DNA of 64,000 bases, from contig CBDCKN010000013.1 of NCBI GenBank assembly GCA_965218295.1, forward strand, positions 512,001 through 576,000, read 5' to 3'. The stretch comes from Longimicrobiales bacterium. GTDB taxonomy: Bacteria > Gemmatimonadota > Gemmatimonadetes > Longimicrobiales > Gaopeijiaceae. This document shows, piece by piece, positions 1 to 64,000 of the stretch (position 1 is the first letter of the stretch; every line of letters begins with the position of its first letter). The position numbers and the translations under genes were made by a program. The notes below the pieces were generated by a model. That model worked only from the letters and a program-made list of their open reading frames with translations, searched no databases and had not been told where the DNA came from.

Positions 1-252
1 CTCGTCCGCCGTTCCGGAGTGTACTTCGTGGATCGGCTCCCGCCGGTCCAACTACACCACGGGACAGAGGACATGGTCGTGGCCGTCAGCCAGGCCTACC
101 GGTTGATCGATGCGATGGATGCGGCGGGAAAGACAGATTTTGAGGAGTACATCTATGCTGGTGCTGGCCATGACATTATCGCCCTTATAAGGGAAGGGGC
201 TCACACGCGCGCGATCGAGTTCCTTCGTCCCTTCCTCTTCGAGCTCCCGTAG
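1..252 (+). CDS. alpha/beta hydrolase (esterase/peptidase) C-terminal part, 5' end outside window
   Basis: QLHHGTEDMVV and YAGAGHD match the catalytic Asp and His regions of alpha/beta hydrolases. Confidence 0.55.
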   Translation, partial: LVRRSGVYFVDRLPPVQLHHGTEDMVVAVSQAYRLIDAMDAAGKTDFEEYIYAGAGHDIIALIREGAHTRAIEFLRPFLFELP

Positions 253-390
253 GGCCGCATGGATGAGACCAGCAGCGGGTGGAGCCAAGCGCCACTGCTG
301 CAGACGGGCTAGTGGTATCCTCACCCTGGCGCCAAGGTGCTGGCCGAGTCCACGACCCCGGACCAGCGAACCTGAGAGCAGCGCGCCAGG

Positions 391-585
391 AACATCAGGT
401 TGCCGCGCGAATCCGCCTGGCAGGAGACCGCAATGAGAAGTTCGGAGGAATTTCGGACCCGGCCGGACAACCTTTGCAGCTCGGAGCGTCGCCAATGCCC
501 TCGATGAACGCGGTCGCCCGCGCCACGGTGGAAGGCGGATTGAACATGCCCCGATGCGTCACCGCCCGCATAAGTTCCGTAACGT
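391..585 (-). pseudogene. fragment of VapC PIN toxin, diverged copy of 12977..13402
   Basis: Near-identical DNA to about 13085-13275; encodes VTHRGMFNPPSTVARATAFI and ELLIAVSCQADSRGNLMF with a frameshift. Confidence 0.8.
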
Positions 586-738
586 CCAAATCCTTGGCGC
601 GGCGCACGGGCAGCAGCTGCGGGAGTCCGCGCTGGCGGCGACGTATGTCCCGGCCCCATTTCGGAGAATCAAATACTTATGAACCCCGAAAATCATGAGA
701 AAGCCAACCTGCGACAGAACCCCCGAGAAAGCCACGAC

Positions 739-1435
739 ATGACGACGAGCTCGACCGCCAGGGCAGAGCGAACCGAAGAACTCAATCCGTATGCGATTGT
801 GCAGCGTCAGTGCGACAATGCGGCCCGATACCTGCCCGAGTTCGATCCCGGACTCTTCGAGTTCCTGAAACGGCCCGACAAGCTAACGATCGTGGAGTTT
901 CTGATCTCCACTGACTTCTGGAGAGGTCATAAACTTCGTAGGGTACAGGTGTGGCGAGCCCGTGCATATGGCGGCATCTCGATGCTGACGCCCGAACAGG
1001 TCCATTTCGGTTTCGCCGATCAGGTCATCGCCCGCAGGAAGGCCGTGCTCCGCGAGGCAGTGGGCCGCTCATCCCGACCGCTTCGTCTCCGGTGAGCCGA
1101 AGCCTAAACCACTCCCGGAGGCCGTCTGGATCAATCCTCCAAGCCCCACCCTCACTACAACAGGAGATTGCTCTCTAATTGATTCCCCCAAGTGTCTCAT
1201 CGGGGTTGACAGGCTCCGGAACGGCAAGCTCAAGCGGATCATGACCCGGGCTTTCGACCACGTCATCGAAAAGCAGACCGAGATCAATGCCTCCTTGGTG
1301 GAATTGGAGACTGAGCGGCAGCGCCTGGGTCGTGGAGACGATCCATTGGACCCGGTCGATCTACGGACTGCAGCGTTCGTTGTGGCTGTCAAGAGGGTGG
1401 CGCGGGTGGTGCTCGATCGAGGGGTCTGGCCGTAG
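739..1435 (+). pseudogene. Glu/Leu/Phe/Val (glutamate) dehydrogenase remnant; N- and C-termini only, middle replaced by an IS end
   Basis: N-terminal LNPYAIVQRQCDNAARYL...LKRPDK and C-terminal LKRIMTRAFDHV...DLRTAAFVVAVKRVARVVLDRGVWP. Confidence 0.7.
967..1217 (+). mobile_element. 3' remnant of the IS3-family element seen intact at 19372-20938 and 43542-45108
   Basis: GGISMLTPEQVHFG...EAVWINPP..TTQEIAL followed by the right end gtgtctcatcggggttgaca-ggctccg. Confidence 0.9.
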
Positions 1436-1864
1436 ACGATAGTCCGGAAGCACCAGGCTTTCCAGGTCACCGCTTCGACGCTCCTGAAGGCGGTGAGCGG
1501 CGAGTGAGTCAGGAAGTCGTCCCAGTAGGGGGTCGTCCTGCGGCCCTCCGGGACCGCCGTCCCTGGGCTATATGGCCTCGACTATGGCCCGGTTACGCTC
1601 CCACAAGGCTGCTACGGGTCCCGTGTGAGACGCTCCCGTAATGGCACTAATCATAAGCAATCGAGGACCGTCAACCGCTTGCTGTCGGTCATGGACATCG
1701 AACCGCTTGCGGCACGTCACCCGCAACATCGTGGAGCGGATCTCGGTCCAGATCAGAATCGCCGATGAGCTCGTGGGCCGCTTCACTCGGGCGAGAACTC
1801 TCAGAGATCCGGAGGGGGAGCCAGGATGTCGTCCCCGGTCGCGACAGTCCTTGCCCCGTATTCA

Positions 1865-2488
1865 TCAGAAGCTGAACATCCCCGCGTCTGACTCTGTGAA
1901 TTGAGCTCCACATGCCTGCCCGGTGAGGGTCGAAGTGAACCCGGATGGGCCGATCTCCGCCTCTATGTCCAGATCTATCCGGCAGGATCCGCTCCGACCG
2001 TCGTCCGTGGCCCAGCGAACCGTACCATCCACCTCGCCGCTCAAGGCGAACCCAAGGTCGCCCATGATGGACAGTGCGAGACTTATGGCCAGGTTGGGCG
2101 CGCCGTTCAGGGTGAGCGCGAGCCCGGTATCCTCGGGCGTGACCACGCAGTCCGAGTGTATCATGGTCATCGACAGGGACACGGAAACGTCTTCGTCGCT
2201 GTCTGGATCTCCCATGAACTCGGCCTGTAGGTTGCTCACAGTCACCGTTCCACCCATCAAGCAGGGCGCAGTGAACTCTTCCTGGATGAGGCTCCCGGGG
2301 TCTAGGATCTCGCCCTCAAGAGCCGAGTTCTCGGCGATGACTTCAAATCCCGGCCTCGTCGCCGCCTTCACGAGCGCGAGCGCCTCCTCCCGGGTCAGTG
2401 AGTCTTCGTCGGGCCCCGTCGAGTCGTCACCGCATGCGACCAGGCCGATAGCAGAGCCCAGAACCAACCCCACCAAAACAAGCCGCAT
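1865..2488 (-). CDS. hypothetical lipoprotein
   Basis: AGGAGG RBS, MRLVLVGLVLGSAIGLVAC lipobox, acidic mature part with paired Cys. Confidence 0.75.
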   Translation of the reverse strand: MRLVLVGLVLGSAIGLVACGDDSTGPDEDSLTREEALALVKAATRPGFEVIAENSALEGEILDPGSLIQEEFTAPCLMGGTVTVSNLQAEFMGDPDSDEDVSVSLSMTMIHSDCVVTPEDTGLALTLNGAPNLAISLALSIMGDLGFALSGEVDGTVRWATDDGRSGSCRIDLDIEAEIGPSGFTSTLTGQACGAQFTESDAGMFSF

Positions 2489-2704
2489 GAAATGCCTCCT
2501 CTGGTCATATGCCCTTATGACCTTATAGGCAGCGTGCATATCGTCCCTATCGTTCATACCGTTTCCAGTCAATCCGTATGTGCTTACGAGTCTTTTACTT
2601 AGGTGATCGGCCCGAGCTGTCGTCACGCGACGGGGCATCGGTTCGGGCAACGCTCTCGCGCGGCCGGGCTAATCATAACGACGTGACCCCTTATGATACC
2701 AATA

Positions 2705-2740
2705 TTAGGGTCATGATGTTTAAGGTCATTATGACCCTAA
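2705..2740. promoter_or_regulatory. perfect 10-bp inverted repeat in a divergent intergenic region (putative operator)
   Basis: TTAGGGTCAT-N16-ATGACCCTAA with nested GGTCATTATGACC; further GGTCAT/ATGACC copies at 2503-2522. Confidence 0.45.
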
Positions 2741-3034
2741 CATCCGGACGCACCTGATCCGCGCCGCGCCAGAGCTGGCCCAGGAACGCGTCGAAACCGC
2801 GACGCGCGTCCTCGAAGAACACGAAGGTCGCATGAGTCGTCCTGTTCCGTGTCGTGTGCACAGGAGCTCCGGGACTTGATCGGCCAACAGTACATCGACA
2901 CCCTTAAGGACTTGAATTCGCCGCCAACTAATTGCGATCTGGACAAATGGCTCGTGTTGTTGAGGGCCTGAGAGAAGGGACGGACTGCAACACTTTCGTT
3001 TTTCAGCACAACCTTGTCAGGGGACTAAAACATC

Positions 3035-3967
3035 ATGATACGAAGCCGCTGTCTGTATTCTCTCATCGTGACTTGTACCGTGCTCTTTCCCATGGCCACG
3101 CCCGCTCTGGCACAAGGCGAGCTACGGTTCTATGTGGGCGCAGAACTAGGAACTCTCTTATCGTCTGCGGTGACCATGACGGGTGACAGCAATGATCGCG
3201 CCAGCATCTGCGATGAGTTCATCAACCCGCTATATGCGTCCGTACCTGGCTGCACTCACGCGGCACGTGGCGTGGGAGACAATTGGAGTGTGCCGTTCGA
3301 TGGAGCCGGTGGCGTTGCGATGAGCGCTGTGATGGGATACCGGCTGCACGGCATGGTGCGGGCAGAGGTAGAGTACGTGATGAGGAGCTCCAACTACTCC
3401 CAGCGGTCCGGGGTACTCGCCGCCCAGGGGGTCAATGCCGACAAGCTGAGCGACGAACTGTTCTTGGCGCAGGAGTGGTTGGGTCTCGTCGAATCGAAGA
3501 GCCTGATGGGCAACGTGTACCTGGACTTGCCTGGCGTGGCCGTGGGCTTCACGCCGTTCGTGGGGTTGGGTATGGGGATTGGGAGAACGAATGCAGACTA
3601 CGCGAGCGTGTGGTCCAGAAACACGGATCCGGTGGCCATAGACACGGGTCGAGACCAGCCCAACGCCGACCAAATCGCGCGCAATCTAGCCGGCACGTCC
3701 AGCTCGGCGCAGGCCACCATGGGGGATACACAGACCAGTTACCAAATTCTCGCTGGATTCGATTACCCGGTGTCGGAAACGGTGTCGGTAGGACTCAGGG
3801 CTCGCTGGATGAGCTCGGGTAAATTTGCAGGTACCGTGGTCTGGGATCCGTTGCGCAGCCATGTGCCGAATTTGCGGCGCGATGGCAGTGAGCCCGTGGA
3901 CGGTACGATGTCGACCGACGATTTTTCCTTTGTGGGAGTCAGTCTTGGAATGAAGCATCATTTCTAG
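3035..3967 (+). CDS. outer membrane beta-barrel protein (opacity/porin-like)
   Basis: Signal peptide, FYVGAELG, RAEVEY, LMGNVYLD, PFVGLGMG, YQILAGFDY, C-terminal Phe. Confidence 0.8.
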   Translation: MIRSRCLYSLIVTCTVLFPMATPALAQGELRFYVGAELGTLLSSAVTMTGDSNDRASICDEFINPLYASVPGCTHAARGVGDNWSVPFDGAGGVAMSAVMGYRLHGMVRAEVEYVMRSSNYSQRSGVLAAQGVNADKLSDELFLAQEWLGLVESKSLMGNVYLDLPGVAVGFTPFVGLGMGIGRTNADYASVWSRNTDPVAIDTGRDQPNADQIARNLAGTSSSAQATMGDTQTSYQILAGFDYPVSETVSVGLRARWMSSGKFAGTVVWDPLRSHVPNLRRDGSEPVDGTMSTDDFSFVGVSLGMKHHF

Positions 3968-4121
3968 CTACAGCCAGACCTGACCCGCGGGAAAGGCCCG
4001 AAAGCTCCGGTGCGTCTCCAGGGTTCGGCACATACATTGGCCCCGAGGTCTTAGAAGACACCACCACCTTAGGGCTTTTCCGATCGTTTCGTAGCGGTCG
4101 GCAAGTGCCAAGGAAAGACAC

Positions 4122-5423
4122 ATGAGTCTGCCGGACACACCCAGCGCCCCACCGAATGCCCAGGTACCGAAGCGTAAGAAAAGCCGTCTGACCCTGTATA
4201 TCGGCATTGCCATCGTGGCCGCTGTCGGGCTCGCGGTTACGGCTCCGCAGGTCGCCGTCCAATTTGAACTGGGCGGCGAGATCTTCCTGCGCCTGCTTCT
4301 GATGATGGTCGTTCCGTTGGTCGTCGCGAGCGTGATGAGCGGCATCATCGGTCTCGGGGACATCCGCAAACTGGGGCGGCCGGGCGGGTTTGCGATCGCC
4401 TACTACCTGACCACGACGGTGATGGCGGTCATCGTGGGTCTGATCATGGTCAACGTCATCCAACCGGGCATCGGCGCGATCGATGCGGATACGCTGGAGA
4501 CCATGGCGGCGCAAGGCCAGGAGATCACGGCAGGTCGCGAGGACGAGGGCTTGGGCTCGATCCTAAGCAACCTGGCGCTGATGCTGTTTACCGACAATCT
4601 GTTTCTCGCAGCCGCCGAGAGTAGCCTGCTGCCGCTCATTTTCTTCTCCATCATCTTTGCCGGCATGCTGACGACAATGGGCAGCAAGGTGCATGCGCTC
4701 ACGGAGATGATTCTCCAGATCAACAACGCAATGCTGTCCTTCGTCCTGCTGCTGATGAAGGTTGCGCCACTAGGGATTTTCTGTCTCGTCACGGCGCGAT
4801 TCGGACAAGCCCAACTGGAGGGCGTTCTCCTCGATGTCGTGGGCCAGACCGGGGCCTACTTTGTGACCGTCCTGGCTGGCCTGGGGACCCATGTGCTCCT
4901 AACCCTCCCACTTATCTACTGGATGTTCACCCGCAGGAATCCCTTCCGGTTCATGTACCGGATGTCCGAGGCGCTACTCACGGCGTTCTCGACGGCCAGC
5001 TCGAGCGCAACACTTCCGATCACGATGGAGTGCGCGGTCAAGAACGCAGATGTGTCCAAGCAGTCGGCGGATTTCGTGTTGCCACTCGGCGCTACGATCA
5101 ACATGGACGGGACCGCCCTGTACGAGGCGGCCGCGGCGATCTTCATCGCGCAGGCTCTCGGTTTCGATCTGTCGCTCGCAGACCAGCTGGTGATAGCGGT
5201 GACGGCGACAATGGCGGCGATCGGAGCGGCAGGGATTCCGGAAGCCGGCCTGGTCACCATGGTGATCGTCCTCAATGCGGTCGGTTTGCCCGTGGAATAC
5301 ATCGGCTTGATTCTGTCTGTCGACTGGCTCCTGGACCGCTTCAGGACCGCGGTGAACGTCTGTGGCGATTCTATCGGTGCCGCCGTGGTCGAGAAGAGTT
5401 TCACTGCCAGCGCTGCTACGTAG
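4122..5423 (+). CDS. dicarboxylate/amino acid:cation symporter (DAACS, GltP-like)
   Basis: AFSTASSSATLP, LPLGATINMDGTALY, DWLLDRFRTAVNV motifs. Confidence 0.95.
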   Translation: MSLPDTPSAPPNAQVPKRKKSRLTLYIGIAIVAAVGLAVTAPQVAVQFELGGEIFLRLLLMMVVPLVVASVMSGIIGLGDIRKLGRPGGFAIAYYLTTTVMAVIVGLIMVNVIQPGIGAIDADTLETMAAQGQEITAGREDEGLGSILSNLALMLFTDNLFLAAAESSLLPLIFFSIIFAGMLTTMGSKVHALTEMILQINNAMLSFVLLLMKVAPLGIFCLVTARFGQAQLEGVLLDVVGQTGAYFVTVLAGLGTHVLLTLPLIYWMFTRRNPFRFMYRMSEALLTAFSTASSSATLPITMECAVKNADVSKQSADFVLPLGATINMDGTALYEAAAAIFIAQALGFDLSLADQLVIAVTATMAAIGAAGIPEAGLVTMVIVLNAVGLPVEYIGLILSVDWLLDRFRTAVNVCGDSIGAAVVEKSFTASAAT

Positions 5424-5590
5424 ACCGGTGCTTCGAGACCGCTGGCGCATGCCTGGGCCTACACCTAGGGAATTAGACGGACGAGCCGCTGGCGCGACCC
5501 CCGAAAACTGACCCGATTCTCGGCGTTTGCGGGAAGCTTCCAGGTGCCGAGGATCCCGAATCCAGCGGCGAATCCGATCCCGCCGCCAGA

Positions 5591-5857
5591 TCAATCGAAG
5601 AAATCGGTATGGGTTCCAGTCCGAACCAGGATGAGAGCATCGCCCCCCTGGTCCCAGACCAACAGCCAGTCCGGTTCGATGTGACATTCCCAGCAGGGAG
5701 ACCAGTCCCCGGTCAACCGATGCTTCCGATGTCGTGGGTCGAGAGGCTGATTCGACAGAAGTCGCTCCACGACACTCCAGAGCTTGTCGAGATCCTTGCC
5801 GCGCTTTCTGCCACGCTTGAGATCCTTCTCGAATCGCTTCGTGGTAAGCAGGCGCAT
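5591..5857 (-). CDS. yafQ: YafQ/RelE-family mRNA interferase toxin
   Basis: HRLTGDW, ECHIEPDWLLV, LVRTGTHTDFF. Confidence 0.9.
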   Translation of the reverse strand: MRLLTTKRFEKDLKRGRKRGKDLDKLWSVVERLLSNQPLDPRHRKHRLTGDWSPCWECHIEPDWLLVWDQGGDALILVRTGTHTDFFD

Positions 5858-5862
5858 TGGGA

Positions 5863-6120
5863 TCAACCGTGCCGGGCTTTGAGATCCTCCAGGCTGGTGT
5901 ATTCGGTGAGTCCCTCTCCGGTGTGGGCCTGCCGCAACGCTGCGATGGTCTCGGCATTGGGAATCTTCACAGCGAACGGCAAGCCGTGATGCAGCGTTAC
6001 CTGGCGATAGAACAGCGTGATCGCTGCGGTTGGCGACAAACCGAGCCCCGAGAAGACCTCTTCGGCCTGGCTCTTCAACTCCGGTTCAACGCGGGCCCGG
6101 ATCATTTCGGTCTTGGCCAT
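5863..6120 (-). CDS. dinJ: RelB/DinJ antitoxin
   Basis: MIRARVEPELK..AEEVFSGLGLS...GLPF..PNAETIAAL, with GGAGG RBS. Confidence 0.9.
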   Translation of the reverse strand: MAKTEMIRARVEPELKSQAEEVFSGLGLSPTAAITLFYRQVTLHHGLPFAVKIPNAETIAALRQAHTGEGLTEYTSLEDLKARHG

Positions 6121-6228
6121 TTTGGGCACCTCCCCGTCTTGTTTGCTAATAATGTACCCCAAACGGGGAACATATCAATAAAGTGACCTTTTCTCTCCAC
6201 GACATCCCCGTCTTGTCCGCACGGCGGG

Positions 6229-6270
6229 TCCGTGATATACCTACAGGTGTACACACCTTCGCGTGTACAG
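6229..6270. repeat. GTGTACAC-like repeats upstream of parA (candidate centromere/operator)
   Basis: tacaggtgtacacaccttcgcgtgtacag; similar clusters at 6895-6911, 7211-7230, 17653-17688 and 29999-30031. Confidence 0.5.
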
Positions 6271-6289
6271 ACCGACCCCACGAGGACGC

Positions 6290-6970
6290 ATGAAGACCGT
6301 AGCGATCATCAGCCAGAAAGGCGGTTCAGGGAAAAGTACCCTGGCCCTTCATCTGGCCGTTGCATCGAGCCGAGAACGCGACACGGCCGTGATAGACCTC
6401 GATCCGCAAGCATCAGCCGCAAGTTGGGCCGATCGCCGTGAGGCCGGCACTCCCCCCGTTCTCTCCGCTCATTCAAGTCGCCTGCTCTTCGTCATGAAGG
6501 AAGTTGAGCAAGCGGAGGGCCCTCAAGGATCGCTGGTGATCCTCGATACGGCCCCCCACGCTGATCGCGTAGCGCTCGACGCTGCCAAGGCGGCCGACCT
6601 GGTCCTTATTCCAGCCCGTACGACCATTTTCGACATCGAGCCTTGTCTTAGGACGTGTGAACTGATCGCCACGACGAAGACGCCGCAATTCGTTGTTCTG
6701 AACGGTGTGGCGGCCGTGGGCAGTGAAGCAGACGACGCGGCCAGAACGATCGAAGCCCAGGGCTTTGCCGTAGCGCCCGTGCGCCTGGTGAGCCGCGTGG
6801 CGTACGCCCGCTCACTCATGGTCGGTCAAGTCGCCCAGGAGTTTCGCCCGAACGACAAGGCCGCGAAGGAGACCGCTGCCCTGCACACCTTCATGTGTAC
6901 ACACCTGTACGCTTCTCGCAAGGAGACACGAACCGATGGCCGGAAAGCCAAGCTTCGAAGAGGCGCTTAG
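6290..6970 (+). CDS. parA: ParA-family partition ATPase (short, type Ib)
   Basis: Deviant Walker A QKGGSGKST, IDLDPQ, ILDTAP. Confidence 0.92.
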   Translation: MKTVAIISQKGGSGKSTLALHLAVASSRERDTAVIDLDPQASAASWADRREAGTPPVLSAHSSRLLFVMKEVEQAEGPQGSLVILDTAPHADRVALDAAKAADLVLIPARTTIFDIEPCLRTCELIATTKTPQFVVLNGVAAVGSEADDAARTIEAQGFAVAPVRLVSRVAYARSLMVGQVAQEFRPNDKAAKETAALHTFMCTHLYASRKETRTDGRKAKLRRGA

Positions 6971-7208
6971 CAAGAGGAAGCCCGCTAATGAAGAGCCGAA
7001 AGGGCCCAAGCGGAGCAGGGGAGGGACCTCGACGCTCAAACCCTCCCGGACGGGCACCAAGCACATCGGCGGCCATTTCCCACCCGAGGTCGCGAAACAG
7101 CTACGCCAACTCGCCGTAGACGAAGACACGTCCCATCAGAAGCTCTTGGGCGAAGCGCTTGATTTACTCTTTCAGAGCCGACGTCTCCCCACGATCGCCA
7201 GCAAATAA
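6936..7208 (+). CDS. ribbon-helix-helix partition partner (ParG-like)
   Basis: Overlaps parA end; disordered N-terminus then KHIGGHFPPEVAKQLRQLAVDEDTSHQKLLGEALDLLF. Confidence 0.75.
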   Translation: MAGKPSFEEALSKRKPANEEPKGPKRSRGGTSTLKPSRTGTKHIGGHFPPEVAKQLRQLAVDEDTSHQKLLGEALDLLFQSRRLPTIASK

Positions 7209-7249
7209 TCGTGTACCGGTGTGTACACCTCTCTGTCTAGGAGGCCACT

Positions 7250-8217
7250 GTGAACGAGCCGGATAAACCGAAGCTGACGGACTACCTGACCGAGGCCTTG
7301 GCCAAGAGCCTGACCGAGGAGGGGTGTCAGAGCCTCCTCGAGGAGCGCGAACTCGTGGAGGCAGAGGCGCAGCGGGAGCGGCTGGAGGCCCTCCGGATCC
7401 AGATGCGGCCTCTGGACACTCCGGAGGTTGGGGAGGAAGCCCAGACGCCTCCTGAGGTACGCCCCGAATCACGGCCCGACCCGATTCTCCCGGTCGCGGT
7501 ATCCGTCCGGGAGCATCCAGCTCGGGAGGCCGGCCGGCTCGCCTTCGGGGGAATCGTCGACCTTGACCAAGACCTGCCGGCGGACGGGCAACTGCCCTTA
7601 CTCCCGGCCCCGGAAGGTCCTCGCGTCCCCCTGCTCGAGCTCGTGGACCGCTACGGCGTCCCCACCATGGCCCAGGGCCGAGGCGCGCCCCTGGAACTGG
7701 CCGTCTACATCGGCGCGTGTATCCTGACGCCCCACCGTGTCCGGGTGAGCCGCGGGAGGCTCGTTACGACCGTCCGCGAGCTCCGTGACTTCCTGTTCGG
7801 GCCAATCTGGCATCCCAGCCCGACCGGTAACCGGCCCGGCGATTGGGAGCGGGTCCGGGCCACGGCGCTGAACGCCAGCGACCTCTGGCGGGCCGTCGCC
7901 GTGAGGAAGATCCCCCCGGCGGCCGGGCGTTACCCGCCGACGCCACCCCCGCAACCGGAGCGTCCACCTGTGGAGCTCCGACCCCGCGCACTACCCCGTT
8001 CTGACGGCGGAGGCCCGGCGACGGCTGGCGTTCGGGTCCGGAGACAAGAAGAACCGGACGCGGGCCAACCAGGACGCCGCATGGGAGGACCTGGCTGGGG
8101 TCGAGATCCTGACCCGAACGGCCACCACCCAGGATAGTCGGCGCGGCTGGCTGATCGTCCCCGAGGCGGCGGCGGCCATCCGAGGACCTGCGCAACCGGA
8201 GAATGACGTTCGCGTAA
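7250..8217 (+). pseudogene. hypothetical protein, possibly replication-related, internally deleted/frameshifted
   Basis: GGAGG RBS; protein-like to about 7890, then resumes in another frame (YPVLTAEARRRLAFG...WLIVPEAAAA); directly follows parA-RHH. Confidence 0.4.
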
Positions 8218-8221
8218 GTCG

Positions 8222-11200
8222 TTACGGCACAACAACTGGATCCCATCTCCATCCCGACCCCGACAGGGGGAGGGATGGGCGGACGTGTTGTACGATCTTG
8301 CGTATCGCCTCCAAGTCATCCAGTACATTCGTGCGGAAGCGCATCCATTTGCCGGAGATCGACAGCGCTTCGGGATCGCCTTCGCCGATGGAGATATGGC
8401 TCCGGACCCTGGCTTGCGGCGAGGCGGTGCGGTGCAGCCGCCAGAGCTCGCGGGCGTCGGCCCATGCGTTGCCGACGGCCGGGTAGCTCTCCAGCAGCCC
8501 CTCGACATGCTCGAGCACGTTGGGGGCCTCGGCCGCGAGCGTCTCGGGGTTGTCGAGGTAACGCCGCCAGAACTCCGCCCACCCTTCGCCGATCGACTGG
8601 TCGCTGATCCCCTGGGCCAGGTCCTGGAGCTCGCCGCGCACGGCGCCCGGAAGAGTGGCGAGCTGCGCGTTGTCGATCCCGCCCTTCGCCGTGGCCCCGA
8701 AGAGGAGCTTCTGCATGAGGTGGCCGTACTCGTGGCCGAGAGCGGGGACGTCGGACAACGAGACGGAGCGAACGACCTGGGCGCGCGGGTCTACCTGCGC
8801 GAGAGCCCTGCCGAAGATGCCGCGCTTTCGGACCTTGCCCTCGGTGACCTTCACGCCTTGGAGCGCCTGGTGGAGAGCCTTTTGCAGATCGCGCACGATC
8901 GTCATCGCCTTGGGCGCCTCGGTCGCCGTGCCTTCGGTGAACTCGCCGGCGCCGGCGAGCTGTTCCGAAAGCTGCGCGGTGGGGGCCAGCGGGAGAATGC
9001 CGCCCCCTCCTCTCGCTTCACGCACGCGCTCGGCCTCGGCCTCGTACTCCTTCTCGAGGCGCGCGACCTCTTTCTCCGCGTCGGGAACCCGGTCGGCCGC
9101 GGGCTGTCCCCGGGCTTTGATACGAAGGTGGCGGAGCTCGCGCTCGGCTATCGTAAGCTCTTCGGAGATTGTTACCAGGGACGGCTCGGTGGCCGGGTCG
9201 AACGGGGTCTGCTCGCGGGGAGCGAGCGGGTGGACGCCGGACGGGGGACCGCCGCTGTCTGCGTTGGGGTCGGTAACGCCGGTCCGCTCGACGAACTTCG
9301 CCCACGCGGTGTCGAGGAGCTGCTTTAGCTTGGCCTTCGCCGCCTTGCGCTCGTCGAGGGGGTTACTCTCGTCGCGGATGATCGCATAGAGCTTGTGAGA
9401 TTTTTTCTGTTGCTCGGCGATCTCCTTCGGCACGAGCTGAAACTCGACGGACAGCCGCCCGGTCGGGTCGACCAGTTGAATGTGGCGAGCCCGGTAGCCG
9501 CCCCGCGAGTTGTCCCACATGAAGTCGTCATCCGCGACCTCGCCCCATGGAGGCCTTTGCCAACCGAGCTCTTCGATCGCGGCGATGGCCTTCTCCGCAT
9601 CCTCGAGGGTGTCGATCGACATGCGGCCCCCGAGATAGTCGCCGATGATCGAGGGATCGTTCCCGCGTTGCCCCATCTTCTCGAAGAGGCGCTCGTCGCC
9701 CTTGACCCTGGCGCTCATGAGCTTCGCGCCGGGAACATCTCGCTGTACCCGGCGTATAACGTCACGGTAGGGTTGCGCGAGGTCGGCTGCTCTTCGCTTG
9801 AGTTCCTCGACGTCGCTGCTCTGCTGAACGATGTCCCACCCTCCGGGAGACTTGACGATGGGTAAGCTAAAAGTGCTTGGCGGTCCCTCCCTCGACGGTC
9901 GCGTAGTCGGTCGCTGGGTCGAGGACGAGGAGGCCGGCAGAGATTGGGTCGAGACCTGGCGCGGCCCCGAGCGGGGTTGGGAAGAGGGAGGCATGGATGC
10001 CGGTACCGTCATGGGCTCCCCCGAGCTCTCCCCGAAGGGGCTCCGGACCTTCGGCATCCCCGAAGACTCCTGAGGCGCCAGCCCGAGCATTTGCCGGAGC
10101 GCAGTGGCCGGATCGCCTCGTGGAGCGAGAGCGGCCTTTTTGGAGAAGATGCCCCGCGACTCTTCCGCCCCCGGGGCGGCGTAGCCGAAGAGATCGTCGC
10201 TCGCCCCGCCCCTGGTGAACGCTTCCGCCCGGTTCGCGTAGGTGCGGAAGGCGTCGCGCACGCTCCCCTTGCCGCTCTCCAGGAACTTCGCCATGTCGAC
10301 GGCGTGTTCGGAGGGTTGCCGGCGGTCGAAGTCGACCTGAGCGACCAGGTCGCCGATCGTCATGTCGCCGGCCCTCGCCGCGCTCAGTAGATCGACGGCC
10401 TCCCTGACGAGCGGACCGATCTCCCACCCGCCTCCGATGCGGTCCGCTCGGATGATGGCCGGCAGCGACGTGTCGAGCTTGCGGAGCACGGCGGGCGGCG
10501 CCCGGCCGATGACGTCCGGATCGCCCAAGGCCGTGGCGTAGAACATTCTCTCGATGAGCTGGCGGCCCTCCTCGGTGGCCGCCCCCGTCGCCGCGTCGGC
10601 GAACCGGGCCCGCTCGCCCTTCGTGATGACCGCGTCCTCGACGAGCTTGCCGAGAAAGTCCTTGCCGGCCTTCGTGCCCATGTAGGACCGGATCGTCGCG
10701 TCCGGATCGGCCGTGGAGGCGAAGTGGTCGAGAGCTCCCCGGGCTTCGCGGAACTGCACGGCCTTGCCCTTCGCCTCGCTCAAGGGATCCTTCGTCTTGC
10801 CGATCGGAGCGTCACTGCTCTCGTTGAGCGCTCGGAGCTCCTCGATGTTGGTGACGTCCACCTTCGGGTCGACGATCTGACGGAAGAGCACGGGTTTCGC
10901 GATGGAGGCGACCCGGGCCGGATCAATGCCGAGCTCGGCCGCCCGCCGCTCGACGCCTTGTTTGAGCTCGGCCGCTCCGGCCTCCGTCTCGTAGAGGCGC
11001 TGTTGTGCGATGAGCCGGCCGTTTCCCGCCACTACGATCCCGGCCGGCGCCGCGACGGGAGGTCCCTCGGCAACCGAGGACGTGGGGTCGAGCGCCCGCT
11101 CGACGTCGAAGCTCGAGACGATCTGTTCGGTGTGCTCGCGCGCTTGGCGGCCGCGGCGGCCGTGATAGGCACGGCCCTGGATCTCGGCCGGGAACTCCTC

Positions 11201-12442
11201 CGCGCCTCGCTGAGCGTAGTCGGACGTGTGGCTTGCCTTGAGCCGGTCCGCATCGGCCACGGTGTAGATGGTCTCGACCTTGCGGTCGTCGCCCGGGAAG
11301 ACGGACCGCTGCCGGCGTTTCGGGTCGATCGTCTCCGGAGCCTCCTCGACGACCCGCTCCCGAGCCCATGTGGGTGTTTCGGGAGTAACGGCGTCCGGTT
11401 CACGGATAGGCGGGATCGTTTCACCGGGAGACCGGATCGTTTCACGGACCGATTGAGGGTCAATCGACCCCTGTTCGGGAGGCAGCCCCCGCTCGCCCCG
11501 TATGGTCTCGATGGCGCCCTCGAGCTCCTGATCCCTGCGCTCGAAGACCGAGGGGCCGGGGCTCGCGAGATCGCCCTCTATGGCCTCGGGAGTTCGGGAG
11601 GTCTCCGGTAGGGTGTCCCACGGGTCCGTCGAGCGCTCGGGTGCCGTAGGGGCCTCCCGGGGGGCTTCCGTGCGCTCGGCCGGAGTGGCCCCCGTCTCGG
11701 TCGGAGCGGCCGTGCCCCCGGCGGCAATCCCTTTCGCCGTCTCGATGGCCCGCGAGAGGAGCGGAGGAGCTGTCCTCTCGGGGAGTCGGCCGGCAACGGC
11801 GTCGCCGCCGGCTCCGAGGAAGACGCCGGCAGCTCCACCGCGAATCGCCTCTTCCTTGATCCGGCCAACGTCGATGGGAGCGCCCGTGCCGATCGCGGCC
11901 GCGCCTTGCGAGACGAGCGACTGGCTCCCTTCCGCGAAGGTCTCCTCGGCGCCGCCCCGCACGGCTCCCCTGAGGAGCGGGCCGAGCCCTTGAGCGGCCC
12001 CCCCCTTGGCGAGAGCTCCTCCGATGCGCGCGGGCATCAGGATGTCGGCAGCGGCGTAGGGAACCGCTCCCCCGAGCACGAGGGCGTCCATGGCCGCCCC
12101 TTCGTCCATACCCGCGTCCTCGAGCTCGCCACGGATGTCCCCGACGCCCATCAGCCAGCCGGGCAGCGCCGCGCCGGCCATCGCGCCCAACGGTCCCGCC
12201 AGCAAAGCGCCCGCCGTGCCGCCGGCGATGGAGGGAACGGAGGTGGGGAGCGCTTGGCCCAGGTTCTCCGCGAGCCAGGTGACGGGAGCCTCGCGAAAGC
12301 CGGGGCTCTCCCACTCCTCGGCCAGGCGTTCGCCGCGCGCCTCCGCGGCGGCCTCCATGCGGCCGCCGATCCCCTCCGCCCCGAATTGCTCGAGCACGTT
12401 GCCGGCGAGCTCGGGAACGGTGGCGGAGGCTCCTCGCTTCAA
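8222..12442 (-). CDS. large polyvalent protein, truncated at both ends: ddrB-like ParB + RelA/SpoT synthetase + zincin-like metallopeptidase
   Basis: About 11283-10190: LKASH..FPAEIQGRAY..EGPPV..VVAGNGRL; about 9840-9295: RVKG..LFEK..IGDYLGGR..GGYRARHIQL..VEFQL..SHKLY; about 8900-8480: GHEYGH..EGWAEF; in-frame TAG at 12449-12451 just upstream. Confidence 0.8.
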   Translation of the reverse strand: MKRGASATVPELAGNVLEQFGAEGIGGRMEAAAEARGERLAEEWESPGFREAPVTWLAENLGQALPTSVPSIAGGTAGALLAGPLGAMAGAALPGWLMGVGDIRGELEDAGMDEGAAMDALVLGGAVPYAAADILMPARIGGALAKGGAAQGLGPLLRGAVRGGAEETFAEGSQSLVSQGAAAIGTGAPIDVGRIKEEAIRGGAAGVFLGAGGDAVAGRLPERTAPPLLSRAIETAKGIAAGGTAAPTETGATPAERTEAPREAPTAPERSTDPWDTLPETSRTPEAIEGDLASPGPSVFERRDQELEGAIETIRGERGLPPEQGSIDPQSVRETIRSPGETIPPIREPDAVTPETPTWARERVVEEAPETIDPKRRQRSVFPGDDRKVETIYTVADADRLKASHTSDYAQRGAEEFPAEIQGRAYHGRRGRQAREHTEQIVSSFDVERALDPTSSVAEGPPVAAPAGIVVAGNGRLIAQQRLYETEAGAAELKQGVERRAAELGIDPARVASIAKPVLFRQIVDPKVDVTNIEELRALNESSDAPIGKTKDPLSEAKGKAVQFREARGALDHFASTADPDATIRSYMGTKAGKDFLGKLVEDAVITKGERARFADAATGAATEEGRQLIERMFYATALGDPDVIGRAPPAVLRKLDTSLPAIIRADRIGGGWEIGPLVREAVDLLSAARAGDMTIGDLVAQVDFDRRQPSEHAVDMAKFLESGKGSVRDAFRTYANRAEAFTRGGASDDLFGYAAPGAEESRGIFSKKAALAPRGDPATALRQMLGLAPQESSGMPKVRSPFGESSGEPMTVPASMPPSSQPRSGPRQVSTQSLPASSSSTQRPTTRPSREGPPSTFSLPIVKSPGGWDIVQQSSDVEELKRRAADLAQPYRDVIRRVQRDVPGAKLMSARVKGDERLFEKMGQRGNDPSIIGDYLGGRMSIDTLEDAEKAIAAIEELGWQRPPWGEVADDDFMWDNSRGGYRARHIQLVDPTGRLSVEFQLVPKEIAEQQKKSHKLYAIIRDESNPLDERKAAKAKLKQLLDTAWAKFVERTGVTDPNADSGGPPSGVHPLAPREQTPFDPATEPSLVTISEELTIAERELRHLRIKARGQPAADRVPDAEKEVARLEKEYEAEAERVREARGGGGILPLAPTAQLSEQLAGAGEFTEGTATEAPKAMTIVRDLQKALHQALQGVKVTEGKVRKRGIFGRALAQVDPRAQVVRSVSLSDVPALGHEYGHLMQKLLFGATAKGGIDNAQLATLPGAVRGELQDLAQGISDQSIGEGWAEFWRRYLDNPETLAAEAPNVLEHVEGLLESYPAVGNAWADARELWRLHRTASPQARVRSHISIGEGDPEALSISGKWMRFRTNVLDDLEAIRKIVQHVRPSLPLSGSGWRWDPVVVP
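9858..10073 (+). CDS. 71-aa acidic Trp-rich protein nested antisense within the polyvalent gene (candidate antitoxin)
   Basis: GGGAG RBS at 9845-9849, ATG 9858, TGA 10071-10073; the host frame here reads as an S/P/T-rich shadow peptide. Confidence 0.6.
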   Translation: MGKLKVLGGPSLDGRVVGRWVEDEEAGRDWVETWRGPERGWEEGGMDAGTVMGSPELSPKGLRTFGIPEDS

Positions 12443-12976
12443 GCCCTCCTAGCCAGCACGGAACGGGGGCGGAGATCATCCGGCCGACGCTCATGCCCGG
12501 CTCTTGCGGAGCGTCACGGAAGCCCAGGCGGCCCGGCTGAGCGTGGCCGGCCTGATGCGTCGGCGTGCACTGGGGCAGCCGGTGCGCATCGCGGCCGCTG
12601 GGAGGCCCCCACGTGCCTCCAGAGGAGCCACGAGAGGCCTTGGACGTCCCCCGAAAGGCGGGGGAGGGTCCCCAGACGGCCCCAGGACGTCCAGGAGGAC
12701 CGATGGACGAGCCCTCAGAGCCCCGGAGCGCGGCGATCTCGGCCGCGCCCGACCCCGTAGGATCCCGTCAATCCTTTCCCGAGAGGTCCCAGCGGCCCCA
12801 GGAGGTCCGAAACGAGTCCCTCAGAGCCCGTCAGCGCGGCGATCGCCCGGCGCTGACGTCCCATACCCCTGGGAAGCTCATCCTCCAGGACGGATTGGAG
12901 CCTCTCCGGGCTCGCTCCGCTTGGACCGGGTCGCGACGTTCCGGCCGATGGAAAGCCGGACCGGCAGGCCGCTAGT

Positions 12977-13402
12977 TCAGGCGCCGCACCTGCAATGGTG
13001 TTCGAAGCGTTCGAAGTCGCGGTCGTTCGTAAGAATGGTGCCGATGCCGTGCTCTCGGCAGAGCGCGGCACTCTGCGCGTCGAACATCAAGTTGCCGCGC
13101 GAATCCGCCTGGCGAGCGACCGCAATGAGAAGTTCGAGGAATTCCGGACCCGGACGGACAACCTCGCAGCTCGGAGCGTCGGCGATGCCCGCGATGAACG
13201 CGGTCGCCTGAGCCACGGTGGAAGGCGGATTGAACACGCGCCGATGCGTCACCACCCGCATGAATTCCGTAACGCAGAAGACCGGGAGAGCCCAGCGCTC
13301 TGCCCCCTCGGCCAGAGCGACGAGCCGCGAGGCCGCCGCGCCATGCAGTTCGGTCTCGCCACGGTGTGCGTAAATCAGAATGTTGGTGTCAACGGCAATC
13401 AC
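12977..13402 (-). CDS. vapC: VapC-family PIN-domain toxin
   Basis: IAVDTNILIYAH, EFMRVVTH, GNLMFDA, ILTNDRDF. Confidence 0.9.
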   Translation of the reverse strand: MIAVDTNILIYAHRGETELHGAAASRLVALAEGAERWALPVFCVTEFMRVVTHRRVFNPPSTVAQATAFIAGIADAPSCEVVRPGPEFLELLIAVARQADSRGNLMFDAQSAALCREHGIGTILTNDRDFERFEHHCRCGA

Positions 13403-13641
13403 GCGCGGTCGATCACGTCATAAAGCGCGTCCCGGTCGGAGATGTCGACATTGGGTGGCTCGTCCCCGGTCACGGTCTCCAACCGCAACCGGAAGGCCGG
13501 TTTCCTGCTACCCGCGTCCGTCAGTCGTGCACGCAGCGCATCCTCGACGAATCTCGTGAGCGTGATCCCGTCCCGTGCCGCCCGCCCCTTGGCCGAGCGC
13601 AGAACCTGATCGTTCAGATTGAGCGTGGTTTTCACGCGCAA
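13399..13641 (-). CDS. VapB-type RHH antitoxin
   Basis: KTTLNLNDQVLRSAKGRAA...LTRFVEDALR...VDISDRDALYD; overlaps vapC start. Confidence 0.85.
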   Translation of the reverse strand: MRVKTTLNLNDQVLRSAKGRAARDGITLTRFVEDALRARLTDAGSRKPAFRLRLETVTGDEPPNVDISDRDALYDVIDRA

Positions 13642-13740
13642 AGCCCGCTAACACCGTTGCGTATGGCTCAACCATATCACTAGGGAACATGCATGGAAAG
13701 CCGTTCACGCCGTCATGCGCCGCGCGCGGCGCTATCTTCG

Positions 13741-13766
13741 TGTCCGATATTTGCCATTAACGGACA
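13741..13766. promoter_or_regulatory. lox-like putative recombinase crossover site
   Basis: TGTCCGATA-tttgccat-TAACGGACA: 9-bp arms matching 8/9, asymmetric 8-bp spacer, 34 bp before the recombinase ATG. Confidence 0.5.
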
Positions 13767-13800
13767 ACTTTAGAAACTAGGGAGAAGGGAGACGATTCTG

Positions 13801-14785
13801 ATGGGCAAGGCGCTAGTTGTCGGGACACGGAGCGGGAGCGGGGAGGCCCTCGCCGCCGCGCTCTCGCTCGCTCAGGAGAACATCGTCCGGGACGCCATCG
13901 AGGCCAGCCACGCGCCGGCCACCCGCCGCGTCTACGCATCCGCATGGGGTCGCTTCGCCGCTTGGTGCGAGGCCCAACAAGGCCACCGCAGCCTTCCGGC
14001 CGCGCCCGAAACCGTAGCCGCCTACCTGGCCGAACGCGCCCAAAGCGGGCTAGCGCCCGCGTCGATCCGCCTGGACCGCGCCGCCATCCGTGCAGCGCAC
14101 CTCGCCGTGCAACTCCCGTCCCCCACGGAGCACCCCGGCGTCGCCGCCGTCACGCGGGGGCTCAGTCGCAAAGCCGCGCTCACCGGCCGCACCACGCGCC
14201 AAGTCGCCGCGTTGACCGGTGAGGCCCTCGCAGCCGTCCGTGCAACCGCCCTCACCCCGCGCCGGGGGCCATCGGGCCGCCGCCTCGAATCCAAAACCGC
14301 CGCGCGCAGGCGGGGCAACGTGGACATAGCTCTAGCCTCCACGATGCGCGACGGACTGCTAAGGCGCTCCGAAGCCGCCGCGCTCACTTTGGGTGACGTC
14401 GAGCTACGCAGCGACGGAACGGGACGCATCCTAATCCCACGGAGCAAGACGGATCAGGAAGGCGAGGGGGCCGTGCAGTACCTCGGCAAAGACGCCGCCG
14501 CCTCGCTCCGACTGATTCGCCCGGCCCGCGTCGAAGCCGCCGCGCGCGTCTTCGGGCTCGCTTGTGGCCGAAGCATCGCCCGCCGCCTCGCCCGAATGGC
14601 TACCGGCCGCCGGGCTCTCCGGTGCGTTTAGCGGTCACTCCGGGCGGGTAGGCATGGCGCGCGACCTGGTAGCCGGCGGCGCGAGTGTCGCTGCCGTACA
14701 GGTCGCCGGCCGATGGGAGTCCGCACGGATGCCCGCTCTCTACGCACGGGGTGAGCTAGCCGCCCGTGGCGCCGTGGCTCAGTAA
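13801..14785 (+). CDS. Cre-like tyrosine recombinase, frameshift near 14600
   Basis: TRRVYASAWGRFAAWC, LLRRSEAAAL, RSKTDQEG; second frame FSGHSGRVGMARDL...AGRWES.RMPALYAR. Confidence 0.85.
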
Positions 14786-14925
14786 CTACGGTTGAGTGCA
14801 CCCCCGCCCGTCCCATTTCCCCCCCTGGCCGGGGGTGCCCCGCGTCCGCAGACCCTCCGGAGGGAGGCCCTGGCGACCGCCGCGGCGGCCGTCGATGGCT
14901 GATGACGTCGGTCATGCTTTGAACG

Positions 14926-15616
14926 CTACAGCGCGGCCGCGCCGGGCGTCAGTGACACTTTCGCCAGTGTCGGAACCGCCAGGTGTGTCCGGTTTTTTAC
15001 GTCTCGAGGAGGCTCCGGTTTCTCTGGTCCGAGCTCGAGCTTGCGGCGCACGATGTCGATCTTGGCGCGCACGGAGCTCGCGGACGATGGCGCCCCGGAT
15101 CTCGGACGCCGAGTAGGTGTGCGTCTCCTCGGCAACCTTGAGCTCCTGCCTGAGCTCCCTCACCGTGAGCGTCCGGGTCCTGCTTCGGCTCCTCGGGAGG
15201 CACCTCCGGATCCGTGTCCAAATCGGTGTCCAAAGTGTACAAATGGATTCCCCTGCGCTCGAGCCAGTTGTGCACCTTGCCGCCGATGATTTTTGCGTCC
15301 CACCACCGTCTCCGCCACCACGGCGCCGTCAGGTATCGCAGAGCACTCTCCGCTGCATCGAGGCGCGCCGCAAGTGGAGTATCTTATGGGTGTTATAGAG
15401 TTCGGGGATCGCCATCACGTCGCCCCTCGTGGTGAGCTTCGCCTTGTACTTGCGACCCCTCGCCGCCTCGCTTTCGGTCTCCTGCGCCAGACGCCTTTTG
15501 TCCACGTCAAAACGCCCGTCCATGTACGCCTCTTGTGCACCCGGCGTGTGCACGAGGAGGAGGCGCTCGGGCATCACGAACGAGGACCTCCGCGACGTCG
15601 CCCGGGACCGCTTCAC
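14926..15616 (-). pseudogene. fragmented hypothetical protein (mobile-element type)
   Basis: Protein-like segments spread over several frames (AYMDGRFDVDKRRL..., HNWLERRGIHLY..., VRELRQELKVAEE...). Confidence 0.35.
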
Positions 15617-15639
15617 TCCCTGGGCCTGGTGACGTGGCG

Positions 15640-15900
15640 CGACACGACGACCCGTGGGATGCGCTAGGACCTACCGGGCGCCCCGGTACGGCCGTCGCCA
15701 CAGTGGACCCGGCCAGCCAGGCGCGCCGGCCGATCCGTGGGACGAGCTCTTCGGAGCTCCCGTCTACTCGCCAACCCCCGCAGCTCCGGAAGCTCCCAGG
15801 GATGGGCCTCGGGGAACGCCTGGCCCGTCCGTTCCGTGCGTTCGGGGCCGGTCTCGAGCGAGGAGCGACCGCGACCGTCCCCGAGCTCGGGGGGAACCGC
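15640..15900 (+). pseudogene. inverted fragment of a polyvalent-protein N-terminus
   Basis: DPWD repeats and RPFRAFGAGLERGATATVPELGGN versus PFRAG*EGLKRGASATVPELAGN at 12397-12470 (-). Confidence 0.7.
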
Positions 15901-15949
15901 TAGCACCGCTGACAGCCGGATGGTGCGGTGACAGCTCATTCGGATTCCT

Positions 15950-16500
15950 GAATGGCTGCTCGCGGGGAGCGAGCGGGTGGACGCCGGGGGGGTGCTACTC
16001 CTTCTCGGGTCTCGGGAAGCTCAGGCGATGGACTATCCCGGTCGCCTTGTCGAAATCGAACACCCCGTTGGTCTCGAAGTCCTCGTCCTGTTCAGATGCC
16101 TCGTGGACGGGTAGCCGCCGGGCGGCAGCGTCTTCCTCTCGGGTTGTTTGTCTTTGGGCATTCGAGCCTTCCTCGACGAGGCGTGGCGGCTGGCCGAACT
16201 CGACGCCCCTGGTCCAGCCACGTGAATCTACTGACGCCCCAGAGTGTGTTTTCAACTCCTCGAAAGCCGTCTGCGGGTTGGTCCCCATGACGTCGAGCGT
16301 ATAGATGGGGTCGACGAACCTGCCCGAGCCGAGGAACCGCGAGACGGTGCGGCCGGCCGCGAGCATCGGCGCCAGGTCGACCAGGTACAGGTCCGTGACG
16401 TAGCCGGCCCGCATCGAGCACGTCGAGGAGGTCCTGCACGGGGCCCGTTGAAGCTGCCGACCCAGGGGGGAACGACGACGTTGTCGCTGTTGGCCGGGAT
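15950..16500 (-). pseudogene. Zeta-toxin-like P-loop kinase C-terminal half, followed by polyvalent-protein linker
   Basis: DNVVVP.VGS / QDLLDVL / AGYVTDLYLVDL...RTVSRFLGSGRFVDPIYTLDVMGTNP.TAFEELK, then GVHPLAPREQ as in the 1406-aa protein; Walker A not present. Confidence 0.6.
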
Positions 16501-16828
16501 GGTCCGACCGTCGGGTGTGCTTTGGGAGGCCATCATGAAAAGGGGGGGCATGCGCCGTTCAAAGGGCTGGGCGGAAGAACTGCTGTTGACAGAGAGAGGG
16601 AGTGGCGGCGGCTGGCGGCCCCGGAGCCCGTTACGGGCGATTCTACGACCTCGAGGGCGGGGGGGGGTCGCCCGGTCCCCTCCCCGGCCCCTGGAGGAGG
16701 CTCCCCGGCCGGCGGACCCTACCGCGACGGAAGGCGTCAGGCGCGTTCTACGGGGCCTCTTGCTACCATCTCCGCAGAGGGTCGCTCCCGCCCCGCCCAA
16801 GTCCCTGCGGGAAGCTAGGCCCTCGTCG

Positions 16829-17056
16829 TCACAGTCTTTCCTCGAATGCCGAACGAGGCACTCCGGACTGGCGGATGATCGCCATCAGCGTGCCGGTGCG
16901 CAGCTCTCGATGATCCGGCACCGGAACGGTGACCGTGCCGTCGGCATCCGTCTTCTGCATCGCGATGTGGCTGCCGCGCCGCCTGACTTCGACGAAACCG
17001 TTGGTAGCGAGGATGCGGCAGACCTCGCGACCGGACAGCACGCGCAGTCTAGCCAA
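16829..17056 (-). CDS. hicA: HicA toxin
   Basis: LSGREVCRIL..GF.EVRRRGSH...VPVPDHRELRTGTL..IIRQSG. Confidence 0.92.
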   Translation of the reverse strand: MARLRVLSGREVCRILATNGFVEVRRRGSHIAMQKTDADGTVTVPVPDHRELRTGTLMAIIRQSGVPRSAFEERL

Positions 17057-17270
17057 CTACGACCTCAATCTGGGTCACATAGACTTCGCCGCGCAGCCGC
17101 CTGTTAGCTTCGTCGGCGGGTGCGGTTTCGAAAAACAGGGCGAGGGCTTCGGCCAAGTTGTCGCGCGCCTCGGCCACGGTCTCGCCCTGGCTAGCGACAT
17201 CCACCTCCGGGCAGAGCGCCACATAGCCGTCGCCCTCGCGTTCGACGATCGCGGTCAAGCGTCTGTTCAT
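17049..17270 (-). CDS. hicB: short HicB antitoxin
   Basis: LTAIVEREGDGYVALCPEVDVASQGETVAEARDNLAEAL. Confidence 0.92.
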   Translation of the reverse strand: MNRRLTAIVEREGDGYVALCPEVDVASQGETVAEARDNLAEALALFFETAPADEANRRLRGEVYVTQIEVVVG

Positions 17271-17799
17271 AATACACGTCTCCCGTGCCAAAGCTGTCCG
17301 GCTCCGGCATTCCCGTGGCAACAGGCGATGAATCGCTGTGTAAGGATTTTTTGCCGGGCACCGTCCCGGCTTCACGAGTATAATGTCACGACCCGGACTT
17401 TGGGGCTGATCTAGTCGGCTCCGGAATGTTCAACGTGCCCCGCCTCGAAGCGGGCGGCCAGGTATTCGGCACGGTCCCGTCGGACCCCGGAATCACGAAG
17501 CCCTTCTGGCGGAGATCCTTCAGCGCCGTAAGGTGGCCCATTCTGCCCCTCCTCGATCACGATGGGCGGCTGGCCCTGCTCCACGTCTTGATCCAGCCTC
17601 TTGAATCTACTAACAACCCCCAGGATTCTGTGCCCCGAAAGTGAGGGGGGTGGTGAACACCCGTACACACGCCCGTGTACACGTCCGTAAGATTTCCGAC
17701 CATCCCGTGTGCGTCCCAAGTCGTCCTCCACATTGGAGATACGAGGTCACGCACGATCCCCCCCCGCGTGTCAACGGCCATCGAAAGCTGCACAGGTCT

Positions 17800-18450
17800 T
17801 GGAGTGAACCCCTAAAAGTAGACACAGAGAGGGCGATGGATTGACCTTCCGTAATCACCCAGGGAGAATCAATGACGGTTCGACGCCACAGGAGGTACAG
17901 CACAGAGTTCAAGATCCAGCTCGTCCAAGCCTATCTGGACGGAGAAGGCAGCGCGAGGTCGATTGCGACACGACACGAGGTCCCCCGCTCCCTGCTGATG
18001 ATCTGGATCAAGAAGTACGAAGCAGGGGATCTCACAAGGGAGATCCACCTCCAGGAGCAGGTTGTCGAGTACGGGGCAAAGATTGCGGCGCTTAAGCGCA
18101 AGGTCGGTCAGCTGACGATGGAGCTTGACGTCATGAAAAAAAGGGCGTTGATACGACCGTCGCAGCAAGGCGCGCGGCCGTCGATCATCTCCGGTCCAGG
18201 GGCGTCCCCATCCGACGGGGATGTAGCCTCATGAACATGGCGAGGAGCACCTTCTACAAGCGACCGCATGCGGGCCACCGGGCAGCCCAGGGAGAAGGCC
18301 GATGCAGACCTGCGCGTTCGGATCGAAGACATCCTGGCCGAGTTCCCCGCCTACGGATACCGACGGGTCACGCACGAGCTCCGGAGACGTGGCCTGGTGA
18401 TTAATCACAAGCGAGTGGCGCGTGTCATGCGTGAGCACGCGCTCACGCCC
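17800..18450 (+). mobile_element. IS3-family element, 3'-truncated (orfA 17872-18234, orfB start)
   Basis: Left end TGGAGTGAACCCC; HTH orfA RRYSTEFK; orfB YGYRRVTHELRR..INHKRVARVM; homologous to 33655-34598. Confidence 0.9.
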
Positions 18451-19136
18451 CACCCCTCTGGCAGCTCCTCCACGCTCATCCCGTCGATGCCCGGACTGCC
18501 CTTATTCTGCCGCACGCGTTTCAACGCTCCTACGAGGTTGGCACGCCCGACCACCTCCTCCATCAGGAGATGCTCGCTTCCTGAGCGCTCGTCTCCATGG
18601 GCCACCGTTCCGGCTTCGCCACTCCCCTCTACCTTCGGGGCTTCACCCCTATCCTCCAGCGGGAGCTCCAGTTGCCTGGACTCCTGGCGCATGGCCTTCT
18701 CGAGATCCACGGTCGTCACACTCTCCTCTCCGTTCGGCCCTTCGTCCGACAAAGCTGGGTCCAAGCGCATCATGCACTTCGTCGGCCTACTATGGCCTCT
18801 GCTGACTTCTCGCTCCGCCGGCAGGCCCAACAGCGCAATGCCGGCGTCGCCCTTTCAGGCGTCAGGCGAGACCTCCCCGGGTAAGAACGATGACCTTCCC
18901 CGCACAATCGCCGGATCTACGCCGCTTCCCCTTGGTCGCAGGAGCTTCGCGGTCAGTGGTCCGCTCGCCCCGGTCCGCAGCGCCTCGTATCCGGTTCCTG
19001 TTCGTCGACTCACGGGTTCGTTTCACGCTTCGTTCAGCGTACGCCTCACGACGAACGCCTTGCGCTTCCCTTCGGTCCCTGCGACCAGGTTCCGGGAGGA
19101 CTTTCACCTCCAAGTCATTGCCCATGCCGGGCCCAC
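18451..19136 (-). mobile_element. group IIC intron 5' fragment (ribozyme 5' part and RT N-terminus)
   Basis: 5' end GTGGGCCCGGCATGGG just after a terminator; ORF LMEEVVGRANLVGALKRVRQNKGSPGIDGMSVEEL (RT0 region). Confidence 0.88.
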
Positions 19137-19138
19137 CA

Positions 19139-19180
19139 CAAAAGAGAAGGGCCCGGACCTTGCGGTCCGGACCCTCCCCT
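19139..19180 (-). terminator. Rho-independent terminator of the lipoprotein paralog
   Basis: GAGGGTCCGGACC-GCAA-GGTCCGGGCCCTT followed by CTCTTTT. Confidence 0.85.
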
Positions 19181-19371
19181 CACCTTCCTTCGAGTCCGGA
19201 GACTCGAAGTGATTATAAAACCCTACCGCTTGTCGACGGTGAGATCTGCGCTTACGGCAGCCACGGCCACAGAGCCCTTCTTTGCTGTGCTCACTCCGAA
19301 GGCGACAACATTACCCGTCGTGTAGGCGTCCTCATCGACAACAGCGAGGAAGGCAACCGCATCAACCTCTG

Positions 19372-20938
19372 CGGAACCTGTCAACGCCAGTGAGACACTC
19401 TTGGAAATCAATTAGAGAGCAATCTCCTGTGTAGTGAGGGATGGGGTGGGAGGATTGATCCAGACGGCCTCCGGGAGTGGTTTAGGCTTCGGCTCACCGG
19501 AGACGAAGCGCTCGGGATGAGCGGCCCATGCCTCACGGAGCACGGCCTTCCTGCAGGCGATGATCCGATCGGCGTGACCGAAGTGGACCTGTTCGGGGGT
19601 CAGCATCGAGATGCCGCCATGGCGGTGCTCGGCATTATACCAACGGAAGAACGAGCGACAGAAGGTCTTGGCTTGCCCCTGATCCCCGAACCGGCCGGGA
19701 AACGAGGGATGGTACTTCAAGGTCTTGAACTGAGCCTCGGAGAACGGATTGTCATCCGAGACCTGGGGTCGGCCCAACGAGCGGGTCACGCCGAGATCGG
19801 CGAGTAGTTGAGCCGTGCATTGGCTCGTCATCGGAGCCCCTCGATCGGAATGCAGGGTCAGGAGGTGGGGCTGGACGCCATGCTTCAAGCAACTCTGCTG
19901 GATCAGCCGGCTGGCCAGGGCAGAGTTCTCCCGATCCGCCACCATCCATCCCACGACGTAGCGGCTGAAGATGTCCAGGATCACGTAGAGGTAGAAGTAA
20001 CTCCACTTCTTCGGCCCCAGCAGCCGGGTGATATCCCAGGACCAGACCTGGTTCGGGCCCCTCGCCATCAACTCGGGCTTCTGGTATTTGGGATGACTCC
20101 GCTGCGCTCGACGCTCCTGAACCGGCACCTGGGAAGCCAGAACGCGATACATCGTACGCTCGCTGCACAGGTAGACGTCCTCGTCGAGCAGCGTCGCCAC
20201 CACCTCGGCTGGGGACCGGTCCACGAACCGCTCCGAACACAGCGTGTCGAAGACCTTGTCTCGTTCCTTCTCGCTTAAGGCCCGGGCGGGGGTCGGGCGG
20301 GGCTGCTGATGCCCGGTCGATGCACTCCGACGACGGTAGAACGTGGCTCGCGGCACCCTGAGCGCATCGCACGCGGGCTTCACCCCTACGTGCTTGGCTA
20401 GCTCCTGGGTCGCCTTCATGAGTTCGTCCCGTCCTCGAGGCTCAATCCCAGCAGCCCTGCAACTTTTCCCTGGACGTCGATGATCAAGTGCGCCTTCTGG
20501 AGCTCCTTCTCGAGGCGAGTGTTCTCGCGCTCCAGCTTGCGCACCTTCTCCTCCAGCGGATTGCGCTCGCGCTTACGGCCTCGTTTCTTCGACAGCGCTT
20601 TCAGGGACCCGCTATGCGCCGCCTTGCGCCATGTCGTCAGGTGCGACGAGTACAAGCCCTCCCGCCGTAGGAGTCGGCCAACCTCTCCGGGCTCCGTGCA
20701 CCGGTCCGCTTCTTCGACGATCCGCAGCTTGTACGACGGAGCGAACCGCCGGCGCAGCGGCCTATCTACCACCTCCGAGTCCGCAGGAGCTGCCGCGCTT
20801 CGCTTACCGTCCCAGGTTGGTGGGGCTATTCCATTCTCTTTCATTCTCTCTCGGTGTCTCAGCATCCTCGGTTTCTCTGCCTTCGCCCTACTCTAATTCC
20901 TTAGCTGCTCCGTGTCTCACGTAAGTTGGCAGAGAGGG
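19372..20938 (-). mobile_element. IS3-family element, intact (orfA 20416-20865, DDE orfB 19412-20419)
   Basis: WSWDIT, DIFSRYVVGW, HSDRG, DNPFSEAQF; imperfect IRs; 3-bp CTG duplication at 19369-19371 and 20939-20941. Confidence 0.95.
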
Positions 20939-21553
20939 CTGCCGCATAGGTCCAATCGCGACCATCGGGGTTATCTACAGTTTTCACAGTAGCGCTGTTA
21001 CCAGCCACCGATTCGATAAACCGGAGTTCGTTAACAGGTGGCGTCCCCTACCGTGACCGCGACGTGTACATAAAAGTCTACGCGCGAGAACGGGAAGTCA
21101 GTGCTCGCATCCGACAGGCCCGCCTTGGCCTCGATCTCGATCGTAGCATCGCCATCTTCGATGGTCGTGTTGTCGGCGCCATCGGTGGCTGTGGCCGCGA
21201 ATGTCCCGCCGCTCCTGAACTCTACCTGGGGGATATTATCACCTTCTGGGGTACCGATGTCCCCCGCCCCTGATGATACACCGTCGGCAGTCCCCACCTG
21301 ATCGGATACGTATGCCTTGATGGTCGCTATGGCTTCAAGCTGGGTGTCGTCAGCACCATTCTGCACTGCGAGGAATGGGAGTACGACCGGAGGCTCCCGC
21401 TCGAGCAGATCGTCTTGTCAGAGAGGATGCGTCGTATACATCGACGTCAACGCTCTCCAGCTTGATTTCAGCATTGGTCACCTGATCGCCACCGGTTCCC
21501 ACGGTTCCTACCGGTACGTTTATGGCGTAGCTCGCAATCGACAGATTATCCGA

Positions 21554-22930
21554 GAGCTAGGATCAAAGGGTGTGTAAAAAGAGAGGCGACGTACCTTTCC
21601 GCTGAGTAATAACCAGCGAACTCCGGGTGACAGCCCGGGGGAAAGGAACGACGCCTCGTGAGGAAGAATACGGTGGGACCCGAGGGTGAGTCCAGGACGC
21701 CCGTGTGGGAAGTTCTGGAAGAAGTGGTTCGGGAGAAGGCGCAGGAGTTCATTCAACAGATCTTGGAGGAGGAAGTCACGGAGTTGCTAGGGCGAGAGAA
21801 GTCAGAGCGCAGGAGGGTGGTGGACGCGACCGAGGGCTACCGCAACGGATACGGCAAGCCGAGGCGGCTGGCGATGAGCTCGGGCACGATCACACTCCGA
21901 CGCCCTCGAGTTCGAGGCCTTGAGGAGCGGTTCGAGAGCCGCGTGCTGCCGTTGTTCGCGAGGCGGACGAAGGAGCTGGGCGCTCTGCTTCCGGAGCTGT
22001 ATCTGCACGGACTGGCGGAGGGAGACTTCGAGTTGGCGATGCGGGGCCTGCTGGGCGAGGGGGCACCGCTGTCGAAGTCTTCGATTCGGCGGCTGCGGGC
22101 GGGATGGACGGCGGAGTTCGAGGAATGGAGCCAGCGTCGCCTGGAGGGTCGTGAGGTCGTCTACGTGTGGGCGGACGGGATCTATGTGAAGGCAGGGCTG
22201 GAGCGGGACAAAGCGGCGCTGCTGGTGGTGCTGGGTGCCATGCGAGACGGGACGAAAGAGGTGTTGGCCCTGAGAGCGGGCTACCGAGAGTCGGTCGAGT
22301 CCTGGTCGGAGGTGTTGCGGGACCTGAAGGCACGCGGCATCGAGGCGCCCCGGCTTCTGATGGCGGACGGTAACGCTGCGATCTGGGGCGCAGTACGGCA
22401 GGTATGGCCTGAGGCGGGTGAGCAACGGTGCTGGAACCACAAGATGAGGAACGTGCTGGACCGACTACCTCAGCGGGAGCAGGGCGAGGCGAAGGATCTT
22501 CTCCGGGCCGTGGTCTACGCACCGAGCCGGGCCGAGGCCCTGAAGGCCCGCGAGGTGTCGCCCGACGCTATAGGCCGTGGTATCCGAAAGCAGTGGACGT
22601 ACTCGAGGACGACTGGGAGCGGATGGTAGCGTTCTACGACTTCCCCGAGGACCACTGGAAGCATCTACGCACGACGAACGTGGTCGAGAGCCCGTTCGCC
22701 GCGGTACGGCTCAGGACGACAGCAGCGAAGCGGTTCAAGCGGGTCGAGAGCGCTACGGCGCTAATCTGGAAGTTGCTCTTGGTGGCTGAGAAGCGGTTCC
22801 GAAGGCTCGACGCTCCTCACCTCCTCAAGGACGTATTTGAAGGAAGAAAGTTCGAAGACGGAAAGCCCGTCTCACACCAACAGCGGAAGAACGCCGCCTA
22901 ATACGTTTACACACCTATTGACCCAACCTC
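21554..22930 (+). mobile_element. IS256-family element, 1-bp deletion near 22557
   Basis: IRs GAGCTAGGATCAAAGGGTGTGTAAA / TTTACACACCTATTGACCCAACCTC; 8-bp duplication TTATCCGA; near-identical to 41169-42546. Confidence 0.95.
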
Positions 22931-23788
22931 TTATCCGACGCCAGCAGGGTCTTGTCGTAAGTAAAGTCGTCTTCCCCTGGTACGACAAACAACCTTACGG
23001 GCATTGGGCGCTCCTCGTCATTGAGCGCCACGCGACTGCCTGAGTCTGTTTCGTTGCCGGCCTTGTCCGATGCCGTTGCCGAGAACGTGTGGTAACCTAC
23101 GGCCGGCGTGGTAATTACTGTAGTGAATCGGGTTGGGTCAGTGTCGTTGTTTGGAGTGACCACAAACTCGCCGGCTTCGGGATTGTCGGCGTCTTCCGCT
23201 TCGTCCACATCCTCCGTCCCATCCGCATCACGGACTTCAATGCTCGCATCGATGGGATCAGACGCGAGCCCCGATCCGCCATCCGTCACATGCAGCACCC
23301 AGCCGGTCCCCAGCGTTGTGGCCTTGTCCTTCGGACCGCCAGCCGTGAACTCCACTGCCGGCGGCGTTATATCCACACCAACCAGGAGTCCCGCGTTTTT
23401 GAGCGCGTCTGCTGCACCTTCCTCAGGCGCATCGGCTGCGGCGGCCTCAAGCAACGCCCTGTAGCCGGTGGCCATTGTTTCGTCTTCCGAAGTATTTGGG
23501 TCATCTACCTCCGCACTAGCCCTCCCGGCCATTATGCAGGTGCCGGCGACGGTGGCGTGGTCTTCTGCATTCGGCGGAGCAGACTGGTTGCCGAGGCGGT
23601 CAACGGCGGAGGCTACGACGCAGTAAGCGTTCCCCTTCGACTCCCCAGGGCCCAAGGGCCAGGGCCAGGGCGGTTCCTCCTAAATCGACCTGGCGCACGT
23701 ACACACCCAGGGGCCGCAAACGCCACAGCGATGAGGGGGCCAGGAAGGCCGCCAATCACAGATTTCGCATGCCCCATGCTTTGGTCGA

Positions 23789-23828
23789 ACAGAAGGAGGG
23801 CCCGACCTTGCGGCCGGACCCTCCCCTG
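23789..23828 (-). terminator. terminator-like hairpin of the 1323-aa lipoprotein gene
   Basis: GGAGGGTCCGGCC-GCAA-GGTCGGGCCCTCC; homologous to 19139-19180. Confidence 0.7.
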
Positions 23829-23873
23829 AACTTCCTCCTTCGAAGTGCTTAAGACTCGATGCTCTGAGCCCTA

Positions 23874-26800
23874 CTAGTCCTCTTGCGGATCGATGGCCAG
23901 ATCCACCCCATCTGCCACCAAGGCCAGAGTACCATCGTCGTTCACACCGAAAGCGAAGACGGTACCGTCGATGTCGGTGTCAGCGTCAGGGGTGAAGGCA
24001 TCTTCAACAAGTGTGAAGAGGTCATTCCCCGTAACGTCAAGTTCATACGTCCACGTACGGGTAGTGACGCCGCCGGTGGTGGTGCTCGAAGAAGCCGCGC
24101 CTATATCTGAATCGATCAGCCGTAGATCACCACCCGATGTACCCACCCTGTAGTAGAAGTCCACGCGGGAGAATGGGTTCGCGAATGTTGACGCGGTCTT
24201 ACTCGCCACAGCCTCCAAAGTGATGCTCTCATCGGTGCCCATCTCGCAGTCATCGCCACCGTCCTCAATGCCCTCCGCGCAGATGACAGGTTCGTCGCCT
24301 GTACTAGCTACGAACCTGAAATCATCCACGGTGAAATCTTCGATGTCAGTCACTGTGGGAGCTGCGGTTGCCAATCCACCCTCGGTGTTATAAGCACCCG
24401 TCTGATCACGCGCCTTCAGATTCACGCTATTAAGGTTGGTCGCGGTCGAAGCAACCGCACCATCGGCATTAGTCGCGGCCTGCAATCGCAGGACCGTAGT
24501 GATCGGCGTGTTGACGACGTAATTCGTGTGGGTCAAGTCGTCGGCATTGAACTCGTCGACCACTGTGTGCGCGCTACCCAGTCTCACCATAGGACTGGTG
24601 ATACCGGCCACCGTGGCGGAGAACCCTACAGTCCAGTAGTAGTCCCTGATCGACAGGTCGTCGCTCAGGAAGGCGGAAGCCGCGAACGAATTGGTGTTGA
24701 TCGTTGCCGGGATAGACGGGCTTCCCACTGTCGCCCCCATGTTGTCCCGAACGACCGTGCGGCTTATTGGCTCCGAAGAGTTCCCCGCCTTGTCTACTGC
24801 GGAGGCCGTCAGTGTGTAGTAGGCCGCATCTGTTAGATCCGCCAGATTCATCGTACTGGTGCCAGAGATCCAGACGTTATCCACCGTGGCAGTGGTTTCT
24901 TCTGGGTCTTCTGCTGGGAGATCCGCCTCATCGTCATCGGAGCGCGATCGAACTCGTAGATTAGCACTGACCGGCCCATTCGTGCGTGCACCGGAGTTCC
25001 CTATGGAGCCGCCATCGGACACCGACATCGTGAATTCTCCGGCAACTGTCACGGTGGTAATTCTTGCCTTTTCTTCCAGGCCGCCGTCGAACTCAATCTC
25101 CGGCGCGGTTATGTCCACGCCAGCCCTGAGCGCCACTGGCATCGCCACGGTTGCTAGTGCGGCGATTTCCTCTGCCTTTTCTTCGTCGGTTCCGGATCCG
25201 GTGTTAATCTCATCGACTGCGGTCTGGTAATCATCGACTGCGGTCTCGTAAGCTGCGGCGGTCATGCACTCAGCCTCTTCCTCCGGCAGCGCAGACTCGT
25301 TACCAAGGAGGTCCGTGGCGGACGCGATGAAGCAGTAGGCGTCAGCCATAGACGGACCTGGCAATGCTGAGGAACGACTTGCTTCCAGTGCCGCATCTAC
25401 GGTTGCGGGCTTAGTTGAAGAGGATCTCAACCAAGCGGTGTACCCACCCCCGCCTCCGCCTGCGGCACCGTAAGTAAGCCACCCATCTTCGTTATCATCC
25501 GCATTGTACTCATCCGTCAGGTCAACCCCGTCATTGATCCAGCCCTCCTCGCGGCCGTTGACGTTCGGGTTGAACATCGGTGCGGTTGGGCCTTTATAGT
25601 CCAGCTGGACCGAGAAGACTTCGTCGCCTGCATTTAGAGTCTCTACCTTTGCAGCCCCTATGCTGAAGATATCGATGTCAACTGGTCCTTCGTACCCATC
25701 ACAGTTCGGAGAAAAGTCGTATGGAGCCGCGTCAGCAGAGGCAGCCTTACTATCTGGCCCACAGAATCCCGCCCCCAGCGTCACCGACGCGACGGAGCGT
25801 CCCGAGTACACGACTGGAAACGCCGTAAGGTCGAACCCGGCACCTGGGCCACCATACCAATATCCGCCGTCCTCGCCTAACACGGGCAGCCTAGTCAGAC
25901 CATTCACAGCCACGTGCACGCCGTCCGTGTTCGCGAATTCGACCTCCATCCGGTTCGAAAAGACTTCCTCCGTGCTGCCCGAGACCGTGAGTCCCGCCAC
26001 TATGTTGTAGGGGCCGTTCGGGTAAGCCGGGTCTCCCGTTACCGGATCGTATTCGTCCGTGTCGAACCCTAGGGTGAATTCGAATACCTGCTGCTGCTGC
26101 TGCTGCGCCGCCTGAGCCTCCTTCTCGGCGGGCTCGGCGGGCGCGGGTGCGAGGCCGAAGGGCTGGGTGGCCACGACCTCACCATCCACGTAGAGGCTCA
26201 ACTGTTCGAACCTCTGCTCGCCTCGCTCTACAGAGACCTTCACGGTGAGGCGGCCCGTATCATCATCGTCGGACTCGAAGCTAACGTCGCTAATGAGGAC
26301 AAACGCCTCGTCGGCCTCGGCGTCCTCGGCCTCGGCCTTGAATGAGGCGTTGGCGATCTCGCCCGCGACCACGGTTACGGGACGTGAGGTGACGGTGAAC
26401 TCATGGTCGCCGAAGTCCGAAATCGTCACCGTGTAGTCGCCGGCCTCTACTTCGGGCAACTCGTAGTCACCTTCCGTGTCGGAGGTACCAGACACGGTCA
26501 CACCGTCCTCACCCTCACCCGTACCGACGGCGGTCACCGTCGCCACGACGCCCTCACCTCCGGCCGTGACGACTTCACCACTGATGCTCCCCGTCGTGAC
26601 TTCGGGCTCGGGCGGCTCGGCCTCGGCCTCGGCCTCGAATGAGGCATTGGCGATCTCGCCCGCGACCACGGTTACGGGACGTGAGGTGACGGTGAACTCA
26701 TGGTCGCCGAAGTCCGAAATCGTCACCGTGTAGTCGCCGGCCTCTACTTCGGGCAACTCGTAGTCACCTTCCGTGTCGGAGGTACCAGACACGGTCACAC

Positions 26801-27845
26801 CGTCCTCACCCTCACCCGTACCGACGGCGGTCACCGTCGCCACGACGCCCTCACCTCCGGCGGTGAGGACGGTACCGCTGATGCTCCCCGTCGTGACTTC
26901 GGGCTCGGGCGGCTCGGCCTCGGCCTCGGCCTCGAATGAGGCGTTGGCGATCTCGCCCGCGACCACGGTTACGGGACGTGAGGTGACGGTGAACTCATGG
27001 TCGCCGAAGTCCGAAATCGTCACCGTGTAGTCGCCGGCCTCTACTTCGGGCAACTCGTAGTCACCTTCCGTGTCGGAGGTACCAGACACGGTCACACCGT
27101 CCTCACCCGTACCGACGGCGGTCACCGTCGCCACGACGCCCTCACCTCCGGCGGTGAGGACGGTACCGCTGATGCTCCCCGTCGTGACTTCGGGCTCGGG
27201 CACGGCCTCGGCGGTGAACGCGACGGGGGGGGCACTCTGGCCCACACCCACGGTTACGTCACGTGAGGTGACGGTGAACTCATGGTCGCCGAAGTCCGAA
27301 ATCGTCACGTGGTAGGTGCCGGCACGCAGGCCGGGCAGGATGAAGTCACCGTCCGTGCCGGAGGTGCCGATCACCGCCTCCTCACTCATGAGCATGCCCC
27401 CACCGGTGGCGGTCACCGTCGCCACGACGCCCTCACCTCCGGCGGTGAGGACGGTACCGCTGATGTCCGACGTGCGGATGTAGTTTCCGCTGAAGTCGGC
27501 GGTGGCCGTCTGGCCACTCGTGGTGATGGTCACGACCTTGGCCGTCTCGACGAAGGCCACTTCGGCGGGAGCACCGCTGATCTGTACACCGTGCGTCCCA
27601 GCGGGGACGTTGTCGAACGAGTAGCCACCGCTACTTCCCGTCGTTTCCGACTGCGGACCGGAGCCCACCAGGTTGACGCTCACTCCCGGCAACCCAGAAC
27701 CCTCGACGGACACCGTGCCACTCACGGTTCCGACGATGGGCGCCGGCGCGACCGGCGTCACGGGGGTGCCTCCGTCGTCGTCATCGCAAGCGACCACCAA
27801 GGCACCTGTGAGTAACGCGACAGTTGCGAATCGAAGCAACTTCAT
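23874..27845 (-). CDS. large acidic surface lipoprotein with repeated carboxypeptidase-regulatory-like (prealbumin-fold) and Ig-like domains
   Basis: Lipobox LVVAC; five G.ISG.V...T...G.Y.....AG.Y.V repeats; DITAP / AVDKAGN motifs. Confidence 0.85.
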   Translation of the reverse strand: MKLLRFATVALLTGALVVACDDDDGGTPVTPVAPAPIVGTVSGTVSVEGSGLPGVSVNLVGSGPQSETTGSSGGYSFDNVPAGTHGVQISGAPAEVAFVETAKVVTITTSGQTATADFSGNYIRTSDISGTVLTAGGEGVVATVTATGGGMLMSEEAVIGTSGTDGDFILPGLRAGTYHVTISDFGDHEFTVTSRDVTVGVGQSAPPVAFTAEAVPEPEVTTGSISGTVLTAGGEGVVATVTAVGTGEDGVTVSGTSDTEGDYELPEVEAGDYTVTISDFGDHEFTVTSRPVTVVAGEIANASFEAEAEAEPPEPEVTTGSISGTVLTAGGEGVVATVTAVGTGEGEDGVTVSGTSDTEGDYELPEVEAGDYTVTISDFGDHEFTVTSRPVTVVAGEIANASFEAEAEAEPPEPEVTTGSISGEVVTAGGEGVVATVTAVGTGEGEDGVTVSGTSDTEGDYELPEVEAGDYTVTISDFGDHEFTVTSRPVTVVAGEIANASFKAEAEDAEADEAFVLISDVSFESDDDDTGRLTVKVSVERGEQRFEQLSLYVDGEVVATQPFGLAPAPAEPAEKEAQAAQQQQQQVFEFTLGFDTDEYDPVTGDPAYPNGPYNIVAGLTVSGSTEEVFSNRMEVEFANTDGVHVAVNGLTRLPVLGEDGGYWYGGPGAGFDLTAFPVVYSGRSVASVTLGAGFCGPDSKAASADAAPYDFSPNCDGYEGPVDIDIFSIGAAKVETLNAGDEVFSVQLDYKGPTAPMFNPNVNGREEGWINDGVDLTDEYNADDNEDGWLTYGAAGGGGGGYTAWLRSSSTKPATVDAALEASRSSALPGPSMADAYCFIASATDLLGNESALPEEEAECMTAAAYETAVDDYQTAVDEINTGSGTDEEKAEEIAALATVAMPVALRAGVDITAPEIEFDGGLEEKARITTVTVAGEFTMSVSDGGSIGNSGARTNGPVSANLRVRSRSDDDEADLPAEDPEETTATVDNVWISGTSTMNLADLTDAAYYTLTASAVDKAGNSSEPISRTVVRDNMGATVGSPSIPATINTNSFAASAFLSDDLSIRDYYWTVGFSATVAGITSPMVRLGSAHTVVDEFNADDLTHTNYVVNTPITTVLRLQAATNADGAVASTATNLNSVNLKARDQTGAYNTEGGLATAAPTVTDIEDFTVDDFRFVASTGDEPVICAEGIEDGGDDCEMGTDESITLEAVASKTASTFANPFSRVDFYYRVGTSGGDLRLIDSDIGAASSSTTTGGVTTRTWTYELDVTGNDLFTLVEDAFTPDADTDIDGTVFAFGVNDDGTLALVADGVDLAIDPQED
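26320..27200 (-). repeat. three near-identical ~297-bp intragenic tandem repeats
   Basis: Identical shadow ORFs recur at 26403, 26700 and 26997; one unit lacks 6 bp. Confidence 0.95.
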
Positions 27846-28720
27846 GGCAGCCCCTCCCTGATTTAGATCAAAAATGCGCTCGACTCCACTTCAGAGTGCG
27901 CGTAGCGCGAGAATCGACAATGACCTACAGAGGCAAGAATGGGGCCAAGCGGTTTGAGCCGGGTTTCCTAAGCCTGCAACCCCTATAACCTCTGGTAACC
28001 TCTGGATTTCTGAGGGTCGGCGCCGGATTTCTGAAGGGAAAGCTCTCGGCGTCCGCCCGGTCGCGCGCGCCCCCCCGCCGCCGGCCCGCCGTTGTAGGCG
28101 GTAACTGCGACGGTCAAAACGTCGATTCGGGCCTTTCGGGGACACCTCTCGCCATGCGACGGGACGGCCTAGCCTCGGGGGGAAAGCGCATAGCGTAACC
28201 CCAACACACCCCGGCCCTGGGAGCCGCAAAAAGGAGGGGGCGGGGGGGGCTACTCTTTGGTCGGCTCCTCGGGGGGTCCCCTGGAGCGGCCTTTCCACAC
28301 GGCCCGGCCCGCTGCGGCCGCCGCCTCGTGTTGTACGTCCCCTCGGTCAGGAAGTCCTCAGTCCCGGAGGTGTGACTCGCGAAAGAAAAAGTCCGCCTGA
28401 TCCCCTCGGGCGCTGCGCCTGCGTCTATGGTCCTCGGGCACCTGGGGGGCCTTCCTCGACGATGCGGGGTGGCTGGCCGAACTCCACGTCCTGATCCAGC
28501 CATGTGAATCTACTTCAACTACCGGGTAAGGAGGAGCCCTCGGGGGGGGGCCGGGCCCGCCCATTTCACTCCGGCTCCCCCCCCCTCCCCCCCCCTTCAT
28601 GCCATGAAACCTGTTCCATCGGCTCCACTGTGCGCCGTGGCTGTGCCCAGGGGGGGGGCTCGGTCCTGTGTTGGGAGTTTTTTCCTCTTGAATGATTTCA
28701 AGGCAAGGGTACTCGAGCCA

Positions 28721-28752
28721 TTACTATTGATAAAATACATTATCGGTAGTAA
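28721..28752. promoter_or_regulatory. putative tyrosine-recombinase crossover (res) site
   Basis: TTACTATTGATAA-aataca-TTATCGGTAGTAA: 13-bp arms matching 11/13, 6-bp spacer, AT-rich, directly before the recombinase ATG. Confidence 0.65.
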
Positions 28753-28762
28753 ATGTCCGCGC

Positions 28763-29761
28763 ATGGACACGCCCGAGGTACACCTTGGAGCGCCGGGGCA
28801 GGCGTCGACCGGGCTGACGGTCCGGGGCGACATCGGCCGGCGGCTGATCTCGGCGGCGGAGTTCCGGCAGCTGGCCGACGTGCCGGCGGCGGCCGAGTGG
28901 CTCGCCAACGTCGACAACGCGAACACCCGGCGGGCGTACCGGAGCGACGTCGGGGAGTTCATGTCGATGCTGGGGATCCGCCGCTTCGGCGAGCTCCCCC
29001 TCGTCCGTCGTGCCCACGTCATCGCCTGGCGGAAAATGCTCGAGGCGCGCGGTCTCGGCCCGGCGACCCGGTCCCGGAAACTCTCGGCCGTGTCCTCGCT
29101 CTTCCGCTACCTCTGTAACGCCAACGCCGTCCACGAGAACCCCGTCTCGGGCGTGAAGCGGCCCGGGACGGAGAACGCGAACGAAGGCCGGACTCCGGCA
29201 CTCTCCGACGCCCAGGCACGCCGGCTGCTCGGCGCTCCAGGGGGCGACAGCCTCCAGGCGCGGCGCGACCGGGCACTCCTCGCCGTCCTGCTCTACCACG
29301 GACTCCGCCGCGACGAGGTCGCCCGCCTCACGGTCGGCTCGCTCCACCAACACCGGGGCGTGCCGCACCTCAGGGTCCTCGGCAAGGGCTCCAAGACCCG
29401 GCCCGTGCCGGTCCACTCGGCCGCGCTCTCGGCCCTGGGCGATTACCTCGAGCTCGCCGGGCACCGCCGCGACCGGAACGCACCCCTGTTCCAGCCGACC
29501 CAGGCCCGATGGGCCGGCCGGCCGCTCACGGGCGACGGCATCTACAAGCTCGTCCGGAAATACGCTTCCCTGGCCGCCGTCCCCATGGAGCGCATCGTCC
29601 ACGCCCTACGGGCCACAGCCGCCACCAACGCCCTCGAGCACGACGCCGACATCGCCCGCGTCCAGGACTGGCTCGGCCACGCCAACGTTAGCACCACCCG
29701 GCTCTACGACCGGCGTGCACGCCGCCCCGAGGACAGCCCGACGTTCCGGGTTAGCTACTGA
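28763..29761 (+). CDS. tyrosine recombinase (plasmid resolvase/XerD-like), intact
   Basis: [47 protein letters not shown]. Confidence 0.93.
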
Positions 29762-29837
29762 CGGCGCGAAACAAGCCCCTCCGGGACGGATAATCGCGAC
29801 AGGAGACGTATGCCCGAAAGCGCGGGGGCAAATACGA

Positions 29838-30002
29838 AGCTGGGTGAATATACGCAACGACGCCGAACGCGCATCAAGTGTTCACAGAACCCAGGCGGAA
29901 GCCATCGCGGCGGCCGAAGACACGTCCAACCAGAAGCTCTTGGCTGAAGCGCTCGACATGCTCTTTCAGAGCCGTAAGATGCCGATGATTGCAACAAAGT
30001 GA
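29838..30002 (+). pseudogene. chimera of a DUF2188-like fragment and the C-terminus of the RHH partition gene
   Basis: WVNIRNDAERASSVHRTQAEAIAAA fused to EDTSNQKLLAEALDMLFQSRKMPMIATK (compare 7122-7208). Confidence 0.6.
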
Positions 30003-30036
30003 ACACCGGCACGTGTGCACACCTACACACCGCATC

Positions 30037-31073
30037 CTAGGCTCGTCGCGCGTAGCGGGCCTTGCAGAAGCCTAGGAAGGCTGCATCCGGACTCTTCAGG
30101 GTGGGGCCTCCAGACTGACGCCAGAATTCCTTCCAGTCGCCTTCCCAGGTGTAGACATCCTCACCCATCGTGTAGCGTTTCGCGCGCTCGTACGTGTCCA
30201 ACGAAGCGGAAGGGCGGTGGGTCGTCCTGGCGGTGGCTCTCCCACCACGCACCTCGGTTGCGAAACACCACCTGGTCAGATTCTTCGTCGAACTCGATTG
30301 TGTAGTCCGGCAGATGGTTGCTTTCTGCCAACTGCTTGGTGAAGAAGCGAAATTTCTTCAGCGGGCTCCGTGCGCCCATCTTTTTACGGAGGAGCTCAAG
30401 GCCGATGCGCCAGTCGGCCTTTCGGCCGCAATGCTTCCGGGCAATCTCATAGACACGGCGCTCGTACGGCCTTCCGAGGCGGAAGTAGTCTCGGTTGAGG
30501 GTTAGAACCTCGCCTGCACGAATCGCACGGAACACCCAATCAGATAGGGTGACCTCGACCCACAGCAAGCGGCCATCCAGACCTTTTTTCCGGCGTACCG
30601 AGGAAGCATCAATGAGCCCAAACGTATCGATTTGCTCCTCATCACCCGTGCGGATGTTCGTGCTGATGGTGGTTCCTCGTAGCCGCTCGAGAGCGGATAT
30701 GAACGCCTTATAGTCCTTCCCTCCGGTGTCCCGGTTGCAGAAAATCAGAAAGTCGCGTGTGTTGATCCGTACCCGCGGGCTGACGGGCTGGCCATCGTTG
30801 AGTTTCGCCATGACCTGTGATATGGCGAAGATCAGGATATCCTTGTCGTAGATCGTTGCTAGGCCCTTCACACTCGGCGTGATCTCCAACCAGTGTTCGC
30901 CGTGCTCGTAGCGGCTAACGGACGTTACAGGCTTCTTGGAGAGGGAGTAAAGGGGATGCTCCATCTGCTGCGTGACGTCCTTCAGGACGGCGTCAGCGAC
31001 ATCGCAGATGAACAGGTCCGGCTGCGGATGTCTGACCGGTAGGAGGTTCGAGTTCGGGGTTTCAGGAAACCAT
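30037..31073 (-). CDS. repA: plasmid replication initiator RepA (RPA family), frameshifts near 31067 and 30210
   Basis: LLPVRHPQPDLFICDV, MEHPLYSLSKKP, GLATIYDKDILIF, LNRDYFRL..PYERRVYEIARKHCG; C-terminus DVYTWEGDW..SPDAAFLGFCK in another frame. Confidence 0.9.
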
Positions 31074-31300
31074 GAGTTCCAAGGTTCGGGGTTTCAGGAA
31101 CTGCCGTCAAGAAGGTTGAAGGGTTTCAGGAACCACGCGGACTGTGGAAAACTCCCCTGCCTACCCACTCCAAGGTTCGGGGTTTCAGGAACCAAGGCTC
31201 GGGGTTTCAGGAACCGGCTTCCCCACTAACTCGTTCACCTACAAGGTGTTACTAGTTACCGAAGCGCTTGTAACACATTACTTTAACTCTTATTAACACA
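31052..31300. repeat. iteron origin: five GGGTTTCAGGAA direct repeats, DnaA-box-like site, AT-rich tract
   Basis: Repeats at about 31052, 31081, 31112, 31172 and 31194; TGTGGAAAA at 31143; taacacattactttaactcttattaac at 31271-31297. Confidence 0.85.
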
Positions 31301-31628
31301 CGTGGTCGCCTACCCTCCGTTCGCTCCGCTCACTACGCCCCACGCCTAACGGCGTGGCCTAAAACAGGAGTAGCCACGCGATTTCCGAACGGACGGGGGT
31401 GAATCCGACGGGCCACCCGTCACCGAGAAATCGCCGTAGCCGGCTTCCTGGATGCGCTCGACGGCCGGACATAGCCGGACATAGGTCGAGAAAAGAGGGG
31501 GAATCGATCAAGATCGGCGACCACCGCGGACCGCTGATCGTTCCCGAGGAAGCGACCACGGCGATCCACACCAACTAGCCTATTTTTCTCATTTCGGAAA
31601 TCCGGCGATTGACCGGTAGCATGTTCGA

Positions 31629-32672
31629 TCACATATCCGGTGCGATCGTCTCGCCGTTCCAGTTCTCAGGGACCGGCTGGTACTCGGTAAACGGGTAGGT
31701 GCGCTGGTGCAGTGGACGTCCGCCATCCCGGAGAGACATGGCAGCAGGAGTGATGCAGCATTCGATGAAGTCCCAGATAGCGTCTACACGCATACCGAAA
31801 TTCAGGCTACCCACGCCAATACGCACGAGATCTTCATCGGTATCGGCTACCCTGGCTTCTATGCTCCCAAAGTGAACGGCGATTACCCATCCATATTGGT
31901 CGAACACCGGGCTGCCGCTAGTGCCTCCCGTGGCATTGAAGTTGTATTGCACCTCGACATATTCGGCGTCCCCTGACCCTTGGATCCTGAGGGCGCTGAT
32001 CGTGCCCTCCTTGAATGTGGCGTTGACCGTGTTATCAGCATCTCGTCCCGTGAACTGCAGCTCACCGGGGAATCCCAAAGTCGCTACGGGCTGCCCTATA
32101 CGGAGGCCATCCACATGTTCACGAGGAAGGACTGACAGGCCCTCTTCGGCTAGCACGTCATCGAGGAAGAATACTCCGACATCGGGAGTGTCACCGACGG
32201 CCTCTGTAGGGTCATAGGCAGGATGGATTAAACCTGGATCAGATATCACGTACGCGTCCCGACCCCCGAGCATGCTACCCGACCTAAGGGCAACGGCCTC
32301 TGGGTTTCTGTCGGAAAAAATGGCAAGTGCCTCCTCCAGCCCCTGTACGATATGGGCACTGGTCCAGAGGGCATTGGAGTACTCGGCATTGAATCCGGTG
32401 CCGATAAGCACTACGCGGCGATCCGATCCGTTGGGGTTATCGAACGATACTCCTATACCAAACACGCCAGCCTCGAGGTTCCCACTCTCAACAACCTCAC
32501 CCCAGTCAAACGGCTCGCCTATCTCTCCTTGGGGCCCCTGTGGCCCCCCTGGCCCCTGTGACCCTGTCGTTCCCGTCGGCCCTTGGGGCCCCTGTGGACC
32601 CGTAGGTCCGATCGGACCCTCGCAACTGACCGTGAGTAGTGCTACTAAGACAAAAAGGGCTACGCGGGGCAT
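31629..32672 (-). CDS. lipoprotein with collagen-like repeat and trypsin-like serine protease domain
   Basis: LTVSC lipobox, GPIGPTGPQGPQ (Gly-X-Y)n, TSAH / DVG / GGTSGSPV catalytic motifs. Confidence 0.85.
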   Translation of the reverse strand: MPRVALFVLVALLTVSCEGPIGPTGPQGPQGPTGTTGSQGPGGPQGPQGEIGEPFDWGEVVESGNLEAGVFGIGVSFDNPNGSDRRVVLIGTGFNAEYSNALWTSAHIVQGLEEALAIFSDRNPEAVALRSGSMLGGRDAYVISDPGLIHPAYDPTEAVGDTPDVGVFFLDDVLAEEGLSVLPREHVDGLRIGQPVATLGFPGELQFTGRDADNTVNATFKEGTISALRIQGSGDAEYVEVQYNFNATGGTSGSPVFDQYGWVIAVHFGSIEARVADTDEDLVRIGVGSLNFGMRVDAIWDFIECCITPAAMSLRDGGRPLHQRTYPFTEYQPVPENWNGETIAPDM

Positions 32673-33085
32673 CGTCAATCTCCTAAACATCGATCACAAA
32701 GGCGTCGGGCCATTCGTCAGCGGGATGGCCCTTACCTATTCGCCTTATGGGCGTTAGCGCAAGGCGATAACGGGGAAGACGATCCTGCTCTGCTGTAAGG
32801 CGCGCCCCCCATCGGGGGTTCTACGCCCCGTAGCGAAGCTTGGCCACCGCCGGCGCCGGTCGATCACGCGAACGACGTTGTGCCGACAGAGCCCCGTCGC
32901 CTCCCCCGCGACGGGTCCGGAGGGGGCGGCCCACCGCGCTGAACGTCGCCCCCTGCCGGGCCGCCCTGGGCCCGCGTCTTCCGGCCGGATTCTTCCCGGA
33001 GCGGCCGCGCCCACCCGAGGTATATGGGTGGAGCTGGGGGCCATGCTGGGATCGTCACCGTCGGCTCGCTCCACGAGCACCGGGA

Positions 33086-33466
33086 GCCGGCGGTGACCGT
33101 CCGGATCCACCGCGTAGGCCACGAGCGCGCTCACGTTCTCGACCTTCCTGGCCCAGCGCGCATCGAGGAACGTCGCGTCCAGATACAGATGGGGGTGAGG
33201 CCCCTCGATGGGTGCGCTCCGCAGCGCTTCTACAGCCCCATCGAGCCGCTTCGCGACCCGGCTTACCGTCGAGCGTCCCACGCGCTCACCCAGCAGTGCT
33301 TCGGTCACGTCGCCCATCTTGCGCTGCGACACACCGCTCACGTAGGCCTCCACCATCATCTCGTCCACTTCTTCACTCCTGCGCCGGTAGCGGCCCATCA
33401 CGTCGGCGGGCGAGCCGCCTTCCCGGCTGCGCGGCACCATCACGTCGATCTGACCCAAGCTCGTGA
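33086..33466 (-). mobile_element. IS256-family transposase internal fragment
   Basis: TSLGQIDVMVPRSR, AYVSGVSQRK, VSRVAKRLD, LYLDA. Confidence 0.85.
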
Positions 33467-33654
33467 GCAGGTGCTGGTCGAGCAATGGAGGCGCGAGTAC
33501 AATACCGTCCGACCCCACAGCGCCTGCGGCGGCTTTCCCCCGGCCCCTGAGGCGATTAAGCCGTCGCCCTGGTTCCTGAGGATGCCCGTCCTTCACGGCC
33601 CTCCACAGGTGCTGGGACTAACATAGGATGTGGTACCACTCTTGGGGGCAGGTC
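33467..33654 (+). mobile_element. 3' end of another IS3-family element
   Basis: QVLVEQWRREYNTVRPHSA..PPAPEA and terminal GTGGTACCACTCTTGGGGGCAGGTCA. Confidence 0.8.
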
Positions 33655-34598
33655 AATCGGAGTGGTGGACGAGGCCAGACCGCGGCTGCCGAAGTTCGAG
33701 TGCGGCATCGAGTGCGGCCAGGCAAAGACGCGCGTCCAGGAGATGGCTGATGGCGTAGCCAATGACACGCCGCGACCACACGTCGAGCACGACAGCTAGG
33801 AAAACAAAGCCGGTCGTGAGCCGGATGTACGTCAGATCGGCCACCCAGAGCTCGTCAGGCCCCTCGGGCGTAATCGAGGGCCTCAGGTTCGGGTAGACGC
33901 GCTGCTTGTGATTGCTGTTCGTCGTAGCAAGCCATGCGCGCACGCGGCGGGGCGTAAGCGCGTGTTCACGCATGACCCGAGCGACTCGCTTGTGATTGAC
34001 TACCAGGCCGCGTCTCCGGAGCTCGTGCGTAACCCGTCGATATCCGTAGGCGGGGAACTCGGCGAGGATGTCTTCGATCCGCACGCGCAGGTCTGCGTCC
34101 GTTCTCTCCCGAGCGGTCTCGCAGGCCGCATCCGGTCGCTTGTAGAAGGTACTCCTCGGGATGTTCATGAGGCTGCATCCTCGTCGGACAGGGACACCCC
34201 TGGTCCGGAGATGATCGACGACCGCGCGCTTTTCTGTGACGGCTGTATCAGAGCCCTTTTTTTCATGGCGTCGAGTTCCATCGTCAACTGACCAATCTTG
34301 CGCTCGAGTGCCGCGATCTTGGCCTGGTCCTCGCCAACTTGCTCCTGCAGGTGGATCTCCTCCGTAAGTTCGCCTTCCCCGTATTTCTTGACCCAGATCA
34401 TGAGCAGGGAGTGAGGCACACCGTGTCGAGTAGCGATCGCCCTGGCACTGCCTTCTCCATCCAAGTACGCCTGGACCAGCTGGATCTTGAACTCCGTGCT
34501 GTACCTCGTGTGTCGTCGAACCGTCATCGAACCTCCCGAGTGATTACGGAAGGTCAATCCATCGCCCCCTCTGTGTCCACTTCGTGGGGTTCACTCCA
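33655..34598 (-). mobile_element. IS3-family element truncated at HHSD (orfA 34165-34527, orfB 33653-34168)
   Basis: End TGGAGTGAACCCC at 34598; WVADLTYI, LDVWSRRVIG. Confidence 0.9.
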
Positions 34599-34732
34599 AG
34601 TGGCGGACGAAAATGTCACACTCGGCGGTCCTGTAGCTTGGGCTGCGAGGCGCCGAGTGTGAGTTCTACAAGCTGAGCGCCCACGCGGCCGATCCTCCAC
34701 CTTCGCGACTCCACTCACACGTCGGAGGCGCG

Positions 34733-35761
34733 ATGTACGGAAGGGAGAAGCATGTGTTGCTCAGGCACTATCTCGAAGAAGGCATGTCGAAGGCGGTCAT
34801 CGGCCGTGAACTGGGCGTTGACCGACGCACCATCTATCGCTGGATCGAGGCCGAGGAACTGGATCGGGACGGGGGCAACGAGCCGGTCCGCTATAGACCT
34901 CGAGCGCCGAAGCCCACCAAGTTGGATCCCTACAAGGGTATCATCCAAGCACGCTTGAAGACCTACCCGCGACTCACTGCGATCCGGCTTCGCGAGGAGA
35001 TCCGAGCGGCAGGGTATCGGGGTGGCTACACGCAGCTCAAGGAGTATGTGCGGGAGGTGCGGCCGCGGCCGCCTGAAGATCCGGTCGTCCGCTTCGAGAC
35101 GCCGCCTGGCCACCAGGGTCAAGTCGATTTCGCGGACTTCCGCCTTCCGTGGGGCAAGCGCCATGCGTTCCTGGTCGTGCTAGGCTTCTCTCGCGTCCTG
35201 TGGCTGCAGTTCTTCTGCCGGCAGACGATGCAGGAGGTCTTCGAGGGCCTGGAGGGGGCGTTCGCCTTCTTCGGCGGCGTGCCCCGAGAGTTGCTGTTCG
35301 ACCAGATGAAGGCCGTCATCATCAGGGATGAGCGAGACGACGGAGGTCGCCTCACTGAGAACACCGAGTTCCTGCGCTTCGCGAACCATCATGGCTTCCG
35401 GATCCGGGCATGCAGGCCCTACCGGGCCCGGACCAAAGGCAAGGTCGAGCGACCGGTGAGTTACGTCCGTTCGAGCTTCTTCTACGGTCGGACCTTCACG
35501 TCGGACGAGGATCTCAACCGTCAGGCCCGCCACTGGCTCGATCACGTGGCCAACGTCCGCGTCCATGGCACGCTGAAGGAGCGACCCGTCGATCGCCTCG
35601 AGCGTGAGCAAGACGTGTTGGGGCCCCTGGCCTCGCGCCCGTACCGGTCCTTCGTCTTGCCGCCCGAGGCGAAGAGGCGGGCCAAGGCTGTCCTTCCCCG
35701 CATCGCCGTAGAGCGTCGGTCGCTGGAGGCCTACGCCCAGGTGACGGGAGGTGGACGATGA
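34733..35761 (+). CDS. istA: IS21 transposase
   Basis: RFETPPG.QGQVDF, LLFDQMK, TKGKVERPV. Confidence 0.95.
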   Translation: MYGREKHVLLRHYLEEGMSKAVIGRELGVDRRTIYRWIEAEELDRDGGNEPVRYRPRAPKPTKLDPYKGIIQARLKTYPRLTAIRLREEIRAAGYRGGYTQLKEYVREVRPRPPEDPVVRFETPPGHQGQVDFADFRLPWGKRHAFLVVLGFSRVLWLQFFCRQTMQEVFEGLEGAFAFFGGVPRELLFDQMKAVIIRDERDDGGRLTENTEFLRFANHHGFRIRACRPYRARTKGKVERPVSYVRSSFFYGRTFTSDEDLNRQARHWLDHVANVRVHGTLKERPVDRLEREQDVLGPLASRPYRSFVLPPEAKRRAKAVLPRIAVERRSLEAYAQVTGGGR

Positions 35762-36600
35762 AGGCCGGCGCTCGCTCACGCCGCGACCGGATCCGGGCCC
35801 AGCTCGCCGATCTCAAGATGCCCGGTGCGCTGGAGGCACTGGACGAGGTCCTCACCGGAGTCGATGGCGGAGGGGTCACGGCCTCAGAGGCGATCGAGCA
35901 ACTCCTCGGTGCCCAGATCACGCTGCGCAACAACCGGCGCCTCCAAGTCGCCATGCGCTCCAGCCGGCTGCCGGCCATCAAGTTGCTCGAGGACTTCGAC
36001 TTCACCTTCCAGCCCTCGATCAAGCGCGAGCAGATCGACAGTCTCCACGAGCTCGGCTTCCTGGAGCGGAAGGAGAACGTGATCTTCCTCGGCCCTCCGG
36101 GCGTCGGCAAAACGCATCTGGCGATCAGCCTGGCCATCGCCGCAGCCCAGAGTGGCCGCAGGGTCTACTACGGCGCCCTGGCCGACCTCATCACCTCGCT
36201 GGAAGAAGCCAAAGCCGCGGGCCGGCTGGGACACCGCCTCAAGATCCTGACCTACCCTTCGCTCCTGGTCGTCGACGAGATCGGCTACCTACCGGTCAGC
36301 CAGACCGGCGCGATGTTCTTCTTCCAGCTGATCAACCGGCGCTACGAGCACGCATCCACTGTGCTCACGCCCAATAAGGGCTTCGAGGAGTGGGGCCAGA
36401 TCCTGGGCGACGAGGTCATGGCTGCGGCGCTCATCGACCGGCTCCTGCACCACTGCCACATCGTCAACATCCGCGGCAACAGCTACCGCATGCGTCACCA
36501 TACGGAGCTCTCCAAAGCGCTCCACTCGCCTCCTGTGGAGCCGAGCTCCTCGACCCTCCGGAGAAGGACGGCTAAAGCAAAGGAGAAAACGACGAACTAG
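35758..36600 (+). CDS. istB: IS21 helper ATPase
   Basis: GPPGVGKTH, LLVVDEIGY, DRLLHH, GNSYR. Confidence 0.95.
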   Translation: MKAGARSRRDRIRAQLADLKMPGALEALDEVLTGVDGGGVTASEAIEQLLGAQITLRNNRRLQVAMRSSRLPAIKLLEDFDFTFQPSIKREQIDSLHELGFLERKENVIFLGPPGVGKTHLAISLAIAAAQSGRRVYYGALADLITSLEEAKAAGRLGHRLKILTYPSLLVVDEIGYLPVSQTGAMFFFQLINRRYEHASTVLTPNKGFEEWGQILGDEVMAAALIDRLLHHCHIVNIRGNSYRMRHHTELSKALHSPPVEPSSSTLRRRTAKAKEKTTN

Positions 36601-36690
36601 AGGCTCGTCACCTCCCCCCGAAGTGTGACATTTTCAACCTCCAACAACTGTGACATTTTCAACCGGCGTTGACAACAAGGAGGAGCCGAG

Positions 36691-38541
36691 ATGAAGGAGT
36701 GTCTTGTCAGACGAGGGTACCATTGGATGGTCATGTTTCTCGTGGTCGCAGTCGTGGGGTGCGGCGGGGATTCTCCCACGGATGATGGTGGTGGTGCCCC
36801 CCCCCCGTTTCGACGACTTCGGTGACGGTCGGGGACTTTTTCTTCAATGCGGAAAGTATCGTCGTCGACCCCGGCGCGACGGTAACGTGGACGTGGGTGG
36901 GGGCCATCTCACATAACGTGACGTTTGCCTCCAGCGCGATTACCAGTTCCGACACGCAGATTGATGGTGTCCCGCTGACAGTTGAAGGTGGTGGCTCCGG
37001 AGAGTCTCCTTGTTAGCCTGCCTTTCTCATTTCGGCAACCGGTTCATGGTCGTCGAGGTGGGCCCTGAGCATCCAGAGCTGGTCGTAGCCGATGATCCTC
37101 CGGTAGCTCTTCTCGGTCTCCACGAACGAGGCCGCAGCCCAGCGCAAGGCCATCGCTCCGTTCTTCCAGTTGGTCACCCTGCGGGTCTTCTGTCTTACGC
37201 CCGAGTGGGTGCTGTCGATCAGGTTGGTCGAGCCCAGGCACTTCCTCAGCCGCGGCGGGAGGCCGAGCCGGTTGATCGTGAACATCTCGCTGAGGCCTTC
37301 GCGTAGGCTGGCCGAGGCCGAGGGGTGGTCGCGCTCGAGCCATCGGGCGAGCTGCTCGAGCTTCTGCTCGCCCTGCTTCGCGTCCAGCTTCATCGCCGCC
37401 CGGAACGCCGCCTTCACCTGAGGATGCTGATCCTTCGGCAGATGACCCAGCACGTTGCGGAGCTTGTGGTTGCGGCAGCGCTGGATGGGGTGACGTTGGC
37501 CGAACACCTTCTCGATCGCCTTCCTGAGCGCTTTCGAGCCATCGATCACGAACAGCCGCCGCCTGCCCGGGTCCAGGCCGCGCTCGACCAGATCCTCTAG
37601 GAGCGCCCCGGTCACCTCGGCGTTCTCACTCGCTCCTTCCCTCACGCCCAGCACGTGCTTCTTTCCGTCTGAGTCCACGCCTACCGCAGCAAGCACGTGG
37701 TGCGAGCCCATCTGGATCCCGTCCAGGTAGATCACCAGGAGGTCCCACGCATCCAGCCGGCGCTCCATCAGCTCCTTCAGCACGCGCTCCGAGGCCTCGA
37801 CCGTCTCACGGCTCACCGCCGACTTGCTCACCCCGACCGTGTCGGCCATCTCACCGATCACACGGCCGTACTTCCGCGTGCTCACCCCCGCCATCAGGAC
37901 CTCGAGCATCCGATCCGCCACGGCGCCCGGTCTCCGCATCGCTGCGTACGCCGGCACCTCGACCTCGCCACCCTCCCCGGCGCCCCGGCGCCTGAGCCGT
38001 GGCCGCTCCACACGCACCTTCCGGTCCGACAGGTAAACCACACCACCCTGCCGGCCATACCACACCGTGTCGTCTTCCGCTCGTGACCGACCTGCCTGCT
38101 TCACGCCTGCCACACCCTCGGCGCTCATCTCCAGCACCGCTTCGATCGTCGCTCGTCCCATCACCTGGATGACTTCGTCGATCGCGACCTCCGTCTGCTC
38201 CACGAGCTCAAGCATCGGAAGCAGAAACTGCCCCTCCCGCTTCAGGAACTCCCTGATCGCGCGCTTGTCCGCCCGATCCCTTACCTCGTACGTTCTCTTC
38301 ATCGTGGTGGCTCCGTGTTGGGGTTTTTGCCTACCCGAGCCTATCGGCCCGGGACCCCCGGAGCCACCACTTTTCTTTCTCCCCTATCAGGAACCTTCAA
38401 CTACGGTTGGGACAGCTTCCGCAGATTAACGGTACGCATCAGGCCGCGATGCCAACTGCGACTGGGGCGTACGGTTACCAGTGCACCATCCATCCGTCTT
38501 TGATGAACGGCTCGGTAACGGTCCAGCAGCAGAGAGCCTGA
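36691..38541 (+). pseudogene. plastocyanin/cupredoxin lipoprotein interrupted by IS256, with a frameshift at a poly-C tract
   Basis: VVGC lipobox; GATVTWTW..SHNVTF | YQCTIHPSLMNGSVTV gives type-1 Cu ligands H, C, H, M. Confidence 0.88.
36963..38419 (-). mobile_element. IS256-family element, intact (transposase 37013-38302)
   Basis: Imperfect IRs, 8-bp duplication CGCAGATT; GVSTRK, IYLDG, IDGSKAL, QRCRNHK, STNLID. Confidence 0.95.
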
Positions 38542-38654
38542 TGTTGGTGATGGCCGCCTCCGAACGACGGAGGTGGCCGTTACTGCGGGGTCCCTATTCT
38601 TTAGCGCCCATCCGCCAGATCTGAAATCGTTTCGTAGCTGGCCTACAACGATGG

Positions 38655-38952
38655 GACTGCTGCGAGTGGGCAGTGAGGGGGACGGCCGCTACGCGTTACT
38701 CCGCCAACTCGCAGAGGTTACGGGGGCTTCTCGAGCAGTGTGGATGCCGTAGTGAGGTGAGAGTCGGAAGGAGACGCATGTAGGCTCCATGTAGCTGTCG
38801 GGATACTCGCACCGGATCGTGAGCCGAGGAGTGCGAGTCTGAGGCTAACTGAGCCCTTCTCGCGGCTGGCGGCCATGGGGCTGCCCGATTAGAGGTCGGA
38901 AGCCGCCGGTTGGACTAGCCGCAGGGGTGGGCTTCGGCCTGCCCCCGCGTTT
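38655..38952 (+). ncRNA. candidate structured non-coding RNA ending in a UUCG terminator hairpin
   Basis: No ORF of 60 aa or more; stems 38660-71/38703-14, 38805-12/38831-38, 38864-73/38902-11; terminator 38921-38952. Confidence 0.35.
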
Positions 38953-39378
38953 TCAATCCTCGTCGAGCACAAGCCAGACCATGTAGTCCCCGCCTCCACC
39001 CGTGAGGCGGAAGCGGCCTTCGCCCAGATCCGCCGTGGACTCTCCGGCGGTCACGCTGAACTTCCCCTTCCCGTCCCGCACGATCTCGACTCGGCCGAGG
39101 AGGTCGTCCTTGCTGAACTTGTCCTGATCCCAGAATTCGAGCTCGACCTTCCGCAGCTTGGGACCGAGGCGGGCGAGATCCCGATCCAACTTGTGATCGG
39201 ACCCGGCCTTGACCGCCTCCATCCCGCGCATCGGGATTTCTTCCCGGATCGTCGGGTCATACCCCGAAGCGCCGGAGGCGACGATTCGCCACCCGAACTC
39301 GTCCGTCGACCCCTCGAAGAAGGTGTCGGTCACCCGGGTGCAGGCCACCCGCTGCAGAGTGATCGCCATAGTGCTCAT
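38953..39378 (-). CDS. hypothetical beta-sandwich protein with C2-domain-like motif
   Basis: KVELEFWDQDKFSKDDLLGRVEI; N-terminal DTFFEGSTDE acidic loop. Confidence 0.6.
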   Translation of the reverse strand: MSTMAITLQRVACTRVTDTFFEGSTDEFGWRIVASGASGYDPTIREEIPMRGMEAVKAGSDHKLDRDLARLGPKLRKVELEFWDQDKFSKDDLLGRVEIVRDGKGKFSVTAGESTADLGEGRFRLTGGGGDYMVWLVLDED

Positions 39379-39575
39379 AGAGAATCCACCCTGATCTCTC
39401 CCGGCTTTCAACGAGTCCGAGACGTTCCAGGGCCAACAGAGCGTCTCTCATCTCGCTTTCGGTCATCTCCTCTGGATTCACCTGTCGCCTCTCAAGCTTT
39501 GCGCCGCCGGCCTTGGCATCCCGCTCACGACGTTCGAGACTATGAGAGGTCTTCTGAGACGCGAAAGGAGGAGGC

Positions 39576-40190
39576 GTGGCGGACCCACTGACCGTGGGCA
39601 TCTTCATCTTCGACGGGGTGGAGGTGCTCGACTTCGCCGGCCCGTTCGAGGTGTTCTCCCGCACGCGTCTCGAGCCAGGCACCGAGTCGCGCCGCACGGA
39701 CGAGTCCGCGCCGTTCGACGTGTTCACGGTCGCCCAGACGGAAGGAGAGGTCGTCTCCACGGGAAGCCTGAGGATTGTGCCGACCCATACGTTCGACTCG
39801 GCGCCCGAGATCGACATCCTCGTGGTGCCCGGGGGGTTCGGCACCAGACCGCTCCTCGACGACGAAGACGTCCTCGGCTGGGTGAAGAGGACGGCGGAGT
39901 CAGCGCGTCAGGTCACCTCGGTGTGTACCGGGGCGCTGGTGTTGGCGCGGGCCGGGCTGTTGAGTGGGAAGCGAGCCACCACGCATTGGGCCGCTCTGGA
40001 TCTGCTCGCCGAACTGGATCCGTCCATCACCGTCGAGAGGGAGCGTCGCGTGGTGATGGACGGCATCGTGTCGTCGGCGGGGGTAGCCGCCGGCATAGAC
40101 TTGGCCTTCGCCATCGTCGAGCAGCTCTTCGGTACGGAGGTAGCCGACGAGACCGCCCACTACATCGAATACCCCAGAGCGTCCCGCTAG
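39576..40190 (+). CDS. DJ-1/PfpI family protein
   Basis: EVLDFAGPFEVF, VPGG.G, SVCTGA, ATTHW, AGVAAGID. Confidence 0.93.
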   Translation: MADPLTVGIFIFDGVEVLDFAGPFEVFSRTRLEPGTESRRTDESAPFDVFTVAQTEGEVVSTGSLRIVPTHTFDSAPEIDILVVPGGFGTRPLLDDEDVLGWVKRTAESARQVTSVCTGALVLARAGLLSGKRATTHWAALDLLAELDPSITVERERRVVMDGIVSSAGVAAGIDLAFAIVEQLFGTEVADETAHYIEYPRASR

Positions 40191-40677
40191 TGGACCATGA
40201 GGCCCGGTCCGCACGGGCCCTCCGCGATCAAGCGGGAGGCGTCCTCCGGTTCCTGCGCAGCCTGAACGTCCCCGCTCACAGTCTTGAACGAAAGGTGCCG
40301 GCCACCATCTCCGATCGTGGCCCGAATGGATCACCTGCTGCCCCTCCAGGCCGAGGCCCGCGAGGATCTGTTCAAGCCAAAGGCGTCCCGCCAGGATGTA
40401 GCCACAGCCATCGCCATTGCCACCGCGTGCCTGGCGGAATGCAGGAACGATCTCTACGACGACTTGATCTGGCGACGGACAAAGCTTAGCCAAGGCTGCA
40501 TTGATCAGGTTGTGCCGACCCGGAGGCTTCCCACCACCAAGAGCCGTGCACAGCCCGCTCCAATCAGCGTCAACGAGGCTCTGGTCGCTTGCGACTTCAT
40601 CGGAGTACGTAGGTGTGAGGGCTGGCACCATCAAGGGAGACCCTCACACCCAGTCAGTAGGGAAAGGAGTGCCTACA

Positions 40678-41088
40678 ATGCCATACTTGCAACTGGATGT
40701 TTCCAAGCACTACGCGACCGATGTGAAGCGGGCCCTTGCCCGACGCATGGGTGAACTCTACGCGGGCATCATGCAGACCACGCCTGGCATGGTCAGCGTT
40801 GCCATTCGCGAGCTGCCGGAGGGCAGTCTGTGGAGCTGCAGCGATGGAGAGCCTGAACCAGGCGCCGTTCTGATTTGCGACGTCCGGCGCGGCCGCACGC
40901 CCGAACAAAGGGCCAAGCTGGCGCAGGCGCTCGTCGACGCCTGCGTCGAGACGCTGAAGCTGCGCAGCGACCGCCTGCCTGTTGAGTTCACTCAGCACGC
41001 TGGCGACGAGATGTTTCGCGCTGGGCGTGGGTGGGCCACTGATTGGACGCAAACGGAGGCGCAGACGCAGGGCCGAAAAAGGGAGTAA
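40678..41088 (+). CDS. 4-oxalocrotonate tautomerase-superfamily protein
   Basis: AAGGAG RBS, N-terminal Pro (MPY), DVRRGRTPEQRAKLA. Confidence 0.85.
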   Translation: MPYLQLDVSKHYATDVKRALARRMGELYAGIMQTTPGMVSVAIRELPEGSLWSCSDGEPEPGAVLICDVRRGRTPEQRAKLAQALVDACVETLKLRSDRLPVEFTQHAGDEMFRAGRGWATDWTQTEAQTQGRKRE

Positions 41089-41108
41089 GGCAAATTGCTG
41101 ACAGGGAT

Positions 41109-42581
41109 GCCTAACTCCAGCTCGAACGGACGGGCCGGAAGTGTGGTGCCACATTTCCTGTCCGTTATGAGCTAGGATCAAAGGGTGTGTAAAAAGAGAG
41201 GCGACGTACCTTTCCGCTGAGTAATAACCAGCGAACTCCGGGTGACAGCCCGGGGGAAAGGAACGACGCCTCGTGAGGAAGAATACGGTGGGACCCGAGG
41301 GTGAGTCCAGGACGCCCGTGTGGGAAGTTCTGGAAGAAGTGGTTCGGGAGAAGGCGCAGGAGTTCATTCAACAGATCTTGGAGGAGGAAGTCACGGAGTT
41401 GCTAGGGCGAGAGAAGTCAGAGCGCAGGAGGGTGGTGGACGCGACCGAGGGCTACCGCAACGGATACGGCAAGCCGAGGCGGCTGGCGATGAGCTCGGGC
41501 ACGATCACACTCCGACGCCCTCGAGTTCGAGGCCTTGAGGAGCGGTTCGAGAGCCGCGTGCTGCCGTTGTTCGCGAGGCGGACGAAGGAGCTGGGCGCTC
41601 TGCTTCCGGAGCTGTATCTGCACGGACTGGCGGAGGGAGACTTCGAGTTGGCGATGCGGGGCCTGCTGGGCGAGGGGGCACCGCTGTCGAAGTCTTCGAT
41701 TCGGCGGCTGCGGGCGGGATGGACGGCGGAGTTCGAGGAATGGAGCCAGCGTCGCCTGGAGGGTCGTGAGGTCGTCTACGTGTGGGCGGACGGGATCTAT
41801 GTGAAGGCAGGGCTGGAGCGGGACAAAGCGGCGCTGCTGGTGGTGCTGGGTGCCATGCGAGACGGGACGAAAGAGGTGTTGGCCCTGAGAGCGGGCTACC
41901 GAGAGTCGGTCGAGTCCTGGTCCGAGGTGTTGCGGGACCTGAAGGCACGCGGCATCGAGGCGCCCCGGCTTCTGATGGCGGACGGTAACGCTGCGATCTG
42001 GGGCGCAGTACGGCAGGTATGGCCTGAGGCGGGTGAGCAACGGTGCTGGAACCACAAGATGAGGAACGTGCTGGACCGACTACCTCAGCGGGAGCAGGGC
42101 GAGGCGAAGGATCTTCTCCGGGCCGTGGTCTACGCACCGAGCCGGGCCGAGGCCCTGAAGGCCCGCGAGGTGTTCGCCCGACGCTATAGGCCGTGGTATC
42201 CGAAAGCAGTGGACGTACTCGAGGACGACTGGGAGCGGATGGTAGCGTTCTACGACTTCCCCGAGGACCACTGGAAGCATCTACGCACGACGAACGTGGT
42301 CGAGAGCCCGTTCGCCGCGGTACGGCTCAGGACGACAGCAGCGAAGCGGTTCAAGCGGGTCGAGAGCGCTACGGCGCTAATCTGGAAGTTGCTCTTGGTG
42401 GCTGAGAAGCGGTTCCGAAGGCTCGACGCTCCTCACCTCCTCAAGGACGTATTTGAAGGAAGAAAGTTCGAAGACGGAAAGCCCGTCTCACACCAACAGC
42501 GGAAGAACGCCGCCTAATACGTTTACACACCTATTGACCCAACCTCTCCGTTATAGCCCGTCGCTCACCAAGACCTTAGGC
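41109..42581 (+). other. degenerate attC-like site split by IS256 (41109-41168 + 42555-42581)
   Basis: GCCTAAC..CTCGAACGGACGGGC - hairpin - GCCCGTCGCTCACCAAGACCTTAGGC after removing the IS. Confidence 0.55.
41169..42546 (+). mobile_element. IS256-family element, intact (transposase 41273-42517)
   Basis: Same IRs as 21554-22930; 8-bp duplication TCCGTTAT. Confidence 0.95.
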
Positions 42582-42661
42582 GTAGAGAGGAATTGTTCGG
42601 TGGCTTCGCGGGGCATGGTGACCCGAGTCGCGAGCCACACGTGCCAGCAGCAGGCGTTCGT

Positions 42662-43297
42662 TTAGAAATCGCCACGAGTCGCCCTTAGGCGTTCCTCTAC
42701 TTCCTGCACTCGGGCGGACGCCTCGGCCTCAGTGAAGCCTCCCTCGAGGAGTTTCTGACGGAGGGTAACAAGCAGCTCGCGGTTCCGCTGAGGAACCGCC
42801 TTCCTCTCGGACTCCTCAAGCTGAAGAAATGCCTTCCTCTCGGACTCCTCGAGCTCTCTGAAACCAGACTCCGGATTGGCGTGCTCGTTACACCAAGCAA
42901 CCCAGAAGTCGTAGTCGCAGAACTTCTGGTCAGTCCCAAGCAACTTGTATTTCCGACCAGGGTGTTGGGCCTCATGCCTGACGTGACGAAGAAACTCCTC
43001 AGGAAGACGAACCGCGTGCTCGAGCACGTAGTGTGCCAGACCTTCAGGCCAAAGCCACAGACCATCAGAGAAGTCCGAGTCCCCCATCTGGGCGTCGTCA
43101 ACTCCGCAACGAAACCGGCACCAGGAGTAGCCCAGGCAGCTGTCGGCCCGCTTCGCGGAGCGGAGGTGGTGGGCGACGAGACGGCGCTCTGCGAGGTCCC
43201 ATTCGGAGTCCACGAACGCAATGGGATGGCGAAAGCGGTGATCAGGAATGTCCGGTTCTTGCCAAAACCCTATAGCCCACGGAATCCTCTCCTGCAT
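42662..43297 (-). CDS. hypothetical protein
   Basis: GYSWCRFRCG, DGLWLWPEGLAHYVLEHAVRLP; short internal duplication LEESERKA. Confidence 0.65.
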   Translation of the reverse strand: MQERIPWAIGFWQEPDIPDHRFRHPIAFVDSEWDLAERRLVAHHLRSAKRADSCLGYSWCRFRCGVDDAQMGDSDFSDGLWLWPEGLAHYVLEHAVRLPEEFLRHVRHEAQHPGRKYKLLGTDQKFCDYDFWVAWCNEHANPESGFRELEESERKAFLQLEESERKAVPQRNRELLVTLRQKLLEGGFTEAEASARVQEVEERLRATRGDF

Positions 43298-43541
43298 TTG
43301 CCGCTCCCGTTCTGGTGTGCTGGTTCCGGTCAGAAAGTCTCACAGTCCTGCAAGCGCGATTCCTAACGTCTCTGCGGTTCTGGTGCACGATCAACATGCG
43401 AACCGTGAGTGAAGCGATCGAGCTCGACATGCACGTCGTGGGTCGGGGCTACGCCCTACCCGTTCCTCACCGAATCACATCCATCAGGATGTCGTGGATG
43501 ATGCCCGTGGCCACCTCCACGAGCAGAACGTCCAGCCCCAC

Positions 43542-45108
43542 CCCTCTCTGCCAACTTACGTGAGACACGGAGCAGCTAAGGAATTAGAGTAGGGCGAAGG
43601 CAGAGAAACCGAGGATGCTGAGACACCGAGAGAGAATGAAAGAGAATGGAATAGCCCCACCAACCTGGGACGGTAAGCGAAGCGCGGCAGCTCCTGCGGA
43701 CTCGGAGGTGGTAGATAGGCCGCTGCGCCGGCGGTTCGCTCCGTCGTACAAGCTGCGGATCGTCGAAGAAGCGGACCGGTGCACGGAGCCCGGAGAGGTT
43801 GGCCGACTCCTACGGCGGGAGGGCTTGTACTCGTCGCACCTGACGACATGGCGCAAGGCGGCGCATAGCGGGTCCCTGAAAGCGCTGTCGAAGAAACGAG
43901 GCCGTAAGCGCGAGCGCAATCCGCTGGAGGAGAAGGTGCGCAAGCTGGAGCGCGAGAACACTCGCCTCGAGAAGGAGCTCCAGAAGGCGCACTTGATCAT
44001 CGACGTCCAGGGAAAAGTTGCAGGGCTGCTGGGATTGAGCCTCGAGGACGGGACGAACTCATGAAGGCGACCCAGGAGCTAGCCAAGCACGTAGGGGTGA
44101 AGCCCGCGTGCGATGCGCTCAGGGTGCCGCGAGCCACGTTCTACCGTCGTCGGAGTGCATCGACCGGGCATCAGCAGCCCCGCCCGACCCCCGCCCGGGC
44201 CTTAAGCGAGAAGGAACGAGACAAGGTCTTCGACACGCTGTGTTCGGAGCGGTTCGTGGACCGGTCCCCAGCCGAGGTGGTGGCGACGCTGCTCGACGAG
44301 GACGTCTACCTGTGCAGCGAGCGTACGATGTATCGCGTTCTGGCTTCCCAGGTGCCGGTTCAGGAGCGTCGAGCGCAGCGGAGTCATCCCAAATACCAGA
44401 AGCCCGAGTTGATGGCGAGGGGCCCGAACCAGGTCTGGTCCTGGGATATCACCCGGCTGCTGGGGCCGAAGAAGTGGAGTTACTTCTACCTCTACGTGAT
44501 CCTGGACATCTTCAGCCGCTACGTCGTGGGATGGATGGTGGCGGATCGGGAGAACTCTGCCCTGGCCAGCCGGCTGATCCAGCAGAGTTGCTTGAAGCAT
44601 GGCGTCCAGCCCCACCTCCTGACCCTGCATTCCGATCGAGGGGCTCCGATGACGAGCCAATGCACGGCTCAACTACTCGCCGATCTCGGCGTGACCCGCT
44701 CGTTGGGCCGACCCCAGGTCTCGGATGACAATCCGTTCTCCGAGGCTCAGTTCAAGACCTTGAAGTACCATCCCTCGTTTCCCGGCCGGTTCGGGGATCA
44801 GGGGCAAGCCAAGACCTTCTGTCGCTCGTTCTTCCGTTGGTATAATGCCGAGCACCGCCATGGCGGCATCTCGATGCTGACCCCCGAACAGGTCCACTTC
44901 GGTCACGCCGATCGGATCATCGCCTGCAGGAAGGCCGTGCTCCGTGAGGCATGGGCCGCTCATCCCGAGCGCTTCGTCTCCGGTGAGCCGAAGCCTAAAC
45001 CACTCCCGGAGGCCGTCTGGATCAATCCTCCCACCCCATCCCTCACTACACAGGAGATTGCTCTCTAATTGATTTCCAAGAGTGTCTCACTGGCGTTGAC
45101 AGGTTCCG
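43542..45108 (+). mobile_element. IS3-family element matching 19372-20938 (orfA 43615-44064, orfB 44061-45068)
   Basis: Identical translations and ends. Confidence 0.95.
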
Positions 45109-45245
45109 CTTCGTCTCCGGTGAGCCGAAGCCTAAACCACTCCCGGAGGCCGTCTGGATCAATCCTCCCACCCCATCCCTCACTACACAGGAGATTGCTC
45201 TCTAATTGATTTCCAAGAGTGTCTCACTGGCGTTGACAGGTTCCG
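45109..45245 (+). repeat. tandem second copy of the IS3 right end
   Basis: cttcgtctccggtgag...gttgacaggttccg repeated directly. Confidence 0.9.
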
Positions 45246-45380
45246 TCCAGTCGTAGAGGAAGAAGTCCCTTTTCCAAGTCGCGCACACAAATAGATAGAG
45301 GCCGACGATGAGCCCCAGCAGGCCGAACCACTGCTCTTCGTTCACTCGGCGTCTCCTTCGGGAACGTCAGTAGAAGGCTA

Positions 45381-46070
45381 TCAACCCGTTTTGGCTCGAG
45401 ACTTCTTGGACTTCTTCTCCCGGAATCCGATCCGGTGGTAGGGATTCACTACGCTGGTCGCCACGTTCTTGAGGTGCGCGCTGACGCGCTTCAGATAGCG
45501 CAGGTAGAGTGCCACCGTGACCGCATGCCCCGCCCGTCCCGACAACGCCTCACCCGAGCACAGGGCACGCACTTGTTTGTCTACCTTGGATGCGATTGTG
45601 GTGTGGGATTTTATGATGCCCCTGGCCCGAACCACGTCGGATTCCTCGAGGGCGGGCACGATGTCGTCGAACATCCGAGCCATGGTCTTCTCGATCCCAA
45701 CCACCTTGTCGTGTAGCTCGAGCCCATCGAAGGGCCCCGGCACCGCGGACGCCAACTCCACGATGTTCTTGGTGTAGTCGCCGATCCGCTCGATGTCGAT
45801 GACGATCGCGGTGAGCACCAGTCCCAGGTTGATGTCAGGCTTGGAAGACACGGACATGTGCGTGACGATCTTTCGACGAACGCGCCGTTCGTACTTGTTG
45901 ATCTGCTGATCGCGCTTGTAGATGTCGGTCTTTGGCGTGCCCTCCGCGTGGAGCGCCGTGACTGCGTGGTCGAACATGTCGTGGGAGGCCCGAAGCATCA
46001 GGATCGCCTCGTCATATGCCTCCTGCAGTGGGCCTCCGGACCTGAAGAGCGCGAGGATTTGTTTCCACAT
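45381..46070 (-). CDS. PhoU-domain protein
   Basis: DQQINKYER, DIERIGDY, YLKRVSAH. Confidence 0.88.
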   Translation of the reverse strand: MWKQILALFRSGGPLQEAYDEAILMLRASHDMFDHAVTALHAEGTPKTDIYKRDQQINKYERRVRRKIVTHMSVSSKPDINLGLVLTAIVIDIERIGDYTKNIVELASAVPGPFDGLELHDKVVGIEKTMARMFDDIVPALEESDVVRARGIIKSHTTIASKVDKQVRALCSGEALSGRAGHAVTVALYLRYLKRVSAHLKNVATSVVNPYHRIGFREKKSKKSRAKTG

Positions 46071-46074
46071 GGCT

Positions 46075-47003
46075 TGTTACCTTCGCCGGGCTTGCGGTCG
46101 AAAATGAGGCGAGAATCGCGGTGATGGTGGTTCCGATATTCGCCCCAATCGTGTACGGGAAGATCTGACGGAGGGTGAGGACCCCGGTGCCCGCCAAGGG
46201 CACGATCAAAGACGTCGTCGCCGAGCTGCTCTGCACGGACGCCGTCGCAACGACGCCCAGAGTGAAGCTCGCGGCGTCGTTACGGAAGAGGACCCTGTCG
46301 AAGAGCCCTTCCAGGCGCTGTAGGACGACGCCCCGCATGAACGTCAGCATCCCCCGCAGGGCCATGAAGAGCAGAGCGAGAGCCAGAATGACGAGTGGGA
46401 TCGTGTAGGGGATCAGCTCCGAGAGGAATTCGGCGGGTGGACCCACGACCAACTTGAGAGGGCTGGCCAGACTCATGCCACCCGCACCGGCGAACACGCG
46501 CTGCAGAAAGACCGCCGATTTCTCGACCGGGTGAAAAAGGATCTCCACCGGCAGGAGCGCGTGAACGCCGCGAACACGTTGAAGAAGTCGTGCACCGTGG
46601 AAGCCGCGAAGGCCCGCTCGAACTCCGCCGGACGGGTCACGTGCCCCATCGACACGATTGTGTTCGTCGTTGTCGTTCCGATGTTCGCACCCATGATGAT
46701 GGGCACGGCGAGCTGAATGGTGAGCGCGCCGGACGCCACGAGTCCCACCACGATGGTGGTGGTGGTCGAGGAGCTCTGGATCATACTCGTGGCCAGGAAT
46801 CCGATGAGCAGCCCGGCGACTGGGTCCGACGCCGTGTTCAGGAGCTGATCTGCGAGCCCTGCGCCGCTCATCTTGAACGCGGTGCTCATCAGCTCGATGC
46901 TGGAGAAGAACAGGTAGAGCAGGGCGAGGAAGTAGACGACGCGGCCGATCACCACGATCGGGCTGGCCTCGCGTTGGATTTGCGACGGGATGGGGTTGGG
47001 CAC
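46075..47003 (-). pseudogene. Na+/phosphate cotransporter (NptA-like), frameshifted and C-terminally truncated
   Basis: Two QSSS and two GANIGTT repeats, HDFFN; frameshift near 46558. Confidence 0.85.
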
Positions 47004-47271
47004 CGGGCGCAGGTCCTGTTGTGATGGCAGCGATGAGCCGCACAGAAACTACAGACTCGCCGCCCCTGGGGAAAACCCGCTCACCGAGTCAGACCGTTCG
47101 CCTACCGCTTGCGCCTCCCGGCCACGGTGCGGCCGATCGTTCCTCTCCTTGGTAAGATCAGGCGACTGCGGCTGGCGCGGTAGGCATCGTAGTCGCACAC
47201 TGCGTGTGTTAACGCAGGTCAATCACAAATCCATTACGTGCCCGCCACACGGCTGGGGAGGAGAAAAAAAG

Positions 47272-47487
47272 ATGGCTGAGAGTGTGTACAAAGTGATCGA
47301 GCTGGTAGGAACCTCTACTGAGTCGTGGGAGAAGGCTGCGGCAGCAGCCGTCCAACGTGCATCCCAGTCGCTGCGGGACCTGCGTGTGGCTGAGGTCTCA
47401 GAGCTGGACCTGCAGCTCAGGGACGGTGCCGTTCAGAGCTACCGCGCGAAAGTCAAGGTCTCCTTCAGGTACGAAGCCGGCGACTAG
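47272..47487 (+). CDS. dodecin (flavin-binding)
   Basis: VYKVIELVGTS.ESWE.A...SLRDLRVAEV...YRAKVKVSFRY. Confidence 0.93.
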   Translation: MAESVYKVIELVGTSTESWEKAAAAAVQRASQSLRDLRVAEVSELDLQLRDGAVQSYRAKVKVSFRYEAGD

Positions 47488-47559
47488 GAACACCGCGCCA
47501 CCAACACGACCTTATGCAGGACCGCAGCCTTCGTACGTATACTCACCATGTAAAGATAC

Positions 47560-47836
47560 GTATACGACGAACTTCTTCGATGAGGTGAAGCAGCGGGCGG
47601 ATGGTCGCCCCCGGTACGGCGGAGCGTTCATGTGGGTGAACGGCGACGGTATCTGGCCGGTGCCGGAGAGCGCCTACGCGATGCGAGGGGCGGGGGGGCA
47701 GAGTGCCACCATGATCCCGACGCATCAACTCGTGGTGGTGAGGCAGGGCAAGTACACGGGCGCGGGAGCCGGTGGCCGGGCGCTGAACCGAGCGTTCGAG
47801 TTATTAATGGAGGCCGTGCCGCCAGTCGGCCAGTAG
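47560..47836 (+). pseudogene. C-terminal fragment of a serine hydrolase (beta-lactamase family)
   Basis: YGG.FMWVN...AYAMRGAGGQ..MIPTHQLVVVRQG. Confidence 0.65.
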
Positions 47837-47899
47837 CCGGACCTTACCTGGCTTCCCGGGCTGCCGTTGGTGTTGCTGTAGGGGTCGCACGTCCGCATG

Positions 47900-48552
47900 T
47901 TGTTTGCACCTGTTCGCTTCTGCACCGAGACGAGGGCAGTCTCCATGGCCTCGAAGGCGGGATTTTCGACCTTGCTCTCGACGTTGTAGGTGCAGACCAC
48001 CAGCACAGAGGAGTCGTCGAGATGACGGGTGGCGAAATGGAGCAGGTCGAGGCCGGAAGGGTCACTCCAGTGAACGTCGTCCAGGACGACGAGGACGGGC
48101 TTCCTTTCGCCCAGCCGGCGAAGGAACTCGGTGAAGTTCCAGTGGATCCGCGTCTGGAGCTCTCCTGGCTCCCCCTCACCCGCCCCCGAGGCCTGATCGG
48201 CTCCGCTCCCGAGGGCGGGCACGACCCGGGCCAGCTCCCCTTCACCACCCCGGGTGAGCACCGAGAGGGCGGAGGCGTCCATCTCCCGGAGGACGGGCAG
48301 AAAGGCGTTGGACCAGAGCCCGTAGGGGATGCCCGTCTCGACTTTGTACGCCTGCCCCCGCACGGCGAGAAAACCGAGCCGATTCGCCTCTTCGGCCGCT
48401 GCGACCGCGAGGCGAGACTTGCCAATGCCCGTGGTGCCCCTCAGGAAGACGGCTCCACCGGTGCCGGAACCAGCATTGGCGAGGGCGTTCCCGAGAAAAC
48501 CGAGCTCCTCGGTCCGTCCGACGAGGGGAAGGTCGGGCAGGATGTTTGCCAT
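47900..48552 (-). pseudogene. truncated AAA ATPase N-terminus of a large STAND-type regulator
   Basis: LVGRTEEL, GTTGIGKSRL, VVLDDVHWSD. Confidence 0.8.
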
Positions 48553-48890
48553 GACGGATCCCACTTGAATGAATTGACCCATACTCCCCCATCCAGCGCG
48601 CGCGCACAAGTATCCCGGATCCGGCGCTCTGGTCGGGCAACCCGACGGCCCCCGGACGCGACTAATCAAGAGCCGCGAAGTCGCCCTCTAGAAGTGTGGA
48701 GACAGGCTCCGGGCGGTTTCTACGAAACGGCGCTGGACAAGCCCTCGGGCGCCTCTTAGACTCTTCGCGGCTCGGCAAGACAACAGGGCTGGAAGGCCGC
48801 GTGGCCTTGCTCTGTAGCCGACTCGGCCCTCTGTTGGCCACGTGTGGCCGAGACACTTCTGGGACACCACACATAGGAGGCATGGTAGGG

Positions 48891-49952
48891 ATGATCGCCG
48901 TTGAAGGGGTGACGAAGCGATTTGGTGATCTCGTCGCGGTTCGGGATCTCGACTTCGAGATCGACCGGGGTGAAGTCGTGGGCTTTCTGGGGCCAAACGG
49001 AGCCGGGAAGACCACGACTATGAGGATGCTCACGGGCACGCTGGAGCCCGATGAGGGCCGGGTGCTGTTCGACGGGGTGCCCATCGGCCAGGACCTGACC
49101 GGCGCGAAGAAGCGTGTGGGCTACCTGCCCGAGGCCAATCCGCTCTATGAGGAGATGTTGGTGGCGGAATATCTGGAGTACGCAGCCCGCCTGAGGATGC
49201 TGGAGGGGGCCTCGGCCCGCTCAGCCATAGCCGACGCCGTCGACGAGACGGGCAGCGGCGACGTGTTCTTCCGGCCCGTCTCGGAGCTCTCCAAGGGATA
49301 CCGCCAGCGCGTCGGCCTCGCCGCCGCCATCCTGCACCATCCCGAGATCCTCGTCTTCGACGAGCCCACCGAGGGCCTCGACCCCAACCAGCGTGTGGAA
49401 ATACGAAACCTCGTCAGCACCCTGGGCCGCGAGCGTACGGTCCTCCTGAGCACACACGTTATGCAGGAGGTCGAGGCGACCTGCACGAGGCTCATCATCA
49501 TCAGCCGCGGCAAGCTGGTGGCGGACGGAGCGGTCACCGACCTGCTGGCCGCGGCCGGCGGCCTCTCCCAGTACATCGTGGAGGCCGCCGGCCAGGGGGT
49601 CGCCGAGGCCCTGAGCCGCCTTCCCGGAGTCGACTCGTACACCTCGGAGGATCTGGAAGACCGCACGCGCGTGCGCCTGTCGGTGGCCGGCGACGCGGAG
49701 CTTCGGCCCGAGATCTTCCGCATGGCCACGGAGAAGCAGTGGGTGCTGTGGGAGCTGCACCGCGAGCCGGCCACGCTGGAGCAGATCTTCCGCGACCTGA
49801 CCGCCGACACCGGGGACGGCGACGGGGCGACGACGGAGGAGCCGACCGCCAGCGCCCTCGACGATCCGGCCCCGGGAGATCCTCCGACCCTGGAGGCGGC
49901 TCCCGAGCTCGGCACGCCGCCCACCGACGATGACGGGGAGGTGCGGTCATGA
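48891..49952 (+). CDS. ABC transporter ATP-binding protein (GldA-like)
   Basis: GPNGAGKTT, LSKGYRQR, FDEPT, LSTH. Confidence 0.93.
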   Translation: MIAVEGVTKRFGDLVAVRDLDFEIDRGEVVGFLGPNGAGKTTTMRMLTGTLEPDEGRVLFDGVPIGQDLTGAKKRVGYLPEANPLYEEMLVAEYLEYAARLRMLEGASARSAIADAVDETGSGDVFFRPVSELSKGYRQRVGLAAAILHHPEILVFDEPTEGLDPNQRVEIRNLVSTLGRERTVLLSTHVMQEVEATCTRLIIISRGKLVADGAVTDLLAAAGGLSQYIVEAAGQGVAEALSRLPGVDSYTSEDLEDRTRVRLSVAGDAELRPEIFRMATEKQWVLWELHREPATLEQIFRDLTADTGDGDGATTEEPTASALDDPAPGDPPTLEAAPELGTPPTDDDGEVRS

Positions 49953-52210
49953 AGCGGGCTTGGAATGTGGCTCGACGAGAGATCGGGACCTTTTTCGACC
50001 ATCCCACCGCCTACATCCTGGTGGTGGCGTTCCTGAGCCTGGGGCTCTTCCTGACCTTCCGCACGCTGTACGCGGCGGGGATCGCCACCATGCGCCCCTT
50101 CTTCGACATGCTGCCCTGGCTCTTCGCCATCTTCATCCCGGCCATGACCATGCGCTCGCTGGCCGAGGAGCGGCGGAGCGGCACCCTGGAGTGGCTCCTG
50201 GCCCACCCCCTCGGTGAGGCCGAAGTCATCGCGGGCAAGTTCATCGGAAACTGGATCTTCGCGCTCATCGCGCTGGCGGGCAGCGTGCCCACGGCGGCCG
50301 GACTGCTCATGGTATCCGAGGCCGACGCCGGCATGATGGCGGCCCAGTACATCGGCGCCGGTCTGCTGGCGGCGCTGGGCGTAGCGGTGGGCCTTTGGGC
50401 CTCCAGTCTCACCCGGAACCAGATCACCGCGTTCATGGTGGCGGCGTCGGTGTCGTTCTTCCTGGTGCTGATCGGCACTCCGGTCGTTCTCATCGGCCTG
50501 CCACCCGCGTTGGGAGCCGCCGTCTCCCGCCTGTCCGTCATCGGGCACTTCACCAACGTGGCCCGGGGCGTGGTCGACCTGCGGGACATCATCTACTTCC
50601 TGTCCACCACGGCCCTGTTCCTGGTCTTGGCCACCGGTCTCTTGAGCCGAGAGCGTCTGGCGCTCGGCCGTGGGGCATACCGTCGCCTCCGGATCGGGAC
50701 CGCGGCCCTGGCGGCCGTGGTCGTCGTGGTGAACCTCTTGGGCGGCAACATCCGGGGACGCCTGGATCTGACGAGTGGTGGCCTCTACACCCTCTCCGAC
50801 GGAACCCGGGAGATCCTGGGCGAGCTGGACGACATCGTCACGCTCAAGCTGGTCGTCTCCGACGAGCTGCCCACCGAGCTGGTTCCCTCGCTACGGGACG
50901 TGCGAGACCTGGTGTCCGATCTGCGTCGGGCCGCGAGGGGACAGCTCATAGTAGAGAACCTGAACCCGGACGACGATGAAGACGTGGCCGCCGAGGCCCG
51001 AGCCCTCGGCGTCACACAAAACGAGTTCAACATCCTCCGGGACGACGAGTTCGAGGTCCGGCGCGGCTGGTTCGGCCTCGCCCTCCTGTACGCCGACGAG
51101 CGCGAGGTCATCCCCTACATCGCTCGGACCGACGACCTCGAGTTCCGCATCCTCTCGAGCATCTCTTCCATGACCACGGAGGTGAAGCCCAGGGTGACCT
51201 TCCTCACGGGCTTTGGGGCCGAGAGCGCGACCACGTATCCGTCACTCCGGCAAGGCCTGGTGGACCGGTACGAGATCGGGCGGGCCGACCTATCCGGCGA
51301 CACGATCCCGGAGCTGGATCCTGACACGCTGGATATCATCGTCCTGGCCGGGCCGGACCAGACCATGTCCGACGAGTCGATCCAGCGCGTGCGCTCGTAC
51401 GTCGAGGGGGGCGGAGCCGCCCTCCTCCTCCTGGACAACAACCAGGTCTCGCCCCAGTCACCCATCACGAGCCCGGTCAGCACAGGGCTGGAGGGCTTCC
51501 TGGAGGAGAACGGGATCCGGATGGATGCCGGGATGGCCATGGACTACAGCTCCAACTCGACCATCTCCATGGGCAGGCAAGGCATCTTCAACCTGGTGCG
51601 CCCCTACCCTCTCTGGCCCATCGCTTTCAAGGGAGATGACCACCCGACGACCCGGGATCTGAGCAACTTGACCGTGGGTTGGGCCACGGCCATCACGGTC
51701 ACCGACAGCGCGACCGTCCGAAGGCTCTGGGTCACCTCGGAGGCGGGGTACGTCCAGCCGTCGGGTGGAATGATCATGCCCGAGGCCCTGCCGGAGCCCG
51801 ATCCCGACGACCTGCGGACCGTGACGCTCGCCGTGGCCCTGGACGCGCGTGTGGCGGAAGACGGTGGAGCGGAAGACGGTGAAGCGGAAGACGGTGAAGC
51901 GGCCAAGATCGGCCGCATGATCGTGGTGGGGGACGTGGACTTCCTGCAGGAGCAGTTCATCCGCTCCAACCCGCAGAACCTGATCTTCGCCGCCAACGCC
52001 ATCGACTGGCTCGCCCAGGACGAGGCGCTCATCGGCATCCGCTCCAAGACGCGGACGCCGCCAGCCATGTCGTTCACGTCCGACTTCCAGAAGACGGCCC
52101 TGAAGTGGGGGAATCTGGTGGGCGTGCCGATGCTTTTCGTCCTGGCAGGCACGGTCCGTGTCACCGGTCGGCGACGCAGAGCCGAGGCACGCTGGGAGGA
52201 GATGACCTGA
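49949..52210 (+). CDS. ABC permease fused to a GldG-like domain (GldF/GldG fusion)
   Basis: TMRSLAEERRSGTLEWLL, GVVDLRDIIYF, RLDLT...YTLS, NAIDWLAQDEALIGIRSK. Confidence 0.88.
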   Translation: MKRAWNVARREIGTFFDHPTAYILVVAFLSLGLFLTFRTLYAAGIATMRPFFDMLPWLFAIFIPAMTMRSLAEERRSGTLEWLLAHPLGEAEVIAGKFIGNWIFALIALAGSVPTAAGLLMVSEADAGMMAAQYIGAGLLAALGVAVGLWASSLTRNQITAFMVAASVSFFLVLIGTPVVLIGLPPALGAAVSRLSVIGHFTNVARGVVDLRDIIYFLSTTALFLVLATGLLSRERLALGRGAYRRLRIGTAALAAVVVVVNLLGGNIRGRLDLTSGGLYTLSDGTREILGELDDIVTLKLVVSDELPTELVPSLRDVRDLVSDLRRAARGQLIVENLNPDDDEDVAAEARALGVTQNEFNILRDDEFEVRRGWFGLALLYADEREVIPYIARTDDLEFRILSSISSMTTEVKPRVTFLTGFGAESATTYPSLRQGLVDRYEIGRADLSGDTIPELDPDTLDIIVLAGPDQTMSDESIQRVRSYVEGGGAALLLLDNNQVSPQSPITSPVSTGLEGFLEENGIRMDAGMAMDYSSNSTISMGRQGIFNLVRPYPLWPIAFKGDDHPTTRDLSNLTVGWATAITVTDSATVRRLWVTSEAGYVQPSGGMIMPEALPEPDPDDLRTVTLAVALDARVAEDGGAEDGEAEDGEAAKIGRMIVVGDVDFLQEQFIRSNPQNLIFAANAIDWLAQDEALIGIRSKTRTPPAMSFTSDFQKTALKWGNLVGVPMLFVLAGTVRVTGRRRRAEARWEEMT

Positions 52211-53133
52211 TGAGTGAGCAAACCCTGAAGAGGATCCTGGTCACCCTCGGAGTGCTGGTGGTGCTCTGGGGCATCTCGTCCCTGTTGTCCGGCCGGGGTG
52301 GCGGGGGCACCTCTCGGGCAGACGACGGGGTGGCGGCGGCGCTGGAGGGCCTGGACGGCACCAACGTGGAGTCCGTGCACATCGACGGCCCCCTTGCCAC
52401 GCTGATCCTGGAGCGGAGCGCCGGCGCGTGGACCGTCAACGGCTACCCGGCGGACTCTTCCGCCGTCGACCGGCTCTGGGACGCCCTCGAGGGCTCGGAG
52501 GTGGGAGGCGTGGTGGCGACGAACCCGGCCAACCACGAGCGCATGGGGGTGTCGCCGGACAACGCCTGGACGGTGGAGCTGACGCGAGCCGGCGGTGGGA
52601 CTTCGTCCGTACTCATCGGAAAGAACGGGCCCACGTACCCCAGCACGTATGCGCGCCTTCCAGACCAGGACGTCGTCGTGGTGGTCTCCGGTGACCTCAG
52701 GTCGGCGGTGGCCCGAGGGCTCGTGGCCTGGCGAGACAAGACGGTCTTGCGCACGGACACGGCTGCCGTGGCCCGCGTTGTCATCGAGGCGGAAGGAGGC
52801 TCCCACACCCTGGAGCGCCCCGACAGCGTGTGGATGGTGAACGGTGAGGTCGCCGCCGCCATCGCCGTGGGCAACCTCATGCGAGAGCTCAACCTCCTTG
52901 TGGCTACCGGCTTCCTTGAGGACGGTGCGGCCACGGAGGAGAGTCCCATGCGGGTGACCGCCCTGAACGCGGCCGGCGATACCTTGAGCACGGTCCTCCT
53001 CACCGGTGAAGAAAGCACACGCTACGCCCGGGTACCGGGCAACGAGGTCGTGTTCGAGATTCCGAGCTGGCGAGTCGAGCGAATCGTCCCCGATCTGGAG
53101 CAGCTCCTACCGGAGGAGGGCGGGGGCCGCTGA
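52210..53133 (+). CDS. DUF4340-like accessory protein
   Basis: Membrane anchor, WTVNGYPAD, LIGK..YAR, WRDK; typical position after GldG. Confidence 0.7.
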   Translation: MSEQTLKRILVTLGVLVVLWGISSLLSGRGGGGTSRADDGVAAALEGLDGTNVESVHIDGPLATLILERSAGAWTVNGYPADSSAVDRLWDALEGSEVGGVVATNPANHERMGVSPDNAWTVELTRAGGGTSSVLIGKNGPTYPSTYARLPDQDVVVVVSGDLRSAVARGLVAWRDKTVLRTDTAAVARVVIEAEGGSHTLERPDSVWMVNGEVAAAIAVGNLMRELNLLVATGFLEDGAATEESPMRVTALNAAGDTLSTVLLTGEESTRYARVPGNEVVFEIPSWRVERIVPDLEQLLPEEGGGR

Positions 53134-53197
53134 TCCGCGGGATCTGCTCCGGCGGGTCCGTGTATTCCGAGATACATCCCCGGGCAGGCCGCCAACG

Positions 53198-55117
53198 ATG
53201 CTCGGGAACCCGTTACTCAGGAGAACGTCGGTGCTACGCTTCGCCACCCCACCCGGGGCACTGGTCCTATCCGCCGTACTGGTGGGACTCGTTCCCGCGA
53301 CCCCGTCCGGCTTGTCCGGCCAAGATGCGAATCCGGATTCCCTCAAGCTCCTGGCCAAGGCCAAGGAGGCCCAGGCCCGCTTCGAGCGATTCCGGGAGCA
53401 GCGGATCCCCCCCGAGCTGGCCGGATACGGAGGTGGCTGCGACGATCTCATCGGCCGTTTCTGCCTCCGCTTCGGGGACGGTGAGGACGAGGACGAGTGG
53501 CAGGTTCCGGAAGAGCCGGTGGAGTTCGGAATGGCCCGGATACGGGTCCTGGATGAGCTCGCCGAAGTCGGACAGGAGATCCCGGGTGATTCGTGGGTCC
53601 TGGGCCAGCGTGTCTACTACATGGGTGAGGTGGGCAGCTGGCGGCAGGCCGAAGCGCTGATCCGGCGCTGCAGCGGCGAGCAGTGGTGGTGCACCGCGCT
53701 CTTCGGGTACGTGACGCACGCCCAGGGCGACTGGGTCTTCGCCGCGGAGATCTTCGAGCGCGCCCTCGAGCAGATGCCCCCAGAGGAAGCGGTGCGCTTC
53801 CGCACGCCCACCTACCTCCTGGACCCCGGGGCCATGGAGGTCTACGAGGCGTCCGACGACAGGGACGCCATCGAGGATCGGCTCTGGCTCCTCTCCGACC
53901 CCCTCTACATGGTCGAAGGCAACGATCGCAGGACCGAGCAGTACGCTCGGCAGGTCCTCATCCGCATGCGAGGAGAGGCGGAGAACGCCTACGGGGTGGC
54001 GTGGGGGGACGACATCGAGCAGCTCACCCTCCGCTACGGGGCCGAGAAGGCGTGGGAGCGCGTACGAGCCCTCGTGGGACAAGGCCTTCAGGACACGCGC
54101 AGGATCGTGGGCCGGCATCATCCCAAGAGCCAGGAGTTCCTTCCCCCAAAGGAAGGCCTGGAGGATCCGGCAGAAGTGGCGCCGGGGGATTGGACGGTCG
54201 GAAAGATCCGCCCGTGGACCGGGTACGCTCCTCCGTACGCGCCGGACCTCGATCCACTCGAGACCCAGGTGGCGCGCTTCCGCCGGGGGGACTCGCTCCT
54301 GGTGGTAGGGGCCTTCGCGCCCGAGGTCGAGAACAAGCCCGAGGTCGACAGCCGCTGGAGAGCCCGGAATCCGCGGGGCGTCAACATGCGGGACCGACGT
54401 GCCGAGACGCGGGGCGATCGGCAGGCCAGGCTGAATCCCTTCGGACGGCGGGTGGAGGAGCCGCAGCCGTTCATGCCCGAGGAGCCCGAGGTGGAAGGAC
54501 CCGTCCAGTCGGGCCTCTTCCTCATCGACACCGACACCGGCGAGCGCCACGAGGTCCTGGGTGAAGGCCCCGAGGGCGCGTTCCAGCTCCAGGTGGACAA
54601 CGGTCGCTACATCGTCGGCGTGGAGGCGTTCAGTGCGGACGCCAAACAGGCGTGGCGGGACCGCCACGGGCTCTGGCAGGACGACATCGTACCGGGCCTG
54701 GCGGCCGTCTCGGACCTGTTGATCCTGAAGGGCGGCGGTGAGCTCCCTGAGTCGCTGGACGAGGCCCTCCCCACGGCCATGCCGGCCATCCGCATCCGCG
54801 CCGGTGAGGCGTTCAAGGTAGCGTGGGAGCTGTACGGGCTCCGCATCGGCGAGTCCGCCACCGTGCGCATCGGGGTGGACCAGGGCGGAGAAGGATTCCT
54901 ACGGGCCCTGGGGCAGTTCCTGCGCGTCCTGGAGCCCGACGCTCCGGTTGTCATGGCGTTCGAGGACGCGGGCCCCGACGTGCTCGGCACGGTCTTCCGC
55001 GCGGTCCAGCTGAACTTGCCAGACCTGGAGCCCGGAGAGTATGCCCTCACGGTAGAGATCGAGCTCTCCGGACGCGAGCCCATGGTCGTGGCACGGCCGA
55101 TCATCATCGTCCCATGA
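53198..55117 (+). CDS. secreted hypothetical protein (GWxTD-domain-like)
   Basis: Signal peptide, LWLLSDPLYMVEGNDRRTEQYAR, LTLRYG, C-terminal beta sandwich. Confidence 0.5.
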   Translation: MLGNPLLRRTSVLRFATPPGALVLSAVLVGLVPATPSGLSGQDANPDSLKLLAKAKEAQARFERFREQRIPPELAGYGGGCDDLIGRFCLRFGDGEDEDEWQVPEEPVEFGMARIRVLDELAEVGQEIPGDSWVLGQRVYYMGEVGSWRQAEALIRRCSGEQWWCTALFGYVTHAQGDWVFAAEIFERALEQMPPEEAVRFRTPTYLLDPGAMEVYEASDDRDAIEDRLWLLSDPLYMVEGNDRRTEQYARQVLIRMRGEAENAYGVAWGDDIEQLTLRYGAEKAWERVRALVGQGLQDTRRIVGRHHPKSQEFLPPKEGLEDPAEVAPGDWTVGKIRPWTGYAPPYAPDLDPLETQVARFRRGDSLLVVGAFAPEVENKPEVDSRWRARNPRGVNMRDRRAETRGDRQARLNPFGRRVEEPQPFMPEEPEVEGPVQSGLFLIDTDTGERHEVLGEGPEGAFQLQVDNGRYIVGVEAFSADAKQAWRDRHGLWQDDIVPGLAAVSDLLILKGGGELPESLDEALPTAMPAIRIRAGEAFKVAWELYGLRIGESATVRIGVDQGGEGFLRALGQFLRVLEPDAPVVMAFEDAGPDVLGTVFRAVQLNLPDLEPGEYALTVEIELSGREPMVVARPIIIVP

Positions 55118-55350
55118 CTTCATCACGCCCATGACGTAGGCCGTACCCTCACCGCACCCCGCCTTCCAAGCCGGCCGAGACCGCTCGATCACGAACCCCT
55201 CAGCCTCGTAGACGGCCTGGGCCCGCTCGTTGAAGTCGTAGACGTCGAGCCATAGGTGACTGGCCCCCAGATCTCCGAACGCCGCCTCCTTCACGAGGCG
55301 CATGGCGTCCTTGCCGTAGCCGCGCCCCTTGTCGGAGATGGCGATGCCCC
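55118..55350 (-). pseudogene. GNAT acetyltransferase fragment
   Basis: KGRGYGKDAM, LWLDVYDFNERAQAVYEAEGF. Confidence 0.7.
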
Positions 55351-55464
55351 GATGCCCGGAAAGGCCGACGCGAAGAGAAGGAGTGAGACGGCGAGGGGAA
55401 CAATGACCTTGAACTGCCCTCATGGCCGCTCCCCACCACCCTCCACGTCCCCGATCCGCCCGCC

Positions 55465-55578
55465 CCGATTGTATCGGTACATTATCCGGCTCCGATTGTC
55501 TCGATTGTCACAGTTCGATGACGATAAATGTTGACAAACGGTCTGTCAATACATACGATTGTCCCTATGACAATCTGG
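55465..55578. promoter_or_regulatory. MocR-type operator/promoter region
   Basis: Repeated CGATTGT at about 55466, 55493, 55503 and 55556; ATTGTCcctatGACAAT palindrome over the ATG; TTGACA at 55531. Confidence 0.55.
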
Positions 55579-56964
55579 AGACCACGGATCGAAGACGACG
55601 ACGGGCCGCGCTACCTGGCTATCGCCAACGCCATCGCTACTGACCTGGAATCCGGGGTCCTCACACCGGGCTCCCGCCTTCCCACCCACCGCAACCTGGC
55701 CGACTTCCTGGGGGTGACGGTAGGGACGGTGACGCGAGGCTATTCGGAAGCCGAGCGGAGGGGCCTGACAGTGGGTGAGGTGGGGCGAGGCACCTTCGTC
55801 CGCAGCCGCGAGGTCGAGGAGTACGGCTGGGCGGCGGCCCAGCCGGGCGAGGCCGGCCGGGTCATCGACCTGAGCCTCGCCTGCCCGTGGACCGCTCCGG
55901 GCGAAGGAGAGCTCCTGGCCGAGACACTACGGCAGATCACCCGTGAGGCCGACATGGTCGAGCTCCTCCAGTACCACCCCGACAGCGCCACGTTGCGGCA
56001 TCGAGCGGCAGCCGCGTCGTGGATCGAGCGTACTGGGATGGAGGCTCCGCCCGAGCGGATCATCGTCACCGCCGGCGCTCAGCACGCCATGACCGTACTC
56101 TTCTCCGCCCTGCTGCGCCCAGGCGATATCATCCTCACCGGCCAGCTCACCTACCCCGGGATGAAGGCCCTCGCCCAGATGCTCGGGCTCCGCATCCGTG
56201 GCGTGGCGCTGGACGAGGAGGGCATTCGCCCCGACGCCCTGGAAGAGGCCTGCCACGACGGCTCACCCGCCGCCCTCTACTGTGTCCCCACCCTCCAGAA
56301 CCCGACGTGCGGGGTCATGTCCGAGGAGCGGCGGCGGCAGCTCGCGAAAGTAGCCAAGCGGCATGACCTGGTGGTGGTGGAGGACCACGTCCACGCTCAT
56401 ATGGTGGACGACGAACCCCCTCCCCTCAGCGTCTTCGCCCCTGAGCGGACGATCCACCTGAGTACGATCTCCAAGTCGGTGACTTTCGGACTCCGCACAG
56501 GCTTCGTTCTCGCTCCCGACCATCTGGTCGAGCGGATCCGCGCCGGAGTGCGCTCCACCATCTGGATGCCGCCCCCCCTCATGGCCGAGGTGACCACGCG
56601 CTGGCTGTCCGACGGCACCGCAGACCGCATCGCGGCCATGAAGCGAGAGGAGCTCCAGGCTCGCACCGCCATCGTCCGTGAGGTCCTCGGCGACCGCTAC
56701 GACCTGAGAGGCACGGACTCATCCATCCACTTCTGGCTCCAGCTTCCCGAGCCGTGGCGGAGTGACGAGTGCGTGGCGCAAGCACGCCAGCGGGGCGTCC
56801 TGGTGGCCGGCGCAGAGGCGTTCGCGGTGGGACGGCGGGACGTGCCCCACGCGGTGCGGGTATGCATCGCAAGTGTCCCCCGCCGAGAGGATCTGAGGCG
56901 CGGGCTCGAGATCCTAGGCGAGGTGCTTGAGGGCTGCTCCGACCCCTGCGTCGACATCCTGTGA
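55567..56964 (+). CDS. MocR/GntR-family PLP-dependent transcription regulator
   Basis: wHTH RLPTHRNLA..GRGTFV; TAGAQHA, PTLQNPT, STISKS..GLRTG. Confidence 0.93.
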   Translation: MTIWRPRIEDDDGPRYLAIANAIATDLESGVLTPGSRLPTHRNLADFLGVTVGTVTRGYSEAERRGLTVGEVGRGTFVRSREVEEYGWAAAQPGEAGRVIDLSLACPWTAPGEGELLAETLRQITREADMVELLQYHPDSATLRHRAAAASWIERTGMEAPPERIIVTAGAQHAMTVLFSALLRPGDIILTGQLTYPGMKALAQMLGLRIRGVALDEEGIRPDALEEACHDGSPAALYCVPTLQNPTCGVMSEERRRQLAKVAKRHDLVVVEDHVHAHMVDDEPPPLSVFAPERTIHLSTISKSVTFGLRTGFVLAPDHLVERIRAGVRSTIWMPPPLMAEVTTRWLSDGTADRIAAMKREELQARTAIVREVLGDRYDLRGTDSSIHFWLQLPEPWRSDECVAQARQRGVLVAGAEAFAVGRRDVPHAVRVCIASVPRREDLRRGLEILGEVLEGCSDPCVDIL

Positions 56965-57019
56965 TGCCGCGTCCTGCGATGTCGCATCCTGCCCTGGCCC
57001 GCGCCCCCAGGAAGTAGTG

Positions 57020-57526
57020 ATGGAGATTCAAGACATCGACGAGTTCCTGGGATACCTGGAAAGGGTACGCCAGCGCACAGAGAGCGTGGTGCTCTGTATC
57101 ACCGAGGCGAGCCTCGAGTGGAGCCCCGGAATGGGGTCCTTCACCCCGGGCGATTTCGTGCGGCACATTGCGGGGACCGAGCGCTGGATCTGGGCCGAGA
57201 ACGTCATGGGGCGAGCGAGCCGGTACCCGGGCCACGGCCCGGAGCTGGCCACGGGGCTCGACGCTGTCATCCAGTACTTGAACAGCCTGCACGCCGAGGC
57301 GGTCGAGATCTTCCGCACGCTCACGCCGGGGCAGCTTCAGGCCAAGTGCCCAACCGTAGGGGGCATCGAGCTCAGGACCTGGAAGTGGCTCCGAGCCATG
57401 GTGGAGCACGAGATCCACCATCGCGGGCAGCTCTATACCACCCTCAGGCTCGCCGAAGTGGAGACACCCTCGCTCTATGGCCTGACCGAGCCGCAGGTGC
57501 TGGAGCGCAGCCGGCCGGCCGAGTGA
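57020..57526 (+). CDS. DinB family protein
   Basis: VRHIA, MVEHEIHHRGQL. Confidence 0.9.
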   Translation: MEIQDIDEFLGYLERVRQRTESVVLCITEASLEWSPGMGSFTPGDFVRHIAGTERWIWAENVMGRASRYPGHGPELATGLDAVIQYLNSLHAEAVEIFRTLTPGQLQAKCPTVGGIELRTWKWLRAMVEHEIHHRGQLYTTLRLAEVETPSLYGLTEPQVLERSRPAE

Positions 57527-57571
57527 CATTGGATGACAACGAACGAGTGATCAGTGGAGGTGGATGATGCG

Positions 57572-57700
57572 GTGGTTCACCCCAGGCTCAAGCAGCCCAT
57601 GAGCATGGCCGACCTGTTCTTCTTCATCGCTGAGCACGACGACCATCACCTGGCTCGCATCCGAGAAGTCGGCAGCCTCCAGCGGGAGGTGGGCGCATGA
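57572..57700 (+). pseudogene. DinB C-terminal fragment
   Basis: HPRLKQPM..DLFFFIAEHDDHHLARI. Confidence 0.65.
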
Positions 57701-58386
57701 GCATCGGAGCGCACAGGGAAAGCTGGATCCGACCCGTCATCGTGGAAGGGGAGCTCGTGCGCCTGGTCCCGCTCCGAGCCGAGCACGCGGCGGAGCTCTG
57801 GAAGGTGGGCCAGGACCCGGACATCTGGCGCTGGATGCCCTGGACCATGGAGGCGGAGTCGGACTTCGAGAGGCAGGTCGCCGGCTTACTCGAGTGGGCG
57901 GAGACCAACTTCGGACAGAGCTACGTCATCGAGGTTCTTGACGGCAGTGGCATCGTGGGAAGCACCTCGTACCTCAACGCCGACCGGGCCAACCGCAGGG
58001 TAGAGATCGGAGCGACCTGGATCACTCCGGCGTGGCAGCGCACCCGCGTCAACACCGCGTGCAAGCTGCTCCTCTTGCGGCATGCCTTCGAGGAGTTACA
58101 GGCGAATCGGGTCGAGTTCAAGACCGACTCCATGAACGTGCGCTCGCGTGCGGCCATCGCCAGGATCGGGGCCCGCGAGGAGGGTACTCTGCGGAATCAC
58201 ATGGTGCGGCCCGACGGATCCGTGCGACACAGCACCTACTTCGGTGTCACCGTCGAGGAGTGGCCCAGAATTCAGGAGCACCTGCGCCGACTGCTGACGG
58301 CGTACGACAGTCCCCTCCCGGCCTGCGGTACTACCAGGCCTGGACGATGGCACGAATCCAGTCGGAGAGCACCACCAGATCCCTGA
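57697..58386 (+). CDS. GNAT N-acetyltransferase (RimL-like)
   Basis: VEIGATW, NTACKLLLLRHAFE, NVRSRAAIARIGA.EEG.LRNH. Confidence 0.92.
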   Translation: MSIGAHRESWIRPVIVEGELVRLVPLRAEHAAELWKVGQDPDIWRWMPWTMEAESDFERQVAGLLEWAETNFGQSYVIEVLDGSGIVGSTSYLNADRANRRVEIGATWITPAWQRTRVNTACKLLLLRHAFEELQANRVEFKTDSMNVRSRAAIARIGAREEGTLRNHMVRPDGSVRHSTYFGVTVEEWPRIQEHLRRLLTAYDSPLPACGTTRPGRWHESSRRAPPDP

Positions 58387-59446
58387 GGTCGATGACCTCC
58401 ACAGGAGAGTGCGAGTAGCGGAGCGGCCAGCCTAACGGAATGTCCACGACGCCCCAAGGGGCCCACGCCGAGCCGTCGTTCCCCCCGTTGGTGGTGCCGA
58501 CCTGGAGCGGCAGGCCGCGGGCCCGGCCCACCGCCAGGAGCGAATCGAGGACCCCCGGCGGAGTAACTGACGAATTATCTACGGCCCGGGCCACCGGCCC
58601 CTTGCCGATGGGCGCCACGGCGAAGTTCTGGGGATCGATGGGCGTGTCCGCTGAGACGAAGGTGTCCACGGGATAGACACGATGGGCTTCGAAGCCGAGA
58701 GTGCGGGCGGCGTAGGCGCTTCCCACGAGGCCGATCTCCTCCTCCACCACCCACAGGAACACGAACTCGTGTTGGGCGGTGGCTGGATCCAACTCTTGGA
58801 GCGCCAGGATCTGGGCCGTCGAGCCCACCCGATCGTCGAAGGAGCGGCCCGTCACCCGGGTTCCGGCGAGGCGCACGAACTCCTTGGGGTTGGTGACCGT
58901 CTGGCCGACCTCGATGCCCAGGGCTTCCGCTTCGGCCCGGGATCGGGCGCCTACGTCCACCCTGGTCGGACCGGGGGGGATGGTGCGCCGGGGCTCGCTG
59001 GTGAATTCCCGAGGGACGAATACGCCGTTGATGGGGTCGTCTTCCCTGTGGACGATGGCTGGAGTGCCCTCCCAGAGCCACGGAAGGAATCCGCCCCTTT
59101 CCCTCACCGTGAGCAAGCCGTCTTCACCGATCTCCGTGACCTGGAATCCGGTCTCGTCCATGTGGGCCACGAACACCGACACTGGCTCGCCGTGACCCAC
59201 CCGAACCCAGACATTACCAGCAGAATCCACCTCGGGATCGGCCCAGTCGGGTAGGTTGTCGAGGACGGCCTTTCGGACCTCACCTTCGTCGCCCGAGACG
59301 CCGTACGTCTCGACGAGCTCTTCCAGGAGTCGAGCCGCCTTCTCGATGCGCTCCGGGGTCACCTGACCATGGAGCGGCCCGGCCAAAAGGGCGAGAATGA
59401 GTGGGGGGGCCCCCACCGCCCATCGTCCCATGGACCCGCCCGTCAT
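58331..59446 (-). CDS. M42-family metallopeptidase, secreted
   Basis: AHMDE, FDDR, EEIG, YSHSP; signal peptide. Confidence 0.9.
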   Translation of the reverse strand: MTGGSMGRWAVGAPPLILALLAGPLHGQVTPERIEKAARLLEELVETYGVSGDEGEVRKAVLDNLPDWADPEVDSAGNVWVRVGHGEPVSVFVAHMDETGFQVTEIGEDGLLTVRERGGFLPWLWEGTPAIVHREDDPINGVFVPREFTSEPRRTIPPGPTRVDVGARSRAEAEALGIEVGQTVTNPKEFVRLAGTRVTGRSFDDRVGSTAQILALQELDPATAQHEFVFLWVVEEEIGLVGSAYAARTLGFEAHRVYPVDTFVSADTPIDPQNFAVAPIGKGPVARAVDNSSVTPPGVLDSLLAVGRARGLPLQVGTTNGGNDGSAWAPWGVVDIPLGWPLRYSHSPVEVIDLRDLVVLSDWIRAIVQAW

Positions 59447-60381
59447 CCGCCACCTCGGATCCATCTTTCGAGGCTCCGGGTCAACGCCCTCACCTCACGC
59501 AGGTCGATGGTCTCGGTGGGCCATCCTTCGTATCGGGTCTCCAGGCCGCGCTCCTCCACGGATCCGAATATCTCGGAAAGGCTCTCTGGCGCCGGGTAGT
59601 CGAGCAGAAGGGTCTGGTCAAAGGGGCCGTGGGCGTTCGCCACCGTCATCAGGCCCCGGTGACGGATGTGACTCTCCACCACGAAGGCCGCCACCACCGT
59701 GCCACGCGCATTAGGGCGGTTCATGACCGCCCGGGCGAGAGCCGCGCACGACCCGCGTTGGCCAGATTCGGGGCCTGCCAACAAGCTGTCTCCGTACTCG
59801 ACGGTGGTCTTGAGCATAGCGACCGGATTCACCATGTCGATCCCCAATCCCCGGACCTCGTCCCGTGACGCCGCTCCCACGTCGACGTACGCATCGTCCA
59901 CCGTAAACGCGTCTGTGGCGAAGGAGCGTCCACGCGCCAGGTGTGTGGACCATACCGCCATGACCCCGGCGATGGGTCCCCGGTCACCCCACACCGTGAC
60001 GCGGTGCCCCTCGTGGGACTGATCGAACGTCCAGGGGGCGCCGTCTCCAACCCTCCTGAGGGTGAGCCATCCGTCCTCTCGGATCCCGCCCACAACGTAC
60101 CCCCACTCGTCCATGGGGCAGGCGACAAGGCGGCGCGGACTCCCAGATCCGAGCACGGACACCACACTGCCGGCCCGATCGCGCTGCGCCCCGGGCACCA
60201 GGTCCTCGAGGACAAGGGCGAAGGTGGCCTCGTACCCGCTCACGGCGGTGAGGCCCGCGAACCACCCGGCGAGATCCGGTCCTTCACGGGCCGTTTGGGC
60301 CCCCACCGGGTTGGCCCAGAGCAGAACGGCAGCCACACAGGCCGCCGCTCCCAGCGGCGAGGATGTACGGCGCCCCTTCAT
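59443..60381 (-). CDS. M42-family homolog lacking metal ligands, secreted
   Basis: VSGYE, CPMDE, YVDVGA..GI; His, DDR and EE motifs replaced. Confidence 0.75.
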   Translation of the reverse strand: MKGRRTSSPLGAAACVAAVLLWANPVGAQTAREGPDLAGWFAGLTAVSGYEATFALVLEDLVPGAQRDRAGSVVSVLGSGSPRRLVACPMDEWGYVVGGIREDGWLTLRRVGDGAPWTFDQSHEGHRVTVWGDRGPIAGVMAVWSTHLARGRSFATDAFTVDDAYVDVGAASRDEVRGLGIDMVNPVAMLKTTVEYGDSLLAGPESGQRGSCAALARAVMNRPNARGTVVAAFVVESHIRHRGLMTVANAHGPFDQTLLLDYPAPESLSEIFGSVEERGLETRYEGWPTETIDLREVRALTRSLERWIRGGG

Positions 60382-60480
60382 TCTCTCTCTAGTGTCCCGT
60401 TGCCAAAGTGTCTCGGCCAGTCGAGGGCACGGGTGCGTCCCGGCCCTCTTGGGTGGCTCGCGAATTTCGGCAACGGAACA

Positions 60481-61624
60481 CTAGACCCAGCCCCTGGACC
60501 GGAACGAACGCAGCGTGTCGGCCCAGCGCTCCATGTCCTCGGGCAGGCCGAAGGAGATCCGGTTGTAGCCCAGCATGGGCGGAAAAGTCCGACCGACATC
60601 GATGCCCTCCATGTGGAACCGCTCGATGTAGGTCTCCAGATCACCGCCGATCTCATGCATGAGGAAGTTCGTGTGGCTAGGCAGGGACCCCAGCCCCAGC
60701 TCGCCCAACGCTCCCTGGGTGATCTGGCGAGACCGCTTGTTCATCGCCAGCGTCCGCTCGACGTGACCGTCATCCGCGAGGCTCGCGAGACCCGCCTGGA
60801 TGCCCATCATGTTCCGGGCTGTTCTGGGCGACGAACGCCTGGATGCGCCGTACGGTGTCGGCGTGGGCGAGGCCGTAGCCGAGGCGGAGGCCCGCCATCC
60901 CGTAGATCTTCGAGAAGGTCCGCGAGACCAGAACGTTCGGCCGCTCGTCGATCCACTTGACGGCAGACTAGTACCCGGGCTCGTCCATGAGCTCGTAGTA
61001 GGCCTCGTCGACGATGAAGAAGACGGACTCGGGCGCGTCCTGGATCCACGCATCGACCTCGGAGCTGGGGGTCAGCGTGGCAGTCGGGTTGTTCGGGTTA
61101 CAGATGTAGACGACCGAAGGCCGCCGGGCCCGCTCCGTCTCGTCCCGCATGCGTCCCAGATCGTGGGCGTAACGGAAGTCGAGGGGCACCTGGATCAGCC
61201 GGTACGGATGGTTCCCCGCATAGTCGACGGGGTCCTCCCACGTCGGCGTGGCTATGATCAGCGGCATGTTGGGAGACGCCAGCGCCTGGATTGTCGCCTG
61301 GATGATCTCGCTCGAGCCGGACCCGGTGAACACGTTCTCGGCCCGCACGCCCACCTTGGCCGCGATGGCCGGGATGAGATCCTGCTCCCAATTGTCCGGG
61401 TAGCGATTGGCCAACGAGATGGCCTCGATGACCGCCTCGCGAGCCGCCTTGGACAGGCCCATGGGGTTCTCGTTGTAATTCAGGCGAAGCGAGCCGTCCG
61501 GAGCCAGGTGGGGCCGGGATGAAAGGAACGCAGCCAGGCGGTTGGTCTGGGCGGCGGCGGGGGCTCCCGCAGCGGTGGCAACCGAAGCCAGCGTGCTGGC
61601 CCTCAGGAACCCTCTGCGATCCAT
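60481..61624 (-). CDS. Tat-exported HisC-like PLP aminotransferase, frameshifted
   Basis: MDRRGFL Tat motif, LNYNENP, CNPNNPT, VDEAY, RTFSKIYGMAGLRLGY in another frame, HTNFL. Confidence 0.85.
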
Positions 61625-61904
61625 GGTACATCTCCTCTGCAGGCGGCAACTGGCGGTGTGTCGAGAATGGATAATTAGGCGATGGAGGGCGGGTTTGCCA
61701 GTCCATTGCGCCCAAGCCGCGACCAGCGGGTCAACGCGTGCATCATGGAGGGGGCCCCAGTCTGCCACGGTCGCCCGTCTCCTCGTAGAGCCTCGCCAGC
61801 CGGTCCAGCACCAGAGGCATCAAGGGGACGACGAGATGGCGTCGGGCTGTGTGCCTAGAAGCGGCCGGTAAGATCGGCCCAGCGAACCGTCTTCTAGCCT
61901 GGCT

Positions 61905-62333
61905 CTACCGCGCCGGTCGCTCGAGCTCCCTCGCGTGTAGCTCGTCGTAGAAGTCGAACATCTCGCGGTTGTACTTTGGATCGCGGGCCTGCTCGAAGGG
62001 CTCGATGATCTGGAAGAGGATCCTGAGTCGCTGCGGCATGGTCAGGTGCTCGCGGAGGTCCTCGGCCTCCAGGAACCCCTGGGCACGGAGCTGCTGGGTC
62101 TTTCGGAAATACGACTTGATGAGCCGGCGGGCGGCGTTGGTCTCCCGGACGACCCGCTGCTCCTCTGCAGCGCGATCTTCCATCGCGTCCAGGGTGGCGA
62201 ACAGCTCGGCGGCCCAGTCCTCCCCCCGCTCCTTCACCCACCGACGCACGTGCCCGACGGCCCAGTAGTAGTCGTCCGACCAGAACTGGTCGTGGAGGTG
62301 GGAGATCAGCAGGCCGCGTTTCTCACCTTTCAT
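61905..62333 (-). CDS. hypothetical protein
   Basis: 142-aa ORF, protein-like composition, directly downstream of the TPP enzyme gene. Confidence 0.55.
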   Translation of the reverse strand: MKGEKRGLLISHLHDQFWSDDYYWAVGHVRRWVKERGEDWAAELFATLDAMEDRAAEEQRVVRETNAARRLIKSYFRKTQQLRAQGFLEAEDLREHLTMPQRLRILFQIIEPFEQARDPKYNREMFDFYDELHARELERPAR

Positions 62334-62339
62334 GGCTTC

Positions 62340-64000
62340 TCAGCGCCGGATAAATCTCCGACCGACGGCACGAGTGAGGAAGCGCACCCGATCGCGCAGC
62401 GGAAGCCGGTGAAGGTTCGTCTTCACGATGCCACGGGTGAAATGGGTCCTTTCCGTGTAGTCTATAGCCACGTCGACGATGACGGTCCGGCCGGCCGCCG
62501 CCTTCTCACGGGCGTCGCCCACGGCGCCCTTCACACCCTGGTCGTCGGAGAGGGCGATGAAGTCCACGCCCATCCCGTGAGCCAGCCCTTCCAGGTCGTA
62601 GTCGGGCAGCTCGCTCGCGACCTTGCGGTTCATGGCGGTGGACTGGAACTGGGCGATCTGGGCCAGCTCACGGTCGCGGAGCACGAAAGCCATCACGCCC
62701 AGCTCCAGCTGGGCAGCGCTCATGAGCTCAAGACCGGTCATGAGAAAGGCCCCGTCCCCGCCAGAGCCACGACGGGGCAGTCGGGCCGTGCCAGCTTCGC
62801 CCCCACGGCGGCCGGCACCGAGTAGCCCATACAGGAATAGTCCACCGGGGCCAGGAATTTCCCCGGGCCTTTGAGGCGGAGGGCTTCCATGGCGAGAAAC
62901 GTCCCCGTTGCCGCTGTCCGTGGTGAAGATCGTTTCCGGACCCAGCACGCTTTGCAGCGTGGTGAGGAGGTTCTGGGGGGTGACCCGCTCACCGCCGATT
63001 CGCGCCTGCCATCGCCGCCGGATCTCCCCGTGGCCCCTCGGCGATGCGAGCTCGGAGCTCGGGTTCCTGAGGGCGCCGGACACCCTTGAGTCCGGCCAGA
63101 ATCGCCTCCAGATAGACAAGGGCGTCGGACACGATCGCCAGTTCCGCCGGGAAGTTCCGCCCCGGCACCTGGGGGTCTATGTCCACATGGATCAGCGGGC
63201 CGGGGATGCGCAGGCCGTAGCTCCCCGTGCCGACTTCGCTGAACCGGCACCCCACCGCGATCATCAGGTCGCACGCCGCCGCAACTTCCTGAACGAACGC
63301 CGGAGCAGTGTCCCCGAAGCCCGGCCACAGGAATAGCGGATGGTCTTCGGGGAACACTCCCTTCCCCTGGATCGTGGTGGCCACAGGGGCTTCGAGGGCC
63401 TCCGTCAACCTCAGCACATCGTCGACGGCACCGGCCGCTCCGGCACCCACATAGATCAGAGGGCACTTCGAGCCGCGGATCAGCTCGAGCGATCGCGTAA
63501 CCGCCTCCGCTGTGGGATGGGGCGGAGACTCCAAAGACGGCGCCGTCCAGCGCTCGGGAGCTCCGGCATCGCTCACGTCCTGCTTGAGCAGGTACAGGTT
63601 GGCCGGCACCTCCACGAAGACGGGGCCCGGCACCCCCGACCGGGCGAGGCGACACGCCTCCCGGATCGTAGGATAGATCTCGTCGCCCGACATGGGGCGG
63701 AACACACCCTTGGTCACCGCGGAGACCATCGCCGCCTGGTCCACGTCGTGGAGCTGGTACGCCTTCCCCAGATCCCGGCGGATGCCGCAGCCCAGCACGA
63801 GCAAAGGAACGTTGTCCAGATACGCCTCGGCGATCCCCGACATGGCATGGGTCAGCCCGGCACCGGGCACGACGTTGACACAGGCCATCCGGCCCGATGC
63901 CCGCCACGCCCCATCCGCCATGAACGAGGCACTCTGCTCGTCGGTGACCAGGATGGGCCGGACGATGTCCGAGGACCCCAGGACGTCGTACAGCTCGATG
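62340..64000 (-). CDS. thiamine-pyrophosphate-binding protein (acetolactate synthase-like), frameshifted, 5' end outside window
   Basis: EQSASFMADG, VPGAGLTH, GPVFVEVP, MGYSVPAA, GDGAFLMTGLE. Confidence 0.88.

Follow-up and report, generated by a model that had tools for sequence, protein, structure and literature searches.

A conserved small gene nested antisense within a phage-type polyvalent gene as a candidate immunity gene of the adjoining alarmone synthetase domain

Introduction

Polyvalent proteins with RelA/SpoT domains, the antitoxins of toxSAS and embedded antisense genes are each already known; the literature compared here includes PMC5512222, PMC7229694, PMC12691689, PMC11699363, PMC3482391 and PMC8850804. 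The window analysed in this study, a stretch of 64,000 nucleotides from a Longimicrobiales bacterium, holds a polyvalent gene in which a small open reading frame on the opposite strand abuts a RelA/SpoT domain. This raises the question whether the small frame is a gene in its own right and, if so, what such a gene might do for the domain next to it. New here are an unnamed protein family and the unusual nested gene architecture of a presumptive toxin-immunity pair.

Results

The small gene and its host

The features that matter for the argument are the following.

8222..12442, minus strand: host gene, a phage-type polyvalent protein fragment of 1406 aa (P0002) with an S/P/T-rich linker at residues 790-862 (open ORF, Pfam, alignment)
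10877..11290, minus strand: ddrB-like ParB domain, host residues 385-522 (Pfam PF18763, E 5e-14)
9248..9859, minus strand: RelA/SpoT small alarmone synthetase domain, residues 862-1065 (profile, fold, motifs)
8222..8278, minus strand: non-homologous C-terminal tail past the truncation point (no similarity to P0021 beyond residue 1388; the tail recurs elsewhere on the contig)
9858..10073, plus strand: nested antisense gene of 71 aa (P0001), from an unnamed family and predicted to give immunity to the synthetase next to it (codon signature, homologs, selection)
9845..9849, plus strand: Shine-Dalgarno-like (SD) GGGAG, 8 nt upstream of the ATG and within the opening codons of the synthetase domain (motif enrichment at starts)
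9807..9835, plus strand: site of a sigma70-like -35/17 nt/-10 promoter in relatives, degenerate here (6/12 matches, equal to expectation)

The host ORF (8222-12442, minus strand) is uninterrupted across the small gene. Its product has the make-up of the polyvalent class, being large and multidomain with DdrB-ParB and RelA/SpoT domains, and LPD38 is present in its 2339-aa relative P0021 (ddrB-ParB, RelA/SpoT, LPD38). P0002 aligns with P0021 at 48% until residue 1388 and ends about 800 residues short of it; judged from this alignment the host gene of the window is a C-terminally truncated remnant, a trait that the earlier sequence-only reading had omitted.

The small ORF starts with an ATG at 9858, at host residue 862, and has 71 open codons followed by a TGA at 10071-10073 on the plus strand. 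An alternative in-frame ATG at 9831 would give an 80-aa variant; eight close relatives (65-72 aa) start at or after the equivalent of 9858. The sequence-only reading had described the ORF with GGGAG 8 nt before the ATG and third codon positions common to both frames, and the coordinates bear this out (9845-9849 and 9858, with the ORF covering host residues 790-862). Its claim that the start lies within about 20 bp of the start of the domain holds when the domain is delimited by conservation, as homology of the synthetase to its relatives begins at about residues 866-871 against 862 for the ATG, and fails when it is delimited by the Pfam match, which begins at residue 912.

An open antisense frame of 71 codons is by itself unremarkable, as it occurs in 1688 of the 7424 windows of 71 codons that were taken from 1242 long ORFs of this genome. 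Scored by a codon model that was trained on the genome, the overlap has a log-likelihood of -21.5 in the host frame and +23.9 in the antisense frame, and a flip equally extreme is found in only 6 of these 7424 background windows. It is also the sole inversion of the codon signature along the host gene. These data confirm the observation of the sequence-only reading. One contig of run X1, which may be the source sample, is identical across 9211-10711.

These results, together with the homologs described below, indicate that the small gene at 9858..10073 is a conserved protein-coding gene nested in the polyvalent gene. It had been suggested that gene callers would discard such an ORF. This applies to the copy in the window and to the nested copy at locus L050, both of which are missing from a protein collection that contains the host protein, but not to the family at large, of which 131 homologs were called. 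The promoter position of the window's own copy scores 6/12, and since the host gene is truncated and no promoter can be recognised, the nested copy in the window may be silent.

An unnamed family of small proteins

Direct searches with the small protein returned eight called proteins (8/8 candidates) of 65-72 aa and 63-83% identity, and a profile of 30 sequences found the 131 called homologs among 1182 candidates. Family members are 64-90 aa long, W41 is the sole invariant residue among 49 family sequences, and among the 120 matches listed of the 131 homologs none has a name beyond "hypothetical". That the gene family is real can be regarded as almost certain.

From nine sequences, AlphaFold2 predicts a compact fold of four strands with two short helices (pLDDT 90.4), four of the five models above 87 and one at 49.7. 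The topology bears, to our eye, some resemblance to that of Tis1, for which the fold searches gave no confirmation. Neither a Pfam or PHROG family nor a PDB sequence match was found for the small protein. Foldseek against the PDB gave no match at E 1e-3, the best Z in VIA was 3.6, BFVD gave none, and Tis1 was not among the listed fold rows or the profile hits; such blanks show neither a new fold nor the exclusion of Tis1. In the ESM Atlas there were either no hits or unnamed clusters under 0.8, known antitoxins showed no sequence link, and the small protein was found neither in 60 relatives with the queries used nor in a single-protein pattern scan of viral contigs. A reciprocal scan by the small-protein motif yielded seven hits, two of them family members on contigs already in the set, both beside a synthetase, and five due to chance. 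Locus L002 also proved to be a chance match and was dropped.

A free-standing family member without a synthetase adjoins an insertion sequence in L003/L004. This orphan (L003:1924-2316 and its L004 counterpart) has a long basic tail, and another small gene of unknown kind follows it.

The adjoining synthetase domain

The domain that follows the overlap is, by profile and predicted fold, a small alarmone synthetase. The Pfam match (PF04607, E 7.6e-4) is below the curated cut-off; profile hits to RelP/RelQ reach E 8e-14, and the AlphaFold2 model (pLDDT 93.6) matches RelP/RelQ (E 4e-7 to 7e-6) and Tas1 (7e-5) in Foldseek, as well as FaRel2 and CapRel. The catalytic motifs RxK..K, D..R, GY..H and ExQ are present and all eight motif residues checked are intact (host R912, K914, K922, D935, R940, Y983, H987 and E1000). 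The domain is predicted to be toxic. With the queries used the synthetase had no match in 400 genomes of the phylum, nor in annotated phages and plasmids, bar one weak unannotated hit, and no cultured phage carrying a synthetase of this type was found among the annotated phages searched.

The nested layout is conserved and the antisense frame is under selection

Homologs were collected by phmmer with the synthetase alone, and the best 150 of the 282 hits were analysed along with six earlier proteins. Where there was room upstream, a shadow-like segment (score above 5) lay directly before the domain in 65 of 128 homologs, compared with 1 of 98 after the domain and 18 of 3319 background windows. 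In P0020, which has two tandem synthetase domains, the segment stands before the first alone; in P0090, P0100 and P0101 it follows the synthetase at the protein level instead of preceding it.

A scan of viral contigs by synthetase motif gave 41 loci, all of them synthetases, of which 24 remained after dereplication. A same-frame antisense ORF that starts from -2 to +2 codons from the start of the domain was present in 20 of the 24, the exceptions being L009, L020, L044 and L036; an antisense frame that stays open in homologous loci is what the sequence-only reading had called for. The nested viral ORFs encode 64-117 aa, start with ATG in 19 cases and GTG in one, and are found at a locus GC of 0.31-0.68.

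Selection on the antisense frame can be read from host-silent positions, as the base before a host Gln or His codon decides between Trp, Cys and a stop in the antisense frame. At the free sites of the 20 viral loci and the window's locus, conditional on there being no stop and with seven forced sites left out, the antisense codon is Trp at 36 of 42 against 19.6 expected from host codon usage. The preference is seen in low-GC loci (13/13, 4.8 expected) and in high-GC loci (23/29, 14.8 expected). An SD-like motif precedes 13 of 21 chosen starts against 23 of 289 other ATGs of the antisense frames, most low-GC nested loci being without one. With the -35/17 nt/-10 register kept fixed, 13 of 25 nested loci have promoter-like boxes that match at 9 or more of 12 positions, where 1.8 loci would be expected; the control set (0/13) is a weak one, its expectation also being 0.0 and some of its anchors misplaced. 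Because the loci are related and both registers, that of the start and that of the promoter, were picked with the data in view, none of these counts is a formal p-value. Rare ATA codons crowd the first strand of the synthetase (18 of 31 Ile codons against 157 of 850 elsewhere) because ATA spells the -10 box on the other strand. The distances of the small protein and the synthetase correlate (Mantel rho 0.68, 29 pairs), as expected from linkage, and this is not counted as evidence.

Taken together, the open frame, the fixed start, the synonymous choice and the SD- and promoter-like signals show, as far as comparison of homologous loci can, that the antisense gene is under selection of its own, as had been proposed. 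The second proposal, that of a portable module, likewise gains from the homologs: the segment and the synthetase occur together in proteins with ddrB-ParB (before or after), SNF2, RadC, ART-PolyVal or LPD38, and such comparison shows a cassette that is portable across host architectures and GC contents.

The family as a downstream gene, and loci without a member

Nine genome loci that were fetched later served as a held-out set. The synthetase is C-terminal in seven of the nine, and there the same family is found as a same-strand downstream gene (L048, L049 and L051-L055), 42-127 nt after the host stop, with a purine-rich site of its own and 41-72 bits with the earlier profile. Diverged copies stand in tandem after the C-terminal synthetase in two of these loci, three in L054 (28-904) and two in L055 (2184-2814). 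Of the remaining two, L050 has an internal synthetase and the nested layout (1/9), and L047, where the synthetase match is limited to the second half, has no family member. NCBI nr lists one copy of the tandem arrays (L054/L055) as a hypothetical protein. Besides its intact downstream copy, L049 has a 44-codon antisense ORF that begins at the nested start position and may be what is left of a decayed nested copy.

One more viral scan yielded 17 loci, of which three are not synthetases and eight lie on contigs already in the set; the rest comprise four nested loci (three distinct) and two without a member. No locus came out of a viral scan in which the spacer was longer. In total, 31 of 38 distinct loci have a family member, nested in 24 and downstream in seven, and seven have none in the DNA examined; a small partner gene is conserved beside the synthetase. 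On unrooted trees the layout changes twice, and either the nested or the downstream form may be the ancestral one.

Four of the seven loci without a member have intact motifs (L009, L020, L044 and L036). They are low-GC phage loci with a C-terminal synthetase and no family member within 1.3 kb, and in L009, L020 and L044 a convergent ORF of 51-52 codons overlaps the host stop. Among 131 classable host proteins, 80 have the segment (73 of them motif-intact) and 51 do not (17 intact); two or more motif changes are found in 32 of these 51, an association that rests largely on one clade of 38 rows and is close to one event. Ten hosts have an internal intact synthetase and no segment. In the clade with altered motifs, which has no nested gene (P0128, P0133, P0139, P0146, P0151 and P0140) five of six proteins checked have a 2H phosphoesterase, or else there is a GGDEF domain, and one protein with the 2H phosphoesterase also matches Acb1. 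These altered synthetases may serve as a sponge for nucleotide signals or be an enzyme with a changed activity.

Discussion

A proposed immunity role

We consider it probable, at about three chances in four, that the nested gene represents a new toxSAS immunity family whose gene lies inside the toxin's own ORF and whose product likely binds the synthetase and silences it. toxSAS, Apk1 and Apk2 are each flanked by small non-enzymatic binders in the main texts that describe them (PMC7229694, PMC12226406, PMC10083569). The immunity reading is drawn because a small gene after a C-terminal toxin domain, with tandem spares and orphan copies, is the pattern of immunity genes (PMC3482391, PMC10083569, PMC12226406, as far as their main texts go), and where the synthetase is C-terminal the downstream gene and its tandem copies lend the antitoxin role strong support from genomic context. 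It is somewhat likelier than an even chance that the loci are examples of unannotated, widespread phage toxin-immunity cassettes, in which the immunity gene is antisense in the toxin polyprotein and the opening codons of the domain contain the promoter, SD and start of that gene.

The small protein would bind the synthetase and keep it inactive in the cell that makes the large protein, and the host sigma70 polymerase would transcribe its gene from the promoter in the first codons of the synthetase. For polyvalent proteins an alarmone-like response on infection has been proposed in the main text of PMC5512222, and, judged at the level of that family, the large protein would be packaged and delivered with the virion without the small protein. 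The synthetase would then act briefly in the next host, by either alarmone synthesis or tRNA pyrophosphorylation, until host polymerase reads the embedded promoter and the antidote is made from the incoming DNA. Nesting would be a solution to a problem of layout, that of an internal toxin domain without a free downstream slot, and with the promoter, SD and start inside the codons of the domain the antidote would travel with the domain in shuffling.

It is unlikely, with perhaps the odds of an outsider, that the small protein is a true partner which does not inhibit the synthetase, such as an activator, a chaperone, a packaging or targeting factor, or a sensor gating some anti-phage activity. 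In its favour all the genetic evidence gives coupling and not the sign of the effect, loss alongside altered active sites would suit any partner, and a sequence link to known antitoxins is absent. On the other hand, diverged copies in tandem and the orphan of L003/L004 next to an insertion sequence follow the pattern of immunity genes (PMC3482391, main text), and a promoter of host type that does not depend on the large gene would suit pre-emptive protection.

Considerably less probable is a once-divergent gene pair that was captured by read-through, with the small gene as a fading relic without a present role. The head-to-head geometry would fit, as would the host gene of the window, truncated, in a decayed mobile island and without a promoter, and the short 44-codon antisense ORF upstream of an intact downstream copy in L049. 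Against it, frame, start, Trp codons and promoter are kept though the synthetases are only 20-36% identical to that of the window, and a relic should have acquired stops, above all in loci of 31-38% GC; for the family, these patterns already largely refute it. The chance is slightly smaller again that the antisense transcript is the working agent, by type I-like silencing or transcriptional interference, and the protein secondary. A promoter directed against the mRNA of the large gene is indeed seen in 13/25 nested loci, but neither selection on the reading frame and its tryptophan codons nor the persistence of the family as a same-strand downstream gene, which makes no antisense RNA, is accounted for. 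Least probable of all is that there is no second gene and that the antisense ORF is a by-product of a conserved low-complexity host linker. Such frames are common (1688/7424) and, given the host protein, an open frame with a start has a probability of 0.33 at the window's locus alone, but host-synonymous positions follow the antisense protein, and free-standing sense genes of the identical family with their own SD refute it.

If the immunity reading is true, the cassette cannot enter a new polyvalent protein minus its antidote, and an injected alarmone synthetase has a built-in off switch that is expressed by the victim's own polymerase. It would further be a natural, ancient whole gene nested in antisense with a clear reason for the overlap; to our knowledge, well-supported bacterial genes of this kind are few and mostly young. 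A candidate antidote would make the RelA/SpoT domains of polyvalent proteins clonable and testable, and the toxSAS field would gain an unnamed candidate inhibitor family. More generally, "disordered S/P/T-rich linkers" of giant phage proteins can be shadows of hidden genes, and such genes are invisible to neighbourhood tools that depend on annotation.

Comparison with known systems

The toxSAS systems (FaRel2/ATfaRel2, PhRel/Gp30, CapRel and PhRel2; PMC7229694, PMC11782079) share with the present loci a synthetase with intact motifs, a small non-enzymatic protein and an association with phages. In the main texts they are operons of two or three genes or fusions, whereas in the present loci the synthetase forms one domain of a protein of 1000-4500 aa, with its partner nested antisense; the co-directional two-gene operon is absent at the window and the other nested loci and present in seven relatives. 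ATfaRel2 has no sequence match to the small protein, and ATfaRel2 and CapRel are not among its listed fold matches (best Z 3.6). The YXXY inhibition motif of ATfaRel2/CapRel described in the main text of PMC11782079 is absent from P0001, and inhibition by YXXY cannot apply to this protein because it is without any tyrosine.

Apk2 (MuF-fused) with IapK/BcTis1 and Aph1, and Apk1/Tas1 with Tis1, are closer in one respect, as in the main texts a phage synthetase on a larger delivered protein is followed by its immunity gene (PMC12226406, PMC10083569), a layout that exactly matches loci L048, L049 and L051-L055. The motifs differ, LGGR / GYRAxH / ExQLV here against the Syn2-4 signatures RYT / GxN / YH in Apk2 (PMC12226406, main text). 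Apk2 has an N-terminal MuF, whereas Pfam found ddrB-ParB and no MuF or PAAR here, and in contrast to Apk2 systems no hydrolase gene was noticed and most loci are nested.

The host architecture is that of the polyvalent RelA/SpoT, DdrB-ParB and LPD38 proteins of PMC5512222, in the main text of which "antisense" and "opposite strand" do not occur and no immunity gene is named for the RelA/SpoT domain. Antisense-embedded coding ORFs under purifying selection are likewise described in Pseudomonas aeruginosa, as olg1 and olg2 (PMC8850804), but these are young, genus-restricted overprints, whereas the family described here is old and also free-standing, with the host frame as the apparent by-product.

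The immunity genes of pore-forming colicins lie on the opposite strand with their own promoter, beside the toxin ORF. They thus share strand and promoter with the nested genes, but are not inside the toxin ORF as here.

The sequence-only reading had known of no description of a toxin gene with its immunity gene nested antisense, and the literature search found none either, in a body of papers from which subscription journals are mostly absent, a result that does not prove that none exists; the word "antisense" does not appear in the main text of PMC11782079, PMC7229694 and PMC12691689 or in the part of PMC3482391 that was covered.

The setting of the host gene

On its two sides the host gene has as neighbours a ParA-like gene, a gene for a PIN toxin, pieces of integrase and insertion sequences, and we read this neighbourhood as a probable decayed mobile island. 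The last 22 host codons (window 8222-8287) recur outside the window (G000 C13:506804-506869), and a 37-nt piece at 9209-9245 recurs at 15956-15992; these recurrences suggest recombination junctions in the island. At about 80% identity, the closest relatives of the host protein (P0004, P0005, P0006 and P0007) are likewise fragments, each with an end unrelated to the others, as if the element had been decaying repeatedly in related hosts with the overlap region surviving.

Two small gene pairs that resemble toxin-antitoxin pairs flank the remnant (window 5594-6122 and 12977-13630). One consists of a PIN-domain gene and a short upstream ORF, and the other is presumably similar to DinJ/YafQ, judged by eye. 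Further along, window 23874-27845 encodes a 1323-aa protein with carboxypeptidase-regulatory repeats, in which four tandem repeats of 285-297 nt lie at 26321-27496.
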